DNA from: Candidatus Poribacteria bacterium
Lineage (GTDB): Bacteria > Poribacteria > WGA-4E > PCPOR2b
Reading direction: 5' to 3'
DNA: 64,000 nt
NCBI GenBank assembly: GCA_965208325.1
Contig: OZ242326.1
Location: 256,001-320,000 of the forward strand
Under the pieces are notes generated by a model. It was not told the DNA's origin, searched no databases, and saw only the letters and a list, made by a program, of their open reading frames with translations. A program made the translations under genes and the position numbers. Shown here piece by piece: positions 1-64,000 of this stretch. Each line of letters opens with the position of its first letter. Positions within the stretch are counted from its first letter, which is position 1.

Positions 1-570
1 AAAGCTTAACATCTCCGTGCAAACATAGATTCGATTATTCGTGGTTCTTCCCCGATAATGAGGTGAAGCATTGGGATGATCTTGTAACCAACTGGGCAGG
101 TGAGTTTCCTCACCGACTTTAACGATTTCACCTATCTCCATGTAACCGAAAATAGCGTGGAAACCTTTGTTCTCGCCGTCATAGCATAACCGCCCATTAA
201 ACTCTTTGGTATGCCGAAACCAGCCGAAAAACAGAAAAAGATCGCCTTCAGACACACATTGATTATCTAGATGACTTGCGGGTCTCATGCTTGTCCCAAA
301 CGAGGGACGCCAACCTTGTTCACGGTGGCGAACGCTAGAAACAAGATCCGGATCCAGATGAGCTCCTTGCCCGACAGTGTTAGCTTTAGGGCAAAGATCG
401 TTGATAATCTGTTCGAAATTCTTGTCTCCGGGTGCATGAATATTCTTAAACTCCAACTCGTCCGCCCAACTTGGAATCGGTAGATTCAGCATTTTCCCGT
501 CGGGCAAAATCGGGCTAGCATGGCCTCCACTGCTACTGTCAAATCCTTTTCGGCTAAGAATAATCTTCAC
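1..570 (-). CDS. Nmad3-family (nucleotide modification associated domain 3) protein, 3' end beyond window edge
   Basis: Not in the ORF track. Manual translation from GTG at 570 (GGAG RBS at 580-583) gives MKIILSRKGFDSSSGGHASPILPDGKMLNLPIP...HLDPDL...WRPSFG...SHLDNQCVSEGDLFLFFGWFR..., open to base 1. These motifs match my recall of Nmad3. Confidence 0.8.
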   Translation of the reverse strand, partial: MKIILSRKGFDSSSGGHASPILPDGKMLNLPIPSWADELEFKNIHAPGDKNFEQIINDLCPKANTVGQGAHLDPDLVSSVRHREQGWRPSFGTSMRPASHLDNQCVSEGDLFLFFGWFRHTKEFNGRLCYDGENKGFHAIFGYMEIGEIVKVGEETHLPSWLQDHPNASPHYRGRTTNNRIYVCTEMLSF

Positions 571-639
571 GGTGTAATCTCCATTTGTTTTGGCAATTAG
601 AAATACGTGAAACTGTTTTTCAAATCTATAAGCCAATTC

Positions 640-1572
640 TCATTCATTCTCAAGGTTGTTTTCATCAGTATCCACACCCCCTGATGTTGATGGAGATTCG
701 TGTTTGTCAATCGTCCGAACTATACCGTCCCCATTCTGCGAAACCGCCAAGTCAACCTTGTTTTTCCCGTCCTTACCTTGAACGCTTACGTGACCGCCTT
801 GTTCGTTGATACTCAAGGAAACATCACTTTTTCCGTCTTTACCCGCTACGAACGCGAACCCGCCATCTTCATTTATTCCTAACGCAGCTTGACTGTTCTC
901 GTTTTTTCCCGAGACGCCTATGGCCCCACCATGTTCGATCATCGCCAATCCAGCAAGGCTCTGTCCGTCTTTGCCGCAGACGTTTACAACCCCGCCATCC
1001 TCGCGGGTATTCATGAAAACTCGACTATTCTCATCTTTTCCCTGGGCAACTACACACCCCCCATGTTCATCAATTGATAAGCTTGCGTGGCTATTCTCGT
1101 CATTACCCCGTACGCGCACAGCTCCGCCATTCTCAAGGATCATTAGGACTGCCTGACTTTTCCCGTCATTTCCCTGAACGAGTACACCCCCGCCATCTTC
1201 AAAAATTCCCAACGTAGCAGCACTCTTCCCGCCTTTCCCTTCGGTGGTCACTACACCGCCATCCTCACCAAAAGTTAATGCGACATGACTATTGCGGTCA
1301 TTATCGAAAAGTCTTACCTTTGCGCCATCTTCAAAAATGCCAACATCAATCCTGCAATTTTCGTGTTCATCGAACACCTGCACAATCCCGCCATATTCAG
1401 AACTGCCTAGGACAACTCGAGTTGACCCGTCCGTCGGATTTACGATGGTTAAGTGGGCACATTCAAAATCACCAAGGTCATATCTATTTGACTTCGATAG
1501 AAACATCATCACGGCAGTTCCCCCTAACAACCCACCCAATATTATGAAAATTATGTAGGCGGTACCGTCCAT
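640..1572 (-). CDS. Membrane-anchored protein with ~10 tandem 22-aa Gly-rich beta repeats
   Basis: N-terminal TM helix; repeats of consensus E.GG.V.V.GKD.NS.A.L.I.; GAGGAG RBS upstream. Confidence 0.75.
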   Translation of the reverse strand: MDGTAYIIFIILGGLLGGTAVMMFLSKSNRYDLGDFECAHLTIVNPTDGSTRVVLGSSEYGGIVQVFDEHENCRIDVGIFEDGAKVRLFDNDRNSHVALTFGEDGGVVTTEGKGGKSAATLGIFEDGGGVLVQGNDGKSQAVLMILENGGAVRVRGNDENSHASLSIDEHGGCVVAQGKDENSRVFMNTREDGGVVNVCGKDGQSLAGLAMIEHGGAIGVSGKNENSQAALGINEDGGFAFVAGKDGKSDVSLSINEQGGHVSVQGKDGKNKVDLAVSQNGDGIVRTIDKHESPSTSGGVDTDENNLENE

Positions 1573-1819
1573 ATAAATCTCCTCTCTTTAGTTTGAAGCA
1601 ATCTTGCTTTATAAATCCGATGTCCGCTAATTCGCGTACTCTTACCGGGTGCAACGTCAAAACTTTAACATAGACGAATTCATCAGAATTTGCTCTTGGG
1701 ATTAGTAGGCGGCTCTTACCTTAGTTGGAAAGTCCCGTACGCTTCCCAAAATACCCATCACACGATTCGCTGCGAAATTCCTAAATGGCAGCCGGCAAAT
1801 CTCAGGCTATTCTCAATCA

Positions 1820-2431
1820 TTAAAAATCGGCTTCTTGACATAGAAAGCTATCATTTTCCGTTACGATACGGTCCAGCGGGACATCCCACGCCTGTGGCAG
1901 CGTATCTTCGATAAGCTGTGTCTCGTAGGCGAGACCAATCCGTACTGCCTGCGTACACTGGCGAAGAAACCGGTCGTAATAACCGCCGCCGTATCCGAGG
2001 CGGTGACCCTTGCGATCAAAAGCGGCACCCGGGACGATGATTAGATCAATCTCATCCGGCGGAAAGGCCTTGCAGGAATTCTGGTTTGGCTCGCGCATAC
2101 CGTAAGGGTGGGAAACGAAATCTGTTTGTGGGTTCGAAATACGGTGCGGAGTTAGATTTCGTCGGTGGGTATCCGTCACCGGTGCAAGCGCGGTTTTTTC
2201 GTGCGTGACCAGATAATCAAGCAGTCCATCGGTTTCCACTTCACTCCGCATGTTCAAGTAGATATGAACCGAATTAATTGCATTACCCTCAATCCAATCA
2301 TTTACACGGTTGGTAATCCTCTGGCTTAATTCAGCCCTTAACGCCCGGGGAATACTGTCGCGCCTACGAATCGCTTCCGCGCGAAGACGTTTTCGCAATC
2401 TTCTTTCACCGTAGTCTGGTATTCTCGCCAT
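1820..2431 (-). CDS. ygfA: 5-formyltetrahydrofolate cyclo-ligase
   Basis: Motifs SEVET, YGMREP, DLIIVPGAAFDRKGHRLGYGGGYYDRFL, WDVPLDRIVTE. Confidence 0.92.
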   Translation of the reverse strand: MARIPDYGERRLRKRLRAEAIRRRDSIPRALRAELSQRITNRVNDWIEGNAINSVHIYLNMRSEVETDGLLDYLVTHEKTALAPVTDTHRRNLTPHRISNPQTDFVSHPYGMREPNQNSCKAFPPDEIDLIIVPGAAFDRKGHRLGYGGGYYDRFLRQCTQAVRIGLAYETQLIEDTLPQAWDVPLDRIVTENDSFLCQEADF

Positions 2432-2475
2432 TATTTTGAGATTTCAGCCTAACTGTGAACCAAGAATCAAGCGTC

Positions 2476-3825
2476 TCATTCAATCTGGCCAATGTTCTTG
2501 GTGAGTGCGTCGCGGAAGGTTGAGGGTTTCATCTTGAGCAGTTTCGCTGCTTGCGTTTTGTTTCCGTTCGTTTTTTTCATCGCCCACGCGATGAGTTCGC
2601 GCTCGGTAGAACGGATAATTTCATGGAATGAAACCTCGCTCATTGAATCATTCAGATGGATATGGGTTCCGAGTTTCAAATCTATCGGAATTGCGTCGGC
2701 TGTGATTTCCCTTCCGCCGCTAACCGCTACAAGCCGTTCAACCATGTTCTCAAGCTCGCGTACATTGCCCGGCCACGCATAACCCGCCAACAGTTCAACA
2801 GCTTGCTGGGCGATTGGGATAGGTTGATTTGGAGAAAAAAGTTCCACGAAATGATTGATGAGTAGCGCAATGTCCTCGACGCGCTCTCGCAGCGGCGGCA
2901 GAAAGATTGGGACAACATTAAGGCGATAAAACAGGTCCCTTATATACGTCCCGCATTTTACCTTCTCCCGTAGATTCACCGTCGTTGCTGCAATAACCCT
3001 GACATCAACCTCGATTTGCGCCTCGCCGCCAACACGTTCAAACGCACCTATTTCCAGCGCACGCAAGAGTTTAATTTGTAAACTCATCGGGAGCGAATCT
3101 ACATCGTCTAGGAAGAGCGTCCCCTTATGTGCTAATTCAATTCGTCCAACCCTGTGTTCTTCTGTCGGACGCTCACGGCCGAATATCTCAAGCTCCAACA
3201 TCTCGTCCGAAACGCTTGCGCAGTTGACAGACACGAAAGCGTGATGTCCGCGCGGACTGTTGAGATGGATGGATTTTGCCAGAAGTTCTTTCCCTGTGCC
3301 GCTTTCACCAGAGACGAGCACATTGCCGTTTGACTCAGAAATCGTCTCAATCAAGGTAAGAATTTCCTGCATTGACCGGCTTTTTCCGATGATGTTTTGG
3401 TAAAGGCGCCACGGCTCAGGGTGGGACATTTGAGCGTGGGCTTCAAGCCCGCCTTTGTCTATCCCTTCCCGAATCTCCTTTAGTTTATCAAGCATGGCAA
3501 TCAACTCGCCGCTCGAAAACGGCTTCTTGATGTAGTTATATGCCCCCCATTTCATGGCTTCGACAGCGGTTTCCACGCTGGCATAAGCCGTCATGATAAT
3601 CACTGTGACGTGAGGGTGGTCCTTTTTGACGCGCTTGAGAAATTCGATGCCGTGCATCTTCGGCATGCGGAGATCTGTTACGAGAACGTCGAAGTGTTCA
3701 TTCTGGAATAACTGCAACGCAATCGCCGGGGACTCCACCGCAATTGTGTCGTAGTTTTCCTCACGCAAATCGTCTCGCAGCGTGATGCGTTTAATTTTTT
3801 CGTCGTCAACAACCAGTATTTTCAC
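2476..3825 (-). CDS. NtrC/Fis-family response regulator (REC-AAA+-HTH) lacking the GAFTGA motif
   Basis: REC (VDDE, TDLRMP, KPF), Walker A GESGTGKE, DLFYRLNV, WPGNVRELEN, C-terminal Fis HTH. Confidence 0.9.
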   Translation of the reverse strand: MKILVVDDEKIKRITLRDDLREENYDTIAVESPAIALQLFQNEHFDVLVTDLRMPKMHGIEFLKRVKKDHPHVTVIIMTAYASVETAVEAMKWGAYNYIKKPFSSGELIAMLDKLKEIREGIDKGGLEAHAQMSHPEPWRLYQNIIGKSRSMQEILTLIETISESNGNVLVSGESGTGKELLAKSIHLNSPRGHHAFVSVNCASVSDEMLELEIFGRERPTEEHRVGRIELAHKGTLFLDDVDSLPMSLQIKLLRALEIGAFERVGGEAQIEVDVRVIAATTVNLREKVKCGTYIRDLFYRLNVVPIFLPPLRERVEDIALLINHFVELFSPNQPIPIAQQAVELLAGYAWPGNVRELENMVERLVAVSGGREITADAIPIDLKLGTHIHLNDSMSEVSFHEIIRSTERELIAWAMKKTNGNKTQAAKLLKMKPSTFRDALTKNIGQIE

Positions 3826-5552
3826 CCTTCAACCTCAGCCTGCGGTATGGGTAGTTTTATGGTGAACACAGAACCTTGCCCCTCTTCGCTCTCGAATTCG
3901 ATGACACCGCCATGCTCCCTAACAATTCGATTGGATACAGAAAGCCCTAGCCCTGTGCCTTTTCCCGTAATTTTCGTCGTGTAAAATGGATCCAAAATCC
4001 GATCTCGAACCGAACTCGGAATACCTATTCCGGTATCCGTGACTTGAACGTATGCTACTGCTTCGTCTAGCAACGAATCAAATTCAATAGTACCGGTTTT
4101 GAAGGTCAGCACGCCCCCGTTCGGCATTGCTGCAATAGCGTTTAGTCCTAGATTCAGTGCAACCTGCTCCAGCAAGTGTTTGTCTCCTAGGATGGGCGTA
4201 AGACTCTCTTGAAACTGTCTTTCGATTTGAATGAGCTTTTCTTCCGCACTGTATTCTATCAGCCCAATGGCCTCATTTATCACTTCGTTTAACGACACCG
4301 ACGTGAGGGTTAGTTCATGTTTTCGTGAAAAGTTCAAAAGTTGCCTAACCGTGGATTCAATTCGCCGTATGGCTTCTTCCATAAGATCTAGGTATTCTTG
4401 AATTTGCGCTTCGTTCTTGGGATTGCGTCGAATTCGAAGCGTACAGTTGAGTAACCCGTCGAGCGGATTATTGATTTCATGCGCAACGCCAGCCGCTAAT
4501 TCTCCGATCGCCGCCATCTTTTCGGATTGGATCATCTGTACCTCCATCCGCTTCCGATCCGTTACGTCTCGGCAGACTAACACTGTTCCCAAATAGACGC
4601 CGTTGTCATCGCGAACTGCAGCGTACGTATTTTCGAAGAATTTATCCCTGATTTGGGCGCTCTGTTGTTCAATTACATCGCCTCCTTCAGACAAGTCTTT
4701 TGCAATTTGCGGATGAATGCCGTACGTCTCAGGGGACATGCTGTCGTCACCCTCGAGTCCGAATTGCTCTTTTCTAATCTGCTGTGCTGCCTTGTTGAAA
4801 AGCGACACACGGTTTCCGCTATCAACGAAAACCACTCCCTCCTGCATACACTCAATAATAGACTCAAGTTTATTCCGTTCAAACAGCACCTCGCGCCGCG
4901 CCTCTTCTAGTTCAACCACCTTTTCCTCAAGGCTCTCTTTCAGCTCAAACGTTTCCCCTTCACGCGCCCGTGCTGTATCCATTATTGAGGTCGCCAAGTA
5001 AACGGAAAAAAACAGTGTGCTCGTGAAAACAAAGAACACGCTTGCAATGTAGATTGGATTTCGCCATAGGTCTTCCGGCAAAAAACCTAAATGGTAATGG
5101 TGGATAATACCGTAGTGCTCAAGGAAAATGAGGGAACTCAACAAAAGCGTGTTTAGCGTTGCGAGGATATAGCTGACTTTCTTAGAAAGGAGAATGCTTG
5201 CAATCACCAAGTGAAAGATGAAATAAAATATGAACGGGTTTTCGATACCGCCGCTGAAATGGATGAGCGCAGTTAACGATAGCAAGTCCAAAACGATATG
5301 CGTGCCGGCGTGCCGTGTGATTGATGAGAGCGGCTTCTCAGCAATATGCCTCGGGTATATTTGCGCCTCAAGGTTGTAGAGTACCATCAACCCGGCAATG
5401 AGGAATAGCGGCAGCGAAGGCGCAATTATATTGAATCCCCAGCTTGCGACGCTGACGGTAAGAAAGACTCCCGCGATTGCTATCCAACGGAGTTTGACTA
5501 ACCATCCAATCCGCTGAATTAGTTCAGATTTGAGCGATAATTCCCGAGCCAT
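3822..5552 (-). CDS. Membrane sensor histidine kinase (RegB-like TM input, PAS, HisKA, HATPase)
   Basis: Multiple TM helices with LRWIAI and GGIENPF; H-box AHEINNPL; N, G1, F and G2 boxes; 4-bp overlap with the regulator. Confidence 0.92.
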   Translation of the reverse strand: MARELSLKSELIQRIGWLVKLRWIAIAGVFLTVSVASWGFNIIAPSLPLFLIAGLMVLYNLEAQIYPRHIAEKPLSSITRHAGTHIVLDLLSLTALIHFSGGIENPFIFYFIFHLVIASILLSKKVSYILATLNTLLLSSLIFLEHYGIIHHYHLGFLPEDLWRNPIYIASVFFVFTSTLFFSVYLATSIMDTARAREGETFELKESLEEKVVELEEARREVLFERNKLESIIECMQEGVVFVDSGNRVSLFNKAAQQIRKEQFGLEGDDSMSPETYGIHPQIAKDLSEGGDVIEQQSAQIRDKFFENTYAAVRDDNGVYLGTVLVCRDVTDRKRMEVQMIQSEKMAAIGELAAGVAHEINNPLDGLLNCTLRIRRNPKNEAQIQEYLDLMEEAIRRIESTVRQLLNFSRKHELTLTSVSLNEVINEAIGLIEYSAEEKLIQIERQFQESLTPILGDKHLLEQVALNLGLNAIAAMPNGGVLTFKTGTIEFDSLLDEAVAYVQVTDTGIGIPSSVRDRILDPFYTTKITGKGTGLGLSVSNRIVREHGGVIEFESEEGQGSVFTIKLPIPQAEVEG

Positions 5553-5750
5553 AACTGTTCATACCCTAATATTTATCGAATTTAGAAAGTGTTCAGATCC
5601 TGCCGGCAACGGGCGCCGTGGCAGAGAAATAAACTCGCAATCCAAATTGAACGTCTATTAGTACAATCCCGCGTATTGTATTATCTTTGTTGTTGGGTAT
5701 CAATACAAAAACGCATCGGCGTGATTTCTTTGTCCTTGTTGAATTTTGGC

Positions 5751-5780
5751 TTGACATACCTAAAGCTTGTGTCCTATTAT
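5751..5780 (+). promoter_or_regulatory. Putative sigma70 promoter for the ClpX-like gene
   Basis: TTGACA-18 bp-TATTAT. Confidence 0.5.
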
Positions 5781-5923
5781 CACTGTGCCCTAAGGTTTCA
5801 CGGCTAAATCTGTGATTGTGGTTATCGCTAGTGCTCCGTTGTTTTACGGTGGACACCAGTGATAGCTTCGAACCCTTGCGTTTCACCCGCTGCGGGACAA
5901 TATGCTGTGAATGGAGAATGACA

Positions 5924-7525
5924 ATGTCAAAAGATTCAGAAAACAAAAAAATTCCCACCGCAGAAGAGCTTCAAAGAGAATTTGAGTCGTTTGTGAAAGA
6001 CAAATACGGCGGCACAGTCCGATTTGTCACACCAAAAGTAAACCCATCTAAGGTCACACCGGCGGATGCTGAAGCACCGCCGCCGAAAGAGTCGTTCGAC
6101 CTGAAATTTGATCTCAAACCAAAAGACATCAAGAATTACCTAGATCGTTACATCATCAGGCAAGATGAAGCCAAGAAAGCCTTGGCAATCGCAGTGTGCG
6201 ACCACTACAACCATGTGCGTGAATGTCATGAGAATCCCAAAATCGCCGACACCGACTATTCGAAACAGAATGTCATCATGCTCGGTCCTACAGGAGTGGG
6301 TAAAACCTATCTAATCCGCCATGTCGCCAAACTGATTGGCGTTCCGTTCGTGAAGGCGGACGCGACTCGATTCAGCGAGACCGGTTACGTCGGCGCAAAT
6401 GTCGATGATCTCATCCGAGATCTTCTGACGCAAGCGGAAGGCGACATTGAACTGGCGCAATATGGGATTGTCTATCTCGACGAAGCGGACAAATTAGCGA
6501 CGCCGCCAAACCTTATTGGACGCGACGTTAGCGGAAGAGGTGTGCAGATTGGGCTGCTCAAACTGATGGAGGAGACGGAGGTCGATCTCCGCGCCGGTCA
6601 CGATGTATCTTCTCAAATTCAAGCCGTCATGGAATTTCAAAACAAGGGTAAAGTTGAAAAGCAATTAATCAACACACGTCACATTCTATTTATCGTTAGC
6701 GGCGCATTTAACGGACTCGACGACATCATCAAAAAGCGGCTAAATGAAAGAAATATCGGATTTAGCGCAACGTTAACCGCGCAAGACGAAATGGACGATT
6801 GGCTGGAACACGTTACACCGCAAGATTTCATCGAGTTCGGTCTTGAGCCCGAATTCATTGGGCGATTACCGGTTCATGTCGTCTGTCAAGATTTATCCGC
6901 CGACGATCTCTACCAGATTTTGAAAGGATCGGAGGGATCGATTATCCGTCAGTATGAGGGGGCATTCCGGGCATATGGGATTGACGTACTGTTCTCTGAT
7001 GAGGGGCTCCGGAGCATTGCGGAAAAAGCGCACACCCACAAGACTGGAGCGCGCGCCTTGATGACGGTGTGCGAGAAAATTCTGCGCGACTACAAGTTTG
7101 AACTGCCGTCATCTAGCGTTCATGAATTTGTCGTGACCGAAAGAACGGTGGAAGCATCAAAAAGTGAGTTGATTAGGCTGATTGAGGATGACAATTACAA
7201 TCGTCAACATGTAATTCGGGAATGTGTTCGGCGTTACGAGGAAAATTTCCGTCAGAAATACCAAATGTCCATTCATTTCGATGATGAAGCGACAAATCTC
7301 ATCTGCCAAAGCGCCATTGACGAGGGAAGGACGCCGCAAGAGATTTGTGAAGATCTACTTAAGACCTATCAACACGGCCTAAATCTCGTGAAACAGAACA
7401 CTGGTCAATTCGAGTTTAACCTTACCAGAGAGGTTGTGGAGCATCCTGACGCAGCGCTTGAACGTTGGATTCGCAATTCCTATGCGGGAAAATCGAAGGA
7501 GGGTGAAGAAACCGCAGATGGCTAA
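5924..7525 (+). CDS. ClpX-like AAA+ ATPase without N-terminal zinc finger, with C-terminal extension
   Basis: Walker A GPTGVGKT, ADATRFSETGYVG pore loop, YLDEADK, RDVSGRGVQ, IGF loop, PEFIGRLP, TGARAL. Start placed at ATG 5924 after GGAG (track start 5816). Confidence 0.85.
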   Translation: MSKDSENKKIPTAEELQREFESFVKDKYGGTVRFVTPKVNPSKVTPADAEAPPPKESFDLKFDLKPKDIKNYLDRYIIRQDEAKKALAIAVCDHYNHVRECHENPKIADTDYSKQNVIMLGPTGVGKTYLIRHVAKLIGVPFVKADATRFSETGYVGANVDDLIRDLLTQAEGDIELAQYGIVYLDEADKLATPPNLIGRDVSGRGVQIGLLKLMEETEVDLRAGHDVSSQIQAVMEFQNKGKVEKQLINTRHILFIVSGAFNGLDDIIKKRLNERNIGFSATLTAQDEMDDWLEHVTPQDFIEFGLEPEFIGRLPVHVVCQDLSADDLYQILKGSEGSIIRQYEGAFRAYGIDVLFSDEGLRSIAEKAHTHKTGARALMTVCEKILRDYKFELPSSSVHEFVVTERTVEASKSELIRLIEDDNYNRQHVIRECVRRYEENFRQKYQMSIHFDDEATNLICQSAIDEGRTPQEICEDLLKTYQHGLNLVKQNTGQFEFNLTREVVEHPDAALERWIRNSYAGKSKEGEETADG

Positions 7526-7561
7526 TTCGGCATCGCACCGCGTAAATCTAATCCCTTGTGC

Positions 7562-10060
7562 TTACCGAAGGATTGCCAATCGCCCTAAAGCTTGAGTGTT
7601 TTCGCTGTCGGCAACCGCGTAGACTTTGTAAAGATAAACTCCATTGGCAAGCATTGTTCCGTGTTCATCTCGCCCGTCCCACATTGCCTCATTGTAACCT
7701 TCCCGTGCCGAAACTCCCTTTAAAACGCGAACGCGGCGGCCGGCTTTGGAATAGATTGAGATTGACGCTTCATCAGCATCTTTTGTCAATTCGTACATCA
7801 ACGTCGTTTCTTCATCGAACGGGTTAGGGTAATTGCGCAGCGTGTCGATTTTAAGTGCGGACTTTTGCGGAGAATCGTAAACAGCGTCCCGAATCAGTAT
7901 TTGCGGGTCAAAATTTGACAACCAGGTAATCTCTTCATTAATCTGCTTGAGCAGAATGGCTTCATTAATTTGCCGATTGTAGCCGAAGATTGTGACGAAA
8001 GTATGGAAGGACTTGACGGCGGAGGTCAACGATTTGGAATATTCTATGGCACTGTGCAGCTTTGTGCGAATTAGGTTTTCCTTGCCCTCCTCGTATCCTG
8101 CCTGAACCGCTTCCGTTAAACGGAGGCGGCTCTCAAAAAACTGCACCCAAAGGCGCATCAGGCCGACCGCGTCTTCCAGATGTCGCGCAGCCTCTTCGGA
8201 AACAGGTCTTGCAATTCTCAATGCGCTTTCAATTTCATTGGCGGCGCGCTGCTGTTGCGGAAGAAGAGATGAAAAACGGCCCGCGGCAGACCGGGCAGCC
8301 TTTAAATTAGGCATTGACAGCGTATCGGCTACCGCTTCCGGTCCGATTATGTCCCAAAACCGAGTGGCAAGCCCCGCGGACCCGCGACCGTAGTTCCCAG
8401 CAATGGAAAGCGAACCCGCGTAGTCGCTAAAATAGCTCTCCAAAACCCATGTGTTTATCCGCAGCGCGTTAAGAATGAGCTTAGCGGCGTCAGCACCATA
8501 CTGATTGACCAGGTAGTTTTCCATGAGCTGGAGGTGATTTGTCTCAACGTCCCAATTTATCCTCGCACTCACGAGTCGGTCCAAATGCCCCAAGTTGTTT
8601 TGAGTACCTTGGACTGTAAACCCCCCTAAACCAGTCACGGCAGGATTATTCGACAACTCACGGACACCATGAACGAATAGGTCGCCTTCAACCATCCAAA
8701 ACGGAACGACCTCTTCGACATCGTGTGAGAGAACAATTAGGCGGTGTCCCAATTCGCCCAGCGTATTAATTCGATCGATTGAAATCCGCGCATCCGCGGT
8801 CGGCTCGCCGTCCGCTCCCCATTTTTGTGAAAAGATTGTGCCTGTTGGCAACTGGCGCGCGTAGTCGCTGTCGGGATCTTTCAGCCAAAATCTATCGTAC
8901 CCTGAGATATAGAATTTTAAATCCGGGCGTACCTGCTGCGCAGCCTCAATGATTGTGAACATCACCTGCCACAGCAGATCTTGCCCTTTTTCCGATGTGT
9001 CGCCGCACTCCGGACAGTGGCAAGCGCGGGTTTCGACGCCCCAAGCCCGCAAGTGGAAACCCGCAAGCGTCGGATAGGTCTTCACAATCTCTTGAATCAA
9101 CTCCCGCGCGAAACTGTGAAATTCGGGCTTGGACCAACAAAACGGGCGATAATCAACGCGGTTCCGCGAGCCGCTGTAGGGCACTCGCGGTCCCAGAACA
9201 TCTGGACGCCGTTCAATCACCGCTTTTGTCGGCTCGCCCGTAACATACATAAAGAGGTACGAGTCGATTCCCCGCCGATGCAATGCCTGGAAGCGGTTTC
9301 GGAGTTTTTGGATGCGCTGCCGGCGTTGGTTGAGTGGCTCGTCCTGCAGCGATTCAAAGTCCGGTGAATTGATGTATTTGACGGCTGTACCTAGTCCATC
9401 ATCAATACCCGTTCCCGTCCATACGCCTTCGCCGCCGCTCATGTTGAGCCGATGCCGTGCAAACCAATTCACATTTTCAACCTCCAATCCCGCCCTGACC
9501 GGGTAAAATGGCTGTGACGTTTTTTCCAATAAAGGTAGGTCAAGATTTGGCGAGGGCTGAACTACGAAATCAAGATCTGCCGGCGAAAGGCCAGTCAGCC
9601 GCGTGATGCACGCTTCAATCAGATCGTAAGCGCCGTAGAGTACGCCGCGGGATGCGTTGCCTGCGATTGCAATAACCAATTCGTTGTCCAATTCGACTGT
9701 TTTTAGCACATATCCCTCGTCGCCGATATCGGGGTTGAGGTGGAGCAGTCCTTCAGCCATCATCAGGCGAATAGCGGGATTCGAGTCGGGGGTGCCCAGC
9801 GCAATCGCCGTTGGAGTTGTCGTCGTTTGACGATTGGTAAAGATGTCCAGTTCAGCTCCGGTGAATCGCCGAATAAATGTCTGAATCTCCTCGGCTGCAA
9901 ATTCCTCCTGCGCAGACGCGGTGGCGCCGATTTGAACTGTCGCCATTGGTCGTCCTGACCGAACGATTGGAACTTCTGCCGCATTTGCCCAGCCATGCAC
10001 GCATACAAGGGTTATGTATAACAGAAGATAAGCAATAACCGAATAAATTGTACGTTCCAT
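7562..10060 (-). CDS. Secreted putative glycoside-hydrolase-like protein with C-terminal FlgD-Ig/T9SS-like domain
   Basis: Signal peptide from M at 10060; GH20/GH67-type N-domain (EGYVL..IAG..RGVLYGAYDL); CxCxxC in putative barrel; C-terminal NYPNPF...WDGRD...NGVYLY. Confidence 0.7.
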   Translation of the reverse strand: MERTIYSVIAYLLLYITLVCVHGWANAAEVPIVRSGRPMATVQIGATASAQEEFAAEEIQTFIRRFTGAELDIFTNRQTTTTPTAIALGTPDSNPAIRLMMAEGLLHLNPDIGDEGYVLKTVELDNELVIAIAGNASRGVLYGAYDLIEACITRLTGLSPADLDFVVQPSPNLDLPLLEKTSQPFYPVRAGLEVENVNWFARHRLNMSGGEGVWTGTGIDDGLGTAVKYINSPDFESLQDEPLNQRRQRIQKLRNRFQALHRRGIDSYLFMYVTGEPTKAVIERRPDVLGPRVPYSGSRNRVDYRPFCWSKPEFHSFARELIQEIVKTYPTLAGFHLRAWGVETRACHCPECGDTSEKGQDLLWQVMFTIIEAAQQVRPDLKFYISGYDRFWLKDPDSDYARQLPTGTIFSQKWGADGEPTADARISIDRINTLGELGHRLIVLSHDVEEVVPFWMVEGDLFVHGVRELSNNPAVTGLGGFTVQGTQNNLGHLDRLVSARINWDVETNHLQLMENYLVNQYGADAAKLILNALRINTWVLESYFSDYAGSLSIAGNYGRGSAGLATRFWDIIGPEAVADTLSMPNLKAARSAAGRFSSLLPQQQRAANEIESALRIARPVSEEAARHLEDAVGLMRLWVQFFESRLRLTEAVQAGYEEGKENLIRTKLHSAIEYSKSLTSAVKSFHTFVTIFGYNRQINEAILLKQINEEITWLSNFDPQILIRDAVYDSPQKSALKIDTLRNYPNPFDEETTLMYELTKDADEASISIYSKAGRRVRVLKGVSAREGYNEAMWDGRDEHGTMLANGVYLYKVYAVADSENTQALGRLAILR

Positions 10061-10155
10061 GCACTTGCGTTGCCTAGAAAGCGCACCTCTTTCCAAATGC
10101 CGCACCGGATTCCTTATGCACTTTAGTGCATCAACCCAACTGCGATGAATTTGCG

Positions 10156-11616
10156 TCATAGTGCTGTCTCCCTTTTGGCAATGTTAACTACGGTGGGAAG
10201 CAGGCCGTAGATTATCCAGAAGGGTACCCCAATTCTATCTCCGTTCAACAGGTTGTTGACGGTAAAATGTACAAGCAGTGATAATTCCGCTGTCATCAGG
10301 CCAATGATAACGAATCGATAAAATCCATCGTCAATACCCGATAGTGCACGCAGTCCAAAGCTGAAGAAAGCGAAAATCACCCACATCCAAACCGCAAATC
10401 CCACAATACCCAACTCCGCTAGAACTTGTAGATATTCGCTGTGCGCCCCTAACCGGTATTGCGCCACAAACTCTCCGATGAGAGACACGTTGGGTTCATA
10501 GATCATGGCAAATGCTCCGTATCCATTCCCAATGATGGGACTCTGCAGAAACATGATGATCGCTTGACCCCAACGCAGCAGACGCGACTGATTGGAGGCA
10601 AACTCTAAACTGAATGCGGTTGAGATTCGATTAAACACCACATTGGAAACTCCGGGCACGGAAAAAATAAAAAGTAAAATCCCGCCAACCAATACCACAA
10701 AAAGAATTCTTTTGTGTTGCTCACCGGTCAACATCAGCAGAAAAGTGACTGCGGCAATCGCGGACAGCCATACACCTCGAGAGAAACACATCATGAGTCC
10801 CACACCGAAGACTATAAACATGACGGTCCACAGCACTCGATCGTAGTGGGTGCGATCGAGTAGCAATCGGCTAAGCACGATTAAAAAGAAGATTGCCGTG
10901 AACGATCCGTAAACAGAGTAGTTCGTAAACGGGGATCCTCGATATGCAGAAGTCCACTGCCACTCATCGATATTGTAGATTAAAACCACTGCTGTCCAGA
11001 TAACTGCAATCAATGCGGATGGGAAGGCGGCAACGAAAAGCCTTCGCAAATCGCGGCGGTTCTTAATCAACTCATAAGCTAAGAAACACGACATTATGTA
11101 AACAGCCGCTCGAAATGCACCCTTCGCTGAGACAAAGAGTTGGGGTGCGTTGAATATCGGCAGAAAGTGTACGAAAATATAAATGCACACCGGAACGCGG
11201 AATGGAAATCGTCCATCCGTCGTATCGTCCCTTTCGCGCACTTTCGCACGCATCACTCGGTCAACAACCTTTCGAATGAAAAAGGCAAACACAAGCATTC
11301 CCAATAGCGGTTCGGTGGGCGTCTGGACTTCGGCTTCAGCTGGCAGGATGTATCTGCGTGAGAAAGGCAAACAGAGGAGCAGGGCGTAAAGCGAGAAATC
11401 CATCGACAAAAACACCAAAAACCCTACGATTGCTAGACCGAGCAAGATGACAATCGGCGACTCGGCGAAAATTGCGAATGCTGCACCCAGCAGAATACAC
11501 GCGATTCCATAGGCGGCTAGGTAAACATGATGATTCAGATATTTTGAATAATGGGTTAGGTCTGTTTGCATAAAAAATATGCTGAAGGATGGCAACCCAC
11601 AACATCGGCAAAGCAC
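10156..11616 (-). CDS. O-antigen ligase / Wzy_C family membrane protein
   Basis: About 12 TM segments; FSRGVW, SNQSRL, PIIGNGYG, AHSEYLQVLAELGIVG motifs; start uncertain (possibly 11571). Confidence 0.85.
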   Translation of the reverse strand: MLCRCCGLPSFSIFFMQTDLTHYSKYLNHHVYLAAYGIACILLGAAFAIFAESPIVILLGLAIVGFLVFLSMDFSLYALLLCLPFSRRYILPAEAEVQTPTEPLLGMLVFAFFIRKVVDRVMRAKVRERDDTTDGRFPFRVPVCIYIFVHFLPIFNAPQLFVSAKGAFRAAVYIMSCFLAYELIKNRRDLRRLFVAAFPSALIAVIWTAVVLIYNIDEWQWTSAYRGSPFTNYSVYGSFTAIFFLIVLSRLLLDRTHYDRVLWTVMFIVFGVGLMMCFSRGVWLSAIAAVTFLLMLTGEQHKRILFVVLVGGILLFIFSVPGVSNVVFNRISTAFSLEFASNQSRLLRWGQAIIMFLQSPIIGNGYGAFAMIYEPNVSLIGEFVAQYRLGAHSEYLQVLAELGIVGFAVWMWVIFAFFSFGLRALSGIDDGFYRFVIIGLMTAELSLLVHFTVNNLLNGDRIGVPFWIIYGLLPTVVNIAKRETAL

Positions 11617-11765
11617 ACGCCTATGGTCTAGCGAGTCAGCCTGCCGAATCTGTGAGATAATCCTGAAGTGATTGGTGGGAACTGGCGTGAAGCCGAGAAT
11701 GTGAATTGCTAACCGCTTGAGGCGAGATTTTGACCATTAGGTGTTCCGCACAGGACTAGCTATCT

Positions 11766-12494
11766 CTATTCAATCTTTAGCGCTCCCCATGCCGTCGCCA
11801 GATTGTCTTTGGGTTGCACCGCAATTTCAATCTCTTCGGTTGCAACATCGTAGCTGACGAGTTCAAACGTGACATCTCTTCTATCAATCGTTTTCACGAT
11901 ACCCACATTGGGAGCCAACCACATCGTCATATCCACTTCGACGTTTCCAATTAATACAACGTTCGTGACTGTCTGCTCGATTTTAAGCGAATTTGGGAAG
12001 CTTCCCGCCGGAACGGTGACATCGTCAATAGCAACGACTTCCGACTCTATGATGCTTTGAATTGTGCCGAGAAGCGGAACCGAGGCTTCACCCTCAATAG
12101 TCCACTTCGTGCCGAGATCCAATGGATTGGGTAAATAATCCTGCGGTGGCGTAATGTCATAAACCACCTCACCTATCAGAGGAACCTCCGCTACCAACCG
12201 GTACAATTTAATCCCATCCGTTTCCGTTTTAATATACAGTTTACTCAAATCTTCCGGTGACTGATCCATTATTATTCTGAGTTCCTCGCCGTTGACGATT
12301 TCGGGACCTTCAATCGTCACGATTTTCTCTTCAACACCGTCGGTGCTGCGTAAACGCCATGTATTTCCAAATTCATCCGGATAATAGTTTTGGGCATAGC
12401 ATTGTGGCGGGAAGTCAAATACACCCGAAATACAGATGGCGCAGACGACTGCGTAAACTAGCCGAAGCAACATTTTATCTATCTTGATATTCAT
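11766..12494 (-). CDS. Secreted beta-rich protein with C-terminal AVQPKDNLATAWGALK tag
   Basis: Signal peptide; VTVPAGSF and WLAPNVGIVK motifs (DUF3108/TapB-like); short terminal tag. Confidence 0.7.
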   Translation of the reverse strand: MNIKIDKMLLRLVYAVVCAICISGVFDFPPQCYAQNYYPDEFGNTWRLRSTDGVEEKIVTIEGPEIVNGEELRIIMDQSPEDLSKLYIKTETDGIKLYRLVAEVPLIGEVVYDITPPQDYLPNPLDLGTKWTIEGEASVPLLGTIQSIIESEVVAIDDVTVPAGSFPNSLKIEQTVTNVVLIGNVEVDMTMWLAPNVGIVKTIDRRDVTFELVSYDVATEEIEIAVQPKDNLATAWGALKIE

Positions 12495-12524
12495 AAAATC
12501 ACTCCTATTCGTTAAAAATTGGAC

Positions 12525-13547
12525 TTACAAATGAACCTCGACATGGTGTAACTGCCAGAAGATGATTCTCCAATACGAAGACTCCTTGCTAAAATCCATG
12601 CGGCAATCAGCAGAGAGACGGCCCATGTCAAGTTGAGGTTCTTTCTGTGAAATAACATCAAGCATAAGCCGCGTGGATACCTCCCGGGCGTGAGCTGCAT
12701 TTACATGAATATCGTGGAATTGAAATTCAAGCACGCTATATTTTTGAAACAGTTCGGTTACGAGAGGAATAACATGTTCATAATCTGCAGGAATGCTTCC
12801 AGACTCCACACCGAAGCGCGTGATAGGATCGTCCGCGGCTCGGTAGGATTCCGAGAATTGGTTCTGGATGATTTCAAGATTGTTAACATCCGTTGATGCA
12901 ATCATCGCTGAAAACCCGTTGAGAAATTCGCCAATCTCCGCTTCGGTGTTGGTCAACGGTCTCAGCGGAATCTTTAGCACCGTGCGTTCAACGTCTAGGG
13001 TGAAAGTGTGCGTACTCCCTTGGTAATCTGCATCGCTGGCAGTCAACATTAAGCCTTCCGAGTACGGAATGTGAATAAAATTGTACCGCCCATTGCTATC
13101 CGTTGTTACCAACTGATCCAATAAACCGACAGTTACACCTGGGACGGGGTTTCCTGTTCTTGTATCAGTAACTATGCCGGAAACTGCGCCGAATAACCGC
13201 TCTAAAGAAACATCCAGCGTGAGATTTTCGGCATTGAAGGAGAAGCCCCGCACTTCTGTGTCGTAGTGCTTTGCTTCGACCGTGAGATTTAAGGAGTCTG
13301 AATGCTGAATGTGCGTGAACACATACCTTCCGTCACTGTCGGCTTCCACACGCTGGTCCAACAGGGACACCCTCGCCCCGGGGATAGAATCGCCCGTTGC
13401 CGCATCGCTGATGATACCCGACACATTGCCAAATCCCGTGGTTTCTGGCGGCTGAATTTCAGGAACCGGTGAGTTTTCGCTGCACCCAACGTAAGCAACC
13501 GTCAAGCTGAGTATGGTGAGAAGCCGGTAAGTGTTCTTAATTTTCAT
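12525..13547 (-). CDS. Lipoprotein with two carboxypeptidase-regulatory-like domains
   Basis: Lipobox YVGC after MKIK; two repeats of G.VSGI..D..TG..PG..V.LLDQ....DS.GRY.F; GAGG RBS. Confidence 0.8.
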   Translation of the reverse strand: MKIKNTYRLLTILSLTVAYVGCSENSPVPEIQPPETTGFGNVSGIISDAATGDSIPGARVSLLDQRVEADSDGRYVFTHIQHSDSLNLTVEAKHYDTEVRGFSFNAENLTLDVSLERLFGAVSGIVTDTRTGNPVPGVTVGLLDQLVTTDSNGRYNFIHIPYSEGLMLTASDADYQGSTHTFTLDVERTVLKIPLRPLTNTEAEIGEFLNGFSAMIASTDVNNLEIIQNQFSESYRAADDPITRFGVESGSIPADYEHVIPLVTELFQKYSVLEFQFHDIHVNAAHAREVSTRLMLDVISQKEPQLDMGRLSADCRMDFSKESSYWRIIFWQLHHVEVHL

Positions 13548-13612
13548 GCTCACCTCTACATCAGCGGCGGGAAACCGAATCACTGTCGTCCGGTGAGATT
13601 CCATGGTGAATG

Positions 13613-14755
13613 CTATCCTGCAGCGATGCCAACCGACGCAACTTGTGACCCGCGAATGGCTTCGCAGAGGTAGCTTATGCCTTCCGGAATGTCATCAACA
13701 TGGCAATAGGCGTAAGCGAGGCGGATACACTTGATGGGAAGGCTTTGATAGTGGAACGCACTGCCGTGCGAGAAACCGACCTTTTTCTCCGCTGCAAGCA
13801 TGTCTAGAATGTCCATTTCCGTTGTTTCTGGTAGATGTATCCAGAGAAACAGCCCGCCTCGGGGTTTCGTCCAAGTACAGATGTCGCTGACATGGCTCGC
13901 AAGTGTTTCGATGACGGCGCGGCACTTTGCTCTTACGGCGGCATTGGTAACAGCGAGATGCTCGTCAAGGTGTTTCTTGAAAAAGCTCGCCACAATTGCG
14001 CTCGCCAACGCGCTTGTGCCCGCATCCCAACGGTTCTCATGAATCATACGGTGATACGGCGGCCTGGCAACGAAATATCCCTGGCGTACGCCCGCGCCGA
14101 GTATTTTTGAAAACGTCCCAACAAAAATGACGCGGTTCGCACGGTCTAGTTTGAATAGCGAATCTGGTGTTGGGTTCGGCACAAAATCAATGTCGCCGTA
14201 ACAATCATCCTCAACAATCAGGAGGTCATACTCATTCGCCAACGCTAGTAGGTGTTTACGGCGATCCAGCGAAAGAATTGCGCTCGTAGGGTTTTGATGA
14301 TTTGGCGTGGTATAGATTATCTTGGGATGGATGTGCTGCGTTCTTAAATCTTTAAGGATTCCCTCAAGTGCATCAATGTCCATACCGTCACTGTAGTCCA
14401 TCGGCACACCGACTAGATTAGCATTTAGGTGCCGCAAAAGACCAAGCGTTCCACTGTAGGTTAGCTCTTCCGTAAGAACAGTGTCTCCCGGATTCAAGAA
14501 GGTCCCCAACACAAGATCCAGTGCCTGCATGGAACCGGACGTAATCGAGATGTAATCAATAGGCAGCGGTATGTCCTCTCGCCTTTCAAAGCGCATTGAA
14601 GCTAACTCGCGCATGCCGAGAAACCCATTGTCGCCAGGATAGTTGACGAGACTGCCGCCTAACTCGCGCAGCGCTTCAGCACTCGCTTCAATCAAACCAT
14701 CCGTTGGAAATGTGTACGGGTCGGGGCGGCCGCCAGTGAACGCAAAGTTTTTCAT
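13613..14755 (-). CDS. PLP-dependent class I/II aminotransferase (LysN/MocR-like, no HTH)
   Basis: TSGSMQALD, HQNPT, IVEDDCY, GTFSKILGAGVRQG, PRGGLFLW. Confidence 0.9.
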   Translation of the reverse strand: MKNFAFTGGRPDPYTFPTDGLIEASAEALRELGGSLVNYPGDNGFLGMRELASMRFERREDIPLPIDYISITSGSMQALDLVLGTFLNPGDTVLTEELTYSGTLGLLRHLNANLVGVPMDYSDGMDIDALEGILKDLRTQHIHPKIIYTTPNHQNPTSAILSLDRRKHLLALANEYDLLIVEDDCYGDIDFVPNPTPDSLFKLDRANRVIFVGTFSKILGAGVRQGYFVARPPYHRMIHENRWDAGTSALASAIVASFFKKHLDEHLAVTNAAVRAKCRAVIETLASHVSDICTWTKPRGGLFLWIHLPETTEMDILDMLAAEKKVGFSHGSAFHYQSLPIKCIRLAYAYCHVDDIPEGISYLCEAIRGSQVASVGIAAG

Positions 14756-15039
14756 ACCAGTTCCCTCCGTTCAAAAGTTCGCCGTTTACTTGGAGTTCAG
14801 CGTTGAATGTAGGCAACATCGCAATTATATCACATTACACACCAAAATCCTATGCCAAATGATTTAACAGTTCACAGACAACCTTTCGATACAAAATATA
14901 AAATCACGGATTTCCGTGACGCGACAAATTTCAGGCGATCTTTATGGATTGCTTTAAGTGAAATTTTCATGTTATAATTACCGTGAACGTTCTTCCACCG
15001 CATTAGATAATCTTGCCCCGATAAAGAAGGAGCTCTTGA

Positions 15040-15498
15040 ATGGCATACTATATTACAGACGAATGTATTGGGTGCATGGCGTGTCTGACGAATTGTCCCG
15101 TTGATGCAATTACCGGCGAACGTAATAAACTGCATGACATAGATGCGGATATCTGTATTGATTGCAGTGCTTGCGGAATGGTTTGCCCTGTTGAAGCAAT
15201 TCGAGATCAATACGGGAATGTTTGCAAGTTCATTAGGCGCCCAACCAACCGACCGATCGCTGTAATTTATGAAGAACTCTGCTCAGGTTGTGATTTCTGC
15301 GTGCACATTTGTCCGTGGGAATGCCTTGAACTCCTAGATCCGGCAACAGGGGAACATGCTGAAAGTTTCTTTGGCATTTGCGAGCTTGTCAAACCCAAGG
15401 ATTGCACCGGCTGTAAGCTGTGTGAAGAAGTGTGCATTAAGGATGCAATCCGCGTTGAGTCGCCGGTTTTGACTCAGTTGGAGGAAGCGGCGGATTGA
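15040..15498 (+). CDS. Polyferredoxin with four [4Fe-4S] motifs
   Basis: Four CxxCxxCxxxC motifs; GGAG RBS. Confidence 0.9.
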   Translation: MAYYITDECIGCMACLTNCPVDAITGERNKLHDIDADICIDCSACGMVCPVEAIRDQYGNVCKFIRRPTNRPIAVIYEELCSGCDFCVHICPWECLELLDPATGEHAESFFGICELVKPKDCTGCKLCEEVCIKDAIRVESPVLTQLEEAAD

Positions 15499-15501
15499 TC
15501 G

Positions 15502-16386
15502 ATGATAAAAAGCATGACGGGTTACAGCCGATTTTCATCTGAAACCCGGTTCGGTGCATTGACAATTGAACTGAAAGCTTGGAACCATCGATATTGCAAC
15601 GTTACTGTTCGCTCACCCAACTCCCTCTCCCAATTTGAACATCGCATACAAAATCTGATAAAGCACCAAGTCTCCAGAGGACAAATCCAAGTTTCAATCG
15701 AGTTAGTTAAGACTAGCTCATCTTCGGCTGGCAGTCTCATTCTTGATTTGGCGTTAGCGAAGCAGTATTACCAGAAACTTGTGCGGCTGCAAAACGAATT
15801 GGAATTGAGTAGCGATATTTCAGTGAGTCTTTTGGCGGGTCTCCCCGGTGTCTTTGTCCTTCAGGAACCGGCCGTAGCCGAAGAAGAGACATGGGCTGAA
15901 CTAAAATCCATACTAGAAACCGCTTTGGATCAACTAAATGTAGCGAGGCAAACCGAAGGCAATGCGATGTGCGAAGCCTTAAGCCAACATCTCGGTTCGG
16001 TGCGTTCATTAGCAAAGGAAGTCCAATCCTGCAGTGAGGGTATAATGCAGGAGGTTCAGGAAAAACTGGAAACTCGCTTGAATGAACTGCTGTCGAACCG
16101 CATTGAGATTGATCCGGATCGGATAGTGATGGAAGCCGGTCTAGTTGCTTCCCGATCAGACATCTCCGAAGAACTGGTCAGACTTGATAGCCATTGCAAG
16201 CAGTTTGAACAAACTCTACAGGTGAGCGAACCAGTCGGTCGGCGTTTAGATTTTTTGAGCCAAGAGATGAATCGTGAGGTGAATACCATCGCCTCTAAAA
16301 CCGCATCGCGGGCTGCGTCATCCCTCTGTGTCTCGCTCAAAGCCGAGATTGAAAAAATTCGGGAGTTGGTTCAGAATGTGGAGTGA
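15502..16386 (+). CDS. yicC: YicC/YloC family endoribonuclease
   Basis: MIKSMTGY, NHRY, DISEELVRLDSH, GRRLDFLSQEMNREVNTIASK, EKIRELVQNVE. Confidence 0.93.
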   Translation: MIKSMTGYSRFSSETRFGALTIELKAWNHRYCNVTVRSPNSLSQFEHRIQNLIKHQVSRGQIQVSIELVKTSSSSAGSLILDLALAKQYYQKLVRLQNELELSSDISVSLLAGLPGVFVLQEPAVAEEETWAELKSILETALDQLNVARQTEGNAMCEALSQHLGSVRSLAKEVQSCSEGIMQEVQEKLETRLNELLSNRIEIDPDRIVMEAGLVASRSDISEELVRLDSHCKQFEQTLQVSEPVGRRLDFLSQEMNREVNTIASKTASRAASSLCVSLKAEIEKIRELVQNVE

Positions 16387-17020
16387 ACAGATTTCCCGCC
16401 AGGGCTTACTCATCGTTATATCGGGACCTTCTGGATCCGGCAAAACTAGTGTTGTCAAAGCGCTCTGTCAAGCCGATCCGGCGTTGACGCACTCTACCTC
16501 CGCAACAACCCGCCCGCCTCGACCCGACGAAGTTAATGGGGTCAACTATCATTTTTTGTCCTCCTCCGAATTTGATGAGTTAGTCAAGCAGGATGGCTTT
16601 CTTGAATCGGCAAAATATGGCAACCATTACTACGGCACCTTAAGATCGGAAGTTGAGCCCAAGTTAAGGGAAGGCAAAAATGTTGTCGTAGAAATTGATG
16701 TTCATGGAGGCATGCAGGTCAAGGAACTTCCTTTAAAACACGTGTGCATCTTTATATTGCCGCCAACATTTACTGTGTTGGAAAAACGGCTTCGCGGTCG
16801 AAAAACCGAGTCCGATCCGGAACTACAGCAACGCTTGCAGAGAGCGCAATCAGAGATTGTGTACATGAAAAACTACGATTTTTACGTCGTCAACTTGGAA
16901 AACAGCATAGACCAAGCTGTCAAAAACATCCGTGCCATCATCACCGCCGAGCACAGCCGAATTGACGATCAGCTTTTCAATGCAATTTCTCAAGAGTTTT
17001 CCCCATCTCGTGCTTCGTAG
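16376..17020 (+). CDS. gmk: Guanylate kinase
   Basis: SGPSGSGKT, SATTRPPRPDEVNGVNYHF, YYGT, EIDVHG; usual yicC-gmk synteny; start ATG 16376 inferred. Confidence 0.95.
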   Translation: MWSEQISRQGLLIVISGPSGSGKTSVVKALCQADPALTHSTSATTRPPRPDEVNGVNYHFLSSSEFDELVKQDGFLESAKYGNHYYGTLRSEVEPKLREGKNVVVEIDVHGGMQVKELPLKHVCIFILPPTFTVLEKRLRGRKTESDPELQQRLQRAQSEIVYMKNYDFYVVNLENSIDQAVKNIRAIITAEHSRIDDQLFNAISQEFSPSRAS

Positions 17021-17083
17021 TCAATTTTTGAAATTCAACGGGATATCGCGCATCAAGAGGAATTCCATTCACAAAGAAATCAG

Positions 17084-17890
17084 ATGAACACTTCACCGAA
17101 GCCAAATTCCCGCTCCGGCGATCCTGAATCTCAACAGTCGGCGCATCGGACTGGAAAACAGCGTGCGCAGTCGCAGACGGAGGAAGAACTACATCATAGC
17201 CGCCTCGCCGAGAATCGGGACATTGGGAGAAAGCGTACGATAAAACGTGTAACAGCTTGGGTTGGCTTGATTCTCGGGCTAATTTTTTTGGTATTCGGCC
17301 TGATTTTCGTCACAGACAACCCCGAACTGGAAACATCGCCGGAAGGACTTCATGTAGTGCCGGCCTCCGAATGGGTCCTAGGCAATCTCGACGCCGCGGT
17401 CACTTTAGTAAAATATAGCGATTATCAGTGCGATCGGTGCGCATACTATCACTTGATTGTGACGAAGCTCGTGGAGGAGTTGGACGGACAGTTTCGGTTC
17501 AATTTTCGCCACTTTCCGCTGCGTAACCATGCAAATGCCAAAGCGGCAGCGACAGCGGCGGAAGCCGCAGGCCGCCAAGGGAAGTTCTGGGAAATGCATG
17601 ATTTGCTGTTTTCCCAACAGGAGCATTGGGGGTGGAAAGCGCAGTCCGAAGCGTACGAGATTTTTTTGCAATTTGCGGTCTCGCTCAATTTAGATATAAA
17701 CCAATTTCAAGAAGATTTTATATCGACGGAGATTTCGGACAAGATCGCCAATGACTATTTGGATGGCCGCCGCGCAGGTGTGCGGTCAACACCAACCTTT
17801 TTCTTGAATGGCGAGAAAATCATGAATAAACCGCCGACATATGAGGGATTTAAAGCGCTTATTCTCGAATCAAAATCTGAACTCGATTGA
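17084..17890 (+). CDS. Membrane-anchored DsbA-family thiol-disulfide oxidoreductase
   Basis: TM anchor, YSDYQCDRC, FRHFPL, AAEAAGRQGKFWEMHDLLF, GVRSTPTFFLNG. Confidence 0.9.
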   Translation: MNTSPKPNSRSGDPESQQSAHRTGKQRAQSQTEEELHHSRLAENRDIGRKRTIKRVTAWVGLILGLIFLVFGLIFVTDNPELETSPEGLHVVPASEWVLGNLDAAVTLVKYSDYQCDRCAYYHLIVTKLVEELDGQFRFNFRHFPLRNHANAKAAATAAEAAGRQGKFWEMHDLLFSQQEHWGWKAQSEAYEIFLQFAVSLNLDINQFQEDFISTEISDKIANDYLDGRRAGVRSTPTFFLNGEKIMNKPPTYEGFKALILESKSELD

Positions 17891-18317
17891 ATGGATAACG
17901 GTGGGCTGGTTGACCGTTGGTCTGATTGGCTTTGTAGACGCCACATATCTCACCATTCAACATTATCGCGGCGCGTCACTGGACTGCTACCTTCTGAGAG
18001 GATGCGAGGAGGTTACCACTAGCCGATATGCTACAATTGGCTCTATTTCGATTGCCTTACTGGGTGCACTATACTACTTGTCAGTCATTTTGTTATCCGC
18101 GGCGTATCTAGATACCAAACGCAACTGGTTGTTAACAATCATCTCCTCCTTAACAACTGTGGGCTTTTTGGTGTCGATTTTCCTAGTTTACCTGCAAATC
18201 TTTGTCATCCGCGCCCTCTGCTCGCATTGCCTACTCTCGGCGTTTGTAGCCGCTGCACTTTTTGTATTGGCTGTGATTCTCGCAAGAATCTCTGGAAAAC
18301 CGACAGTTAGTTCGTAG
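17841..18317 (+). CDS. Vitamin K epoxide reductase (VKOR) family protein
   Basis: Loop Cys pair CYLLRGCEEVTTSRYA, active-site CSHC, four TM helices. Confidence 0.88.
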   Translation: MRDLKRLFSNQNLNSIEWITVGWLTVGLIGFVDATYLTIQHYRGASLDCYLLRGCEEVTTSRYATIGSISIALLGALYYLSVILLSAAYLDTKRNWLLTIISSLTTVGFLVSIFLVYLQIFVIRALCSHCLLSAFVAAALFVLAVILARISGKPTVSS

Positions 18318-18372
18318 TTGTTTTGCGTCAAATGAAAAAGGAAAAGATGTCAATCACATCAATTAAAAACCG

Positions 18373-18876
18373 ATGCGCAAGGCAAATCCCTTTGGAGTAA
18401 TTGACGTGTTAGAGCTGCACCGTGAAACACTAAATCAAATCCACGACCACGCCAAAAGGGAATTCCCCTACGAATGCTGCGGTATTATCTTGAGCGGCGG
18501 AAATCAGGAGTTTGTGAGAGTGTGCAGGAATATTCAAAACCAGCGCCATGCCGAAGATCCGGAAACATATACACGCGATGCGCGTACAGCATATCTGATG
18601 GATCCAAACGATCAGATGAGTGTCTATAAAGAGTCTGAAACCGAAAACCGGCCCATCAAGGCATTCTATCACTCTCACCCCGACCACGATGCGTACTTTT
18701 CTGATAAAGATAAAGAAGACGCGACAGCGTGGGGCGAACCGACATATCCCAATGCGGCTTACATCGTAATATCCGTCTACAATCGGGTGATTAAGGCCAC
18801 GCGAGCTTACGCTTGGTGTGTAGCAGAGACGGATTTCGTCGAGGCGCCGATAATCGTGAAGCATCGGTTGGAATAG
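18373..18876 (+). CDS. JAB/MPN+ (M67) metallopeptidase, Mec/HcyD-like
   Basis: PYECCG and JAMM motif YHSHPDHDAYFSDKD. Confidence 0.9.
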   Translation: MRKANPFGVIDVLELHRETLNQIHDHAKREFPYECCGIILSGGNQEFVRVCRNIQNQRHAEDPETYTRDARTAYLMDPNDQMSVYKESETENRPIKAFYHSHPDHDAYFSDKDKEDATAWGEPTYPNAAYIVISVYNRVIKATRAYAWCVAETDFVEAPIIVKHRLE

Positions 18877-18916
18877 CGGTGAATTTAACTCATCATTTTC
18901 GGCAGGGACTGTACAT

Positions 18917-19156
18917 ATGGCAAATTTAAGAGTGCGCTTGACTTTTCCGCCGGAGCGCGTCACCGAGCCTGTAGTCTACAACATCGGGCATCAATACAAT
19001 GTTGTCACCAACATCCGGCGTGCTAACGTCACGGCTGACGAAGGGTGGATTATTTTGGAATTGATCGGCGACACGGACGAACTTGAACGGGTGGTCGATC
19101 ATCTCAGATACATTAGAGTACAAGTCGAGCCGGTCGAAGGTGACGTAGTCTTGTAA
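18917..19156 (+). CDS. Stand-alone NIL-domain protein
   Basis: RVRLTFP...EPVVY...NIRRANV...GWIILEL...PVEGDVV. Confidence 0.85.
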   Translation: MANLRVRLTFPPERVTEPVVYNIGHQYNVVTNIRRANVTADEGWIILELIGDTDELERVVDHLRYIRVQVEPVEGDVVL

Positions 19157-19197
19157 CTGTTTTGTTAAAGGCGCGCCGCCCCGGTCGTGGCGTCTTG

Positions 19198-21093
19198 CTA
19201 CAGCTTCTTCAACGTTACCTCTAGCACAAAGTCGGGAACGAGGTCGAAAAATAGCACCAAGTGGAACTCGCTGTCCGTGTTCTTTGCAATGATGAACTCT
19301 TTGGCGTTGGTTTCGACCCTGAATAGATCAGGGTTACTTGCAAATTCGTCCGGCAACTCCCAAAACGCAATCGCATAATCTGGAAATTCCGCTTCGGTGA
19401 GCATTCTCAACTCTATCCGAAACCCCTCCTCGACCGGCATCCATTTCGGTTTTGACCGAAGCGTGGGAATTCTTGCCGGATCGACGCCCGAATAGACGGG
19501 CCAGGTCCGGTTTGACTGGAAGAAACCCACATCAGGCGTCTCCACGTGTGAAATCGAACTCCCTTCAGGTCCAATCATTGCTTCCTGGTTCGTGTAGTCG
19601 AACCACCAGATGGGGTTGAGACATTCCCGCTCGAACCGGATGGAACGGCGCTGGTCCTCGACGACGATGTACTCGTAAGACCACGGGTCTTTGCCGCCGT
19701 AGCGCGTATTTTTCCTCAAATCCATGATGGGTGGGATGCGCGTATTCCAAGGGAGCCGCTCGCGTGTCAACAATATATGCGCGCCAGCCCACCCGTTAAT
19801 CCAGTTCATGTCGTAGAAGATGTGATCAGTCTTGCTGACGAATACAGTGCGCGGGGTAACTTTATAGTGGCGGCGATAGTAGTCGGCGACATCAAGCGAT
19901 CGCGCGTAGACTAGCTTGAAGGCTTTGGGTATTTCGAAAGCCATGTAACGCTGGAATCGTTCTACAAACTGAAACACCGGGTACAAATTGTGCTCAACTC
20001 CCCAATCGCTGTCATCTAACGGGCAACGGAGTGCGCTGTCGCGAAGCTGGCAAGTAAAGGCAGCGTCATAGAGCGGGAACAAAAACGCCGGGTGCTCGCT
20101 CATCTCCGCAAGATTCTTTGCCTCATTCACACCCTGGCGAAAACACGTCTCAGCCTCGTCCCAATGGTTTTCTGACGTGTCAAACTGGTTGTGCCAAGTC
20201 ACAGGTCCCAAGAAATGCCAGCCGGTACAGAAATCCCATTGATTCGCCACGACCGAACCGCCTTCAGCCTGATTGGTCTTGCGGAAATCCAACGGCGAAG
20301 CGAAGTAGGGAAATTCCGGCATTCCGAGCCAGGATCCCCCGTTTGCCATCTGTAGTCCGAAGTGGCTGTTGATACCGAGGTTCATGAACGTTGCCGCATA
20401 ACCGGGGTCGTTTGAATGCCACATTTCAACCCGTCCCGCACGGGTGTCGTTTGTATCGGGTAGAAGCTGCTTGACTCGGTCCAGCGCTTCACCGTACACT
20501 CTCACGCGCTCTTCTTGACTGAGCCTCGGCGTGTCCGGATATTGCGGAACGACTGCATCGCCGTAATATCGGTGGAACTCCAGAAATTTTTGGCACAGCG
20601 GATCGCCCGGATCGTAACTCACGGTATAGTCGATTTTCGCAATTTTCTCGTAATATCTCTCTACCGGGAGAGGATAGTCAATTGGAATGCCGGTGGCGTG
20701 CAAAGTCGGTCGCTGCAAGGCGGGGTAACCGCTGAAGCGTATTACAATCCAATCATCTTCGATCGCCGCGAAATAACGGTAGAACACCTCGTCGCCAGCA
20801 CACCACCGCGCGATGTAGTTGCCGGGAGCCGGTGGCTGATAGCTGAAAAACGCACGCCCATTGTCGAATCTCAATTCAAACCGTTTTGACTCGAGTGTGT
20901 CCAACCATCCCAAATCTCCGCCCGCAGTAAAGGCATCCCCCGGTTCCGCGAGTTCGAGATATCGCGGGAATATGGTTAGCGGCTCGGCTTCGATTCCATC
21001 CGGGAGGTAAAAGGTGAATTCTACGCTTTCCCCCATCTGCAAAAGCCTGGCGCCCGTAATCCATTGCGGTTTTTTCAAAAGATTCTCATTCAT
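19198..21093 (-). CDS. Uncharacterised 631-aa protein, possibly carbohydrate-active (barrel-like)
   Basis: Long aromatic-rich ORF with no signal peptide and no confidently recognised family. Confidence 0.6.
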   Translation of the reverse strand: MNENLLKKPQWITGARLLQMGESVEFTFYLPDGIEAEPLTIFPRYLELAEPGDAFTAGGDLGWLDTLESKRFELRFDNGRAFFSYQPPAPGNYIARWCAGDEVFYRYFAAIEDDWIVIRFSGYPALQRPTLHATGIPIDYPLPVERYYEKIAKIDYTVSYDPGDPLCQKFLEFHRYYGDAVVPQYPDTPRLSQEERVRVYGEALDRVKQLLPDTNDTRAGRVEMWHSNDPGYAATFMNLGINSHFGLQMANGGSWLGMPEFPYFASPLDFRKTNQAEGGSVVANQWDFCTGWHFLGPVTWHNQFDTSENHWDEAETCFRQGVNEAKNLAEMSEHPAFLFPLYDAAFTCQLRDSALRCPLDDSDWGVEHNLYPVFQFVERFQRYMAFEIPKAFKLVYARSLDVADYYRRHYKVTPRTVFVSKTDHIFYDMNWINGWAGAHILLTRERLPWNTRIPPIMDLRKNTRYGGKDPWSYEYIVVEDQRRSIRFERECLNPIWWFDYTNQEAMIGPEGSSISHVETPDVGFFQSNRTWPVYSGVDPARIPTLRSKPKWMPVEEGFRIELRMLTEAEFPDYAIAFWELPDEFASNPDLFRVETNAKEFIIAKNTDSEFHLVLFFDLVPDFVLEVTLKKL

Positions 21094-21140
21094 CTGATAT
21101 CGCTCTGGCTGCAGGTAGCCTTCCAGTTGCTTTGACGCAA

Positions 21141-21785
21141 TTAAATCGCTAGACGAATCAAGGGTTTGACAGTCGGACGTGAATAGGTGCGCTTTGAGAC
21201 AGTGTCAGCAAAGAACGGCGCAAAAAAGGCATCGTGACAGGTCAGAAATTCATTTAAGTTAATTCCCATATACATGGTTGGGTTGCCAAGGTTCGTCCGC
21301 ACGCGGCGGACCTTATCGCGTCCGGCTGTTGAAAGGCTTCGCAACGGTCGGAGTTGACGCGAATGGAATTTGATTAGCGAAGCTGAAATTTGAATCAACC
21401 CCTGCAAAAACAGCCGGTATTCATCTTCAGCTATCTGCCACAGTCCCTCCCACGCCTCGTGCGCTTCCCACCAAAAAGCAAAGTTGTAGAGGTCTACGCC
21501 GTAGAGGTAATCCTCATTCTCGCGCCACGCCTCCGCCGGCGGGATATGCTCGTGGGCTTCTTCGTTCAATCCGTAACTATGACCATGAACGTCGTTGATT
21601 GGGTGAGGCGTGGTGCCCGGCACATGGCGATACGATGGAAAGGGTCGTTGCGGACAGTAACGTATCCAGTCAGGATCAAACGGCACAGGTTGCGGGATAC
21701 GCGAATCTCTTTCCTCGGTGCGTCGAACAACGCGCTTTCGGCGCCTGAGAAATCCTAGTCCCGTGATTTTCATGAAGCTAACCAC
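21141..21785 (-). CDS. DUF309 domain protein
   Basis: GVDLYN..FWWEAHEAWEGLW...FLQGLIQ. Confidence 0.85.
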   Translation of the reverse strand: MVSFMKITGLGFLRRRKRVVRRTEERDSRIPQPVPFDPDWIRYCPQRPFPSYRHVPGTTPHPINDVHGHSYGLNEEAHEHIPPAEAWRENEDYLYGVDLYNFAFWWEAHEAWEGLWQIAEDEYRLFLQGLIQISASLIKFHSRQLRPLRSLSTAGRDKVRRVRTNLGNPTMYMGINLNEFLTCHDAFFAPFFADTVSKRTYSRPTVKPLIRLAI

Positions 21786-21832
21786 CTCAAGATTGAATCG
21801 GGGAGTGCTGGCGGGATTGGTGCGGGAAGTTC

Positions 21833-22099
21833 CTATGCAGTATCATCGCGTTTTTTATCTAGATCAAAGCCGTCCTTTATCCAATACACAAACTTGCATA
21901 TACCTTTTGGTAAGAAGTACAATGTGGCGCCGCCAGTTAAGGTGAAAAACAAGCAAATTGATGCGTCACTACGACTGTGATGCATAAGACTGTAGACTAA
22001 GCATAAACACCCGAAAGCCGCCCATAAACCACTTAATCCAACCGAACACGCGGCAACAATTCTTCTAACGCCCTCGGATCGAGGTTGCTTGCTCTTCAA
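21833..22099 (-). CDS. Small hypothetical membrane protein
   Basis: Two hydrophobic segments; GGAGG RBS before TTG. Confidence 0.5.
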   Translation of the reverse strand: MKSKQPRSEGVRRIVAACSVGLSGLWAAFGCLCLVYSLMHHSRSDASICLFFTLTGGATLYFLPKGICKFVYWIKDGFDLDKKRDDTA

Positions 22100-22115
22100 T
22101 CTAGGCCTCCGGTTG

Positions 22116-22502
22116 TCACCATTCTCGATCGACCCCGTAAGCGTTATATCCCGTGTCTACGCTAATTATTGGAAATCCTTCAACCAGTCCTTGAGCGATT
22201 ATCATGCGGTCAAATGGATCTCGGTGATGATATGGTAAATTGGTTAGCTTGATGAGGCTATCAACCGTAATATCCAATATCTCAATTTGATTCAGATGTA
22301 GTTCATCTGGAAACATCTGGTCAAACGGTCTGTCTAACTCAAGTTTCCCTAAACCCGTTTTAACTGCAATCTCCCATAGACTCGCAACACTGAATACACT
22401 TTCGTGGCTGGAATTCTCGATTAACTGTCGTGCTCTGCGGCTCAGTTTTTTGTCGTCAGCAAGAAACCAAAGCAGCGTATGTGTATCAAGCAGATACTTC
22501 AT
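22116..22502 (-). CDS. vapC: VapC PIN-domain toxin, intact
   Basis: YLLDTHTLLW, SVASLWEIAVK, HHRDPFDRMIIAQ, ISVD; acidic PIN residues present. Confidence 0.93.
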   Translation of the reverse strand: MKYLLDTHTLLWFLADDKKLSRRARQLIENSSHESVFSVASLWEIAVKTGLGKLELDRPFDQMFPDELHLNQIEILDITVDSLIKLTNLPYHHRDPFDRMIIAQGLVEGFPIISVDTGYNAYGVDREW

Positions 22503-23317
22503 TCCATATACTCTTTGAAATCCGGGAGTTCATCGTCAAAATCTTCGCGAATGTGAATAAGTCCTTTTGCGCTGCCAGCTACAGCCTTTAACCACGGTTC
22601 CAGAAAGACGGTCTTCCACTTAAATTGGTAGGTTGGCATCGTCGTGTTTATTGACTCAGCATAAAACAGGAAGTGATACTTTACATAAGTCTGGTCCAGC
22701 AATTTCATGCAATCATCCAGTTCCCCAAATGTCGGAACATCTTCCGAATCGTCCATGTCCCAATGTGCAATACGTTTATCAGCGATCGCTTCATGAATTT
22801 CTACGGCGGATTTGAGCCGTTTCAAATCGGCTTCTACCATCGTGGGGCACACATGCTTTCCGCTGGCATCTGTGTATCGCGCAAAGTCATTCATCTTAAT
22901 CAAATCTTTCGGTTTGGAGGTACCGGTAATCCCGACTTCTTCAAATTCGTTCCTTCCCTCTGTTTCTATTTGACTGATGTCAGGTCCATAAGGATAAGCA
23001 CAGAGGGAACGAAAGTAGTCGCGGGATAACTCTTCAGGGTTTTTCAAAATATCACCAAGCAATCCCACAAAGGATATACTGTCCTTTTGAGGTTTAATTT
23101 GTCGGAGCAGCCCAGCTAGTGCATGAGAAAGATAAGTCCGCCCAAGATAGCGGTAGAAGGCACTCGGTTTTTGGATACGCGGATTCGCGCGGATAATGTC
23201 TTGAACTTCCCAGAAAATATTCGCATCCACAACAAGACCCTGAATTTCGTCGCGAATCGCCTGCATCCATGTAAGCCACTTCTTGAGTTTCGGACTCGCC
23301 TTAAATTTCTGATTCAT
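22499..23317 (-). CDS. HEPN (AbiU2-like) domain fused to a C-terminal DUF2281/VapB-type antitoxin tail
   Basis: Helical domain with DSISF..LL and ADKRIAH, ending VFLEPWL, then AGSAKGLIHIREDFDDELPDFKEYME; ATGA overlap with vapC; start ATG 23317 inferred. Confidence 0.72.
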   Translation of the reverse strand: MNQKFKASPKLKKWLTWMQAIRDEIQGLVVDANIFWEVQDIIRANPRIQKPSAFYRYLGRTYLSHALAGLLRQIKPQKDSISFVGLLGDILKNPEELSRDYFRSLCAYPYGPDISQIETEGRNEFEEVGITGTSKPKDLIKMNDFARYTDASGKHVCPTMVEADLKRLKSAVEIHEAIADKRIAHWDMDDSEDVPTFGELDDCMKLLDQTYVKYHFLFYAESINTTMPTYQFKWKTVFLEPWLKAVAGSAKGLIHIREDFDDELPDFKEYME

Positions 23318-23421
23318 GGTATAAGCCTTTCTCAAACGGAAAAGTTCAGTTTTTCGATTATATGATGAGTGTCGCGCCGTTGAAGGTTACAGTTTTCCTC
23401 TGTCGGCGCAACGTATTGAGA

Positions 23422-23682
23422 TTATGAGGGCTGCAACGGCTTGTCAGACTGAAATGCACTGTACGCATACACGGGTGTCTCGATGACGCGAACAGGGCGG
23501 TGCTGTCCCCATGCAGCTTGCTGTAAAAGTTCGACGGTTTCTGGGGAGAAGTATCTTTCTCCTGTTTCGGCATTTACTCGGGCGGGCACATCTTCAACAA
23601 TAACGAACCGCCCATTGACTTCAACACTATACGTTACCCTTTTCTCAACTAAAGTCTCATTCCACACATTATCGTCGACCAT
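23422..23682 (-). CDS. YgiT-type (MqsA N-terminal-like) antitoxin, Cys-less variant
   Basis: VTYSVEVNGRFVIVEDVPARVNAETGERYFSPETV; ATG 23682 after GGAG/GAGG. Confidence 0.8.
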   Translation of the reverse strand: MVDDNVWNETLVEKRVTYSVEVNGRFVIVEDVPARVNAETGERYFSPETVELLQQAAWGQHRPVRVIETPVYAYSAFQSDKPLQPS

Positions 23683-23725
23683 GCTGCCTCTTCTCCGTCT
23701 TGAATTCAATCCATCGTATTATTCG
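23669..23725 (-). pseudogene. Possible C-terminal remnant of a DUF4258-type toxin
   Basis: Frame reads RIIRWIEFKTEKRQHGRR*, overlapping the YgiT start, like the W.DF..R tail of DUF4258 genes that usually precede YgiT genes. Confidence 0.35.
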
Positions 23726-23738
23726 GATTGATTGGATT

Positions 23739-23859
23739 TCAAAGTTGATTGAGCAATCCATCATATTCGGCGTGAGAGCCTATCCAAAACCGATAAATCC
23801 TATCATCTTCCCGCAAGCCCAAAGCACGCAAGAAAATCCTCTGCCAGATATGAGTTCAC
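23739..23859 (-). pseudogene. RelE/ParE-like toxin pseudogene with internal deletion and frameshift
   Basis: GTG-start MNSYLAEDFLACF joined out of frame to RALGLREDDRIYRFWIGSHAEYDGLLNQL*; central part missing; overlaps antitoxin stop. Confidence 0.8.
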
Positions 23860-24074
23860 AACTCATCAATTCCCATCTTTTTGATGCGGCCTGCCTTAAT
23901 GTCAGTTCGGACTTTGAGGGCGAGTTTGGCAAGTTTATCATGTGATTCGGAAAAAGCCGCATCCCATCGTCCTTCATCGTCGAGTTCTTCAAGGATCAAC
24001 GCCGCAATGGTGTCCTGTTTTTCAGGTGGAAGTTTATAAACCTCAATGAGTGCTTTTTCAAGAAGTTGTGTCAT
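23856..24074 (-). CDS. Putative antitoxin (MTQLLEKA...WD..F family)
   Basis: MTQLLEKALIEVYKLPPEKQDTIAALILEELDDEGRWDAAFSES; directly upstream of the toxin remnant; GAGG RBS. Confidence 0.75.
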   Translation of the reverse strand: MTQLLEKALIEVYKLPPEKQDTIAALILEELDDEGRWDAAFSESHDKLAKLALKVRTDIKAGRIKKMGIDEL

Positions 24075-24119
24075 AATTGCTGTTCCTTCCTCTACTGGAT
24101 GTAGCGCGTTTAGCATTCG

Positions 24120-24384
24120 TTACGGGAAGTATCAAAATATGTCCCGGCGCGTTTGGCACCGTACAAACATTGTGCTGTCTTGGTTTAACGGTAGACCAAG
24201 CCATTATTCGCCAATCCAAAATCGATAGCAACTTCCACTGCCGCTGAGTTTTCGGACATTACTCACTTTTTTGAGGTCGTCTACTTCTTCAATTCGTTGT
24301 ATCGCTGGCCTGACAAAGAATTTCCCGGAATGCCCTGCTGCGTCTCATGACCCGGGTGAAGCTGTTTCAAAACTCAACTTTCAC
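24120..24384 (-). pseudogene. RelE/ParE toxin pseudogene (three in-frame stops plus a frameshift)
   Basis: MKVEF*NSFTR... then VRPAIQRIEEVDDLKKVSNVRKLSGSGSCYRFWIGE*WLG...FVRCQTRRDIF*YFP*, matching the RelE-type consensus ending HRRDIYRYFP. Confidence 0.85.
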
Positions 24385-24590
24385 GATTCGGTTTCTAAAA
24401 TTTTGAAGACCTGTTTTCTAGGGACAATCCCGGTCTCTTCCCCGTCTTTGATTGCATTAGCTAGAGCCACATCTTCAAGAACTTCAATGAATACATCATA
24501 CAATAAATCTCTCCGTTCCTGTAACAGTTCGGCGGTCGCTTGTTTGAACACTTCCTTCAGTTGATTCTTATCATCAATTATCTGTTGCAT
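24381..24590 (-). CDS. Putative antitoxin partner of the RelE pseudogene
   Basis: LKEVFKQA..ELLQERRDL....EVLEDVALANAIKDGE; GTGA overlap with the relE remnant. Confidence 0.75.
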   Translation of the reverse strand: MQQIIDDKNQLKEVFKQATAELLQERRDLLYDVFIEVLEDVALANAIKDGEETGIVPRKQVFKILETES

Positions 24591-24623
24591 ATCAGGCTCT
24601 TAAATTACTTAATCTCAAGCGGT

Positions 24624-24848
24624 TTAAACATTGCCAAGCGAAAGTATCTTTGCTTGTACAGATTCCAAAATTGAATCTCGAATGAACGCACTAGCATTTA
24701 AAATTTCGATACCGATTAGTTCTCCGGCGTCATTTAATTCTACCGTAATATTGGGATTCAGTTCAATACTTCCCCTTTCGGGTTCATCAGAAATCTCCAA
24801 ATGCAATACGTCTTCTTGCTCAAAATATGCCATCTTTGTATTATTCAA
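24624..24848 (-). CDS. DUF2283 domain protein (orphan antitoxin-type)
   Basis: YFEQEDVLHL...IELNPNITVELNDAGELIGIEILNAS; TTG 24848 after GAGG. Confidence 0.85.
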   Translation of the reverse strand: MNNTKMAYFEQEDVLHLEISDEPERGSIELNPNITVELNDAGELIGIEILNASAFIRDSILESVQAKILSLGNV

Positions 24849-24956
24849 GCGTATACCTCTGAATTGCAGCGATATAAGAATTCCAAAATTTCTGAGATTT
24901 TCTTCGAATCGTGATGATTTCAAGAGTTACCGGCAGAATAAACCATCTCCCGTGGG

Positions 24957-26495
24957 TTAATCTGAAAAACTATGTTCTGCTTTAGCGGAAGGGTAATCCA
25001 AGCACATAGACTCGTGCTCCGCACCCGCATCTATTTCATGAAGCAATACTTTATGGATTTCTACCATAGCAAGTGTGTCCATCCTGCAATAATTCTTCAA
25101 GTGATAAATCATATTGCCTTTTTCTACTTCCCCCGTGGTGTTAATCATCAAATCCCAGACAGCCTGGGCGTCATCGCCGTCTTGAACATCCAAAGTCTGG
25201 TAGGAAAGAGACGGTACCAAAATAGGAAGTACGTTCTTTAGAGAATTTGAACCACCAAAACCGGGGTGTTTATAGTGATTTTTAAAAATCAACAGCTGGT
25301 CCCATAGTCTGGAAACAACTGACTGAAGTGCTCCAGAGTATTCAGGGAAATATTGAGCCAATTCCTCAAATCTCTCGCGTTCAAAAGAAGCAGAATAGAC
25401 TACCACCGAACCGACATCGGAGATATGATTAAGCATAGATTCCACTAAAGGTAATCTTGGATCAGTTGTATCGGTGTGCAAGTATTCGTGATGTGTAATC
25501 GAACCGTCTGATTGCAAAATGTGGCAACTGTACTGAAATGGAAAGTGATTGTACGGACTTAAACCCTCAAACCTCGGAATCGCAGGGTTGAGCGTTTCAA
25601 AATCAAAGAAATGAATAGGATATTCTAATTCTGATAATTCGTTTCTGATTGCCGCAACATCAATCTCTGGCTGATTATTCAGAACCATATCAACGTAAGC
25701 GCGCTGATTTTGAGTCAATGCAAAATCGGCAGGGAGATCTTCAAGACTAAAGACTCCGCTTTCTATCAACTGGTTTTTTTTATCCCAACTAAGTCGCGGA
25801 ATAGTGAAAATTGAGGGTTCAGGAACGAACTCCCAACAATGGTCCTTAAACGGGCAAGTGTCGGGCTCGTCACACTGCTTTCCTATTGAGACGACCGGTT
25901 CAACGTCACCTTGAAGTATTGATTTGAATGTCTCTACATCGCCGGGGACATTTTCCATCAATGGGTCAACTCGATCGGTTACATCATCAAAAACAAACAA
26001 ATTAGAGAGGTCCGGATAAACACATTCTCGATTTATATGCATCAACTGTGTTCTAGAGATGGACACGCCGATTTCACTCAAGACGTACTTTAGGGCAGCT
26101 AGTTCATGCAAATGCGCTTCTTTGACATTTTTTGACGCGGTGACTTTAATGATTTTCCACGACTTTGAGTCTTTCTGAAGAACATCACACCGTGCCGAAA
26201 TACCATCAAAATTAAAGATAGGTTCAAAGATGTACGGTACGCCGCGTCGCATGGCATCTTGGGTTTGCTCTGAAGACTCCTCATGATCCAAGGAATCAAT
26301 CAACATGCCCCCCGGAAAATTATCTCGAGCAAGAACTCTGACCTCTGTGCTTTGATTGATAATTCGCTGTTGCGATCTGGATACTGTAGATGCTCTCTGT
26401 GGATGGCTCTTTTCACACCAAAGGCGTTCATACCATAGGCGTTTGTGACATTGCAGCCCGCTCATATATTTGGAATTCGTAACGAACATTTCCAT
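24957..26495 (-). CDS. DUF2779 domain protein (Cas4/PD-(D/E)XK-like N-part plus RNase H-like domain)
   Basis: SKYMSGLQCHKRLW, C..P..CPF..HCW, YPIHFFDFET, PFQYSCH, SLKNVLP, YCRMDT. Confidence 0.85.
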   Translation of the reverse strand: MEMFVTNSKYMSGLQCHKRLWYERLWCEKSHPQRASTVSRSQQRIINQSTEVRVLARDNFPGGMLIDSLDHEESSEQTQDAMRRGVPYIFEPIFNFDGISARCDVLQKDSKSWKIIKVTASKNVKEAHLHELAALKYVLSEIGVSISRTQLMHINRECVYPDLSNLFVFDDVTDRVDPLMENVPGDVETFKSILQGDVEPVVSIGKQCDEPDTCPFKDHCWEFVPEPSIFTIPRLSWDKKNQLIESGVFSLEDLPADFALTQNQRAYVDMVLNNQPEIDVAAIRNELSELEYPIHFFDFETLNPAIPRFEGLSPYNHFPFQYSCHILQSDGSITHHEYLHTDTTDPRLPLVESMLNHISDVGSVVVYSASFERERFEELAQYFPEYSGALQSVVSRLWDQLLIFKNHYKHPGFGGSNSLKNVLPILVPSLSYQTLDVQDGDDAQAVWDLMINTTGEVEKGNMIYHLKNYCRMDTLAMVEIHKVLLHEIDAGAEHESMCLDYPSAKAEHSFSD

Positions 26496-26807
26496 CTCAA
26501 TACTTACCTTGGAATATCAATTCAGTCTCCACAGTCCAAAAATCTACCCGTTGCCAGAAAGTGCCCTTATTTGTTCCCGTCGCTCTAGTTTTTTTTGGAT
26601 GTCGTTAGTATGGCTCAAGCGATTCATATTTGTTTTTTCATCTCCTGTTTCCACGTGCGCTTCGTCTCTGTCCGACACGCTGTTTATACCTACGTATCGC
26701 CTGTATTGCAATTGAAGGCTGCGTACTAATTCTCGCTGCTCCACTGTGTATCGTTTCATAATCATATCGAGTTGCACTATTCTTATCAAGCGTCACACAC
26801 CCACCCC

Positions 26808-26850
26808 AAAAAAGAAAAGCGTGACAAACCCCGTTTCCGTTCATCACGCT
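26808..26850 (-). terminator. Putative intrinsic terminator after the sulfite reductase gene
   Basis: Stem AGCGTGA/TCACGCT (26818-26850) followed on the minus strand by a T-rich tract. Confidence 0.5.
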
Positions 26851-26880
26851 CTATATTGGCGACGCTAGACGCTTGATGAT

Positions 26881-29319
26881 TTATTCGCCTTTTCGAATCA
26901 TGAGGCGATAGTGGCTACCAATCTTCTTGGTGTCGGTAATCTCATGCCCGTCATTCGTCAGGCTCTTGGGGACGTTTTCAATCGGTTCGCCATCGTCAAT
27001 CGTGATTTCGAGGAGCTGGCCGGTATCCATCGTCTCCAAGCGGATTTTGGCTTGCACGTAGTTGAACGGACACGCAACGCCTTTGAGATCGAGGCTATCG
27101 ACGATTTCCTCGACCGGCTCAGTCTTGGGCTCTGCTTTCGGGATCCGGGCAGGACGGGCTTCCCGTTTCTTGCTCCCGGCTTCTTCCTCTTGACGAATCC
27201 GCATCCGTCCGTAGACGTTGTGTGCCTCCTCAACGAAGAGGGTCGCCTCTTCGACGCGCCGGTGGGTTAGCTCCCTATCAAACGCGCTGGTATCTTCCTC
27301 TACCGCCTTAAACAGGTGCGCTCCGAAACCGGGGAATACGATTCCCGGCTCGAAGAACCGAACTCGGAATTCCTTGACCGTCGTCTCATCGTCAATGTGC
27401 TGCAGCCCTTCTGTCGTTAGCAACGCGTCCGCAGCCTTTATCATAGCCTCAAAGGCGTGTTGGGCGGAATCGACATATTGATCTCGTTCGAGATCCACGC
27501 CCGCCTCATAAATCAGCCGGTCGGCTTCCTCAAGTATAAACGAGACCAACTCGACCAACTGTCCCGCGCACTCGCCAACAGCTTTCTTGAGCTGGAACTC
27601 CTTTGTGTCGCCGGTGTCGATGTAATAGCTGGGGTCTTCTTCAAAAGTGGGAATTTGGTCGTATTGGCGGAGTATCGACTTAACTTCGGCTTTACCCAGT
27701 TTTTCGATATAGTCCGTGAACGATTCATCGTCAGTGCGTTCATCAATGTACTTTCCGGTCAGGTGCTCGATAAATTGCGGTATGTTCTTACCGTGAATCT
27801 TTCCAGCGGCAAGTCCATAGGCGCCTGCGTTATCGGTGGCATGGCCGCCCAACATCACCTGATAGTACGGGGCGATATGTTCACCCATCCGCCGAGAGGA
27901 ACCGAAGAACCCAATGTTCGCAATGTGGTGCTGGCCGCACGAGTTGGGGCAGCCGCTAATCTTGATTCGCAGGTCTTGAATCTCGTCTTTCACGCCGGTA
28001 TCGAGGAGGTAATTTCTCAGATGCGCAGCCAACCCGCGCGACGACGAGATGCCGAGCTTGCAAGAATCTGTTCCCGGGCACGCCGTAATGTCAACCAAAG
28101 TCTCTGCACCCGAAGCCGCTAATCCTATCGCATCGAGATCTCGGTATAGGGCCGGCAAATCGCTCAAGCTGACCCATCGCAGCACGAGATTTTGCTCGAC
28201 CGTGGTACGAATCGTGTCTTTGACGTACTTACGGGAGATTCCCGCCAACGCCCGCGCCTGGTCCGCCGTAATGTCTCCAAGCGGCAGTGTGATGTTGACC
28301 ACCGTATAGCCCGGCTGGCGCTGCGTACGCACATTGGAAGCGTGCCACTGCTCGAATCCTTCAGGTTTCGAGGCGCCGTTAAGTTGTGACGGCGGTTTCA
28401 ACGGCGTTTCATCATACGCATCCAGATTGTCGAGATGTGCAGTCCACGCGGGGTCATGGCGCAACTGTTGCCGCTCCTCCAATACAAGGCGGCGAAACTC
28501 GTCAACGCCGAGTTTTGCCACGACGAACTTCATCCGAGCCTTGTTCCGGTTTTTACGTTCGCCCAACCGCGTGAACACCTTCGAAATCGCCTGCGAAATC
28601 GGCAATAACTCCTCTTCTGGCACAAATTCATCAAAGACTTTTGCCTGATGCGGCACTGCGCCAAGGCCGCCGCCAACAAGCAATTTAAACCCGCGCTTCA
28701 GCTTGCCGTCAACCTCTTTTAACACCGCAACCGCGCCGATATCGTGCATGTACCCCAAGCCGCAGGCGTGTTCATGGCATCCGGAAAATGCAATCTTAAA
28801 CTTACGTCCAAAGTCCTGCGCATCTTGATGCCCCAACAAAAATGCCGAAAGTGCCTTTGAATGCGGTGTAACATCAAACGGCTCGTCGTTGCAGACGCCG
28901 GCAAGCGGGCAAGCCGTAACATTGCGGACGACATTGCCGCACGCCTCCTTGGTAGTAATGCCGACGGACGCCAACCGCCGCATTAACTCAGGTGTGTTGT
29001 TTATATCGACGTAGTGGTACTGCACATCCTGCCGCGTCGTGATGTGGATGATATTGTCAGAAAATTCTTCAGCAATGTCGGCGAGCATTTCCAATTGAGA
29101 AGCGTCTAATCCGCCGAAAGGAATCTTCACGCGAATCATCTGAGAGCCGTCGTCGCGCTGTCCATAGACGCCGTGGCGCAGCCTGAATTCGAGGAAAATC
29201 TCTTCCGGCATTTGCCCCGCCTGTACACGGCCGAGTTGCATCTCATAAATCTCAATCGCGCGGTCGTCATCTGGCGCAATTGTACCGGGGTCATATGGGG
29301 CTAAACTATCTATCGTCAT
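26881..29319 (-). CDS. Siroheme nitrite/sulfite reductase fused to a HEPN-like helical domain and a C-terminal TusA/SirA domain
   Basis: FRLRHGVYGQR, HITTRQDVQ, ACPGTDSCKLG and SGCPNSCGQH siroheme/Fe-S motifs; C-terminal LDLKGVACPFNYV...IDDGEPIENVPKSL. Confidence 0.92.
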   Translation of the reverse strand: MTIDSLAPYDPGTIAPDDDRAIEIYEMQLGRVQAGQMPEEIFLEFRLRHGVYGQRDDGSQMIRVKIPFGGLDASQLEMLADIAEEFSDNIIHITTRQDVQYHYVDINNTPELMRRLASVGITTKEACGNVVRNVTACPLAGVCNDEPFDVTPHSKALSAFLLGHQDAQDFGRKFKIAFSGCHEHACGLGYMHDIGAVAVLKEVDGKLKRGFKLLVGGGLGAVPHQAKVFDEFVPEEELLPISQAISKVFTRLGERKNRNKARMKFVVAKLGVDEFRRLVLEERQQLRHDPAWTAHLDNLDAYDETPLKPPSQLNGASKPEGFEQWHASNVRTQRQPGYTVVNITLPLGDITADQARALAGISRKYVKDTIRTTVEQNLVLRWVSLSDLPALYRDLDAIGLAASGAETLVDITACPGTDSCKLGISSSRGLAAHLRNYLLDTGVKDEIQDLRIKISGCPNSCGQHHIANIGFFGSSRRMGEHIAPYYQVMLGGHATDNAGAYGLAAGKIHGKNIPQFIEHLTGKYIDERTDDESFTDYIEKLGKAEVKSILRQYDQIPTFEEDPSYYIDTGDTKEFQLKKAVGECAGQLVELVSFILEEADRLIYEAGVDLERDQYVDSAQHAFEAMIKAADALLTTEGLQHIDDETTVKEFRVRFFEPGIVFPGFGAHLFKAVEEDTSAFDRELTHRRVEEATLFVEEAHNVYGRMRIRQEEEAGSKKREARPARIPKAEPKTEPVEEIVDSLDLKGVACPFNYVQAKIRLETMDTGQLLEITIDDGEPIENVPKSLTNDGHEITDTKKIGSHYRLMIRKGE

Positions 29320-29424
29320 TATTTCTCTCCTTTGAACTATTCAACTTATGAAGAGTCCAATGCCTTACGAATGTCATGTTTAGAATGGGGGATATTGCAC
29401 GCTGCATAGATCTATCTGACTATA

Positions 29425-29544
29425 ACTATAACGCGAATGCCCGGAGAAGTCAAGTCAAATTGTCTGTATATGGCATTTTGCACGTGCCCGCCGGTGTTGT
29501 TCCAACGAAAATGGCTTGACGGAAAATTTCCTGCGCATTAAACT
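29425..29544. promoter_or_regulatory. Divergent sigma70-type promoters (sulfite reductase / glutaredoxin-like gene)
   Basis: Minus: TTGACT-17-TATAGT (29453-29425). Plus: TTGACG-17-TAAACT (29516-29544). Confidence 0.55.
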
Positions 29545-29675
29545 GTTATCATAGTCACGCCATTATTGCCCCTAACAGTGATTCGCGCACATTCGAGCTA
29601 AGCAGAATCCCATTTGAATTATTCCCATTCTTGCAAATTCGTTTTTTCCAACCATACCAACGCCTAGGTGCATTT

Positions 29676-29951
29676 ATGGAACCCTTAACGCTTAAACTGT
29701 ACACAAAACCTGATTGCCCGCTCTGCGATGATGCCAAAGACCTACTCAATGCGGTCGCAGCGGACTCACAAATTCAGATCGAGGAGATTGACATCACATC
29801 TAACCTTGGGTTGTTCACCAAGTACAAAGACACAATTCCTGTTTTGGAGATGAACGGCAAGCGGATGTTTGAACATCGCATTGATGTGCGGGTACTCAAG
29901 CGAAAGTTGAAGTGGAGGCGATTGTATCGGAAGTTTGTAGAATCACTTTGA
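29676..29951 (+). CDS. Glutaredoxin-like protein (DUF836)
   Basis: LYTKPDCPLCD, EEIDI, IPVL. Confidence 0.85.
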   Translation: MEPLTLKLYTKPDCPLCDDAKDLLNAVAADSQIQIEEIDITSNLGLFTKYKDTIPVLEMNGKRMFEHRIDVRVLKRKLKWRRLYRKFVESL

Positions 29952-29998
29952 GCGTTGAGCACAATTGCAGTATCCATGATTGAGGTGCAATGTTAGAG

Positions 29999-30027
29999 TT
30001 GACTATCTCGCCGGATTATGCTACATT
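29999..30027 (+). promoter_or_regulatory. Putative sigma70 promoter for the aldo/keto reductase
   Basis: TTGACT-17-TACATT with extended TG. Confidence 0.5.
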
Positions 30028-30124
30028 GACAGTCGAAATATAGAAATCAAGTACATCCCAGACGTGGACTGCAGTTTGCAATGAATGATGAAGGCGTATA
30101 ATAAACACAACGGGAGGTCAAACT

Positions 30125-31147
30125 ATGGAATATCGTCCATTTGGGCGGACAGGGCTCCAAGTTTCTGCGATTGGATTCGGTTGCTGGGAGATGGGGGGCG
30201 ATTATGGGTCAATTGATGAATCAGAGGCGACGAATGCTGTGCATCGTGCCATTGATTTGGGCATAAACTGTTTTGATACTGCTGAAGCTTACGGTATGGG
30301 AAAATCAGAGGAGGCTTTGGCTAAAGCGTTGGGGCATCGGCGAAAAGATGTTATTATAGTCACGAAGTTCGGCGTTGGCTACGAGAACGACCGTCAGAAA
30401 GGGAAAGACAGCAGCCGAGAAATGGTGCATGCCGCTATTGATCGCAGCTTGAAAGCGCTAAACACCGACTATGTAGATGTTTATTTAGTCCACTGGCCCG
30501 ATCGCTCGACTCCATTTGAAGAAACGATGGGTGCGTTTGATGAGATCGTACAGCAGGGTAAAGTCCGTTACGTTGGGCTGTCGAATTTCACGCTCGATGA
30601 AATCAAGGCGTGCATGGCAATACGGCCAATTCATGTTTTGCAGTACGGCTGCAATCTGTTTGATAGGCGCATGGCAAAATGGATTTTCCCTTACGCTCAA
30701 GAGCAACAGATTGGCATAATGTCCTACGGATCGCTTGCCTACGGATTGTTATCCGGGACGTTCACGAAGGAGACAACTTTTGGCGACAAGGATTGGCGCA
30801 GCAGGGACGAATGGCTGCACTTGTTGAGGTTCTTTACACCAGAGGTATTCGAGCGTAACGTCGAGGTCGCCGTTGCGATTTCTGCCATTGCTGAACGGTT
30901 AGGAAAGAAACTGCCGCAATTTGCTCTCAATTGGGTTTTATCGCATCAGGCGGTTAGCACCGCGCTTGTTGGCGCAAGGCGGCCCCTCGAAGTTGAGGAA
31001 AACATGGGCGCTATCGGCTGGAGTTTGTCTGATGAAGTGATAGCCGAAATTGATAAAATCTTTGCGGATCACGATGTCGATCCCGCCCCGAACACGTGGG
31101 TGGAAGAGATTGAGACGCATGACACGGATACGACCGAATCTAACTAA
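30125..31147 (+). CDS. Aldo/keto reductase
   Basis: IGFGCW, FDTAEAYG, TKFG, DVYLVHWP, GLSNF; GGAGG RBS. Confidence 0.93.
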   Translation: MEYRPFGRTGLQVSAIGFGCWEMGGDYGSIDESEATNAVHRAIDLGINCFDTAEAYGMGKSEEALAKALGHRRKDVIIVTKFGVGYENDRQKGKDSSREMVHAAIDRSLKALNTDYVDVYLVHWPDRSTPFEETMGAFDEIVQQGKVRYVGLSNFTLDEIKACMAIRPIHVLQYGCNLFDRRMAKWIFPYAQEQQIGIMSYGSLAYGLLSGTFTKETTFGDKDWRSRDEWLHLLRFFTPEVFERNVEVAVAISAIAERLGKKLPQFALNWVLSHQAVSTALVGARRPLEVEENMGAIGWSLSDEVIAEIDKIFADHDVDPAPNTWVEEIETHDTDTTESN

Positions 31148-33078
31148 CCGTCGTGCCACCCCATGTTATATGTCGCAACTCTGAACACCGCGCTAATAAT
31201 GCTCCAGATGCAGCCCATTGAGTAGTCCCCTAGAATCAATCCCGCAAAGAACGGGATGGCTCTCCGATATGCTTTCAACCCGCCGTACCGAAGGATCGAA
31301 AACTTCAGTGCCCAACTGATAAGGACTGGCACCCAAATATAGACCATCTCGCCCGGACTCATCCCCAGTACATAACCGACGGGGTGGAGCGGCCACCAGA
31401 GAAAACGCATCTTTAAAGCTAATAGTAGCGCGGTGATTCCCGTTCCCAGCCCCATGAATCCCATTGTCACGTAATCGTGTCCCTGTGGCAAACTTAACCA
31501 CAGTTGGAGGCGTTGGGTAAAAGTTTCGTATCCTACTCTCAAGATAAATGAACGCGAATTTGCTGCGCCGTGTTCATACAAGAGATGAAGGTATATCAAA
31601 AAAGTCAAAGGTATGCCGACAGCAAGCGTGATGAGCATCGCCCGCAGTAGTTTGCGGTTATTGATGCTTGCCTGCTCGCCAATCCGAAATGATTCTAGTT
31701 GGTTCGGCATGGGATGGTGGGGTTGGTCCCGACTCAACCAATAGAAGAAGGAGAGTACGGTCAAGTTGCGAGGTCCATACGTGCGCGTGCCGAGCGACGT
31801 CACCATCGTCCGCGCCGGATTCAAGAATAGTATCTCATGCACAGCGACGCCAAGGCCAGCTCTGACTTTAGTTACTCCAATGGCGCTGCAACAGTATATG
31901 CCAAAAAACAAAATCAAGACCCAAAAGGAAAGCCCAGCTTTATAGGCGAACCAGAGTAGAAACAGCAGACCGCCGACAATCCCCAACAGCGCAGTCCGGT
32001 ATCGCATGGGCTCGCTAATTTCATTCATTTCGCCCCCGCCTGCGAACACTTGTGTAAAGACGCGTTTGAAATGTTTGCGTCCGACCCATAATGCTAAAAG
32101 CCCCAATCCAATCCACGCCCCTTGTGCCTGCTCATCAAAATAGAGGGTACGCCACCCCATGACGCCCAGAAACATCCGCATCATTTTCTGCAAAAGAAAA
32201 AAGAACCATGCGGAAAATGCGAGATCTAGAGGCATAAAAAAGGAGAGTCCAATCACAAATGGCTGAAAAGAGATGAGCGTCCGCCCGGTGTAAACCCACG
32301 GCTTCTCGCGCGGCGTAATGTTCTGCCACCCCACCGGTATAGCGGGAATGGCAGGGTATAAGGCGTGCAAACCGTTTAACAAACTGATTCCAGCCGCGAT
32401 ACCAAAACCGGCCCACATTAGCTTTTTTCTGAAGAATGACGATGGGTCTCTTCCCATTTCCAGAGGCATCCAAGTAATCGGATAAGTAAGTCTCTCGTGT
32501 TCCGTGAATTGCCGTCGGATTAGGGTGTTAATACAGATAAGGACAAAATAGATGACGAACGTGAAGGCGGACCAATAGAACATTGGACCAATCCAAGCCT
32601 TAAAGCGATGTCGCGTGAAAACGGAGGACTCGCCGAGAAAAAAGCCGCTTAGCACGCTCTTGTCGTTCGTCGTGAACCATGGCGGGATATACTGCAAGAA
32701 CAAGTTTCGCCAGTCATTTTCCGCAGTGTCGAACCAGAACGGGTGGGCGAGCGTCCCCACCAATTTGTTCATCGTGGTGTGCCCTGACACCGTTGTTACC
32801 ATTACAGCCATCACGTAGATGACTAAAAGGTTTGATGGACTGAGCGCATGCCTAGGAAGGAATTTCCGTAGTAGGAGGTTAAGTAAAATCAGAACAAACA
32901 GCGTGAATACGGCGTTGCTGAAGAGCGACATATAGTTGTGCACCAGACCGATGATGAGGTTGTTTACCGAAACCCAATAGGTGTTTACGATAACCACAAC
33001 AAGTCCGATGACTACAACTTTCAGAGGAATGTCAGTAGACTGTTTGTCTTCAATAGGTGGGAATTTTTCCACAGGCAC
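31144..33078 (-). CDS. Polytopic membrane protein, DUF6785/DUF6784 (OPT-like putative transporter)
   Basis: Many TM helices; ERLTYP, WWPLHPVGY, ILRYGG...PFFAGLILGD motifs. Confidence 0.75.
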   Translation of the reverse strand: MPVEKFPPIEDKQSTDIPLKVVVIGLVVVIVNTYWVSVNNLIIGLVHNYMSLFSNAVFTLFVLILLNLLLRKFLPRHALSPSNLLVIYVMAVMVTTVSGHTTMNKLVGTLAHPFWFDTAENDWRNLFLQYIPPWFTTNDKSVLSGFFLGESSVFTRHRFKAWIGPMFYWSAFTFVIYFVLICINTLIRRQFTEHERLTYPITWMPLEMGRDPSSFFRKKLMWAGFGIAAGISLLNGLHALYPAIPAIPVGWQNITPREKPWVYTGRTLISFQPFVIGLSFFMPLDLAFSAWFFFLLQKMMRMFLGVMGWRTLYFDEQAQGAWIGLGLLALWVGRKHFKRVFTQVFAGGGEMNEISEPMRYRTALLGIVGGLLFLLWFAYKAGLSFWVLILFFGIYCCSAIGVTKVRAGLGVAVHEILFLNPARTMVTSLGTRTYGPRNLTVLSFFYWLSRDQPHHPMPNQLESFRIGEQASINNRKLLRAMLITLAVGIPLTFLIYLHLLYEHGAANSRSFILRVGYETFTQRLQLWLSLPQGHDYVTMGFMGLGTGITALLLALKMRFLWWPLHPVGYVLGMSPGEMVYIWVPVLISWALKFSILRYGGLKAYRRAIPFFAGLILGDYSMGCIWSIISAVFRVATYNMGWHDG

Positions 33079-33218
33079 ATTATCAGAATTTTACCAAAAT
33101 TGGTAGGTGATTGGCTGCCAATTCGTAACGCCAAATTCAATACGGTCACGTCAAGCTGAACGGGAATTGAAGCGAAATTTGCTGCAATTTATGACAATTC
33201 GAAAGGTGGCATTGTCCC

Positions 33219-34196
33219 CTATGCCGGCAGGATGCAATCGAAAAAGTGTTCTATGAATCCCTCGGCGTTTACGCCTACACATACGCGGGCGTTGGTTTTC
33301 AGGGCAGGTCGTCCTTGTCGCAAATCGGCAATCGTCATTCCCTGCGTCAATTGTCCCGATGTTTCTACTTGCACGAAGGCATCAGCTGTATCAAAAAGGT
33401 CCGGCCGGGCTATTAGACCAATAGGAAGTGCATCGTGAATGTAGATACCGTCAAATCCCTCGCGTTGATGATGATACGCCATACTCACTCGTGTAGCGTC
33501 CCGAAGAAACTTTGCCAGTCTATCACTCCGTACACCGCACTCAGCCTTGAGGCGTTCGCTCTTAAGCATGACTCGGTGGGTCACATCCAGTGGCACTAGT
33601 GTAATAGGAACTCCAAAATCAAGTACCCGTTGGGCAGCGTGAGGATCGACGAAAATATTGAATTCAGCCGTTGTCGTGACGTTTCCGTAAGTCTCGAAAG
33701 CCCCTCCCATCAATACTATCTCTTTTATATTACGCATGTGGTTAGGATTCTTGTCCATCGCTTTGGCAATATTTGTGAGAGGCCCAAGGGCAACTAACAC
33801 AAGTTCATTGGGGTGTTGGCAGGCGAGATTAATGATCAAATCGACCGCCGAGGCTGTTGCCAATCGCAGTTCAGGATCCGGATAGGAACGCGAACCATCT
33901 GGTCCATTGAGCTTCGTCACATCCCCTAAGCCATCAGATCCGTGTACGTGCGCCGCCGTCACGAGCGGCTTAACCAGCGGTTGCGGCTCTCCTTGCGCAA
34001 TTATTGGATATTCACCCAAATCCATCGCATTTAAGGTCAGCATTACATTGCGCGTGCAAAAATCTACGTAAACGTTGCCGCTGACCGTCGTGATTGCTTC
34101 AACCTTCATCTCCGGTGTATTTAGTGCTAATATAATGGCTAAGGCATCGTCCACGCCGGTGTCAGTGTCTAATAGAATGCGTTGCATTGATGTCAT
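33219..34196 (-). CDS. Nucleoside hydrolase (IUNH family)
   Basis: DTDTGVDD, VHGSDGLG, LGPLTN, AEFNIFVDPHAA, PLDVT, IHD. Confidence 0.93.
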   Translation of the reverse strand: MTSMQRILLDTDTGVDDALAIILALNTPEMKVEAITTVSGNVYVDFCTRNVMLTLNAMDLGEYPIIAQGEPQPLVKPLVTAAHVHGSDGLGDVTKLNGPDGSRSYPDPELRLATASAVDLIINLACQHPNELVLVALGPLTNIAKAMDKNPNHMRNIKEIVLMGGAFETYGNVTTTAEFNIFVDPHAAQRVLDFGVPITLVPLDVTHRVMLKSERLKAECGVRSDRLAKFLRDATRVSMAYHHQREGFDGIYIHDALPIGLIARPDLFDTADAFVQVETSGQLTQGMTIADLRQGRPALKTNARVCVGVNAEGFIEHFFDCILPA

Positions 34197-34260
34197 TCCC
34201 CGCGAAGGGCAAGCGATAAATCAGACGGTTGCAAACTCGCCCCAAACATTTAAAGCGGTT

Positions 34261-36003
34261 TTATTCGGTCGACAACAGTCCTAGTCCTTCCTGAATTACG
34301 AGTATCTGATTAGGAACGATGTTACGAATTGTGTCAACAACACCGCTTGGCCACCGCACTTCGATGAAGTCAATCTTTTTTCTTTCCCCCAGCCCAAAGT
34401 GCAGGCGGAGATCGTTCTGAGAGAGATAGCCTGAACCACTCCTCACCTCGTCAATCTGCGTTAGGCCCAATGCGCTTATCTTTACCTTTGCTCCGATGCC
34501 CGCCCGATTGCTCTTGGTGCCGATGGTTTTAATCGTAACCCAATTGCACCGGTTCCCCCCATCATTTCGGATAAGGTCGGGCGAATCGCTAGCGTTGCTA
34601 ATCACCAGGTCCAGGTCACCGTCATTATCGTAATCACCAGTTGCAAGCCCGCGGCTTACCTTGAGCAATCCCAGCGCACTCTGCGATTCGGTCATACCGT
34701 TGACAAACACGCCTTTTCCACTATTTATCAGTAGCTGGTTGAGCTGTGCATAGGTGGTTGTATCATCGTATTTCTCGACCTCATCCTGCAAATGCCCGTT
34801 TGCGATGAAGAGATCTTTGTCGCCATCGTTATCCACGTCAAAGAAATCCACGCCCCAGCCGACGTAAGGGAGGCTATACCCCATGCCCGCGATGAACGAA
34901 ACATCGTTGAAGAAACCGTCGCCATCGTTGAAATAAACCGCGTTCGGTTGTTCTTGGTAGTTTAGCGCGACGAGATCGAGAAGTTCATCGTTGTCACAAT
35001 CCCCGAAATCGACCCCCATAGTTCCCTGAACACTGCCATTCTCATCTGCCTCCACGCCGGCCATCCAGCCTACGCTTTCAAAAGTGCCGTCTCCCGCATT
35101 GCGGTAGAGCAAGTTTTCGCCCGCATCGACGCCGACGTAGCAGTCCGCAAACCCGTCATCGTCATAATCACCAAAAACGACCGCCATGCTCCGGCTCTCG
35201 GCGTTGTATACCCCAGCTTCTCGCGTCACATCGGTAAAGGTACCATCGCCATTATTACGATATAGGATGTCCGGTAATCCGGGAAAACTCTCAGGAGGGC
35301 AATACGTCGCTACTCCGTTTTGATTGCAGGATTTGTGTTCTTCCAAGCGAAAGTTGATATAGTTGGTCACGTACAAATCTAAAAAACCGTCGTTATCATA
35401 ATCTGCAAACGCGCAACCGAGGCTCCAGCGAACGTCTCCGACCCCGGAACGTTGTGTAACATCTGTGAAGCTCCCATCACCGTTATTGCGATAGAGTACA
35501 TTTTTGCCAAAATTCGTCACATACAAATCCAAATTGCCGTCGTTATCATAATCGCCGACTGCACATCCGCTGCCGTAACCGGTGTCTCCAACGCCGGCAG
35601 ATTCGGTTACATCGGTAAACGTGCTGTCTCCATTGCTGCGGTAAAGTTTGTTGGTCGGTGGAGTCTTTGAAGTGAAACCGGGAAGGTCTGCTCCGTTGAC
35701 GAAGTAAACGTCCACGAACCCATCCCCGTCGTAGTCGAAAAATGCAACCCCTGATCCGACCGTTTCCAAGAAATACCGTCTACCCCCTCTACCGTCAATA
35801 TGCTGAAATTCAATGTTTGCACTCTCCGTAACAGCGGTGAGCCTTACGTTACTCTCGCAGTTTGTCTCCGCGTTTCCGTCCGTGAAGCCCGCAAATAGGA
35901 TTAGGAATAAGACAATTTTTGCATTACGCAATATCTGATGCACGGTACGTGAAAGGCATGCCGTCAAATGCCCGCCTTCCGTCTTTTCTTTCATCCCATC
36001 CAC
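34261..36003 (-). CDS. CRTAC1-family FG-GAP repeat protein with ASPIC/UnbV domain
   Basis: Repeated DYDNDG.LD and YRNNGDGTFTDV; C-terminal SGSGYLSQ...LHFGLG...VRWPSG. Confidence 0.92.
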   Translation of the reverse strand: MDGMKEKTEGGHLTACLSRTVHQILRNAKIVLFLILFAGFTDGNAETNCESNVRLTAVTESANIEFQHIDGRGGRRYFLETVGSGVAFFDYDGDGFVDVYFVNGADLPGFTSKTPPTNKLYRSNGDSTFTDVTESAGVGDTGYGSGCAVGDYDNDGNLDLYVTNFGKNVLYRNNGDGSFTDVTQRSGVGDVRWSLGCAFADYDNDGFLDLYVTNYINFRLEEHKSCNQNGVATYCPPESFPGLPDILYRNNGDGTFTDVTREAGVYNAESRSMAVVFGDYDDDGFADCYVGVDAGENLLYRNAGDGTFESVGWMAGVEADENGSVQGTMGVDFGDCDNDELLDLVALNYQEQPNAVYFNDGDGFFNDVSFIAGMGYSLPYVGWGVDFFDVDNDGDKDLFIANGHLQDEVEKYDDTTTYAQLNQLLINSGKGVFVNGMTESQSALGLLKVSRGLATGDYDNDGDLDLVISNASDSPDLIRNDGGNRCNWVTIKTIGTKSNRAGIGAKVKISALGLTQIDEVRSGSGYLSQNDLRLHFGLGERKKIDFIEVRWPSGVVDTIRNIVPNQILVIQEGLGLLSTE

Positions 36004-37724
36004 TACTTCTGCGCCGCCTCGTTCGTTTGACTGTTCAATTGGCTGTCAATCCGTGCGAGATGGTCTAAAATCTGTTGATTGGTCGGATCCAAATCTATCG
36101 CTCGCCGAAGTGTTGACTCTGCCTCCGCGTAGTCGCCCATTACGTAGTAAATGGATGCCAATGCGTCTAGATTATCCGCAGTAGTCTCGGATTCAACAAT
36201 TTCTTGGGTAAGGTCTCGAGCAATCACTAAATGTTCAGCCGATTTTTCGGATCGGCCTTCGCCGCGATAGAGAAACCCGAGCATCAAATGTCCTTTGATG
36301 TATTTGGCGTCAACCCCAACCGCAGTTTCATACACTGAAATTGCCTGCTGCTTTTTATCGTGATGGACATAAATCGTCGCTATTCCGTCGTAAGCTTCTA
36401 ATAGGTTTGGATCCATCTTAACCGCCATTTTATACTGATCGAATGCTTTTTCCGGGTGGTTATTATCAAGGTAAACACGCGCCAACTCCATGTATCCGCG
36501 TGGGTCGTTGGGGACTTCTTGGGTTTTTCTTTCCGCAGCATCAATCGCCTCCTCCAGCTGCCGAAGTTTTCGCGCTATCTCCCGTTCCTTCTTCGCCTCC
36601 TCATGTCTACCAAGTCGCATATAACAACGGGAAAGGTTGTGGTGAAGCCGAAGGTTGTCCCCGCTTTCCGGCAATAATTGTTCGTACTCATTGGCAGCTT
36701 CTTGGTATTTTCCCTGTTGTTGATATGTGAATCCAAGTTCCAAGCGGGCAAAACTGTTATCCGGGGCAATTCGCAATGCTCGCTGAAAATCTTCCATCGC
36801 TTCCGTATACCTCCCCTGTTTCGAATAAACTACGCCGCGGTTACAGTGCACTTCAGACAGGTGCGGCTGTAGAACTAGCGCGCGGTTATAGGCTTCCAGA
36901 GCGGATGAAAACTCCACCTGCATCACATAGATATTTCCCAACCCAAAATGCGCCTGGTATAAACTCGGATCTAACGCAATCGCCGATTGGTAATGTCGGA
37001 TTGCCTCCGATTCACGTCGCTGTGTCGTAAGTGCATCTGCTAATTTCGCGTGCAACCAACCTAGTTTCGGGTCAATTTCAAGCGCAGTTTCATAGTGAGC
37101 GATGGCTTCTTTGTGTTCTCGCCGCTCAGCGAGTATATGTCCGATTCCTACGTGAGCCTTCAGTATCCTATCATTGAGCGTAAGCGCCTTTCGAAAGGCA
37201 TTGAGCGCCTGTTCTGGATGTCCGGTTTGCCAATAAACGTAACCGATTCCACCGTACGCTTCCGCGAACTCTGGGTCTTGGCGAATCACTTTCTGGTATT
37301 CAGTCGACGCCGCATCATATTTTCCCTGATTGGCGAGCTGCTCCGCATGTTGGAAATTCCGTTGTGTAGATTTCGTGGGTTGTGCATAGATTTCCAAACA
37401 CGGAAAAGCCATGATGAGGATGAAAAGTAAACTGCAAAATACAGGTGGTGCATTGCGGTATGGAATCAACTGCTTGAGGCGAGAGATATTCGTCCAACAT
37501 TCGTAGCAGACCGCTATGGTGGCAATATAAACTCGAGAAAAAATATTGGCATGATAGGTAAAATCCGAAAAACTATGCGTCATAGTTCGGCAGTCCAATG
37601 GCACATCTGACAATTTGCACACATTTGAAGGCATTAGTTGGCTAGTTATGCCGCCGGCTTCACAATCCGGAAACCAACATTGTGCACCGCTTGTATGGGT
37701 TCGTAAGCGGCGCGGTTGGCGCAC
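36003..37724 (-). CDS. Tetratricopeptide repeat protein (true start probably downstream of the track start)
   Basis: About 12 TPR-like helical repeats; hydrophobic signal-like segment near aa 95-113. Confidence 0.85.
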   Translation of the reverse strand: MRQPRRLRTHTSGAQCWFPDCEAGGITSQLMPSNVCKLSDVPLDCRTMTHSFSDFTYHANIFSRVYIATIAVCYECWTNISRLKQLIPYRNAPPVFCSLLFILIMAFPCLEIYAQPTKSTQRNFQHAEQLANQGKYDAASTEYQKVIRQDPEFAEAYGGIGYVYWQTGHPEQALNAFRKALTLNDRILKAHVGIGHILAERREHKEAIAHYETALEIDPKLGWLHAKLADALTTQRRESEAIRHYQSAIALDPSLYQAHFGLGNIYVMQVEFSSALEAYNRALVLQPHLSEVHCNRGVVYSKQGRYTEAMEDFQRALRIAPDNSFARLELGFTYQQQGKYQEAANEYEQLLPESGDNLRLHHNLSRCYMRLGRHEEAKKEREIARKLRQLEEAIDAAERKTQEVPNDPRGYMELARVYLDNNHPEKAFDQYKMAVKMDPNLLEAYDGIATIYVHHDKKQQAISVYETAVGVDAKYIKGHLMLGFLYRGEGRSEKSAEHLVIARDLTQEIVESETTADNLDALASIYYVMGDYAEAESTLRRAIDLDPTNQQILDHLARIDSQLNSQTNEAAQK

Positions 37725-38386
37725 CGTGCTGCAAATTCACCTCGTGCGACCCACGAACCGCCCCGAATTACTTTGCGTCTGCCGCGTACCGGTCCCCGGG
37801 GATTCACCGCCGGTGAATGTTTGTAAGTTTCCGGGTGAAACCAATCGCTGCACCACTCGTAAGCATTACCCGCCGCATCATAGCAGCCATAAACACTGGC
37901 GCCGTCGGGATAACTACCAACGGGCGTGAGCCGCTTGATACGGCTTTCCGACGTGTTCCCTTTGGAAGAGTCCCACTCATCACCCCAGGGATATTCGCGC
38001 CCATCTGTGCCTCTGGCGGCTTTTTCCCATTCCGCTTCGGTCGGGAGGCGAAAAGATTCACCTGTGGACTCCTCGATCCACGCCAAAAATGCCTGTGTGT
38101 CGTACCAGGTCACCCCAACGACGGGACAGTCGGGTGAGTTGAAGCGTGGATTGGAGTGAAACTGTGGAAGTTGATGCCGCGTGATTTCGACGAATTGTAA
38201 GTATTGGGCATTTGTAACATGGTATTTTCCAATATAGTACGCGTCAAGCGTTACCTTTCGCTGCGGTTCTTCGTGATCGGTTTTTCTCATTCCTGCGGGA
38301 TTCGTCCCCATTAGGAATTGACCTTCAGGCACCCTTGCAAGCGGATAGTTAATCTGTTCAATGATTAAATCCTGATTCCCTGACAT
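37646..38386 (-). CDS. Formylglycine-generating-enzyme (SUMF1) fold protein
   Basis: FLMG, VTNAQY, PVVGVTW, RLPTEAEWEKAARG, YPWG, GNAYEW, RGGSW, GFR; FGE catalytic Cys pair absent. Confidence 0.9.
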   Translation of the reverse strand: MSGNQDLIIEQINYPLARVPEGQFLMGTNPAGMRKTDHEEPQRKVTLDAYYIGKYHVTNAQYLQFVEITRHQLPQFHSNPRFNSPDCPVVGVTWYDTQAFLAWIEESTGESFRLPTEAEWEKAARGTDGREYPWGDEWDSSKGNTSESRIKRLTPVGSYPDGASVYGCYDAAGNAYEWCSDWFHPETYKHSPAVNPRGPVRGRRKVIRGGSWVARGEFAARCANRAAYEPIQAVHNVGFRIVKPAA

Positions 38387-38472
38387 TCCTTTATCTCAGT
38401 AAACAACCCATGCAGCGTGCATTTCGGCGCGCGGCGTTTTCCTATTGTTAAAGGTTGCCTGTACCTTGTCGT

Positions 38473-39213
38473 TCATGCCCTTCCATAAACTGGAATCGCC
38501 GCGCCGTTGATGATGGCGGAATCATCGGAGGTGAGGAACAAAATTACTTTGGCGATGTCGCTCGGTGATACCCAGCGAGAGTGGTCTTCGTCCGGCATAG
38601 CCTTGCGATTCGCGGGCGTATCGATGATACTGGGCAGGATTGAATTGACATTGATGCCCGAATCTTTTACCTCTTCTGCAATTGACTCTGTGAGTACGCG
38701 GAGACCGCTTTTCGATGCGCAATATGCTCCTAGTCCAGCGATGCCGCTCAAGCCGGCGCGCGCTGAGACGTTCACGATTTTGCCATACCTTCGTTCTATC
38801 ATCTGCGGAATGACGGCTTTGCAGCATAAGAAGGTCGCTTTCAGGTTCAAATCCATCATGAAATCCCATTTCTCCAAATCTGTGTCCGCAACCGGAACTC
38901 CGCCAAAAAAACCGCCCGCGATATTTGCCAATATGTCAATGTGCCCTAGGTCGTCAATTACAGTTTGAAAAAAATTCTCAACCTCGGATTCAACCGTCAG
39001 GTCTGCACTAACGGTCATCACTCGTGATTTCAGTCTGCCTATCTTTTGCTCAAAATCGGAAATGTGACGATTGGACGTGACCGGTATAGCGACTTTACAA
39101 CCTTCCTTAAGCAATGCTTGCGTGACAGCCGCGCCAAGCGCGCCTGTCCCGCCGGTGACCACAGCAGATCGGCTTGGATTTTCCATTCTGGATCCTTTCT
39201 TGCGGGATGCCAT
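38473..39213 (-). CDS. Short-chain dehydrogenase/reductase
   Basis: TGGTGALG, NIAGG, YCASK, PSIIDT. Confidence 0.92.
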   Translation of the reverse strand: MASRKKGSRMENPSRSAVVTGGTGALGAAVTQALLKEGCKVAIPVTSNRHISDFEQKIGRLKSRVMTVSADLTVESEVENFFQTVIDDLGHIDILANIAGGFFGGVPVADTDLEKWDFMMDLNLKATFLCCKAVIPQMIERRYGKIVNVSARAGLSGIAGLGAYCASKSGLRVLTESIAEEVKDSGINVNSILPSIIDTPANRKAMPDEDHSRWVSPSDIAKVILFLTSDDSAIINGAAIPVYGRA

Positions 39214-39272
39214 ACATCATTCGAGAAAACTAGTAATTTGAACCGTAAAAATCTATCTTGTGCCGCTCATGA

Positions 39273-41063
39273 CTATCCATTCTGCAATCGTTCTTCCAGA
39301 GATTCTAGCTCCTGACTTAACGCTGCTGGAAGCCTGTCGCCGAAACGGCGATAGTGTTCCCGGATGCTCTCAACCTCCTGCCGCCACGCTTGAACATTAA
39401 CCGACAAGAGAAGTTCCATATTTTTCGGCGGGATATCTGATCCGCTGATATCAATCGCATCAGGGGTTGGCAAGTAACCAATCGGGGTTTCCACTGCCTT
39501 TCCGTCTCCAGAGACACGTTCGTAGATCCACTTGAGTACACGGCTATTTTCACCATAACCAGGCCAAAGCCATGAACCGTCGGCTGATTTTCTGAACCAA
39601 TTGACGTAGAATATACGTGGCAACTTGTCTGGCTCCGTCTGGCCGCCAATGGTAAGCCAATGCTGAAAGTAATCCCCCATATTGTAGCCGCAAAAGGGCA
39701 GCATCGCCATCGGATCCCGTCTCAATTCCCCCACTTTTCCAGCGGCGGCAGCCGTTTTCTCGGAAGATGCAATTGATCCTATAAACGTGCCGTGTTGCCA
39801 ACTAAGCGCTTCGTGAACGAGCGGCACGACAGCGGCTCGCCGCCCGCCGAAAAGGATGGCTGAAATTGGTACGCCTTTTGGGTCTTCCCAATCTGCATCA
39901 ATCGTTGGGCATTGCGCCGCCGGCGTAGTGTAGCGGGCATTTGGGTGTGCTGCCGTCTTTGGACTCGCCGGTGTCCACGCCTCGCCGAGCCAGCTCGTAA
40001 GTTCTTCAGGTGGTTCCTCCGACATCTCTTCCCACCACACATCGCCGTCTGGTGTCAAAGCAACATTCGTGAAGATCGAATTCGACTCTAGCGTAAACAT
40101 AGCGTTAGGATTCGATTCCATTGAGGTACCGGGCGCTACCCCAAAAAAGCCGGATTCCGGGTTAATCGCATAAAGCCGGCCGTCTGCACCGAACTTCATC
40201 CATGCAATGTCATCACCGACTGTCTCAACTTTCCATCCTGGGATTGTCGGCGTCATCATCGCTAGGTTAGTTTTGCCGCAAGCGCTCGGGAAAGCGGCAG
40301 CAACGTAAATTTTTTCCCCGTTGGGTGGAGTGATGCCTAAGATGAGCATATGTTCAGCCAACCAGCCTTGTTGGCGTGCCATGAAAGAAGCGATTCGCAA
40401 CGAAAAACACTTCTTGCCCAACAAGGCGTTCCCGCCGTAGCCGCTTCCATAAGACCAGATCGACGGTTCATCAGGAAAATGTACAATATATTTGTTGTCG
40501 GGATCGCATGGCCAAGCCGCGTCCTTTTGCCCTTTGTCAAGCGGTGCACCGATTGAATGAAGGCACGGAACGAAATCGCCGTCTTTACCCAAAACCGCCA
40601 GCGCAGCAGTTCCAATGCGAGTCATAATGCGCATATTGACCACTACGTACGGAGAGTCGCTAATCTGAACGCCAATGCGCGAAATCTCAGATCCGAGAGG
40701 TCCCATACTGTACGGTATTACGTACATCGTGCGCCCCTTCATGGAACCGTCAAAAAATTTCGTCATGACAGATTTCATTTCGTCGGCGTCTCGCCAATTG
40801 TTTGTCGGTCCCACATCATCTTCGTCTTTTGTACAGATAAAGGTTCGATCCTCGACGCGGGCTACATCGCCGGGATCGGAGTGGGCTAAGAAGCAGCCGG
40901 GACGTTTTGCCGGATTCAATCGAATAAACGTTCCCGCGTCTACCAGCACGTCGCACAAAGCGTCGTTTTCGGCTTGAGATCCATCGCACCAGTGAATATT
41001 ATCTGGTTGGCAAAGCGCCGCTGTTTCATTTACCCAATTGCGTAATTTTTCATTGTTTGTCAC
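39273..41063 (-). CDS. pckG: Phosphoenolpyruvate carboxykinase (GTP)
   Basis: [54 protein letters not shown]. Confidence 0.97.
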
Positions 41064-41113
41064 TGAATATACCTCCTTTTATGCGTTCTTACACGAATAT
41101 TGGTGGCACTCAG

Positions 41114-41186
41114 CCACCACGTCTTGTAGTCGGGGCATCTTGCCCAGCGTACACCACCGTGCCCTGTAGTCGGGGCATCTTGCCCC
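41114..41186. repeat. Two direct copies of a GTAG REP-like palindrome, 40-bp period
   Basis: TGTAGTCGGGGCATCTTGCCC at 41125 and 41165. Confidence 0.75.
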
Positions 41187-41381
41187 GTCCTATGCCGGAG
41201 TACGATATTTGGTAGAATCAAGCGACTGAATGGAATCAACTGAGCGAATAGCGAAGGCCATAGTAAATCCCGCGCGATAGAAGTTCCACCGGTTATTAAG
41301 ACTCAAACGCCAAAGATTGGGATTCCCGCCTAATTTTCAAACGGACGCTTAGTCTGACCGCGTCAATCCGTCTAATTATGA

Positions 41382-43934
41382 CTATTGTGAAATTGACTTA
41401 CTAAATTGCTTCAGCGTTCCCGTCCATCGCGTGCCGCTCGGCAAAAACGCCAAGATTAACCCGTCAACCGCGGCGTCTCTGTTGGCGACGACTCCAGTCG
41501 AACGCTCCGCAGTCACGCCTTTGGAAAGGAAAAGATGGAACGAGTCTCGCTTTAACCCTTGCGTAGTATAAAAATTCCCTTGTCCTTTGGAAATGACAAC
41601 ATCTGCATCTAGCAGGGCATTCACAAATTCCGGTGTCGCCTGATTCAGGTCTGTGCCAATCGTCGCCGATCCGGAAGAGATTAACGACACATCGCCGAAT
41701 TGAATCTGGTCTCGGAGTTCTTGGAAGCATGGATGCGCAGCTATTTCTCGTAGATCATCAAGTGTGGCATCGTTTCCTGCCGGGCACCCCTTGCCGGCTA
41801 CCGTAATCTCATGACCGCATTCGGCGAGCATCTGGATGAACCATAAATCGAAGACCGCTTCACCATCATTGTCTGCCAGCCAGATTAACCGCTTTGGTTC
41901 GCCCGAGATAACTATCGAGTTGAACTTTTCAAAACAGTCGATTGCAAATGGTACATTCAATGCTTCTCTTAAGGCGCGGACGAAGTAATCTGGATTTTCT
42001 TCTATCTTCTTGACTACCCTAGCACTGTTGTAATCAATGATGTTGGCTGCAGTAATGAGTTTCAGCCGTTCTAGCCAATTGCATTCCGAAAATTCATCAA
42101 TGAGGTTTATCGCAGTCTGTCTAGCTCTGTGTTTATCTCTGCGGTAAGGATCGCGGTTACCTGTGCTGATGGCGGCAATCTCAAAGATGCATCCCCAAAG
42201 TTGCTCGGGAGTCAAATCGTCTATAACGTGTGTTCCGTCGGTTTTCTGCATATCCAACAAATCGTCGACGGCTTGGATAGCCGTTTTGCGCAACGCTGGG
42301 TCGCGCGTTGCCCGCGGTATCAATTCACACGCCGAATGTGATTGAACATGCTTGAGGAGGTTGTCCCAGTCAGGCATCCTGCGCTTTTCGAAAAACGTGA
42401 ACATGCCCGGTTTGTAGTCCGGCAAAGCCAGTCGGCTAATGGCGTGCAATCCCCTCTTGTCCAGATTTGTTTGAATTGCCTTTTGAACCGGCCCGAAGGA
42501 TGGCAATCCTAATCCAGTATCAACACGTACGCCAAAACGGACATCGTTTGCTGAGATCCCCGATGGTATAACCGTTGCATTCGCATGTACGGAATTCAGG
42601 TGTACCGAATGGCCGATTTTCACGCGATCTAACTGGCTGTTTTCAATCCGGCTCTGGACGGCTAACCCGGCAATGGGTGCAGCAACTTCCGTCGAAATCG
42701 AGTTTGATTCAATTGCGGTGTCCCGTGCTTGTACGTCCGTCAATCCGACAAGGTCACCTACGGTTGTATTTTGCCCCAACACCACATTTTCAAGACGGCA
42801 GTAATTTCCAATCCGCACCCCTGCGCCGAGATGAACGCGTCCCAATATATAACAACCGTGCCCAATCTCAATTTTTTCGCTTTCCATGAAGATCTGCGCG
42901 TTCGGATCGACGCGTATGCCTTTTTGTGCCAGTCGGCGCCGTGAATTCTCAAAAAGGCTGTCCTCACCGGCGTGGACGTTTGCCCAACGGTTCACTCCGG
43001 AAATAATTTCTTCCTCATAGATATAGGCGTTTGTCTTTAGCCCATCGTCGTAGCAATGCCGAATCAAATCTACATGATGAAGTTCCGATTTGCTGCCGTG
43101 TGGCTGCAATCTATCCATCCTATCAATCGCGGCATCTCGGCGAATCAGCGTGATACCGGTATTCGTGAAAGCCTCCTCGCGTTCGAAGCGGCGCCGCATT
43201 TCACGCTGTTCAGCATTAGTCATGTCGAACCATTCTTTCGTACCCGTAAACTTCCCGTCGATATCGAAAAACAATCCCCCTTTGTCGATTACAGTCTCTG
43301 GAATTTTTCCGCAAAGGGTGATATCTGCTCCGGCAATAACGTGCGAAATGAGCGTGTTTACGTACATGGCACGATTCAAAAAGGGTTCGTCGCCAAACCC
43401 AACCCCGACTAATTCAGCGTCAGAATCGGAAATTGCGCCCATCGCAGCGTGCAAGGCTGCTCCTGTTCCATAGGGTTGTTCGGGCTGGATGCATAATATT
43501 GCGTTGGGGCCAAACAGTCGATGAACTGCTTCTTGATTGAGTGCGGATACCGGTACGACGCCATCGGCGGGAATATCTGTTGATATCACTCGCGACGCCA
43601 TTTTGGCGTTTATGACGATGATGTGTGGCCGACTGCCCGGCAGGCATCTCCGCGACAGTTGCAGCGTATTCTGTTCACCAAACCACACATCCAAGTTTTT
43701 GTTCAGGTTGCCCAACGGATCAATACGCGAACCCGTACCCGCAGCTAATACCACCCATTGCGGATCAATCCATCGCGCGAGATTTTCCCCATACTTACGA
43801 TCGGCAACAACGTGAAGGAATTGTTCAATTCGATCTTCACCTTTCGCCGCATCGGGGATGCCGACTGTGTTTGTGAGATTACATCGAAGAATAGTCTCAA
43901 TTGTTTCACGCAGGTTTTCGTGAACTTTTGCCAT
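41382..43934 (-). CDS. Fusion of GlmU-like nucleotidyltransferase, short LbH region and DUF89/ARMT1-like phosphatase domain
   Basis: LAAGTGSR, QPEQPYGTG, GDEPF, NTG, GVN; hexapeptide-like repeats; DPY...K, NIIDY, LADNDGEAVFD, NDAT, ISKGQGN. Confidence 0.82.
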   Translation of the reverse strand: MAKVHENLRETIETILRCNLTNTVGIPDAAKGEDRIEQFLHVVADRKYGENLARWIDPQWVVLAAGTGSRIDPLGNLNKNLDVWFGEQNTLQLSRRCLPGSRPHIIVINAKMASRVISTDIPADGVVPVSALNQEAVHRLFGPNAILCIQPEQPYGTGAALHAAMGAISDSDAELVGVGFGDEPFLNRAMYVNTLISHVIAGADITLCGKIPETVIDKGGLFFDIDGKFTGTKEWFDMTNAEQREMRRRFEREEAFTNTGITLIRRDAAIDRMDRLQPHGSKSELHHVDLIRHCYDDGLKTNAYIYEEEIISGVNRWANVHAGEDSLFENSRRRLAQKGIRVDPNAQIFMESEKIEIGHGCYILGRVHLGAGVRIGNYCRLENVVLGQNTTVGDLVGLTDVQARDTAIESNSISTEVAAPIAGLAVQSRIENSQLDRVKIGHSVHLNSVHANATVIPSGISANDVRFGVRVDTGLGLPSFGPVQKAIQTNLDKRGLHAISRLALPDYKPGMFTFFEKRRMPDWDNLLKHVQSHSACELIPRATRDPALRKTAIQAVDDLLDMQKTDGTHVIDDLTPEQLWGCIFEIAAISTGNRDPYRRDKHRARQTAINLIDEFSECNWLERLKLITAANIIDYNSARVVKKIEENPDYFVRALREALNVPFAIDCFEKFNSIVISGEPKRLIWLADNDGEAVFDLWFIQMLAECGHEITVAGKGCPAGNDATLDDLREIAAHPCFQELRDQIQFGDVSLISSGSATIGTDLNQATPEFVNALLDADVVISKGQGNFYTTQGLKRDSFHLFLSKGVTAERSTGVVANRDAAVDGLILAFLPSGTRWTGTLKQFSKSISQ

Positions 43935-44046
43935 CTCTTACTTTGGCCTATCCCATAATATTGTACATCATCCCAAAATAAATCCCTAACCCGATATCGC
44001 TTAAGTATTGGCTGCAATCAGTCTGTATGCCTACAGTCAACATCAT

Positions 44047-44134
44047 AGTTTATCTGGTACACGCCGTGAAGTCAAGAGTAACCTACAAAATGCGTGCCAA
44101 AACACTTGACATCAAGTTGGGCAAAGGTTATGCT
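44047..44134. promoter_or_regulatory. Divergent sigma70-type promoters
   Basis: Minus: TTGACT-17-TAAACT (44075-44047). Plus: TTGACA-17-TATGCT (44106-44134). Confidence 0.55.
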
Positions 44135-44225
44135 TTCGTCAGGTTAAAATAGAACCCTTGTTCTGCGGTGTTTAAGCCCTTATCATACCTGCAAATCGTC
44201 GGTCTAAACTACTCGGGAGAATTGA

Positions 44226-45395
44226 ATGGTTGTAAACGGACAACATCATTCTCATACCCGCAAATTAAAGGTCGTAGTAATCGGCGCGGGAATAATTGGG
44301 GCGTCAATTGCCTACCGCCTTTCACGCCGCAATCATATCTCCGTGAACGTCTTAGAGAGCGGTAAGCCAGGTAGCGGTGCTTCCGGCCATAGCTTCGCCT
44401 GGCTAAATTCTTTCCGCAAAGAACCCGAGGCCTATCACCATTTTAATCGGTTGTCAATGGACGTTTGGCACCGCTATGCTGAAGAACTCGGCACGGATGC
44501 CGGACTGCACTGCCGCGGAATGTTGCGTTGGGAAAACACGGACGAGGGGGCGAAGTTACTTAGCCAGCGCGTCAAGCAGTTACAGGAGCGAGGTTATCCT
44601 TGCCGGCTGATTTCGGTCGAAGAAATGCGTCAACTTGAACCGGGAATTTCCCCGGGGTCGGTGAGTGCCGTTTCCTTATCGGAGATTGATGGAATTGTGG
44701 AACCGCTCAAAGTTATCGGTGCCTGCTTGCAACGGGCGCGCGAGCGAGGGGCTGAATTGCGTACCCAGAGCCCGGTCACCGGGCTGCGCTTAGGAAAAAA
44801 CGGCAGCAAGTCCCAATGTGTGGAGGCCGTTAACACGCCGGACGGAGAGATTCAATGTGATATACTGGTGGTTGCAAGCGGTATTGCTACCACGGTGCAT
44901 GCGGCCATGGCGGGCGTGCATGTTCCGCAGGAATATAGCCCCGGTGTGGTGATAAGGACGGATCCACGTCCGCAGTTGCTGCAAAACGTTTCCGTGTTAC
45001 ACACGCCCGCTTCAGAAAAAGAAGAATCGGAGATTCATCTGCGGCAAGCCGCCGATGGAACGGTCATCATGGGCGAAGGTTCGCAGGAGAGTGTGCACCG
45101 AGACGACTCGCAAGAACATGCCAATGCGCTATTACAGCGTGCAATAAATTGCCTGCCAGCACTCGCAGGCGCGCGGGCTATTCCGGTGCCTCTGGGTCAT
45201 CGACCGATGCCAATAGACGGTTTGCCAATCCTAGGATTCGCGCCGGCAGTGCCAAATCTGTATATCGCCGTGATGCACAGCGGGGTGACGTTAGCCCCGC
45301 TTGTGAGCGAGCTAGCGGCGTTGGAAATTGTTGACGGCGCGCGTGTTGAAACGCTCGCTCCCTACCGTCCGGAGCGATTCCGCCCGCAAAAATGA
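44226..45395 (+). CDS. FAD-dependent oxidoreductase (DAO/glycine oxidase family)
   Basis: VIGAGIIG, GASGHSFAW, RPMPIDGLPILG, HSGVTLAP. Confidence 0.9.
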   Translation: MVVNGQHHSHTRKLKVVVIGAGIIGASIAYRLSRRNHISVNVLESGKPGSGASGHSFAWLNSFRKEPEAYHHFNRLSMDVWHRYAEELGTDAGLHCRGMLRWENTDEGAKLLSQRVKQLQERGYPCRLISVEEMRQLEPGISPGSVSAVSLSEIDGIVEPLKVIGACLQRARERGAELRTQSPVTGLRLGKNGSKSQCVEAVNTPDGEIQCDILVVASGIATTVHAAMAGVHVPQEYSPGVVIRTDPRPQLLQNVSVLHTPASEKEESEIHLRQAADGTVIMGEGSQESVHRDDSQEHANALLQRAINCLPALAGARAIPVPLGHRPMPIDGLPILGFAPAVPNLYIAVMHSGVTLAPLVSELAALEIVDGARVETLAPYRPERFRPQK

Positions 45396-45466
45396 CCATC
45401 TTTTGAAGGTTGAGCAGAGCGATTGACCGACCGAATTAGAACAGTGATATTCTTCACGAACGTCTC

Positions 45467-45680
45467 TGTAGGATCGGCTTTCCAGCCGCGATAATAAACG
45501 TCAATCGTCCGTGTATGAGCGGATCAAGCGACCGAATAACGAGCGCGATAGCATCAAATTCCGCTACCGTAAGAATAATCGCGGCTAGGGAGCCGCTTCT
45601 ACAGGGTTAGTCAATAGTAAATGGTCGAGGCTAGGAAGCCTCTCCTACGGGGATAATCAAAAGTCGCGCCTGGGAGGCCG
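45467..45680. repeat. Cluster of GTAG REP-like elements (inverted pair plus tandem copies)
   Basis: TGTAGGATCGGCTTTCCAGCCGCGAT (45467-45492) is inverted relative to ATCGCGGCTAGGGAGCCGCTTCTACA (45578-45603); degenerate copies at 45625 and 45664. Confidence 0.75.
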
Positions 45681-45711
45681 TTTGTTCAGGGAAGAAGGAG
45701 AAAGGGAATCA

Positions 45712-46779
45712 ATGAGCCATAAATCGATTGAACTGCTTGCGGAGCTGACTCAAGCCGACGCCATCCCGGGCCATGAGGAGGAGGTCAGGCGAATATTCCA
45801 ATCGCGGTTGGAAGCGGTTGGAATAATCCAAAAAGATCGATTAGGGAGTGTTTTCTGCACAAAGCGCGGCAACGCAGAAGAACCGCGAGTTTTGCTTGAT
45901 TCGCACATGGACGAAGTTGGATTCATGGTTCAGAGTGTTACTGGGACGGGGTATGTCAAATTTCTTCCTGTCGGCGGATGGTGGGCGCATACACTGCTTG
46001 CGCAGCGGGTCAACATTTTGACGAAAAAGGGCAAGGTCCCCGGTGTGGTTGGGTCTACACCGCCGCATCTCCTAAGCGGCAATTCGCGAGATGTGGTGAT
46101 GGATATTAAAGACCTTTACATTGATATAGGCGCGGACAATTCTGATCAGGCGGCGGAAGAATTTGGCGTGAAGCCCGGTTGCCCAATTGCGCCGTACGGG
46201 CCGTTTATGCCGATGAAAAACCCGAAGCTGTTTTCCGCAAAGGCGTTTGATAATCGGGTCGGTGTGGGATTGGTAATAGAAACGCTTCAACAGCTAAGCG
46301 ATCACCCAAATACCGTTATCGGCGCTGGGAGCGTTCAGGAAGAGGTCGGGTTGCGCGGCGCACGGACGGTTGCCGCTGCGGTGCAGCCTGATGTAGCGAT
46401 TGTGTTGGAGGGGCCGCCCGCAGACGATTTGCCGAATGTTGGCAGCGATACTTTGCAGGGCAAGCTGGGCGGGGGTGTTCAGATTCGGTTGTATGATCCC
46501 GCAATGATTGCCAATCCGCGATTGGCGGAACTTGTGATTGACACTGCGGCCGCACACCAGATACCACATCAGATTGCTGTGCGTACTTCTGGAGGCACGG
46601 ATGGCGGGGCGATCCATCAGGTAGGGCGCGGCGTACCGTCAATTGTACTAGGCGTACCAGCACGTTATGTCCACAGCCATGTGTCTATCATAAACATAGA
46701 CGATTACCGAGCGGCATTAGGCTTGCTGTTGTGTCTGTTACCGCAACTCGATACGTCAGTCGTTGATAGTCTGGTATAG
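45712..46779 (+). CDS. M42 family (TET) aminopeptidase
   Basis: SHMDEVG, KAFDNR, VQEEVGLRGA, GGTDGG, RYVHS. Confidence 0.93.
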   Translation: MSHKSIELLAELTQADAIPGHEEEVRRIFQSRLEAVGIIQKDRLGSVFCTKRGNAEEPRVLLDSHMDEVGFMVQSVTGTGYVKFLPVGGWWAHTLLAQRVNILTKKGKVPGVVGSTPPHLLSGNSRDVVMDIKDLYIDIGADNSDQAAEEFGVKPGCPIAPYGPFMPMKNPKLFSAKAFDNRVGVGLVIETLQQLSDHPNTVIGAGSVQEEVGLRGARTVAAAVQPDVAIVLEGPPADDLPNVGSDTLQGKLGGGVQIRLYDPAMIANPRLAELVIDTAAAHQIPHQIAVRTSGGTDGGAIHQVGRGVPSIVLGVPARYVHSHVSIINIDDYRAALGLLLCLLPQLDTSVVDSLV

Positions 46780-46807
46780 AAATTTGAGGCAGCAAGTAAT
46801 GAGTTCT

Positions 46808-47450
46808 TGTAGGTTGGGTTGAGAGGAGATTATAAAAGGGCACAGTATTTTGTAAGCGATTTGTATGTTCTAATTGTTTAATTTAGCGAATGATGTAGCG
46901 TAACCCAACGCTATTCGTAAATCCAAACCGACTCGGTTTACGATACCTGTCGCAATTACCAAAAATCGTTTGGTTTTCTTGACGCAATTTGCAAAATGAG
47001 GTGTTCAATGCGCCATACAAATCTAACCTAGAATTGGTTATCGAATTGCTCGCTGCCACCAACCTACAAAAGCCCATATGCTTACGCATCACTCATTACG
47101 CATTATGCATTACTCATTACTCATTATTATTTTCTGTAGGTTGGGTTGAGCGGACACTGTGAAAAGCGCGCAGTATTTTTAAAGAGATTCGTATGTTCAG
47201 ATGGTTTGATTAATTGAATGATGTAGCGTAACCCAACGCTTTTCGTAGATCCGAACCGACTCGGTTTACGATACCTGTCGCAATTACCAAAAATCGTTTG
47301 GTTTTTCTTGACGCAATTTGCAAAATGAGGTGTTCAATGCGCTGTACAAATCTAACCTAGAATTGGTAATCGAATTGCTCGCTGCCGCCAACCTACAAAA
47401 GCCCATATGCTTACGCATCACTCATTACGCATTACTCATTACGCATTACT
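46808..47450. repeat. Tandem duplication (327-bp period) of a REPIN/MITE-like element with heptamer tail
   Basis: Copies at 46808-47068 and 47135-47397, bounded by TGTAGGTTGG...CCAACCTACA, each followed by (TTACGCA/TTACTCA)n. Confidence 0.85.
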
Positions 47451-47528
47451 CTTTGCCACAAGGCGCATGACCGCATGTGGATTTGAGACGATTTAGCAGA
47501 ATTCAGCGGAGATTTAGTTTTCTTGACA

Positions 47529-49358
47529 CTATTTCGCAATCACCATCCGCTTCATCTGATGAAGAGATGGCGTAGAAAGTCGGTAATAATACACACCGCT
47601 TGCCGCCCGTTCGCCCAAATCGTCGCGTCCGTCCCAATAGGCGGCGCGTGACCGGTTTTGATAGAAGCCTGCAGATTGGAATCCCAACGAAAGCGTCCGA
47701 ATTTCCCCGCCGTTTGCGTCATAAATTGACACGGTTACCGGTGCAGTTTCGGATAGGTGGTACGGAATCCATGTTTCCGGGTTGAACGGATTGGGATAGT
47801 TCTGCAGCAGAAGCGTTCGTTCGGGCGTTCCAACGCCGTCAAGCCTAACTGGCAAAACCGCGTTTATAAGTGCGTCGGGTGTTACTGTGAAATCGAACTT
47901 TTCTGAAGCAATCGCCCCGGTTGTGTCGGTCACGGTAATTCTTAACATGTCACCAACTTGTGCAATGTTGCGGCGCGAAATATTGGCGGTCGCTGCGGCG
48001 AAGTACCCATTTCGCACATCGCCTGTCGTAGTAACACCGGTGTCCAAGTTTTGCACTGTGAGGACGTAGCCATCGTGGTTTAGCTCGCTCTCTAAGTGTC
48101 CGCTGATAACAAAAGCCCAAACACCTGAAATCGTTTCGGCGCTAGGCGCCGCAACAATTGGCGGTTGATTCTTCCACGCGGCGCCAACAAATGAGACCTC
48201 CCGCGGCTGCAAAAGGTTGACGATGTAACCCTTCCCGCCTTCAATTGAAAATCCGTCGTCCGGTGCGTCAGGCGTCCACCCGATAAATCTCTGATTCTCC
48301 TCATCAAGGTCAACTACTATCGTCGCACCGACCATCTGCGCTAAGGAACGAGCAGTCATCGGCGTCGTTGGGTTAAGGGGAACTGAGAGCATGTTCAAGC
48401 CTTGAGCCAGAGATACAAGAAAAACGTTACTATACGCTTCGGCAGTCTCACCCGTAAAGGGGTTGGCAATAAATCCGTACCTGCGTCCATCTTGAGCGTC
48501 GTAGTAGCCAACTACCCGACCATCCTTGTCAATATCCCGCCCCACCGTGGTCACGCTGCCTGGGAATTTCAACTCATTCATCGTGCCATTCGGGTGGCGG
48601 ATGTAAGTGCGTTCGGGGCTATTCAACGCTTTCGCTCTGAACACGATGATACCGGCATCGTTTATTGCATTCACGAAAAGGTACTCTAAATTTGACAACA
48701 TGCCCGGAAAATTAAAAGTGATATAGCTGCCATCGGCCTGGCGTGCATACCCGTGATATACCCCATCGGCGTCGACGTAACTCCCAACTAGGATTCCGTC
48801 GGCGTTCATGTCGTCGGCATAAGTTGTCATTGCTCCCGGTACGTCGAACAGTTCATTCCCCACAAAGCCGTGAATTACCCCATCAGAATCAAAAATATCG
48901 CCTATAAGCAAGCCTGATTCACTAACGCCAAAAATTTCCGTTTCGGCTGCACCCGGAAAATCGAATTCTTCCAATTCACCGTGCTGAATGATTACACCGT
49001 GCGAGACCTCGTCTGCATCTTGATAGAATCCGACAGCCAGGCCCGCATTGTTGAGTCCGTAAATGCCAAAAGTGCGGGAATTGGGCACGTTATAAGCGGC
49101 ATAAACTCCGTCAATCAGCGTAAAGCCGACCATTTTCTCGCTGTCAAGGCCTCGGGCGTTGCCAGCGAAATGTCCGAGGTCATTGGTTGAAATCAACTCC
49201 AGAAATTCGACGCCGGGCACCTTAATTGTCTCAAAAACATAGTCTACAGCAGTTTCAGTTGGCTCAGACTGCACCCAGAGTTGTGCGTTCCCATTCATTG
49301 ATAAAAGAGTGAGCCAGACGATCGTGAGAAACGCGAAACGAAAAGCCAGGGTTTTCAT
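47529..49358 (-). CDS. Secreted repeat (beta-propeller-like) protein with C-terminal FlgD-Ig/T9SS-like domain
   Basis: Signal peptide; repeats PG...T...G.N..G..VG.Y.D.DG..HG; LLQNYPNPFNPETWIPY...RSRAAYWDGRD...SGVYYY. Confidence 0.85.
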   Translation of the reverse strand: MKTLAFRFAFLTIVWLTLLSMNGNAQLWVQSEPTETAVDYVFETIKVPGVEFLELISTNDLGHFAGNARGLDSEKMVGFTLIDGVYAAYNVPNSRTFGIYGLNNAGLAVGFYQDADEVSHGVIIQHGELEEFDFPGAAETEIFGVSESGLLIGDIFDSDGVIHGFVGNELFDVPGAMTTYADDMNADGILVGSYVDADGVYHGYARQADGSYITFNFPGMLSNLEYLFVNAINDAGIIVFRAKALNSPERTYIRHPNGTMNELKFPGSVTTVGRDIDKDGRVVGYYDAQDGRRYGFIANPFTGETAEAYSNVFLVSLAQGLNMLSVPLNPTTPMTARSLAQMVGATIVVDLDEENQRFIGWTPDAPDDGFSIEGGKGYIVNLLQPREVSFVGAAWKNQPPIVAAPSAETISGVWAFVISGHLESELNHDGYVLTVQNLDTGVTTTGDVRNGYFAAATANISRRNIAQVGDMLRITVTDTTGAIASEKFDFTVTPDALINAVLPVRLDGVGTPERTLLLQNYPNPFNPETWIPYHLSETAPVTVSIYDANGGEIRTLSLGFQSAGFYQNRSRAAYWDGRDDLGERAASGVYYYRLSTPSLHQMKRMVIAK

Positions 49359-49767
49359 TCGTGTGGGTCTCCTTGGTTGAGTGGATTAGCGCCGGTTTGC
49401 GCTAGAAATTGATGATCAATTAATTGACTGTTATGTGATTATTTTGAAGGACAAGCCGCTTCAAAACGGCACATTTAACAATAAGCTTTGGATTCGCCTT
49501 ACCGAGGCCTTAAAATGCTGAAACCGAATGTTTTGGAGGCGACATTCGTTCCAACCGTCGTCAAAGCCATGCCACTGTTTTAATCATCCATTTAACGGGT
49601 GGAATAGAAATGGGGCGTACCGAGAATACCGCTGTTATTTCACGGAAGGGTAAAATTGCCTTGGTGTTACTTCCATTTACGGATTGCACGTGTTTGCGGA
49701 CGAGAGTCGAATTAACTGACGTGTGAGAAGGTATGCGGTGCATCAATACAAAATACGGCCCTGCGAT

Positions 49768-51255
49768 TCATTCCCCAACTAAGCGTTGCATCAACACTTT
49801 GCGTGTTATGGGTTGAGTGAAATCCATGAGGTAAATTTGGAAGACATCGCTTCGGTCCGAAACAAATGCAAGTTTTGTACCGTCGGGCGAGAGTGCGGGT
49901 TGCATGGAGACACCGATACCGTTTGTAATACGCCGCTCGTTAGTTCCATCGGCATCCATCATGTAAATCTCCATATCTCCGTCCCGGGCCGACACAAAGA
50001 CAATCGTTCTCCCGTCTGCCGACACGACAGGGCTATAACAGTCGTAAGGATTTGGGTTAAGACGCATTTCGCCGCTTCCATCTAGGTGTATTGTGTAAAT
50101 CTGGTGCACTCTTTCGCGCCAGTGACCTCGTGAAGATACAAATGCAATCCGTTCCCCGTCGGGAAAGAAACTCGGGCTGCCGTCGTCCACTTCGTTATGC
50201 GTAACGGGACTTGATTCAATCTCGTCTGAATCAATGGTTTCAAGGTCTATACCCCTAAGGTCTAGTAAATACAGTTCCAGATTGCCCTCGCGGTTGGATT
50301 CGTAAACCACTCGCCGACGGTCGGCCGATACACATGGCGCGCGAACACCGAAGCCCACAGGTAGCAGTTCCCGTGTCACTTTGCTGAAAATGTGAGTCAC
50401 AGAAAAACCGGCATACGTCTTCGTTGAACCGCTGCTTTGGAGCAAGAGTTTTACTTCTCGAGTGGTTCTCGGTTCACGGCTGTAAAGAAGATAATGTGGA
50501 TTACTAAGGAACACCGGAGAGCTCTCATTAAAGTCAGCGGTGTAAGTGACCCGCTGGAGGATACGTCCATTAAGGTTCATTAGATAGATGTCGCCGCTAT
50601 CTGCTCGATACGAAGCAAAAGCGATTTGCGAACCATCCGGTGAAAATGCTGGCGAATAGCTGTCTTTTTCTCCATTTGTGAGTTGTGTTACGCTGTAGGA
50701 ATCCCCCACCAACCAACCGACTTCTTGTAATATCAAGTTGTCTGATGTAGATTTCACAATTGCCCGCAATTCATTAAATTCCGATCGTCGATCGCCCAAT
50801 TTGAGGTAGGTTTTTGCCAATCGTAGACGGGCTTGCACTCGCAGTTCCGGTTGCGCCGAATATAGATTAACCGCTATTTTCCAGTGTGCAATTGCTTCAT
50901 CGTACCGTCCTAACCCTTCATGAGCCGTTCCGAGCAGGTCGTGCACCCTAGGATTTCGCCTATCCCCGTCCAGAGTAACTTCCAATAGTTCGATTGCCTC
51001 TTGGTACTTGCCTGAACGAATGTGTTCTTCAATATGTTGAAGAGATTTATCCTCTCCAGCGCAGCCTATGGCGAAGACAACAAACATCAATGCAATCTGT
51101 AGTGTGTTACTTCTTATGTGTGAAACGTAATGCGTAGTACCTAATGCGTAATACGTAAATCGTAATTTTTGCTGTAAATTGTACATATGGGGAAATAGGC
51201 GACTTTCAACGCGTCGCAATTGGGCATCTCGAATGCTAAATCTAATGTGACGCAT
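49768..51255 (-). CDS. TPR plus TolB-like PD40 beta-propeller lipoprotein (start uncertain)
   Basis: Lipobox FAIGC; TPRs; repeated P.FSPDG..IAF.S.R.G..IY.M. Confidence 0.85.
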   Translation of the reverse strand: MRHIRFSIRDAQLRRVESRLFPHMYNLQQKLRFTYYALGTTHYVSHIRSNTLQIALMFVVFAIGCAGEDKSLQHIEEHIRSGKYQEAIELLEVTLDGDRRNPRVHDLLGTAHEGLGRYDEAIAHWKIAVNLYSAQPELRVQARLRLAKTYLKLGDRRSEFNELRAIVKSTSDNLILQEVGWLVGDSYSVTQLTNGEKDSYSPAFSPDGSQIAFASYRADSGDIYLMNLNGRILQRVTYTADFNESSPVFLSNPHYLLYSREPRTTREVKLLLQSSGSTKTYAGFSVTHIFSKVTRELLPVGFGVRAPCVSADRRRVVYESNREGNLELYLLDLRGIDLETIDSDEIESSPVTHNEVDDGSPSFFPDGERIAFVSSRGHWRERVHQIYTIHLDGSGEMRLNPNPYDCYSPVVSADGRTIVFVSARDGDMEIYMMDADGTNERRITNGIGVSMQPALSPDGTKLAFVSDRSDVFQIYLMDFTQPITRKVLMQRLVGE

Positions 51256-51384
51256 TGGTGTTGTTGCTGCGTGAAAGCAGTTCGCGATTACTGATGTTCA
51301 CCCTATGGGTTCAAGCGCGGTGATTAACGAAAACACCGCTCAATCAATTCGTCCATATCGGGGTAGATGTAGCGCATATCTTGG

Positions 51385-52488
51385 TCACTTAATCCATCCG
51401 CCGCCGATTACGATGTCTCCGTCGTAGAACACCGCAGCTTGCCCCGGCGTAACAGCGCGGCGCGGCTGATCAAACTTGACCTCAGCTTCTGTTTCGCTCA
51501 GCGGAGTAATTTTCGCCGGCGCCCCTTCATCCTTGGAACGGATTTTTACCAGAGCATTGATCGGCGCTGTAAGGGTTTCCACTCCAACGAGATTCATCCG
51601 CTCAACCCGCAGGCTATCCCGCAATAGCGACGCTGCCTCACCGACAATAATAGTGTTGTCGGTAACGTTTACCTCGGTGACATATAGCGGGGTCCCGGTT
51701 GCTATACCTAATCCCCGGCGTTGCCCAACTGTGTAGAAAGGCAACCCGTGATGTTTGCCGAGCACTATGCCGTCTTCATCAACAATGTCTCCATCCGGTA
51801 TATTATCAGTGGCACAATCCTTTAAGAAACGTCTATAGTTCCCATCTTCGATGAAGCACAACTCCTGACTCTCCATTTTTTCCGCACTTCGCAGTTTGTA
51901 TTTTCGCGCAATTTCCCTCACCTGGTTTTTCGTGTACCCACCGAGCGGCATGCGTGACTGGCTCAACTGTTTCTGCGTTAAGGCAAACAAAAAATATGAT
52001 TGATCTTTCCGGGAATCCACTCCCTTTTTGAGGATGTAGCGTCCGGTGTCGCGGTTCTGTTCAATTTTGGCATAATGCCCGGTGGCAATGTAATCCGCCT
52101 CCAGATTCGCCGCAAGACTGAGGAGTTTCCCGAACTTCACCTCACGATTACAAACCACGCATGGATTCGGCGTCCGTCCGGAAAGGTATTCCTTGACGAA
52201 GTAATCAATGACGTTTTGGCGAAACTGCTCCTCATAATTCACCGCGTAGAAAGGTATACCTAACTTCATGGCAACGCGTCGTGCATCGTCTATTACATCG
52301 GGAGAAATGCAATTTGGTTTATCGGTCTCCACGTCCATCTTATCTAGGGAGCCGAGTCGCATTGTTACTCCGATAACGTCGAATCCAGCTTCAACCAACA
52401 ATGCTGTGCTGACGGAACTGTCAACACCCCCGCTCATTGCGGCGACAATTCTCACTTTATCGGCAGAATCAGATTTGGATTTGGACAT
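51385..52488 (-). CDS. mnmA: tRNA-specific 2-thiouridylase
   Basis: AMSGGVDSS, TPNPCVVCN, ATGHY, KDQSYFL, ESQELCF, YTVGQRRGLG, TPGQ. Confidence 0.96.
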   Translation of the reverse strand: MSKSKSDSADKVRIVAAMSGGVDSSVSTALLVEAGFDVIGVTMRLGSLDKMDVETDKPNCISPDVIDDARRVAMKLGIPFYAVNYEEQFRQNVIDYFVKEYLSGRTPNPCVVCNREVKFGKLLSLAANLEADYIATGHYAKIEQNRDTGRYILKKGVDSRKDQSYFLFALTQKQLSQSRMPLGGYTKNQVREIARKYKLRSAEKMESQELCFIEDGNYRRFLKDCATDNIPDGDIVDEDGIVLGKHHGLPFYTVGQRRGLGIATGTPLYVTEVNVTDNTIIVGEAASLLRDSLRVERMNLVGVETLTAPINALVKIRSKDEGAPAKITPLSETEAEVKFDQPRRAVTPGQAAVFYDGDIVIGGGWIK

Positions 52489-52575
52489 AACAAACGCAAT
52501 GGTACCCAGGGATTTTTGGGAGAGGAAATTAATAACTTAGCGATTCGATTGATGACGGTGAGTTAACTGCAATGT

Positions 52576-54306
52576 TCAACACGCCCCACATTTTTTGCAC
52601 ACGACTGTATCGCACGAACTCGTCATGAATCCCTTCTGATGCTTGTTGTGTTCCAGTCGCAAGAATTCTGGCATGACATTTAGGTCCAGGTGACTCCACG
52701 GATGGCGCTCGTCGATTAATCGAGGGCGCAGCGCATAGAAGTCAGGGTCCAAACCGTGATTTTTAAAGGCTTGTTTCCATGCCGTGCCTCTTGAGAGATC
52801 TAGTATCACTGGACCAAGCCGTCGATCACCGCGTGCAAAAACCGCCTCCTGATAAGCGAGCCGAGCGCTTGCTGACGATACCTTCATTCCACCCAAGCGG
52901 CCTATCTCGGTTTTCAGAAATGCCAGTTTTCGAGAAATTGTTTTTGAATCCTCCATTGCTACCCACTGGAATGGGGTGTGCGGTTTGGGAACCATAGGGG
53001 AAATCGTATAGCTAATTCGCGCCATTCGTCCACATCTTTTTGCATGAGGCAGCAGGATGGATCGCATTTCCGTTGCCATGTCCACAATAGCTTCAACATC
53101 ACGTAAGGTTTCGTAAGGTACGCCAATGAGGAAATATAGGCGGAGGTTTAGAATGTTTCGCTTTAATGCCTCTTCAAATACGTGATACAGTCGTTCGCGC
53201 GGAATTGCTTTATTTACAACCTTTTGAAGATTATCGGTGGCGACTTCCGGGGCAATAGTGATTGTACCTTGTTCGCTTTCAGCGAGTGCGTCTAGCAATG
53301 GTGCCCGAACGGTTTCCGCGCGGAGCGAAGCGCAAGAGATGCGAAACCCTCGATTTACCAAGCCCGTAGCGATTTCATCAATCTGTGGATGATCGGAAAT
53401 CGAGGCACCAACTAAGCCAATGCGGTTGGTGATGCCGCTTGCCTGCTCCGCAAGTTGCAACGTGTTTTCAACAGAGCGGTGTCGAGGCCAACGCCGTGCG
53501 TAGTCAGCAACACAGAATCGGCATTGGCGTCCGCAGCCTCGCACAATCTCAATCAGATGGGCATTGGAAAACTCTGTTTCAGGGGTGAAAATTTTGGTGC
53601 AGGTTTCAGCGTTATCAAGGTTGGAAATGGCGGCGGCCGTTACTTTTTCTGAAGCAGGGGATTTTGAGTGGATATTTTCGATTGTGCCGTCACTCTTGTA
53701 GCGGACTTGGTAGAATTGGGGGACATAAATTCCAGGTTCGCTCGCAAGTGTGTGCAATAGGTCTGCTTTGGACGCTTTACTTGCTTTCCACTCCACGAAT
53801 CTATCCATTAGATGCTGGATAGAATTTTCAGCTTCACCGACCACGAAGACATCAATAAAATCTGTAATGGGTTCGGGATTATAAGCGATATTAATGCCGC
53901 CCGCAATTATCAGAGGGTGGGTTTGATCTCTATCAACGGCAAGCGGCGGGATTTTGGCAATCTCTAGGGCGAGGGGAATATTGACATAATCCGACTCAAA
54001 TGAAACGGAAAACCCAACCAGATCAAATTCGTTCAATCGAGTCTGGGTTTCAAAAGAAAAGAGAGAAGTCCCGCTCCGTCTGAGTTCATGGAGGGTAGGT
54101 GCTTCGGGAATGAATGCCCGCTCACAAGCCGTGTCATCCCGGTGGTTCAATGTGTCGTAAATAACTTGCACCCCAAGACTGGACATCCCGAGGTAATACG
54201 TGCTGGGATAAACTAAGGCGAATCGCACCGGCTTCCGGTAGTTGAAGCGCGGACGATGCTCTCTATCCAGCAAATTTCTGTACGTTTGGCGCAAGTCGCG
54301 TCGCAT
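52576..54306 (-). CDS. B12-binding-like radical SAM protein (TIGR03960-like)
   Basis: YPSTYYLGMSSLG, EIVRGCGRQCRFC, TIAPE, PKPHTPFQW, C-terminal C...CxxCGAC. Confidence 0.85.
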   Translation of the reverse strand: MRRDLRQTYRNLLDREHRPRFNYRKPVRFALVYPSTYYLGMSSLGVQVIYDTLNHRDDTACERAFIPEAPTLHELRRSGTSLFSFETQTRLNEFDLVGFSVSFESDYVNIPLALEIAKIPPLAVDRDQTHPLIIAGGINIAYNPEPITDFIDVFVVGEAENSIQHLMDRFVEWKASKASKADLLHTLASEPGIYVPQFYQVRYKSDGTIENIHSKSPASEKVTAAAISNLDNAETCTKIFTPETEFSNAHLIEIVRGCGRQCRFCVADYARRWPRHRSVENTLQLAEQASGITNRIGLVGASISDHPQIDEIATGLVNRGFRISCASLRAETVRAPLLDALAESEQGTITIAPEVATDNLQKVVNKAIPRERLYHVFEEALKRNILNLRLYFLIGVPYETLRDVEAIVDMATEMRSILLPHAKRCGRMARISYTISPMVPKPHTPFQWVAMEDSKTISRKLAFLKTEIGRLGGMKVSSASARLAYQEAVFARGDRRLGPVILDLSRGTAWKQAFKNHGLDPDFYALRPRLIDERHPWSHLDLNVMPEFLRLEHNKHQKGFMTSSCDTVVCKKCGAC

Positions 54307-54337
54307 GCTAATCGCATCTACTTAGCGTTAAAATTCC

Positions 54338-55522
54338 TTACTTTTTGTCCTTTGAGCCCCGCAACCGAATGAATGTCGGTACATCCCACTGATCCTCGGT
54401 GTTTTCTGAAGCCTCCGGTTTTACCTGTTTGCCAGTGCCCTGCTGATTCGCACGCTCTTGTTCGGATCGTTGGTTCTTGCCAACGAGAAACTTCTCAAAA
54501 TCAATTACGTCGCCATCCCTTGGAACGGTCTGCATCCCGGCTTTTATGTTTGAGTTGAATCCTGTAGCGATCACAGTTACCCGGAGTTCATCTTCCAAAT
54601 CATCGTTGTAAGCAAGCCCAAAAATCAATTGGTCTGTGTCTGACGCATCTCTAATTACATCCATGGCGCCCTCTAACTCATGCATCATCATATCAGAGGG
54701 GCCCGTGATATTCACTATGATTCCCGATGCACCTTCAATGGAACTCTCTTCTAACAGTGGCGAGGAGATGGCGTGTTGTGCCGCAATCTGCGCACGGTTA
54801 TCTCCAGATGCAAAACCTATCCCCATTAACGCACCGCCAGAGTCAGACATTATCGTCTTGACATCAGCAAAATCAAGATTAATTTCACCCGGTACCATAA
54901 TAAGATCGGAGATGCTCTGGACTGCATGGAGTAGAATCTGATCGCCCATGCGAAAAGCCAAACGAATAGGTAGTTTCCGATCCACAACCTCCATCAGGCG
55001 TTGGTTGGGTATAACAATTACGGAATCCGCACATTCTTGGATGTTTTTTAGGCCGTCTTCAGCTTGGTTAGCTCGCTTGCTGCCCTCAAAATCAAATGGT
55101 CGCGTCATGACGCCGATAGTCAATGCCCCGCTTTCCTTGGCTAGGCTTGCAATCACGGGGGCTGCACCCGTTCCAGTTCCGCCTCCCATGCCGGCAGTCA
55201 CAAAAACCATGTCTGCCCCTTCAACGATGCTTTTCAGTTTATCTTTATCCTCTTCCGCAGCTTTACGTCCTTTTTCGGGATCAGCGCCTGCGCCAAGTCC
55301 GCTCGTCGTGTTAATGCCTACTTGCACCCTTGTTGTGTTATGGCATGTTCGCAGTGCTTGCAAATCTGTATTGACCACATAAAACTCTACGCCAGTCAAT
55401 TCTGCTTCAATCATGCGCTTTACTGCGTTACTTCCTCCACCGCCAACGCCAATAACTTTAATTTTCGCTAAATCTTCAAATTCATCCTGTTCAAATTCAA
55501 TCATGTTAATTTCGATTACCAT
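54338..55522 (-). CDS. ftsZ: Cell division protein FtsZ
   Basis: VIGVGGGGSNAV, NTDLQAL, GMGGGTGTG, NLDFAD, C-terminal DVPTFIR; start may be 55504. Confidence 0.97.
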   Translation of the reverse strand: MVIEINMIEFEQDEFEDLAKIKVIGVGGGGSNAVKRMIEAELTGVEFYVVNTDLQALRTCHNTTRVQVGINTTSGLGAGADPEKGRKAAEEDKDKLKSIVEGADMVFVTAGMGGGTGTGAAPVIASLAKESGALTIGVMTRPFDFEGSKRANQAEDGLKNIQECADSVIVIPNQRLMEVVDRKLPIRLAFRMGDQILLHAVQSISDLIMVPGEINLDFADVKTIMSDSGGALMGIGFASGDNRAQIAAQHAISSPLLEESSIEGASGIIVNITGPSDMMMHELEGAMDVIRDASDTDQLIFGLAYNDDLEDELRVTVIATGFNSNIKAGMQTVPRDGDVIDFEKFLVGKNQRSEQERANQQGTGKQVKPEASENTEDQWDVPTFIRLRGSKDKK

Positions 55523-55735
55523 TTATCAATTTCAGTAATCTAATTCCTCCTTTGTCTTGCACCGCACGAGATTAATAAGACTTGTAAACATGCCGGATAA
55601 TGTAAATTGGCAAACAATAAGCTGTCGGAGTTTAAGAAATCATGCAGGCTTGAGGTCATTCCAGCCATGATTGGGTGAAAATCAGCGACTATCCCACAAC
55701 TAGACTGCTCCCCATCATACGGGAATACACTAGAG

Positions 55736-55764
55736 ATTATAAATTACTACTCAGTTAAAGTCAA
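55736..55764 (-). promoter_or_regulatory. Near-consensus sigma70 promoter for ftsZ
   Basis: TTGACT-17-TATAAT on the minus strand. Confidence 0.65.
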
Positions 55765-55784
55765 TGTTTTTTTTGATAATATGA

Positions 55785-56675
55785 CTAAGTTTTATTTTCC
55801 TTAAGGGGATTGGCTAATGTTTGGATTATATCAGTAAGGTCGTAAAAAGAACTTCGACTATCCGCAGCGTGATTCGCAGGGAGGTTTTCGTCAACAAAGC
55901 GGTATATGTCCGCAGCCCCAGCCAAAATTTTAGGGGTTAAACCGACCTGTGCGAATGTCGCCGAAATTTCCTCCATCTCAGCAATCCAACGATGAGATTT
56001 CGGCGGCATCATCGGTACGTTTCGTTCCATGCGTTCAAAAAGCATAGATTGGCTCATTTTAAGTTCGGTCTTGAGCGGATCTAAGACGCCCATGGCTTCC
56101 GCCGCGGTTAATAGTTCCGTGCAAAGTGCGGTCAACCCCTTGGTCAGCGATGCGTAGCACATCTTGATTGCCGAGGCTAGCCCGATTTCTTCGCCGAGAA
56201 GAATGACATCTAATCCGTACCGATTTAACGATTCAATCATGCGGGCGTCACGTCCTGATGCATAAAAACGTGTCGCACCAGACGTTCTGGGCGGAGGTCC
56301 GATAATTGATGCATCGACAAATCCCCCTCCCGCGTTTGTAATAATGCCCTCAATTCTGTGAACGGTCTCAGGGGAAACCGCATTGCAGTCGGCATAGACG
56401 AGATTCGTGTCGGTTTCGGCAAGTGCATTTGCGACTTTATTTGCAGCATTTACTGCCTGGCCAGGGGGGAGAATCGACAATATGACATCAGCGCCGCAAA
56501 TAAGCGCGTGATATGTTGGCACATCAACGATACCCGCGCGCGCAGAAAAGGTTCGCGTGCGTTTTCTCCTGCCCTGCAAACATGTAATCACATTCAAACC
56601 ATGTGAACCTAATACACGCCCCACGATATGCCCCATATCGCCAGGACTCAGAATTCCTATGGTTTTCAACAACAT
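55785..56675 (-). CDS. NAD(P)-dependent oxidoreductase, 6PGD/HIBADH family with DUF1932
   Basis: GILSPGDMG, DCNAVSP, DASIIGPPP, ASAIKMCYA, RWIAEMEEI. Confidence 0.85.
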   Translation of the reverse strand: MLLKTIGILSPGDMGHIVGRVLGSHGLNVITCLQGRRKRTRTFSARAGIVDVPTYHALICGADVILSILPPGQAVNAANKVANALAETDTNLVYADCNAVSPETVHRIEGIITNAGGGFVDASIIGPPPRTSGATRFYASGRDARMIESLNRYGLDVILLGEEIGLASAIKMCYASLTKGLTALCTELLTAAEAMGVLDPLKTELKMSQSMLFERMERNVPMMPPKSHRWIAEMEEISATFAQVGLTPKILAGAADIYRFVDENLPANHAADSRSSFYDLTDIIQTLANPLKENKT

Positions 56676-56736
56676 TAATCAATCTCCTCGTTCAATGTAT
56701 TTCATTCCGCTGGACAATTTGCCTTCTCGACGTTTT

Positions 56737-58242
56737 CTACAAATTGTATAGCTCTCCGTACTTTGTCCGCAGATAGCGAATATACGGCGCAATACTCAAC
56801 GTTCTGCCGGTAACTCGTTCGATAAGTTCAGGTGCGGCGTATTTTCGTCCGTGTTGGTATATGTTATCCCTAAGCCAACCATACAGGGTGCCAAACTCCG
56901 CAGCTTCGATTTGGTTCGTAATTTGCGGATGCGCATTCAAGGCGGTTTCGAAAAACTGCGCGCCCAGTATGTTTCCGAGTGTGTAACCTTGGAAATTACC
57001 GCCAATGACATCACAGAACCAATGTACATCTTGCAGCACGCCATCTCGGTCATCGGGTGGAACAATGCCCAGGTCAGCTTTGAATCGCTCTCGCCACGCC
57101 TCATGGAGATCGCGCACTTTCAGATTTCCCTCAAGTAAATCTAGCTCAAGGTCGAAGCGCATCATGACATGTAGGTTGTAGGTTACCTCGTCGGCATCTG
57201 TGCGGATAAGCGATCGCGTAACCTTGTTAATTGCACGGTAAAACGTCTCTAACGGCGTATGGTTGAGTTGTTGCGGGTATATTAGTTGAAGTTTGGGATA
57301 GAAAAACTTCCAGAAGTTTCTGCTGCGCCCAACGATATTCTCCCAAAGGCGAGATTGGCTTTCATGCACGCTTGCAGATGTTCCTCGCGCAAGCGGCGTA
57401 CCTTCAAGTTCCATTCCGATGCCTTGTTCATATAGCGCATGTCCCGCCTCGTGCATCGTGCTGAAAAGTGCTTCGCTCAGGTCATTTTCTCGAACCCTAG
57501 TCGTAATGCGGACATCACCTAGCGAGAATTTAGTCATAAATGGATGATGGGTTTTGTCTTGCCGTCCACGATTGAAGTCATATCCAAGTCGTTTGATGAC
57601 CTCAACGCCGAAATCTATTTGCTGCGGTTCAGGGTAGATTTGGCGCAAGCATGAATCATCTGCAGCAGGTTGACTCGTAATCGCCGTTACCATGGGTACA
57701 AGCTCCGCTCGCAACTCTGCAAATATGGTACGCACAATTGAAGCTTTCATGCCGCTATCTGCAAAGTCGATTAATGGGTCGGAGATGTGCTCGTACCCAG
57801 GGAAAAAGTCAGCCAATTGGCGGCTTAAATCCAGTGTTTTTTCAAGGTATGGTTGCACCGCGGTGAAATCATTTGCTGGTCTAGCCTTGGTCCATGCCTG
57901 ATAAGATTCAGACCCGTGGCTTGAGAGTTCAGCCACGAACGTCGGCGGTACTTTTATCGCTCGCTCATAGTCACACCGGGTAACGCGGATGAGACTTGCA
58001 TCGTCCGAATCATACGGTAAACTGTTTTCGGAGGACTGCAACTCTTCTAGTAATTGCCCTATTTTTGGGTCAATGAACTTCTCGTGTGCAAGGCGGCCAA
58101 GTGTAGCAATCTGGCGGGCTCGAGCATCGTCGCCGCGCGGCGGCATATAGGTTGATTGATCCCAATGAAGCAACGCGGCGGCAGAATTAAGATCGTTAAT
58201 TTCTGTCAGGTGGCATTTGAGTTTTTGTAGCTTGGATTCCAA
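56737..58242 (-). CDS. Carboxypeptidase Taq (M32)
   Basis: HPF, DVRITTR, HEAGHALYEQ, HESQS, IRTDADE, GVLQDVHW. Confidence 0.95.
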   Translation of the reverse strand: MESKLQKLKCHLTEINDLNSAAALLHWDQSTYMPPRGDDARARQIATLGRLAHEKFIDPKIGQLLEELQSSENSLPYDSDDASLIRVTRCDYERAIKVPPTFVAELSSHGSESYQAWTKARPANDFTAVQPYLEKTLDLSRQLADFFPGYEHISDPLIDFADSGMKASIVRTIFAELRAELVPMVTAITSQPAADDSCLRQIYPEPQQIDFGVEVIKRLGYDFNRGRQDKTHHPFMTKFSLGDVRITTRVRENDLSEALFSTMHEAGHALYEQGIGMELEGTPLARGTSASVHESQSRLWENIVGRSRNFWKFFYPKLQLIYPQQLNHTPLETFYRAINKVTRSLIRTDADEVTYNLHVMMRFDLELDLLEGNLKVRDLHEAWRERFKADLGIVPPDDRDGVLQDVHWFCDVIGGNFQGYTLGNILGAQFFETALNAHPQITNQIEAAEFGTLYGWLRDNIYQHGRKYAAPELIERVTGRTLSIAPYIRYLRTKYGELYNL

Positions 58243-58289
58243 GAATTTTGCCCCTCGCTAGGTTAGCGTTGTTGGGCTTCGGAATATAT

Positions 58290-59105
58290 TCAACCGATTC
58301 GTTCCGGGCAGCTATAGACTGTCATGTTTTTATCCCGCATGAAACCGATTAACATCATTCCACTCCCTCTCGCCAAGTCTACCGCCAAACTTGACGCTGC
58401 AGAAACCGCCGTGATTACTGGAATGCGGGCAAACAACGCTTTCTGGATAATCTCGAAACTTGCGCGGCCGCTCACCATAAGGATGTGCCTATCTAAAGGG
58501 ATTTGTTCGCTCAACAACGCTTGCCCAATTACCTTGTCTACTGCATTATGTCGACCAATATCTTCACGCGCAATTTGAAGCTCTCCTTGTGAATTAAACA
58601 GACCAGCAGCATGGAGCCCTCCCGTTTCAGCAAAAACAGTTTGGGCAGATTTGAGTTGTTCATTCAGTTTGTACAAGACAGTCCGTTCTATCTGAAACGA
58701 TGATTTAATCGGTGGAATTTCTTGCCAAACCGATTCAATAGTCATTTTGCCGCACAATCCGCAACTAGCGTTTGCATGAAAGTTGCGCTGCCAACTAGCC
58801 TCCTCGTCGAATACTTTCCCATCAACAAGATGTATATTTATGACGTTCCCCAGATTCGTCGCTCCCACATCCTCGCAGTATGCCATTGCCCCGATATCAT
58901 CGGCAGACTGGATTAGTCCTTCTGTGAATAAGAAACCTGCGCCCAGTTCGAAGTCATGCCCCGGCGTACGCATTACGACAATTAAGCTTTGATTCGCAAC
59001 GCGAATCTCAAGAGGTTCCTCTACGACCAATTGATCGTTGACCGAATTAGATTGAGAGTTACGCCAGCGTGTGACCAGTTCCGTTGTCGTTGGTTGTTGG
59101 CTCAT
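58290..59105 (-). CDS. fdhD: Formate dehydrogenase accessory sulfurtransferase
   Basis: EEPLEI, MRTPG, GFLFTEG, SCGLCG, TGGLHAA, EDIGRHNAVDK. Confidence 0.95.
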   Translation of the reverse strand: MSQQPTTTELVTRWRNSQSNSVNDQLVVEEPLEIRVANQSLIVVMRTPGHDFELGAGFLFTEGLIQSADDIGAMAYCEDVGATNLGNVINIHLVDGKVFDEEASWQRNFHANASCGLCGKMTIESVWQEIPPIKSSFQIERTVLYKLNEQLKSAQTVFAETGGLHAAGLFNSQGELQIAREDIGRHNAVDKVIGQALLSEQIPLDRHILMVSGRASFEIIQKALFARIPVITAVSAASSLAVDLARGSGMMLIGFMRDKNMTVYSCPERIG

Positions 59106-59325
59106 GAATGGATTATTTTGGATTGGACAAGTGCCAATTGGCTAAACCTGAGCGGCTGTTTTACGGTGTTAATTTACATATATCCATCTAAATCATCGGA
59201 CACATTCACTGTACACGTTGAAAACGTGGGAGGACTGCCAAAGCACTGTACGCTAAACGTACCGGCATATTCTAGCACAACATTAATTTCCCGTCAACGG
59301 CGTATGTCTTCGATATGAAATGGAC

Positions 59326-59354
59326 TTGACAGGCAAATGCTCGCTTCATATAAT
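59326..59354 (+). promoter_or_regulatory. Consensus sigma70 promoter for lpdA
   Basis: TTGACA-17 bp-TATAAT, exact consensus. Confidence 0.8.
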
Positions 59355-59397
59355 AACCGATGCGTAGCGAATTTTATCTTCTCAATGGGAGGGAAGG

Positions 59398-60783
59398 ATG
59401 TCTTCATATAATGTTGCAATAATTGGCGGCGGCCCTGGAGGCTATGTTGCGGCAATCAAAGCGGCCCAATTAGGGGCAAAGGTTTGTCTGATTGAGAAGG
59501 GAGAGTTAGGCGGTACCTGTTTAAATCGAGGATGTATCCCAACCAAAACATTATTCGCTGTTGCTAATTTAGCAACGCAGGTACGGGGCGCTGCCGGATT
59601 TGGCCTTAATATTCAAAGTGCAGAGGTCGATTATACGCAAGTATTAGTGCACAAAAACACCACAGTCAAGCAATTGGCGGAAGGCATCTCAAAATTACTA
59701 AAAGGTAACGATGTTCATACAATCAATGGAATAGGGTCGCTCACTAGCAGGAATACGATTGAAGTGGTAAAGTCGGACGGTACACGGATTGAGATTGTGG
59801 CGGAGAAAATTATCATTGCTACAGGCTCGGAGCCCGCAAATTTCCCAGTGTTTGAGATTGATGAACGGCAAGTATTTACCACAACAGGAGGGCTTGAACT
59901 CAATGAGCTCCCCTCCAGCATAATTATCATAGGCGGCGGCGTGTCCGGCTGTGAATTCGCGTCAATTTTCAACGGACTTGGCTGTAAAGTAACTATTCTT
60001 GAGCTGCTGCCGACTATCCTGGCAACCGAAGATAAACAGGTTGTACGACAACTTCGAGTTTTCATGAAACGGAAGGGTATCGACATTCATACAGATGCTA
60101 ATGTGACGAGAGTAGAAAAATGTGAAAATGGGGTTACGGCAACGATGGAGTCGGGAGAGAAGATTAGCGCGCAAAGAATGCTAGTTTCAATTGGTAGAAC
60201 GCTCAACTCGGACAGTATCGGATTGGAAGCGGTGGGGATTCGTAAAAGTGCTGCGGGAAAGATTATTGTCAACGAAAAGATGGAAACGAACGTGCCCGGT
60301 ATTTATGCGGTTGGCGATGTCGCAAGCCGGTATCTTTTGGCACACGTCGCATCGGCGGAAGGCATCGTTGCAGCGCAGAATTGCATGGGTGAGAACGTTA
60401 GGATGGATTACAGTACCGTGCCGTGGTGTGTTTTCACCATACCTGAACTTGCTAGAGTAGGTATGACGGAGGAAGAGGCGGTCGGCGAGGGTTATAAAAT
60501 CAAAATCGGAAGATTTCCATATGCGGCAAGCGGGAAAGCGTTGGGCATGCGAGAAACAGAGGGATTCGTCAAAGTCATTTCCGATTCAGAATCCGGCGAC
60601 ATACTTGGCGTACACATACTTGGGGCAAATGCTTCAGACCTAATCCATGAAGCGGTTGTTGCTATTCGGCTAGGTGCATCAGTTGCGGACCTCGCTCACA
60701 CAATTCACGCACATCCGACCCTTGCCGAAGCCGTAATGGAATCGGCTGAAGCCGCACACAATCGTGCAATTCACATGTTGTAA
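59398..60783 (+). CDS. lpdA: Dihydrolipoyl dehydrogenase
   Basis: GGGPGGY, GGTCLNRGCIP, ATGS, YAVGD, HAHPTLAE. Confidence 0.95.
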   Translation: MSSYNVAIIGGGPGGYVAAIKAAQLGAKVCLIEKGELGGTCLNRGCIPTKTLFAVANLATQVRGAAGFGLNIQSAEVDYTQVLVHKNTTVKQLAEGISKLLKGNDVHTINGIGSLTSRNTIEVVKSDGTRIEIVAEKIIIATGSEPANFPVFEIDERQVFTTTGGLELNELPSSIIIIGGGVSGCEFASIFNGLGCKVTILELLPTILATEDKQVVRQLRVFMKRKGIDIHTDANVTRVEKCENGVTATMESGEKISAQRMLVSIGRTLNSDSIGLEAVGIRKSAAGKIIVNEKMETNVPGIYAVGDVASRYLLAHVASAEGIVAAQNCMGENVRMDYSTVPWCVFTIPELARVGMTEEEAVGEGYKIKIGRFPYAASGKALGMRETEGFVKVISDSESGDILGVHILGANASDLIHEAVVAIRLGASVADLAHTIHAHPTLAEAVMESAEAAHNRAIHML

Positions 60784-60884
60784 ATGGCGATTTTAAACTC
60801 GCGGCAGATGAACCGGCTTTAGTTTCCTCGAATTTCCGAAAAATAATGCGGCCGCAACTAACTCATTTTCCAATTCCAATTGTG

Positions 60885-61292
60885 ATGGAAATTGTCAGAG
60901 CAGAGCTCACCGATGTCGAAATACTCGCTGAACTAAACAAACGTCTTATTAAGGACGAACATCACCCAAATTCAATGAGCATAATTCAGCTTATTCAACG
61001 AATGAAAACATGGTTAGAGGAGGAATACGTTTGCTATTTGGCGAAAGAAAATGGAAGCATTATAGCGTACTGCATGTATAAAGATGAAGGCAAATATTAC
61101 TACATGAGGCAGTTGTTCGTAGACAGAGAACATCGCCGAAAAGGAATCGCTACTAGGTTTCTCAATTGGTTGTACGAAAATATTTGGACGGATAAGAAAG
61201 TCAGACTGGACGTATTAGCTCACAACGAAGATGCTGTAGCATTCTACAAAAAATATGGTTTTAAAATCGGTGTTTTCAGAATGGAAAAATGA
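60885..61292 (+). CDS. GNAT family acetyltransferase
   Basis: LFVDREHRRKGIAT, N..AVAFYKKYGF; start at ATG 60885 inferred. Confidence 0.85.
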   Translation: MEIVRAELTDVEILAELNKRLIKDEHHPNSMSIIQLIQRMKTWLEEEYVCYLAKENGSIIAYCMYKDEGKYYYMRQLFVDREHRRKGIATRFLNWLYENIWTDKKVRLDVLAHNEDAVAFYKKYGFKIGVFRMEK

Positions 61293-61385
61293 GGTGTGGA
61301 AAATCAGAAATGCTGCATTAACTAAGCGGCGATTTGCAAAATTTGATTGCAATAGACATCTTTCCAAAATAATATCACCGCCCGA

Positions 61386-61520
61386 TAGCCCCAGAAGGGT
61401 GACAGGTATATAGAAATCACTGTTACACATCAACATCTAGCCCCAGCGGGGCGGCAGGTGTAAAACGACTACCCTCACATTGGGCTAATACGCTGTAGGG
61501 GCAAGCCTTGTGATTGCCCT
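61386..61520. repeat. Short direct repeats plus a GTAG REP-like palindrome
   Basis: TAGCCCCAG..GGG..RCAGGT at 61386 and 61438; TGTAGGGGCAAGCCTTGTGATTGCCCT at 61494. Confidence 0.6.
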
Positions 61521-61651
61521 TAACGCTTCGGTTTTGTCATCCACATTGAGTAAATTAAGAAAGATGTCTAATGGGATGAATTATACCTCTAAACCGCGGT
61601 AAAAATCGTCATTGGGATTTATTATCTACGATCGGAAGGGACCAATATCAA

Positions 61652-62341
61652 TTGAATAAAAAGGCTGTAGTCCTGTTGAGCGGCGGGGTAGATTCAACCA
61701 CGACGCTCGCCATTGCTCAATCCCAAGGTTACGAAGTGTGGGCTATGAGTTTTCGTTATGGCCAACGGCACGCCCTAGAACTTGACCGGGCGCGGGATAT
61801 CGCTGCATCGATGAAGGCGAAAAAACACATCATTGTAGATATCGATCTGCGGGCATTTGGCGGTTCCGCTTTGACCGATGAGATTGATGTACCGAAGGAC
61901 CGATTCGAAGACGAAATCGGCGACGGAATTCCTATCACATACGTTCCCGGTAGAAACACAATATTTTTGTCGTTTGCAATGGCGTGGGCAGAGACTTTGG
62001 AAATTGATACCATTTTCATTGGCGTTAATGCCCTCGACTACTCGGGATACCCAGATTGCCGGCCGGAGTTCATTGAAGCCTATCAGCGAATGGCAAACAT
62101 GGCGACAAAGGCTGGGGTCGAGGGCAAAACGGAACTTAAGATTCTGACGCCCTTAATTTCAATGACGAAAGCGGAGATTATACAAAAGGGATCTGAATTG
62201 GGCGTTGACTACGGATTAACCCTTAGCTGTTACGATCCAGATGATTTTGGCAGAGCATGCGGATTGTGTGACAGTTGTTTTTTAAGGAAGAAGGGATTTG
62301 CTGAAGCCGGGGTTATTGATGGAATTACATATCTGTCATAA
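61652..62341 (+). CDS. queC: 7-cyano-7-deazaguanine synthase
   Basis: [38 protein letters not shown]. Confidence 0.96.
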
Positions 62342-62451
62342 ACCGGTTATGCATTGTTTTCGGCAAGTTGTTTGAATGTTGGGATAGTGCGTGGGAGATG
62401 TCGCCTTTCTAAACAATCTTTGACTAGGGCGTGTGCATCAATTAGATTACT

Positions 62452-63903
62452 TCAGCAGGTATTACTTTTGTCGATGTACGCTCTTAAACGTGCAATCGCA
62501 CGTCCGCTGTCGATTGCTTCCTTGGTTTGTTCAATTGCTTCCTGAGGGTCGGGGAAAAACCCCAGCAGATAGTCTGCAATCGCTGAATTGAGCAAAATTC
62601 GGTCGTACACATGTCCCTTCTGACCGGATAAAGCTGCTACTCCAGCTTCGGCAAACGCTTCGGCGCTCACTGATTCCAATCTAGGGTTTTTTTCGTAATG
62701 GAACCCGTATGATTCCGGATTTATGTCCAGTGCAAATTCCTGCTTGCCGCCGTCTACACGCTTAAAACCCTGCGTATAATTAATCGCTTTCCGGTCTGCA
62801 ACAGAGGGTTTGCCAAGGCGCATTGCGTAATGGCTTGTGCCCTCCTCTCCCTTTGTCACCAGTCCGGAATTGAACCCGCGTTCCCGCATCAACTGGAGCA
62901 GAGGTTCCTCGTAACCGGGATGGTAATAGCCAACAATCATATGGTTTGAGTTTGCGGTAAATAACTGTTGCGCTTTTTCGGTCGCCGCCCAAGGCGGGCG
63001 TTTTTTGATGTGCATACGCAATTCACGAATAGCGTAAGCTCCGGGCGAATATTCCCTCTGACTAACATAAGCAAACCCAACCGCTGAATCTTCAATTAAA
63101 TTTGCAGCTTTCTCAAGTGGGAGATTTGTGCGAGCGCCGAGCGTCTTCAGTATTTGCTCTTCCGTTATCCCGAGTTTCGGGGGCATTTCATCTACCCCGT
63201 GCAGAATTGACGCTTCGCCAAGCGCGGCACGCACGGCTGCAATAAACACTGTTGGTCTAAAATACCGCGTGGAACCATCATACGGCTCGCCAAAATGCGT
63301 CAGTGAATTGACGGAGACATGACGGACCTGCTCAGGGGCGAAGACTGAATCCATATAACCGCGCACTTCGTCGTAGGTTTCACGGTTCATACGTTGGCCG
63401 ATAAGGGCAGCGCCTTTCAATGCCGCTTTTACTTGCCCGTTCAAAATCGCTTCGCCCATTGACCGCGTTTCTTCCGAGGTCAGATGTTCACCCCTCAAAA
63501 TTTTGTCAAGGGATTTTTTGACAATTTCCTCTTGCGGGTTTGCGGCTCGATATCCGAGATTTGGATCCAAGATAAACCTAATATCGGGGGGAAGGCAGGA
63601 ATAGAGGTCTGTCTGGAATTTCTCAAATGCTGAGACTTCTGCTTCACTCCATTGCGTTTCCTTTGGAAAGTAGTTTCGGATTGTCATTGCAGCAAAAAAA
63701 GCGCCCATTTGAGCTTCTGAAACCATATCTTCCCGAGAAATCTCTCCCCGCACAGATTTCAAAATCGTACCAAATGTCATTTCGGGCTGGATTGAATCCG
63801 TCGCACTTATTCCTAGAGGACGAGTCTGGTGAGGCCCGGTGCATACTCGCGCTTGCGCTTCTAACACATCTTTATTGGGGCCCGGATATTGCCTTTGATG
63901 CAC
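62452..63903 (-). CDS. Anthranilate phosphoribosyltransferase-like (TrpD2/YbiB-related) protein
   Basis: GAFFAAM, LIGQRMNRET, HFGEPYDG, PPKLG, KKRPP.A..EK, KGEEG; GTG 63903 after GGAG. Confidence 0.8.
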   Translation of the reverse strand: MHQRQYPGPNKDVLEAQARVCTGPHQTRPLGISATDSIQPEMTFGTILKSVRGEISREDMVSEAQMGAFFAAMTIRNYFPKETQWSEAEVSAFEKFQTDLYSCLPPDIRFILDPNLGYRAANPQEEIVKKSLDKILRGEHLTSEETRSMGEAILNGQVKAALKGAALIGQRMNRETYDEVRGYMDSVFAPEQVRHVSVNSLTHFGEPYDGSTRYFRPTVFIAAVRAALGEASILHGVDEMPPKLGITEEQILKTLGARTNLPLEKAANLIEDSAVGFAYVSQREYSPGAYAIRELRMHIKKRPPWAATEKAQQLFTANSNHMIVGYYHPGYEEPLLQLMRERGFNSGLVTKGEEGTSHYAMRLGKPSVADRKAINYTQGFKRVDGGKQEFALDINPESYGFHYEKNPRLESVSAEAFAEAGVAALSGQKGHVYDRILLNSAIADYLLGFFPDPQEAIEQTKEAIDSGRAIARLRAYIDKSNTC

Positions 63904-64000
63904 GTTTTCTCTCCGTTCGCCATGAAAGCCGGGCAAGATGCTCGGTTAACAATGATTGCTGAGTCGGAAAATTCCGTTTGTGTTCTTGAGAATCGGTCAA

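Follow-up and report, generated by a model that had tools for sequence, protein, structure and literature searches.

Canonical VapBC modules are the closest described systems to the locus studied here. In these modules, which are of the Phd type or of the DUF2281/NF050009 type, a small antitoxin with an N-terminal Phd or VapB domain of about 40 residues is encoded before its VapC toxin. For example, plasmid AP018284 of Chondrocystis sp. NIES-4102 has a 75-aa Phd-type antitoxin beside a VapC that is 46% identical to the one described here, and in the Poribacteria pairs L063 and L064 antitoxins of 68-76 aa stand beside VapCs that are 47-68% identical. The present locus has a C-terminal tail of the same pattern, GSAKG..I..(E/D)DFD.(E)L..F.EYM, and a VapC of the same subfamily (46-68% identical), and its genes follow in the same order, with stop and start codons that overlap as they do there. 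It differs in what stands before the tail. In place of the small N-domain there is a predicted HEPN bundle of 243 residues, and no DNA-binding family is found by Pfam or NCBIfam in the protein, P0001, which leaves the usual autoregulation unexplained.

HEPN domains are likewise found in the two-gene toxin-antitoxin locus HEPN-MNT (HepT/MntA), but there the HEPN protein acts as the toxin, with a nucleotidyltransferase for its antitoxin, whereas here HEPN occupies the antitoxin position. A reading of the locus as HEPN-MNT (type VII) was rejected because a scan of neighbouring ORFs in the window gave no nucleotidyltransferase family. Also relevant are MqsR/MqsA-like pairs and those of DUF4258 with YgiT-type domains. 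The toxin-first order is shared by six related loci, in which DUF4258 is followed by a YgiT-like domain. The differences are that this YgiT-like domain has no cysteines and that in six genomes (L006, L007, L008, L010, L012 and L015) it is fused in frame to the N-terminus of the HEPN-tail protein, which then has an antitoxin-type module at each end. In the window the YgiT-like gene is separate and lies upstream of the HEPN-tail gene.

As for the HEPN body, AbiUi and AbiUii (or AbiU2) of Lactococcus lactis were reportedly the subject of work by Dai et al. in 2001. The family of the body is named after AbiUii, which, according to PMC13064643, reduces the activity of the neighbouring nuclease-like effector AbiUi and thus gives a precedent for a HEPN protein in a regulator role. 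Our locus differs from AbiU in that nothing like AbiUi accompanies the HEPN protein, whose partner is VapC; control would be exerted through a grafted VapB tail. A comparable design is that of PanA with a Phd-C element from NetFlax, whose globular domain, according to PMC10440598, is predicted to stand outside neutralisation while a borrowed C-terminal element touches the toxin's active site. PanA combines Panacea with Doc, whereas here HEPN is combined with a PIN nuclease, and the fusion is, within the searches made, restricted to one phylum.

The locus lies in the window, by which we mean the whole stretch of 64,000 nucleotides analysed, from a sponge-symbiont bacterium of the Poribacteria. 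Its features are collected in Table 1. The initial annotation noticed that the gene overlapping vapC through ATGA encodes about 270 aa and not the 70-80 aa typical of antitoxins. This is correct, as an ORF of 272 aa runs on the minus strand from the ATG at 23317 to the stop at 22499-22501 and overlaps vapC at 22499-22502. The strings that it quoted from the protein, ADKRIAH, VFLEPWL and KAVAGSAKGLIHIREDFDDELPDFKEYME, are all found in the translation. A second possible start, TTG 23335, lies upstream; the N-terminus MNQKF of P0001 is common to its relatives. Gene order and overlap are those of an antitoxin followed by its toxin, and the junction ATGGAATGA is present in 16 of the 16 tail-bearing loci compared as well as in the window. 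The HEPN-tail gene is present in one copy in the genome.

Table 1. Features of the HEPN-tail/vapC locus, with positions in the window.
Feature	Position	Strand	Basis
HEPN-tail gene, P0001, non-canonical antitoxin	22502..23317	-	ORF and translation, 272 aa
Body, residues 1-243, AbiU2-family HEPN four-helix bundle (by homology and model)	22589..23317	-	PF18734 matches of relatives, AF2 model, Atlas
L71 codon, at a near-invariant arginine of the family (RRQ, helix 2)	23105..23107	-	alignment of relatives
Low-confidence region	22901..22999	-	pLDDT 55-59; deleted in relatives of 247-250 aa; median dN/dS 0.19
ADKRIAH, residues 179-185, C-terminal end of helix 3, position of HEPN Rx4-6H	22763..22783	-	AF2 model
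Tail, residues 244-272, predicted VapB-type VapC-binding module	22502..22588	-	NF050009 match, complex model
ATGA overlap, HEPN-tail stop and vapC start	22499..22502	-	4 bases, read from sequence
vapC, PIN-domain toxin, intact, 128 aa	22116..22502	-	Pfam PIN match
YgiT-like small gene, 95 aa, without cysteines	23422..23709	-	TIGR03831 E 1.9e-4, 21.7 bits (cut-off 20.2)

Is the fusion real, or was it made by the assembly of this genome? Two independent metagenome contigs from two other studies (X5 and X6) span positions 22000-23800 unbroken, with 6 and 19 substitutions and 0 indels. The tail is present in 120 of 120 proteins, namely P0001 and 119 listed relatives that are 63-89% identical, and 16 of the 18 loci in named Poribacteria genomes bear it, the two tail-less loci being without vapC. 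Thus there is practically no chance that a chimera or misjoin explains the gene. The initial annotation had named two things that would undo its reading, an assembly chimera and a recent neutral deletion, and both are refuted, by the independent contigs and by the medians of dN/dS given below.

The locus occupies a chromosomal site with conserved synteny, which is not evidently a defence island. PADLOC matched neither P0001 nor VapC. The tail-less relative P0124 gave no match by tblastn against PLSDB plasmids, and an alignment-based scan of viral contigs gave 54 pattern matches with 0 relatives among them. Of the public runs listed as containing the locus, none is from RNA.

The toxin gene had been described as intact, and this holds, for VapC matches Pfam PIN (PF01850) with E 5.4e-14 and 53.3 bits (cut-off 23.6), and the acidic residues D6, E44, D95, D98 and D116 are present and invariant in 21 orthologues. 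No NCBIfam model matched VapC, and its profile found none of the solved structures at E<=0.001. It is the only copy of its subfamily in the genome, and the further statement that it is the sole intact toxin of the island agrees with the ORFs scanned in the window.

Where does the tail belong? Residues 240-271 of P0001 match positions 34-65 of the 65 positions of NF050009 (TA_VapB) with E 1.4e-8 and 35.1 bits. This is below the whole-protein cut-off of 60 bits because only half of the model is present; the L063 antitoxin, a true full-length member in the phylum, scores 91.1 bits. With this score and with positions 34-65 only, P0001 as a whole is, judged by sequence, not a member of the VapB family, and the homology is confined to the tail. 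Against Pfam DUF2281 the tail aligns to positions 39-64 of 64 with E 0.021. A search of a canonical antitoxin against solved structures by sequence gave weak rows for the N-domain only. The same tail ends the small antitoxins of AP018284, L063 and L064, and in one phylum it is carried by three N-terminal modules, VapB-type, Phd-type and HEPN, each beside the same VapC subfamily. The initial annotation took it for the C-terminus of DUF2281/Phd-type antitoxins paired with this subfamily of VapC, and both the NF050009 match and the small antitoxins beside related VapCs support that assignment.

In the AF2 model of the protein alone the tail is disordered (pLDDT 44-64). A modelling of the complex with VapC, a kind of check that had been proposed, placed the tail on VapC. 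The complex scores 0.70 in three runs, whereas the highest of three controls scores 0.00; 116 of 157 solved complexes and 2 of 215 mismatched pairs attain the mark used for this score. At least 98% of the contacts agree between the runs, and the pLDDT of the partner is at least 91. On the antitoxin side the modelled interface consists of residues 241-271 only, with the body outside; on the VapC side it includes residues 8, 47-48 and 94-96, beside D6, E44 and D95. The model suggests that the tail binds VapC beside its catalytic residues. Complexes of PIN proteins with antitoxins are in general many among the solved structures. Sequence searches detect no relative of this VapC with a solved structure, and it is therefore less likely that the predictor passed by having memorised a close homologue.

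What is then the body? The initial annotation called it an AbiU2-type HEPN domain, which stands in the light of its relatives but not for P0001 taken by itself. P0001 has no match to Pfam AbiU2 (PF18734) at E<=1, and the same profile run over its own genome has none at E<=1 either. Among 19 close relatives, 13 match at E<=1 and two are above the cut-off, the gathering score being 26.8 bits; these two are P0043 with 34.5 bits, at 72% identity along the full length, and P0075 with 28.5 bits, at 67% identity. In the Atlas search 30 of 30 feature matches are AbiU2 clusters, with TM 0.80 and 0.73. The AF2 model of P0001 (pLDDT 81.7, pTM 0.77) has helices at 9-44, 53-74, 158-185 and 197-219, residues 75-157 forming an insert, and it supports the HEPN topology of the body. 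The fold searches were not discriminating: Foldseek of the model against solved structures found no match at E<=0.001, and VIA-align wide returned generic helical bundles, with a designed protein at the top (Z 9.4) and HEPN entries at Z 6.7-7.8. A search of the body profile against solved structures by sequence returned a designed repeat protein only. P0001 is thus a probable member of AbiU2, by homology through its relatives and not by the sequence of the window alone.

The string ADKRIAH ends in H185, at the place where the HEPN motif Rx4-6H is expected according to PMC3710099. Each of the 120 close (tailed) relatives and each of the 123 distant ones has H185, which makes 243 proteins counted that are tail-less or of clade A. 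For H185, N45, R72 and D187 the numbers are 118-120 of the 120 tailed proteins, and tail-less relatives have them likewise. The canonical arginine of the motif is missing, as the positions from -7 to -5 relative to H185 are I/F, A and D. Basic residues stand at -4 and -3 (K181 and R182), and helix 2 has a conserved pair, R71/R72. An arginine at position 71 is found in 114 of the 120 close relatives and in 121 of the 123 distant ones, a leucine in the window copy only; no variant is listed for this codon across four runs. The insert between helices 2 and 3 is variable and has low pLDDT.

The HEPN-tail fusion is old and conserved across the phylum. The same fusion was sought next to vapC in other genomes, as the initial annotation had suggested, and among the best 30 phylum loci 29 have the tail. 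In these 29, vapC is intact in 21, has an in-frame deletion in one, and is broken or lost in seven; the HEPN-tail gene is whole in all of the seven. On the tree the tail-less label amounts to one change, the tailed rows fall inside a Poribacterial clade (99*), and the branch of the single origin has an SH-aLRT support of 81%. The tailed proteins include a sister clade on a long branch, clade B, with eight proteins of about 225 aa and branch lengths of 0.69 and 0.82, against 0.05-0.12 in clade A. In clade B H185 is found in 0 of 8 proteins and the C-terminal WKxIFxxPW segment is lost, but the tail, the four-helix bundle and vapC (intact in 4 of 5 loci) are kept, so neutralisation would need no HEPN motif. 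Inspection of the ORFs around the five solo paralogues without a tail gave no partner gene that is conserved. Over 55 pairs the median dN/dS is 0.15 for the body, which is under purifying selection, 0.20 for vapC and 0.07 for the tail, the most constrained part.

The locus is probably a VapBC-type module of two genes in which the N-terminal DNA-binding/dimerising domain of the antitoxin has been replaced by an AbiU2-family HEPN domain. The initial annotation had already proposed such a chimeric antitoxin, and the homology of the tail, the family of the body, the conservation and the complex model all argue for it. In this chimeric module the tail, disordered when alone, would lie along VapC with its LIHIR stretch against residues 53-57 of the toxin. 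As it reaches residues beside the catalytic acids, the PIN nuclease would be held inactive, by homology and by the model. Going by the model, the HEPN-tail protein would neutralise VapC in the style of type II systems. The HEPN body would stand outside the VapC interface as a stable, probably dimeric, carrier of the tail. Since the main clade keeps every residue that is conserved in the tail-less family, the body most likely retains the AbiU2 family's own function as well. As for the origin, the fusion most likely arose once in Poribacteria, when the 3' end of a canonical vapB became joined to a resident AbiU2-like gene. This vapB would have preceded vapC before the fusion, and afterwards the toxicity of VapC would have enforced the retention of the tail. 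The gene may also serve beyond the control of VapC, given that in 7 of 29 loci it is whole beside a vapC that is broken, or without one.

There is a further question, whether the body does anything of its own. It might merely carry the tail, as a relic held by addiction after a deletion that fused an AbiU2-like gene with the end of vapB. Such a relic would fit with a body outside the modelled interface, with a tail that is the most constrained part (dN/dS 0.07), with the same tail on three N-terminal modules in the phylum, and with the clade B bodies, which are fast-evolving (0.69 and 0.82 against 0.05-0.12) and have lost the motif. But the body of clade A has a dN/dS of 0.15 with all family-conserved residues kept, and the HEPN-tail gene is whole in seven loci with vapC broken or lost, so that VapC alone does not explain its retention; we regard a relic as rather unlikely. 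Could the body instead be an active RNase? The module would then have two effectors, or HEPN would cut the mRNA of vapC or other mRNAs and so add a further, type V-like layer of control. H185 stands at the place of the HEPN catalytic histidine and is conserved along with N45, R72 and D187, and a toxin-antitoxin pair whose antitoxin is also an RNase is reported in PMC10714953. This idea has to face the missing spacing of the canonical arginine, the R71L change in the window copy and the clade B proteins, which did without the histidine. The five solo paralogues without a conserved partner further argue that the AbiU2-like family is not constitutively toxic. To our knowledge, the literature searched has no biochemical activity data for any AbiU2-family protein. 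We consider a dual-ribonuclease module improbable.

The body could also act as a sensor. In a sensor-gated abortive-infection switch, a trigger acting on HEPN, such as a phage product, an RNA or a protease, would free VapC from the tail, and in the triple fusions the DUF4258 toxin would be freed too. HEPN may then be seen as a hub that holds toxins on grafted modules, VapC on the C-terminal tail and, in six genomes, DUF4258 on the N-terminal YgiT-like domain. A phage factor, the binding of RNA or proteolysis would set one nuclease free, or two at the same time, which would make a modular switch out of toxin-antitoxin parts. The antitoxin modules at both ends of HEPN in these six genomes are in accordance with this, as are the name of the family, taken from a lactococcal abortive-infection locus, the case of AbiUii noted above, the frequency of HEPN domains in defence (PMC3710099), and the purifying selection on the body with its family-specific residues retained. 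Recognition might take place on the variable insert that separates helices 2 and 3. However, the body is absent from the modelled interface of tail and VapC and nothing ties it to that interface. PADLOC gives no match, the site is chromosomal and syntenic, and neither the PLSDB plasmids nor the viral contigs searched gave a relative. Clade B altered the conserved HEPN residues and yet kept the module. Both the switch and its extension to a hub of two toxins therefore seem to us highly doubtful.

What does the chimeric antitoxin mean for these families? Toxin-neutralising tails are thought to be portable, and an arrangement of HEPN and tail conserved across a phylum indicates that tails can be moved between unrelated proteins. 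Among the literature titles and the starts of abstracts listed in the searches, none reports a VapB tail on a HEPN body. The HEPN version exists in five natural states: solos without the tail, tailed proteins that retain the HEPN residues, tailed ones that have lost them, proteins with a second antitoxin domain at the other end, and loci with the toxin lost. With these states, the roles of sensor, second nuclease and mere carrier become directly testable against each other. Because the hosts are uncultivated sponge symbionts, the value of the finding is mechanistic and not applied, and it would open a first way to study the AbiU2 HEPN family by experiment.

As judged from sequence comparison, a gene in the antitoxin position that carries a VapB tail precedes an intact vapC, and both are under purifying selection. 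The end of the first, which encodes the HEPN-tail protein P0001, and the start of the second, which encodes the VapC P0002, share the sequence ATGA, and every string quoted from the former in the initial annotation was found in its translation. P0002 matches the PIN domain of Pfam with 53.3 bits (E 5.4e-14; cut-off 23.6), has D6, E44, D95, D98 and D116 invariant in an alignment of 21 orthologues, and is the sole VapC of its kind in its own genome.

Coordinates of the HEPN-tail/vapC pair, its neighbours in the window and related forms at other Poribacterial loci
Feature	Position	Strand	Description
P0001 gene	ATG 23317, stop 22499-22501	minus	ORF, 272 aa
P0002 gene	22116-22502	minus	ORF, 128 aa
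YgiT-like small gene	23422-23709	minus	95-aa ORF; YgiT-type finger model E 1.9e-4, 21.7 bits vs cut-off 20.2
Three small genes	23856-24923	minus	86-aa ORF, RelB-like antitoxin, DUF2283
DUF2779 protein	24957-26495	minus	512 aa, E 1.7e-41; flanks small-gene cluster
YgiT-like/HEPN-tail fusions	around 2700-3800		L006, L007, L008, L010, L012, L015
Tailed form of ~225 aa	about 2450-3600 in each		L054, L055, L056, L060, L061

Where does the tail belong? Residues 240-271 of P0001 align with E 1.4e-8 to NF050009 (TA_VapB), an NCBIfam model of 65 positions, at positions 34-65; this is the sole match to the model in the genome of the window, and Pfam DUF2281 gives a weak match (E 0.021). With only half of the model represented, the NF050009 score of 35.1 bits does not reach the cut-off of 60 set for whole proteins, and VapB family membership of P0001 as a whole was rejected. 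Small antitoxins of the ordinary kind, encoded next to VapCs that share the subfamily of P0002, end in the same tail. One example is a Phd-type antitoxin of 75 aa from a Chondrocystis plasmid, which has the C-terminus ...GSAKGKVWMSDDFDEPLEDFKEYME, matches both phd_fam and NF050009, and adjoins a VapC 46% identical to P0002. Among Poribacteria, locus L064 has a Phd-like antitoxin of 76 aa with a VapC 68% identical to P0002, and L063 a full-length VapB (91.1 bits) whose VapC is 47% identical. With Phd-like, VapB and HEPN carriers, the phylum thus has the tail module attached to three kinds of N-terminal module. The VapB-type C-terminus proposed in the initial annotation is borne out by the model match and by these small antitoxins.

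Does the fusion exist only in this assembly, as the initial annotation considered? Contigs of two other studies cover window 22000-23800 unbroken and free of indels, with 6 and 19 substitutions, and the tail is present in all 120 proteins examined; both results speak against an assembly chimera. The 120 are P0001 and 119 relatives, 63-89% identical, among the matches listed; a strict pattern finds the tail in 108 of them, and the remaining 12 have variant tails, inspected by sequence. Relatives are assigned to Candidatus Poribacteria, and DNA near-identical to the window was found in sponge metagenomes. The same fusion beside vapC, sought as had been suggested, was recovered in named Poribacteria genomes, where 16 of 18 loci have the tail. 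An intact overlapping vapC follows in 10 of the 16, a vapC with an in-frame deletion (107 aa) in one and a truncated vapC in three (68, 88 and 24 aa), while vapC is missing in two (L012, L007); L016 and L017, which lack the tail, lack vapC too. When 176 genomes of the phylum were searched by profile, 84 proved to have the body family. The best 30 loci of this search, 15 of which come from the same genomes as the named-genome loci (judged by identical figures), comprise 29 with the tail and one without; vapC is intact in 21 of the 29, has an in-frame deletion in one and is broken or lost in seven. For 55 pairs drawn from 11 genomes whose vapC is intact, the median dN/dS (NG86) is lowest in the tail, at 0.07; the body has 0.15, the insert 0.19 and vapC 0.20.

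The HEPN/AbiU2 body named in the initial annotation stands in part. P0001 itself has no AbiU2 profile match in Pfam, but 13 of 19 close relatives match PF18734 (HEPN_AbiU2) at E<=1, and two exceed its cut-off of 26.8 bits: P0075 (28.5) and P0043 (34.5), the latter 72% identical to P0001 over its full length. The match extends over residues 12-233. In an Atlas search AbiU2 clusters made up 30 of 30 feature matches (score 0.95), with TM 0.80 and 0.73 to such clusters. An exhaustive profile-free search with P0001 matched 1353 cluster representatives (E<=0.001), of which the majority have 205-250 aa and align only as far as about query residue 243-245, and so are without the tail. On the fold, the AF2 model of P0001 (pLDDT 81.7, pTM 0.77) agrees, with long helices at 9-44, 53-74, 158-185 and 197-219; the tail is disordered, and the insert that separates helices 2 and 3 is predicted poorly. 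Comparisons with solved structures were not discriminating. ADKRIAH185 ends helix 3, and Anantharaman et al. (PMC3710099) place the HEPN Rx4-6H motif at the end of helix 3. The motif of the P0001 family is non-canonical, with I/F, A and D at -7 to -5 from the histidine and basic residues at -4 and -3. H185 is kept in 120/120 close and 123/123 distant relatives, R72 in 118/120 and 119/123, and R71 in 114/120 and 121/123. The window copy has leucine at residue 71 (23105-23107), where no variant is listed across four public runs.

A second tailed form, of about 225 aa, occurs in five genomes at a separate syntenic site, with amidohydrolase-, ThuA- and PhyH-like genes as neighbours. Its tail directly follows ...LQPPRQA, the C-terminal WKxIFxxPW segment is missing, and the motif reads ADERLAYLE; H185 is found in 0/8 proteins (Y in six, R in one, D in one), and K181 is changed to E in 7/8. 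The model of one such protein keeps the four long helices (pLDDT 76.5), and vapC lies downstream in 5/5 loci, intact in four. Five solo paralogues lack the tail and have no conserved partner gene. Did the fusion arise once? A tree was built from 55 chosen rows (13 of the 120 clade-A proteins, which keep the HEPN residues, five short tailed forms, seven tail-less Poribacterial proteins and 30 distant representatives), with tails removed before alignment. The 18 tailed rows come out as a single group (SH-aLRT 81, not starred), nested in a 99* clade together with three tail-less Poribacterial rows; the short forms are on long branches (0.69 and 0.82). Since the tailed rows group together and one change suffices for the tail-less label, a single origin is compatible with these data but not proven by them.

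How might the tail act on VapC? Full-length antitoxin (alignment A1) and VapC (alignment A4) were modelled together in three runs with three controls. The complex score was 0.70 in the three runs against 0.00 for the best control; the score mark is reached by 116/157 solved complexes and 2/215 mismatched pairs. At least 98% of contacts agree between runs, with partner pLDDT of at least 91. The confident interface on the antitoxin side (241, 243-257, 259-262, 264, 267, 270-271) is the tail alone, and that on VapC includes 8, 11, 13-16, 47-48, 51-58 and 94-96, beside D6, E44 and D95; the pairs between tail 253-257 and VapC 53-57 are the tightest. The complex prediction advised in the initial annotation thus supports, as a model, binding of the tail to VapC at its active-site side. 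PIN-antitoxin complexes in general have already been solved; no solved relative of P0002 is detectable by sequence.

In the proposed mechanism the tail would engage this side of the toxin, and the HEPN body may have taken the place of the DNA-binding and dimerising domain. The body would be a stable tail carrier, and in clade A it may also retain the AbiU2 family's own function, which might be RNA cleavage, sensing or regulation. At the lactococcal AbiU locus, the HEPN protein AbiUii reduced the activity of the nuclease-like AbiUi (PMC13064643), which by analogy fits a regulator role for the body. A HEPN-MNT system was ruled out from the genes neighbouring the pair. Among known systems, canonical VapBC with an antitoxin of Phd or VapB type comes nearest, sharing the tail and the toxin subfamily. 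In principle, the nearest parallel is PanA and its Phd-C element, where neutralising helices are borrowed by a non-neutralising globular domain (PMC10440598). The literature searches, covering titles, abstract openings and passages, gave no account of a HEPN body that ends in a VapB tail.

Upstream of the pair, the YgiT-like protein of the window has zero cysteines. Its gene is separate here; at six other loci one continuous frame (350-369 aa) encodes both this domain and the HEPN-tail protein, giving a chain with an antitoxin-type module at either end, and fusions of 345-346 aa are represented in the protein collection by P0051 and by P0027, the latter with 86 member sequences. The YgiT-like domain is immediately preceded by a DUF4258 gene (Pfam E 3e-18), intact at 103 aa, in L006, L008, L010, L012, L015 and L018. 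L007 has a truncated copy; in the window there is no such gene, and 23687-23719 may encode an 11-residue remnant of the DUF4258 C-terminus (E 7.9, weak). Further upstream, the RelB-like antitoxin (PF25734, E 2.2e-16), the DUF2283 protein (E 1.7e-14) and an 86-aa ORF with no family match have no recognisable toxin partner.

Loss and duplication are also seen at other loci. Where vapC would be, L012 has an IS-type transposase pair (3846-5005) and L007 a HicB/UPF0150-like gene (3838-4041), and in L040 and L042 only vapC remnants are left, with the tail extended a few residues beyond the lost stop. In genome G030 (L026/L065) vapC follows a clade-A HEPN-tail gene and is itself followed by a second tailed HEPN gene, whose motif is degenerate and downstream of which there is no vapC match; G021 (L031) has two tailed copies about 1.6 kb apart. 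In the public run X1, summed contig depth at window 22488-22548 is 113.8 against 22.5 elsewhere, because of several very short contigs with 1-2 differences each, and the tail/vapC-start junction seems common to other strains or paralogues in that sample. The pair is of moderate-to-high interest because such a natural series of variants exists.
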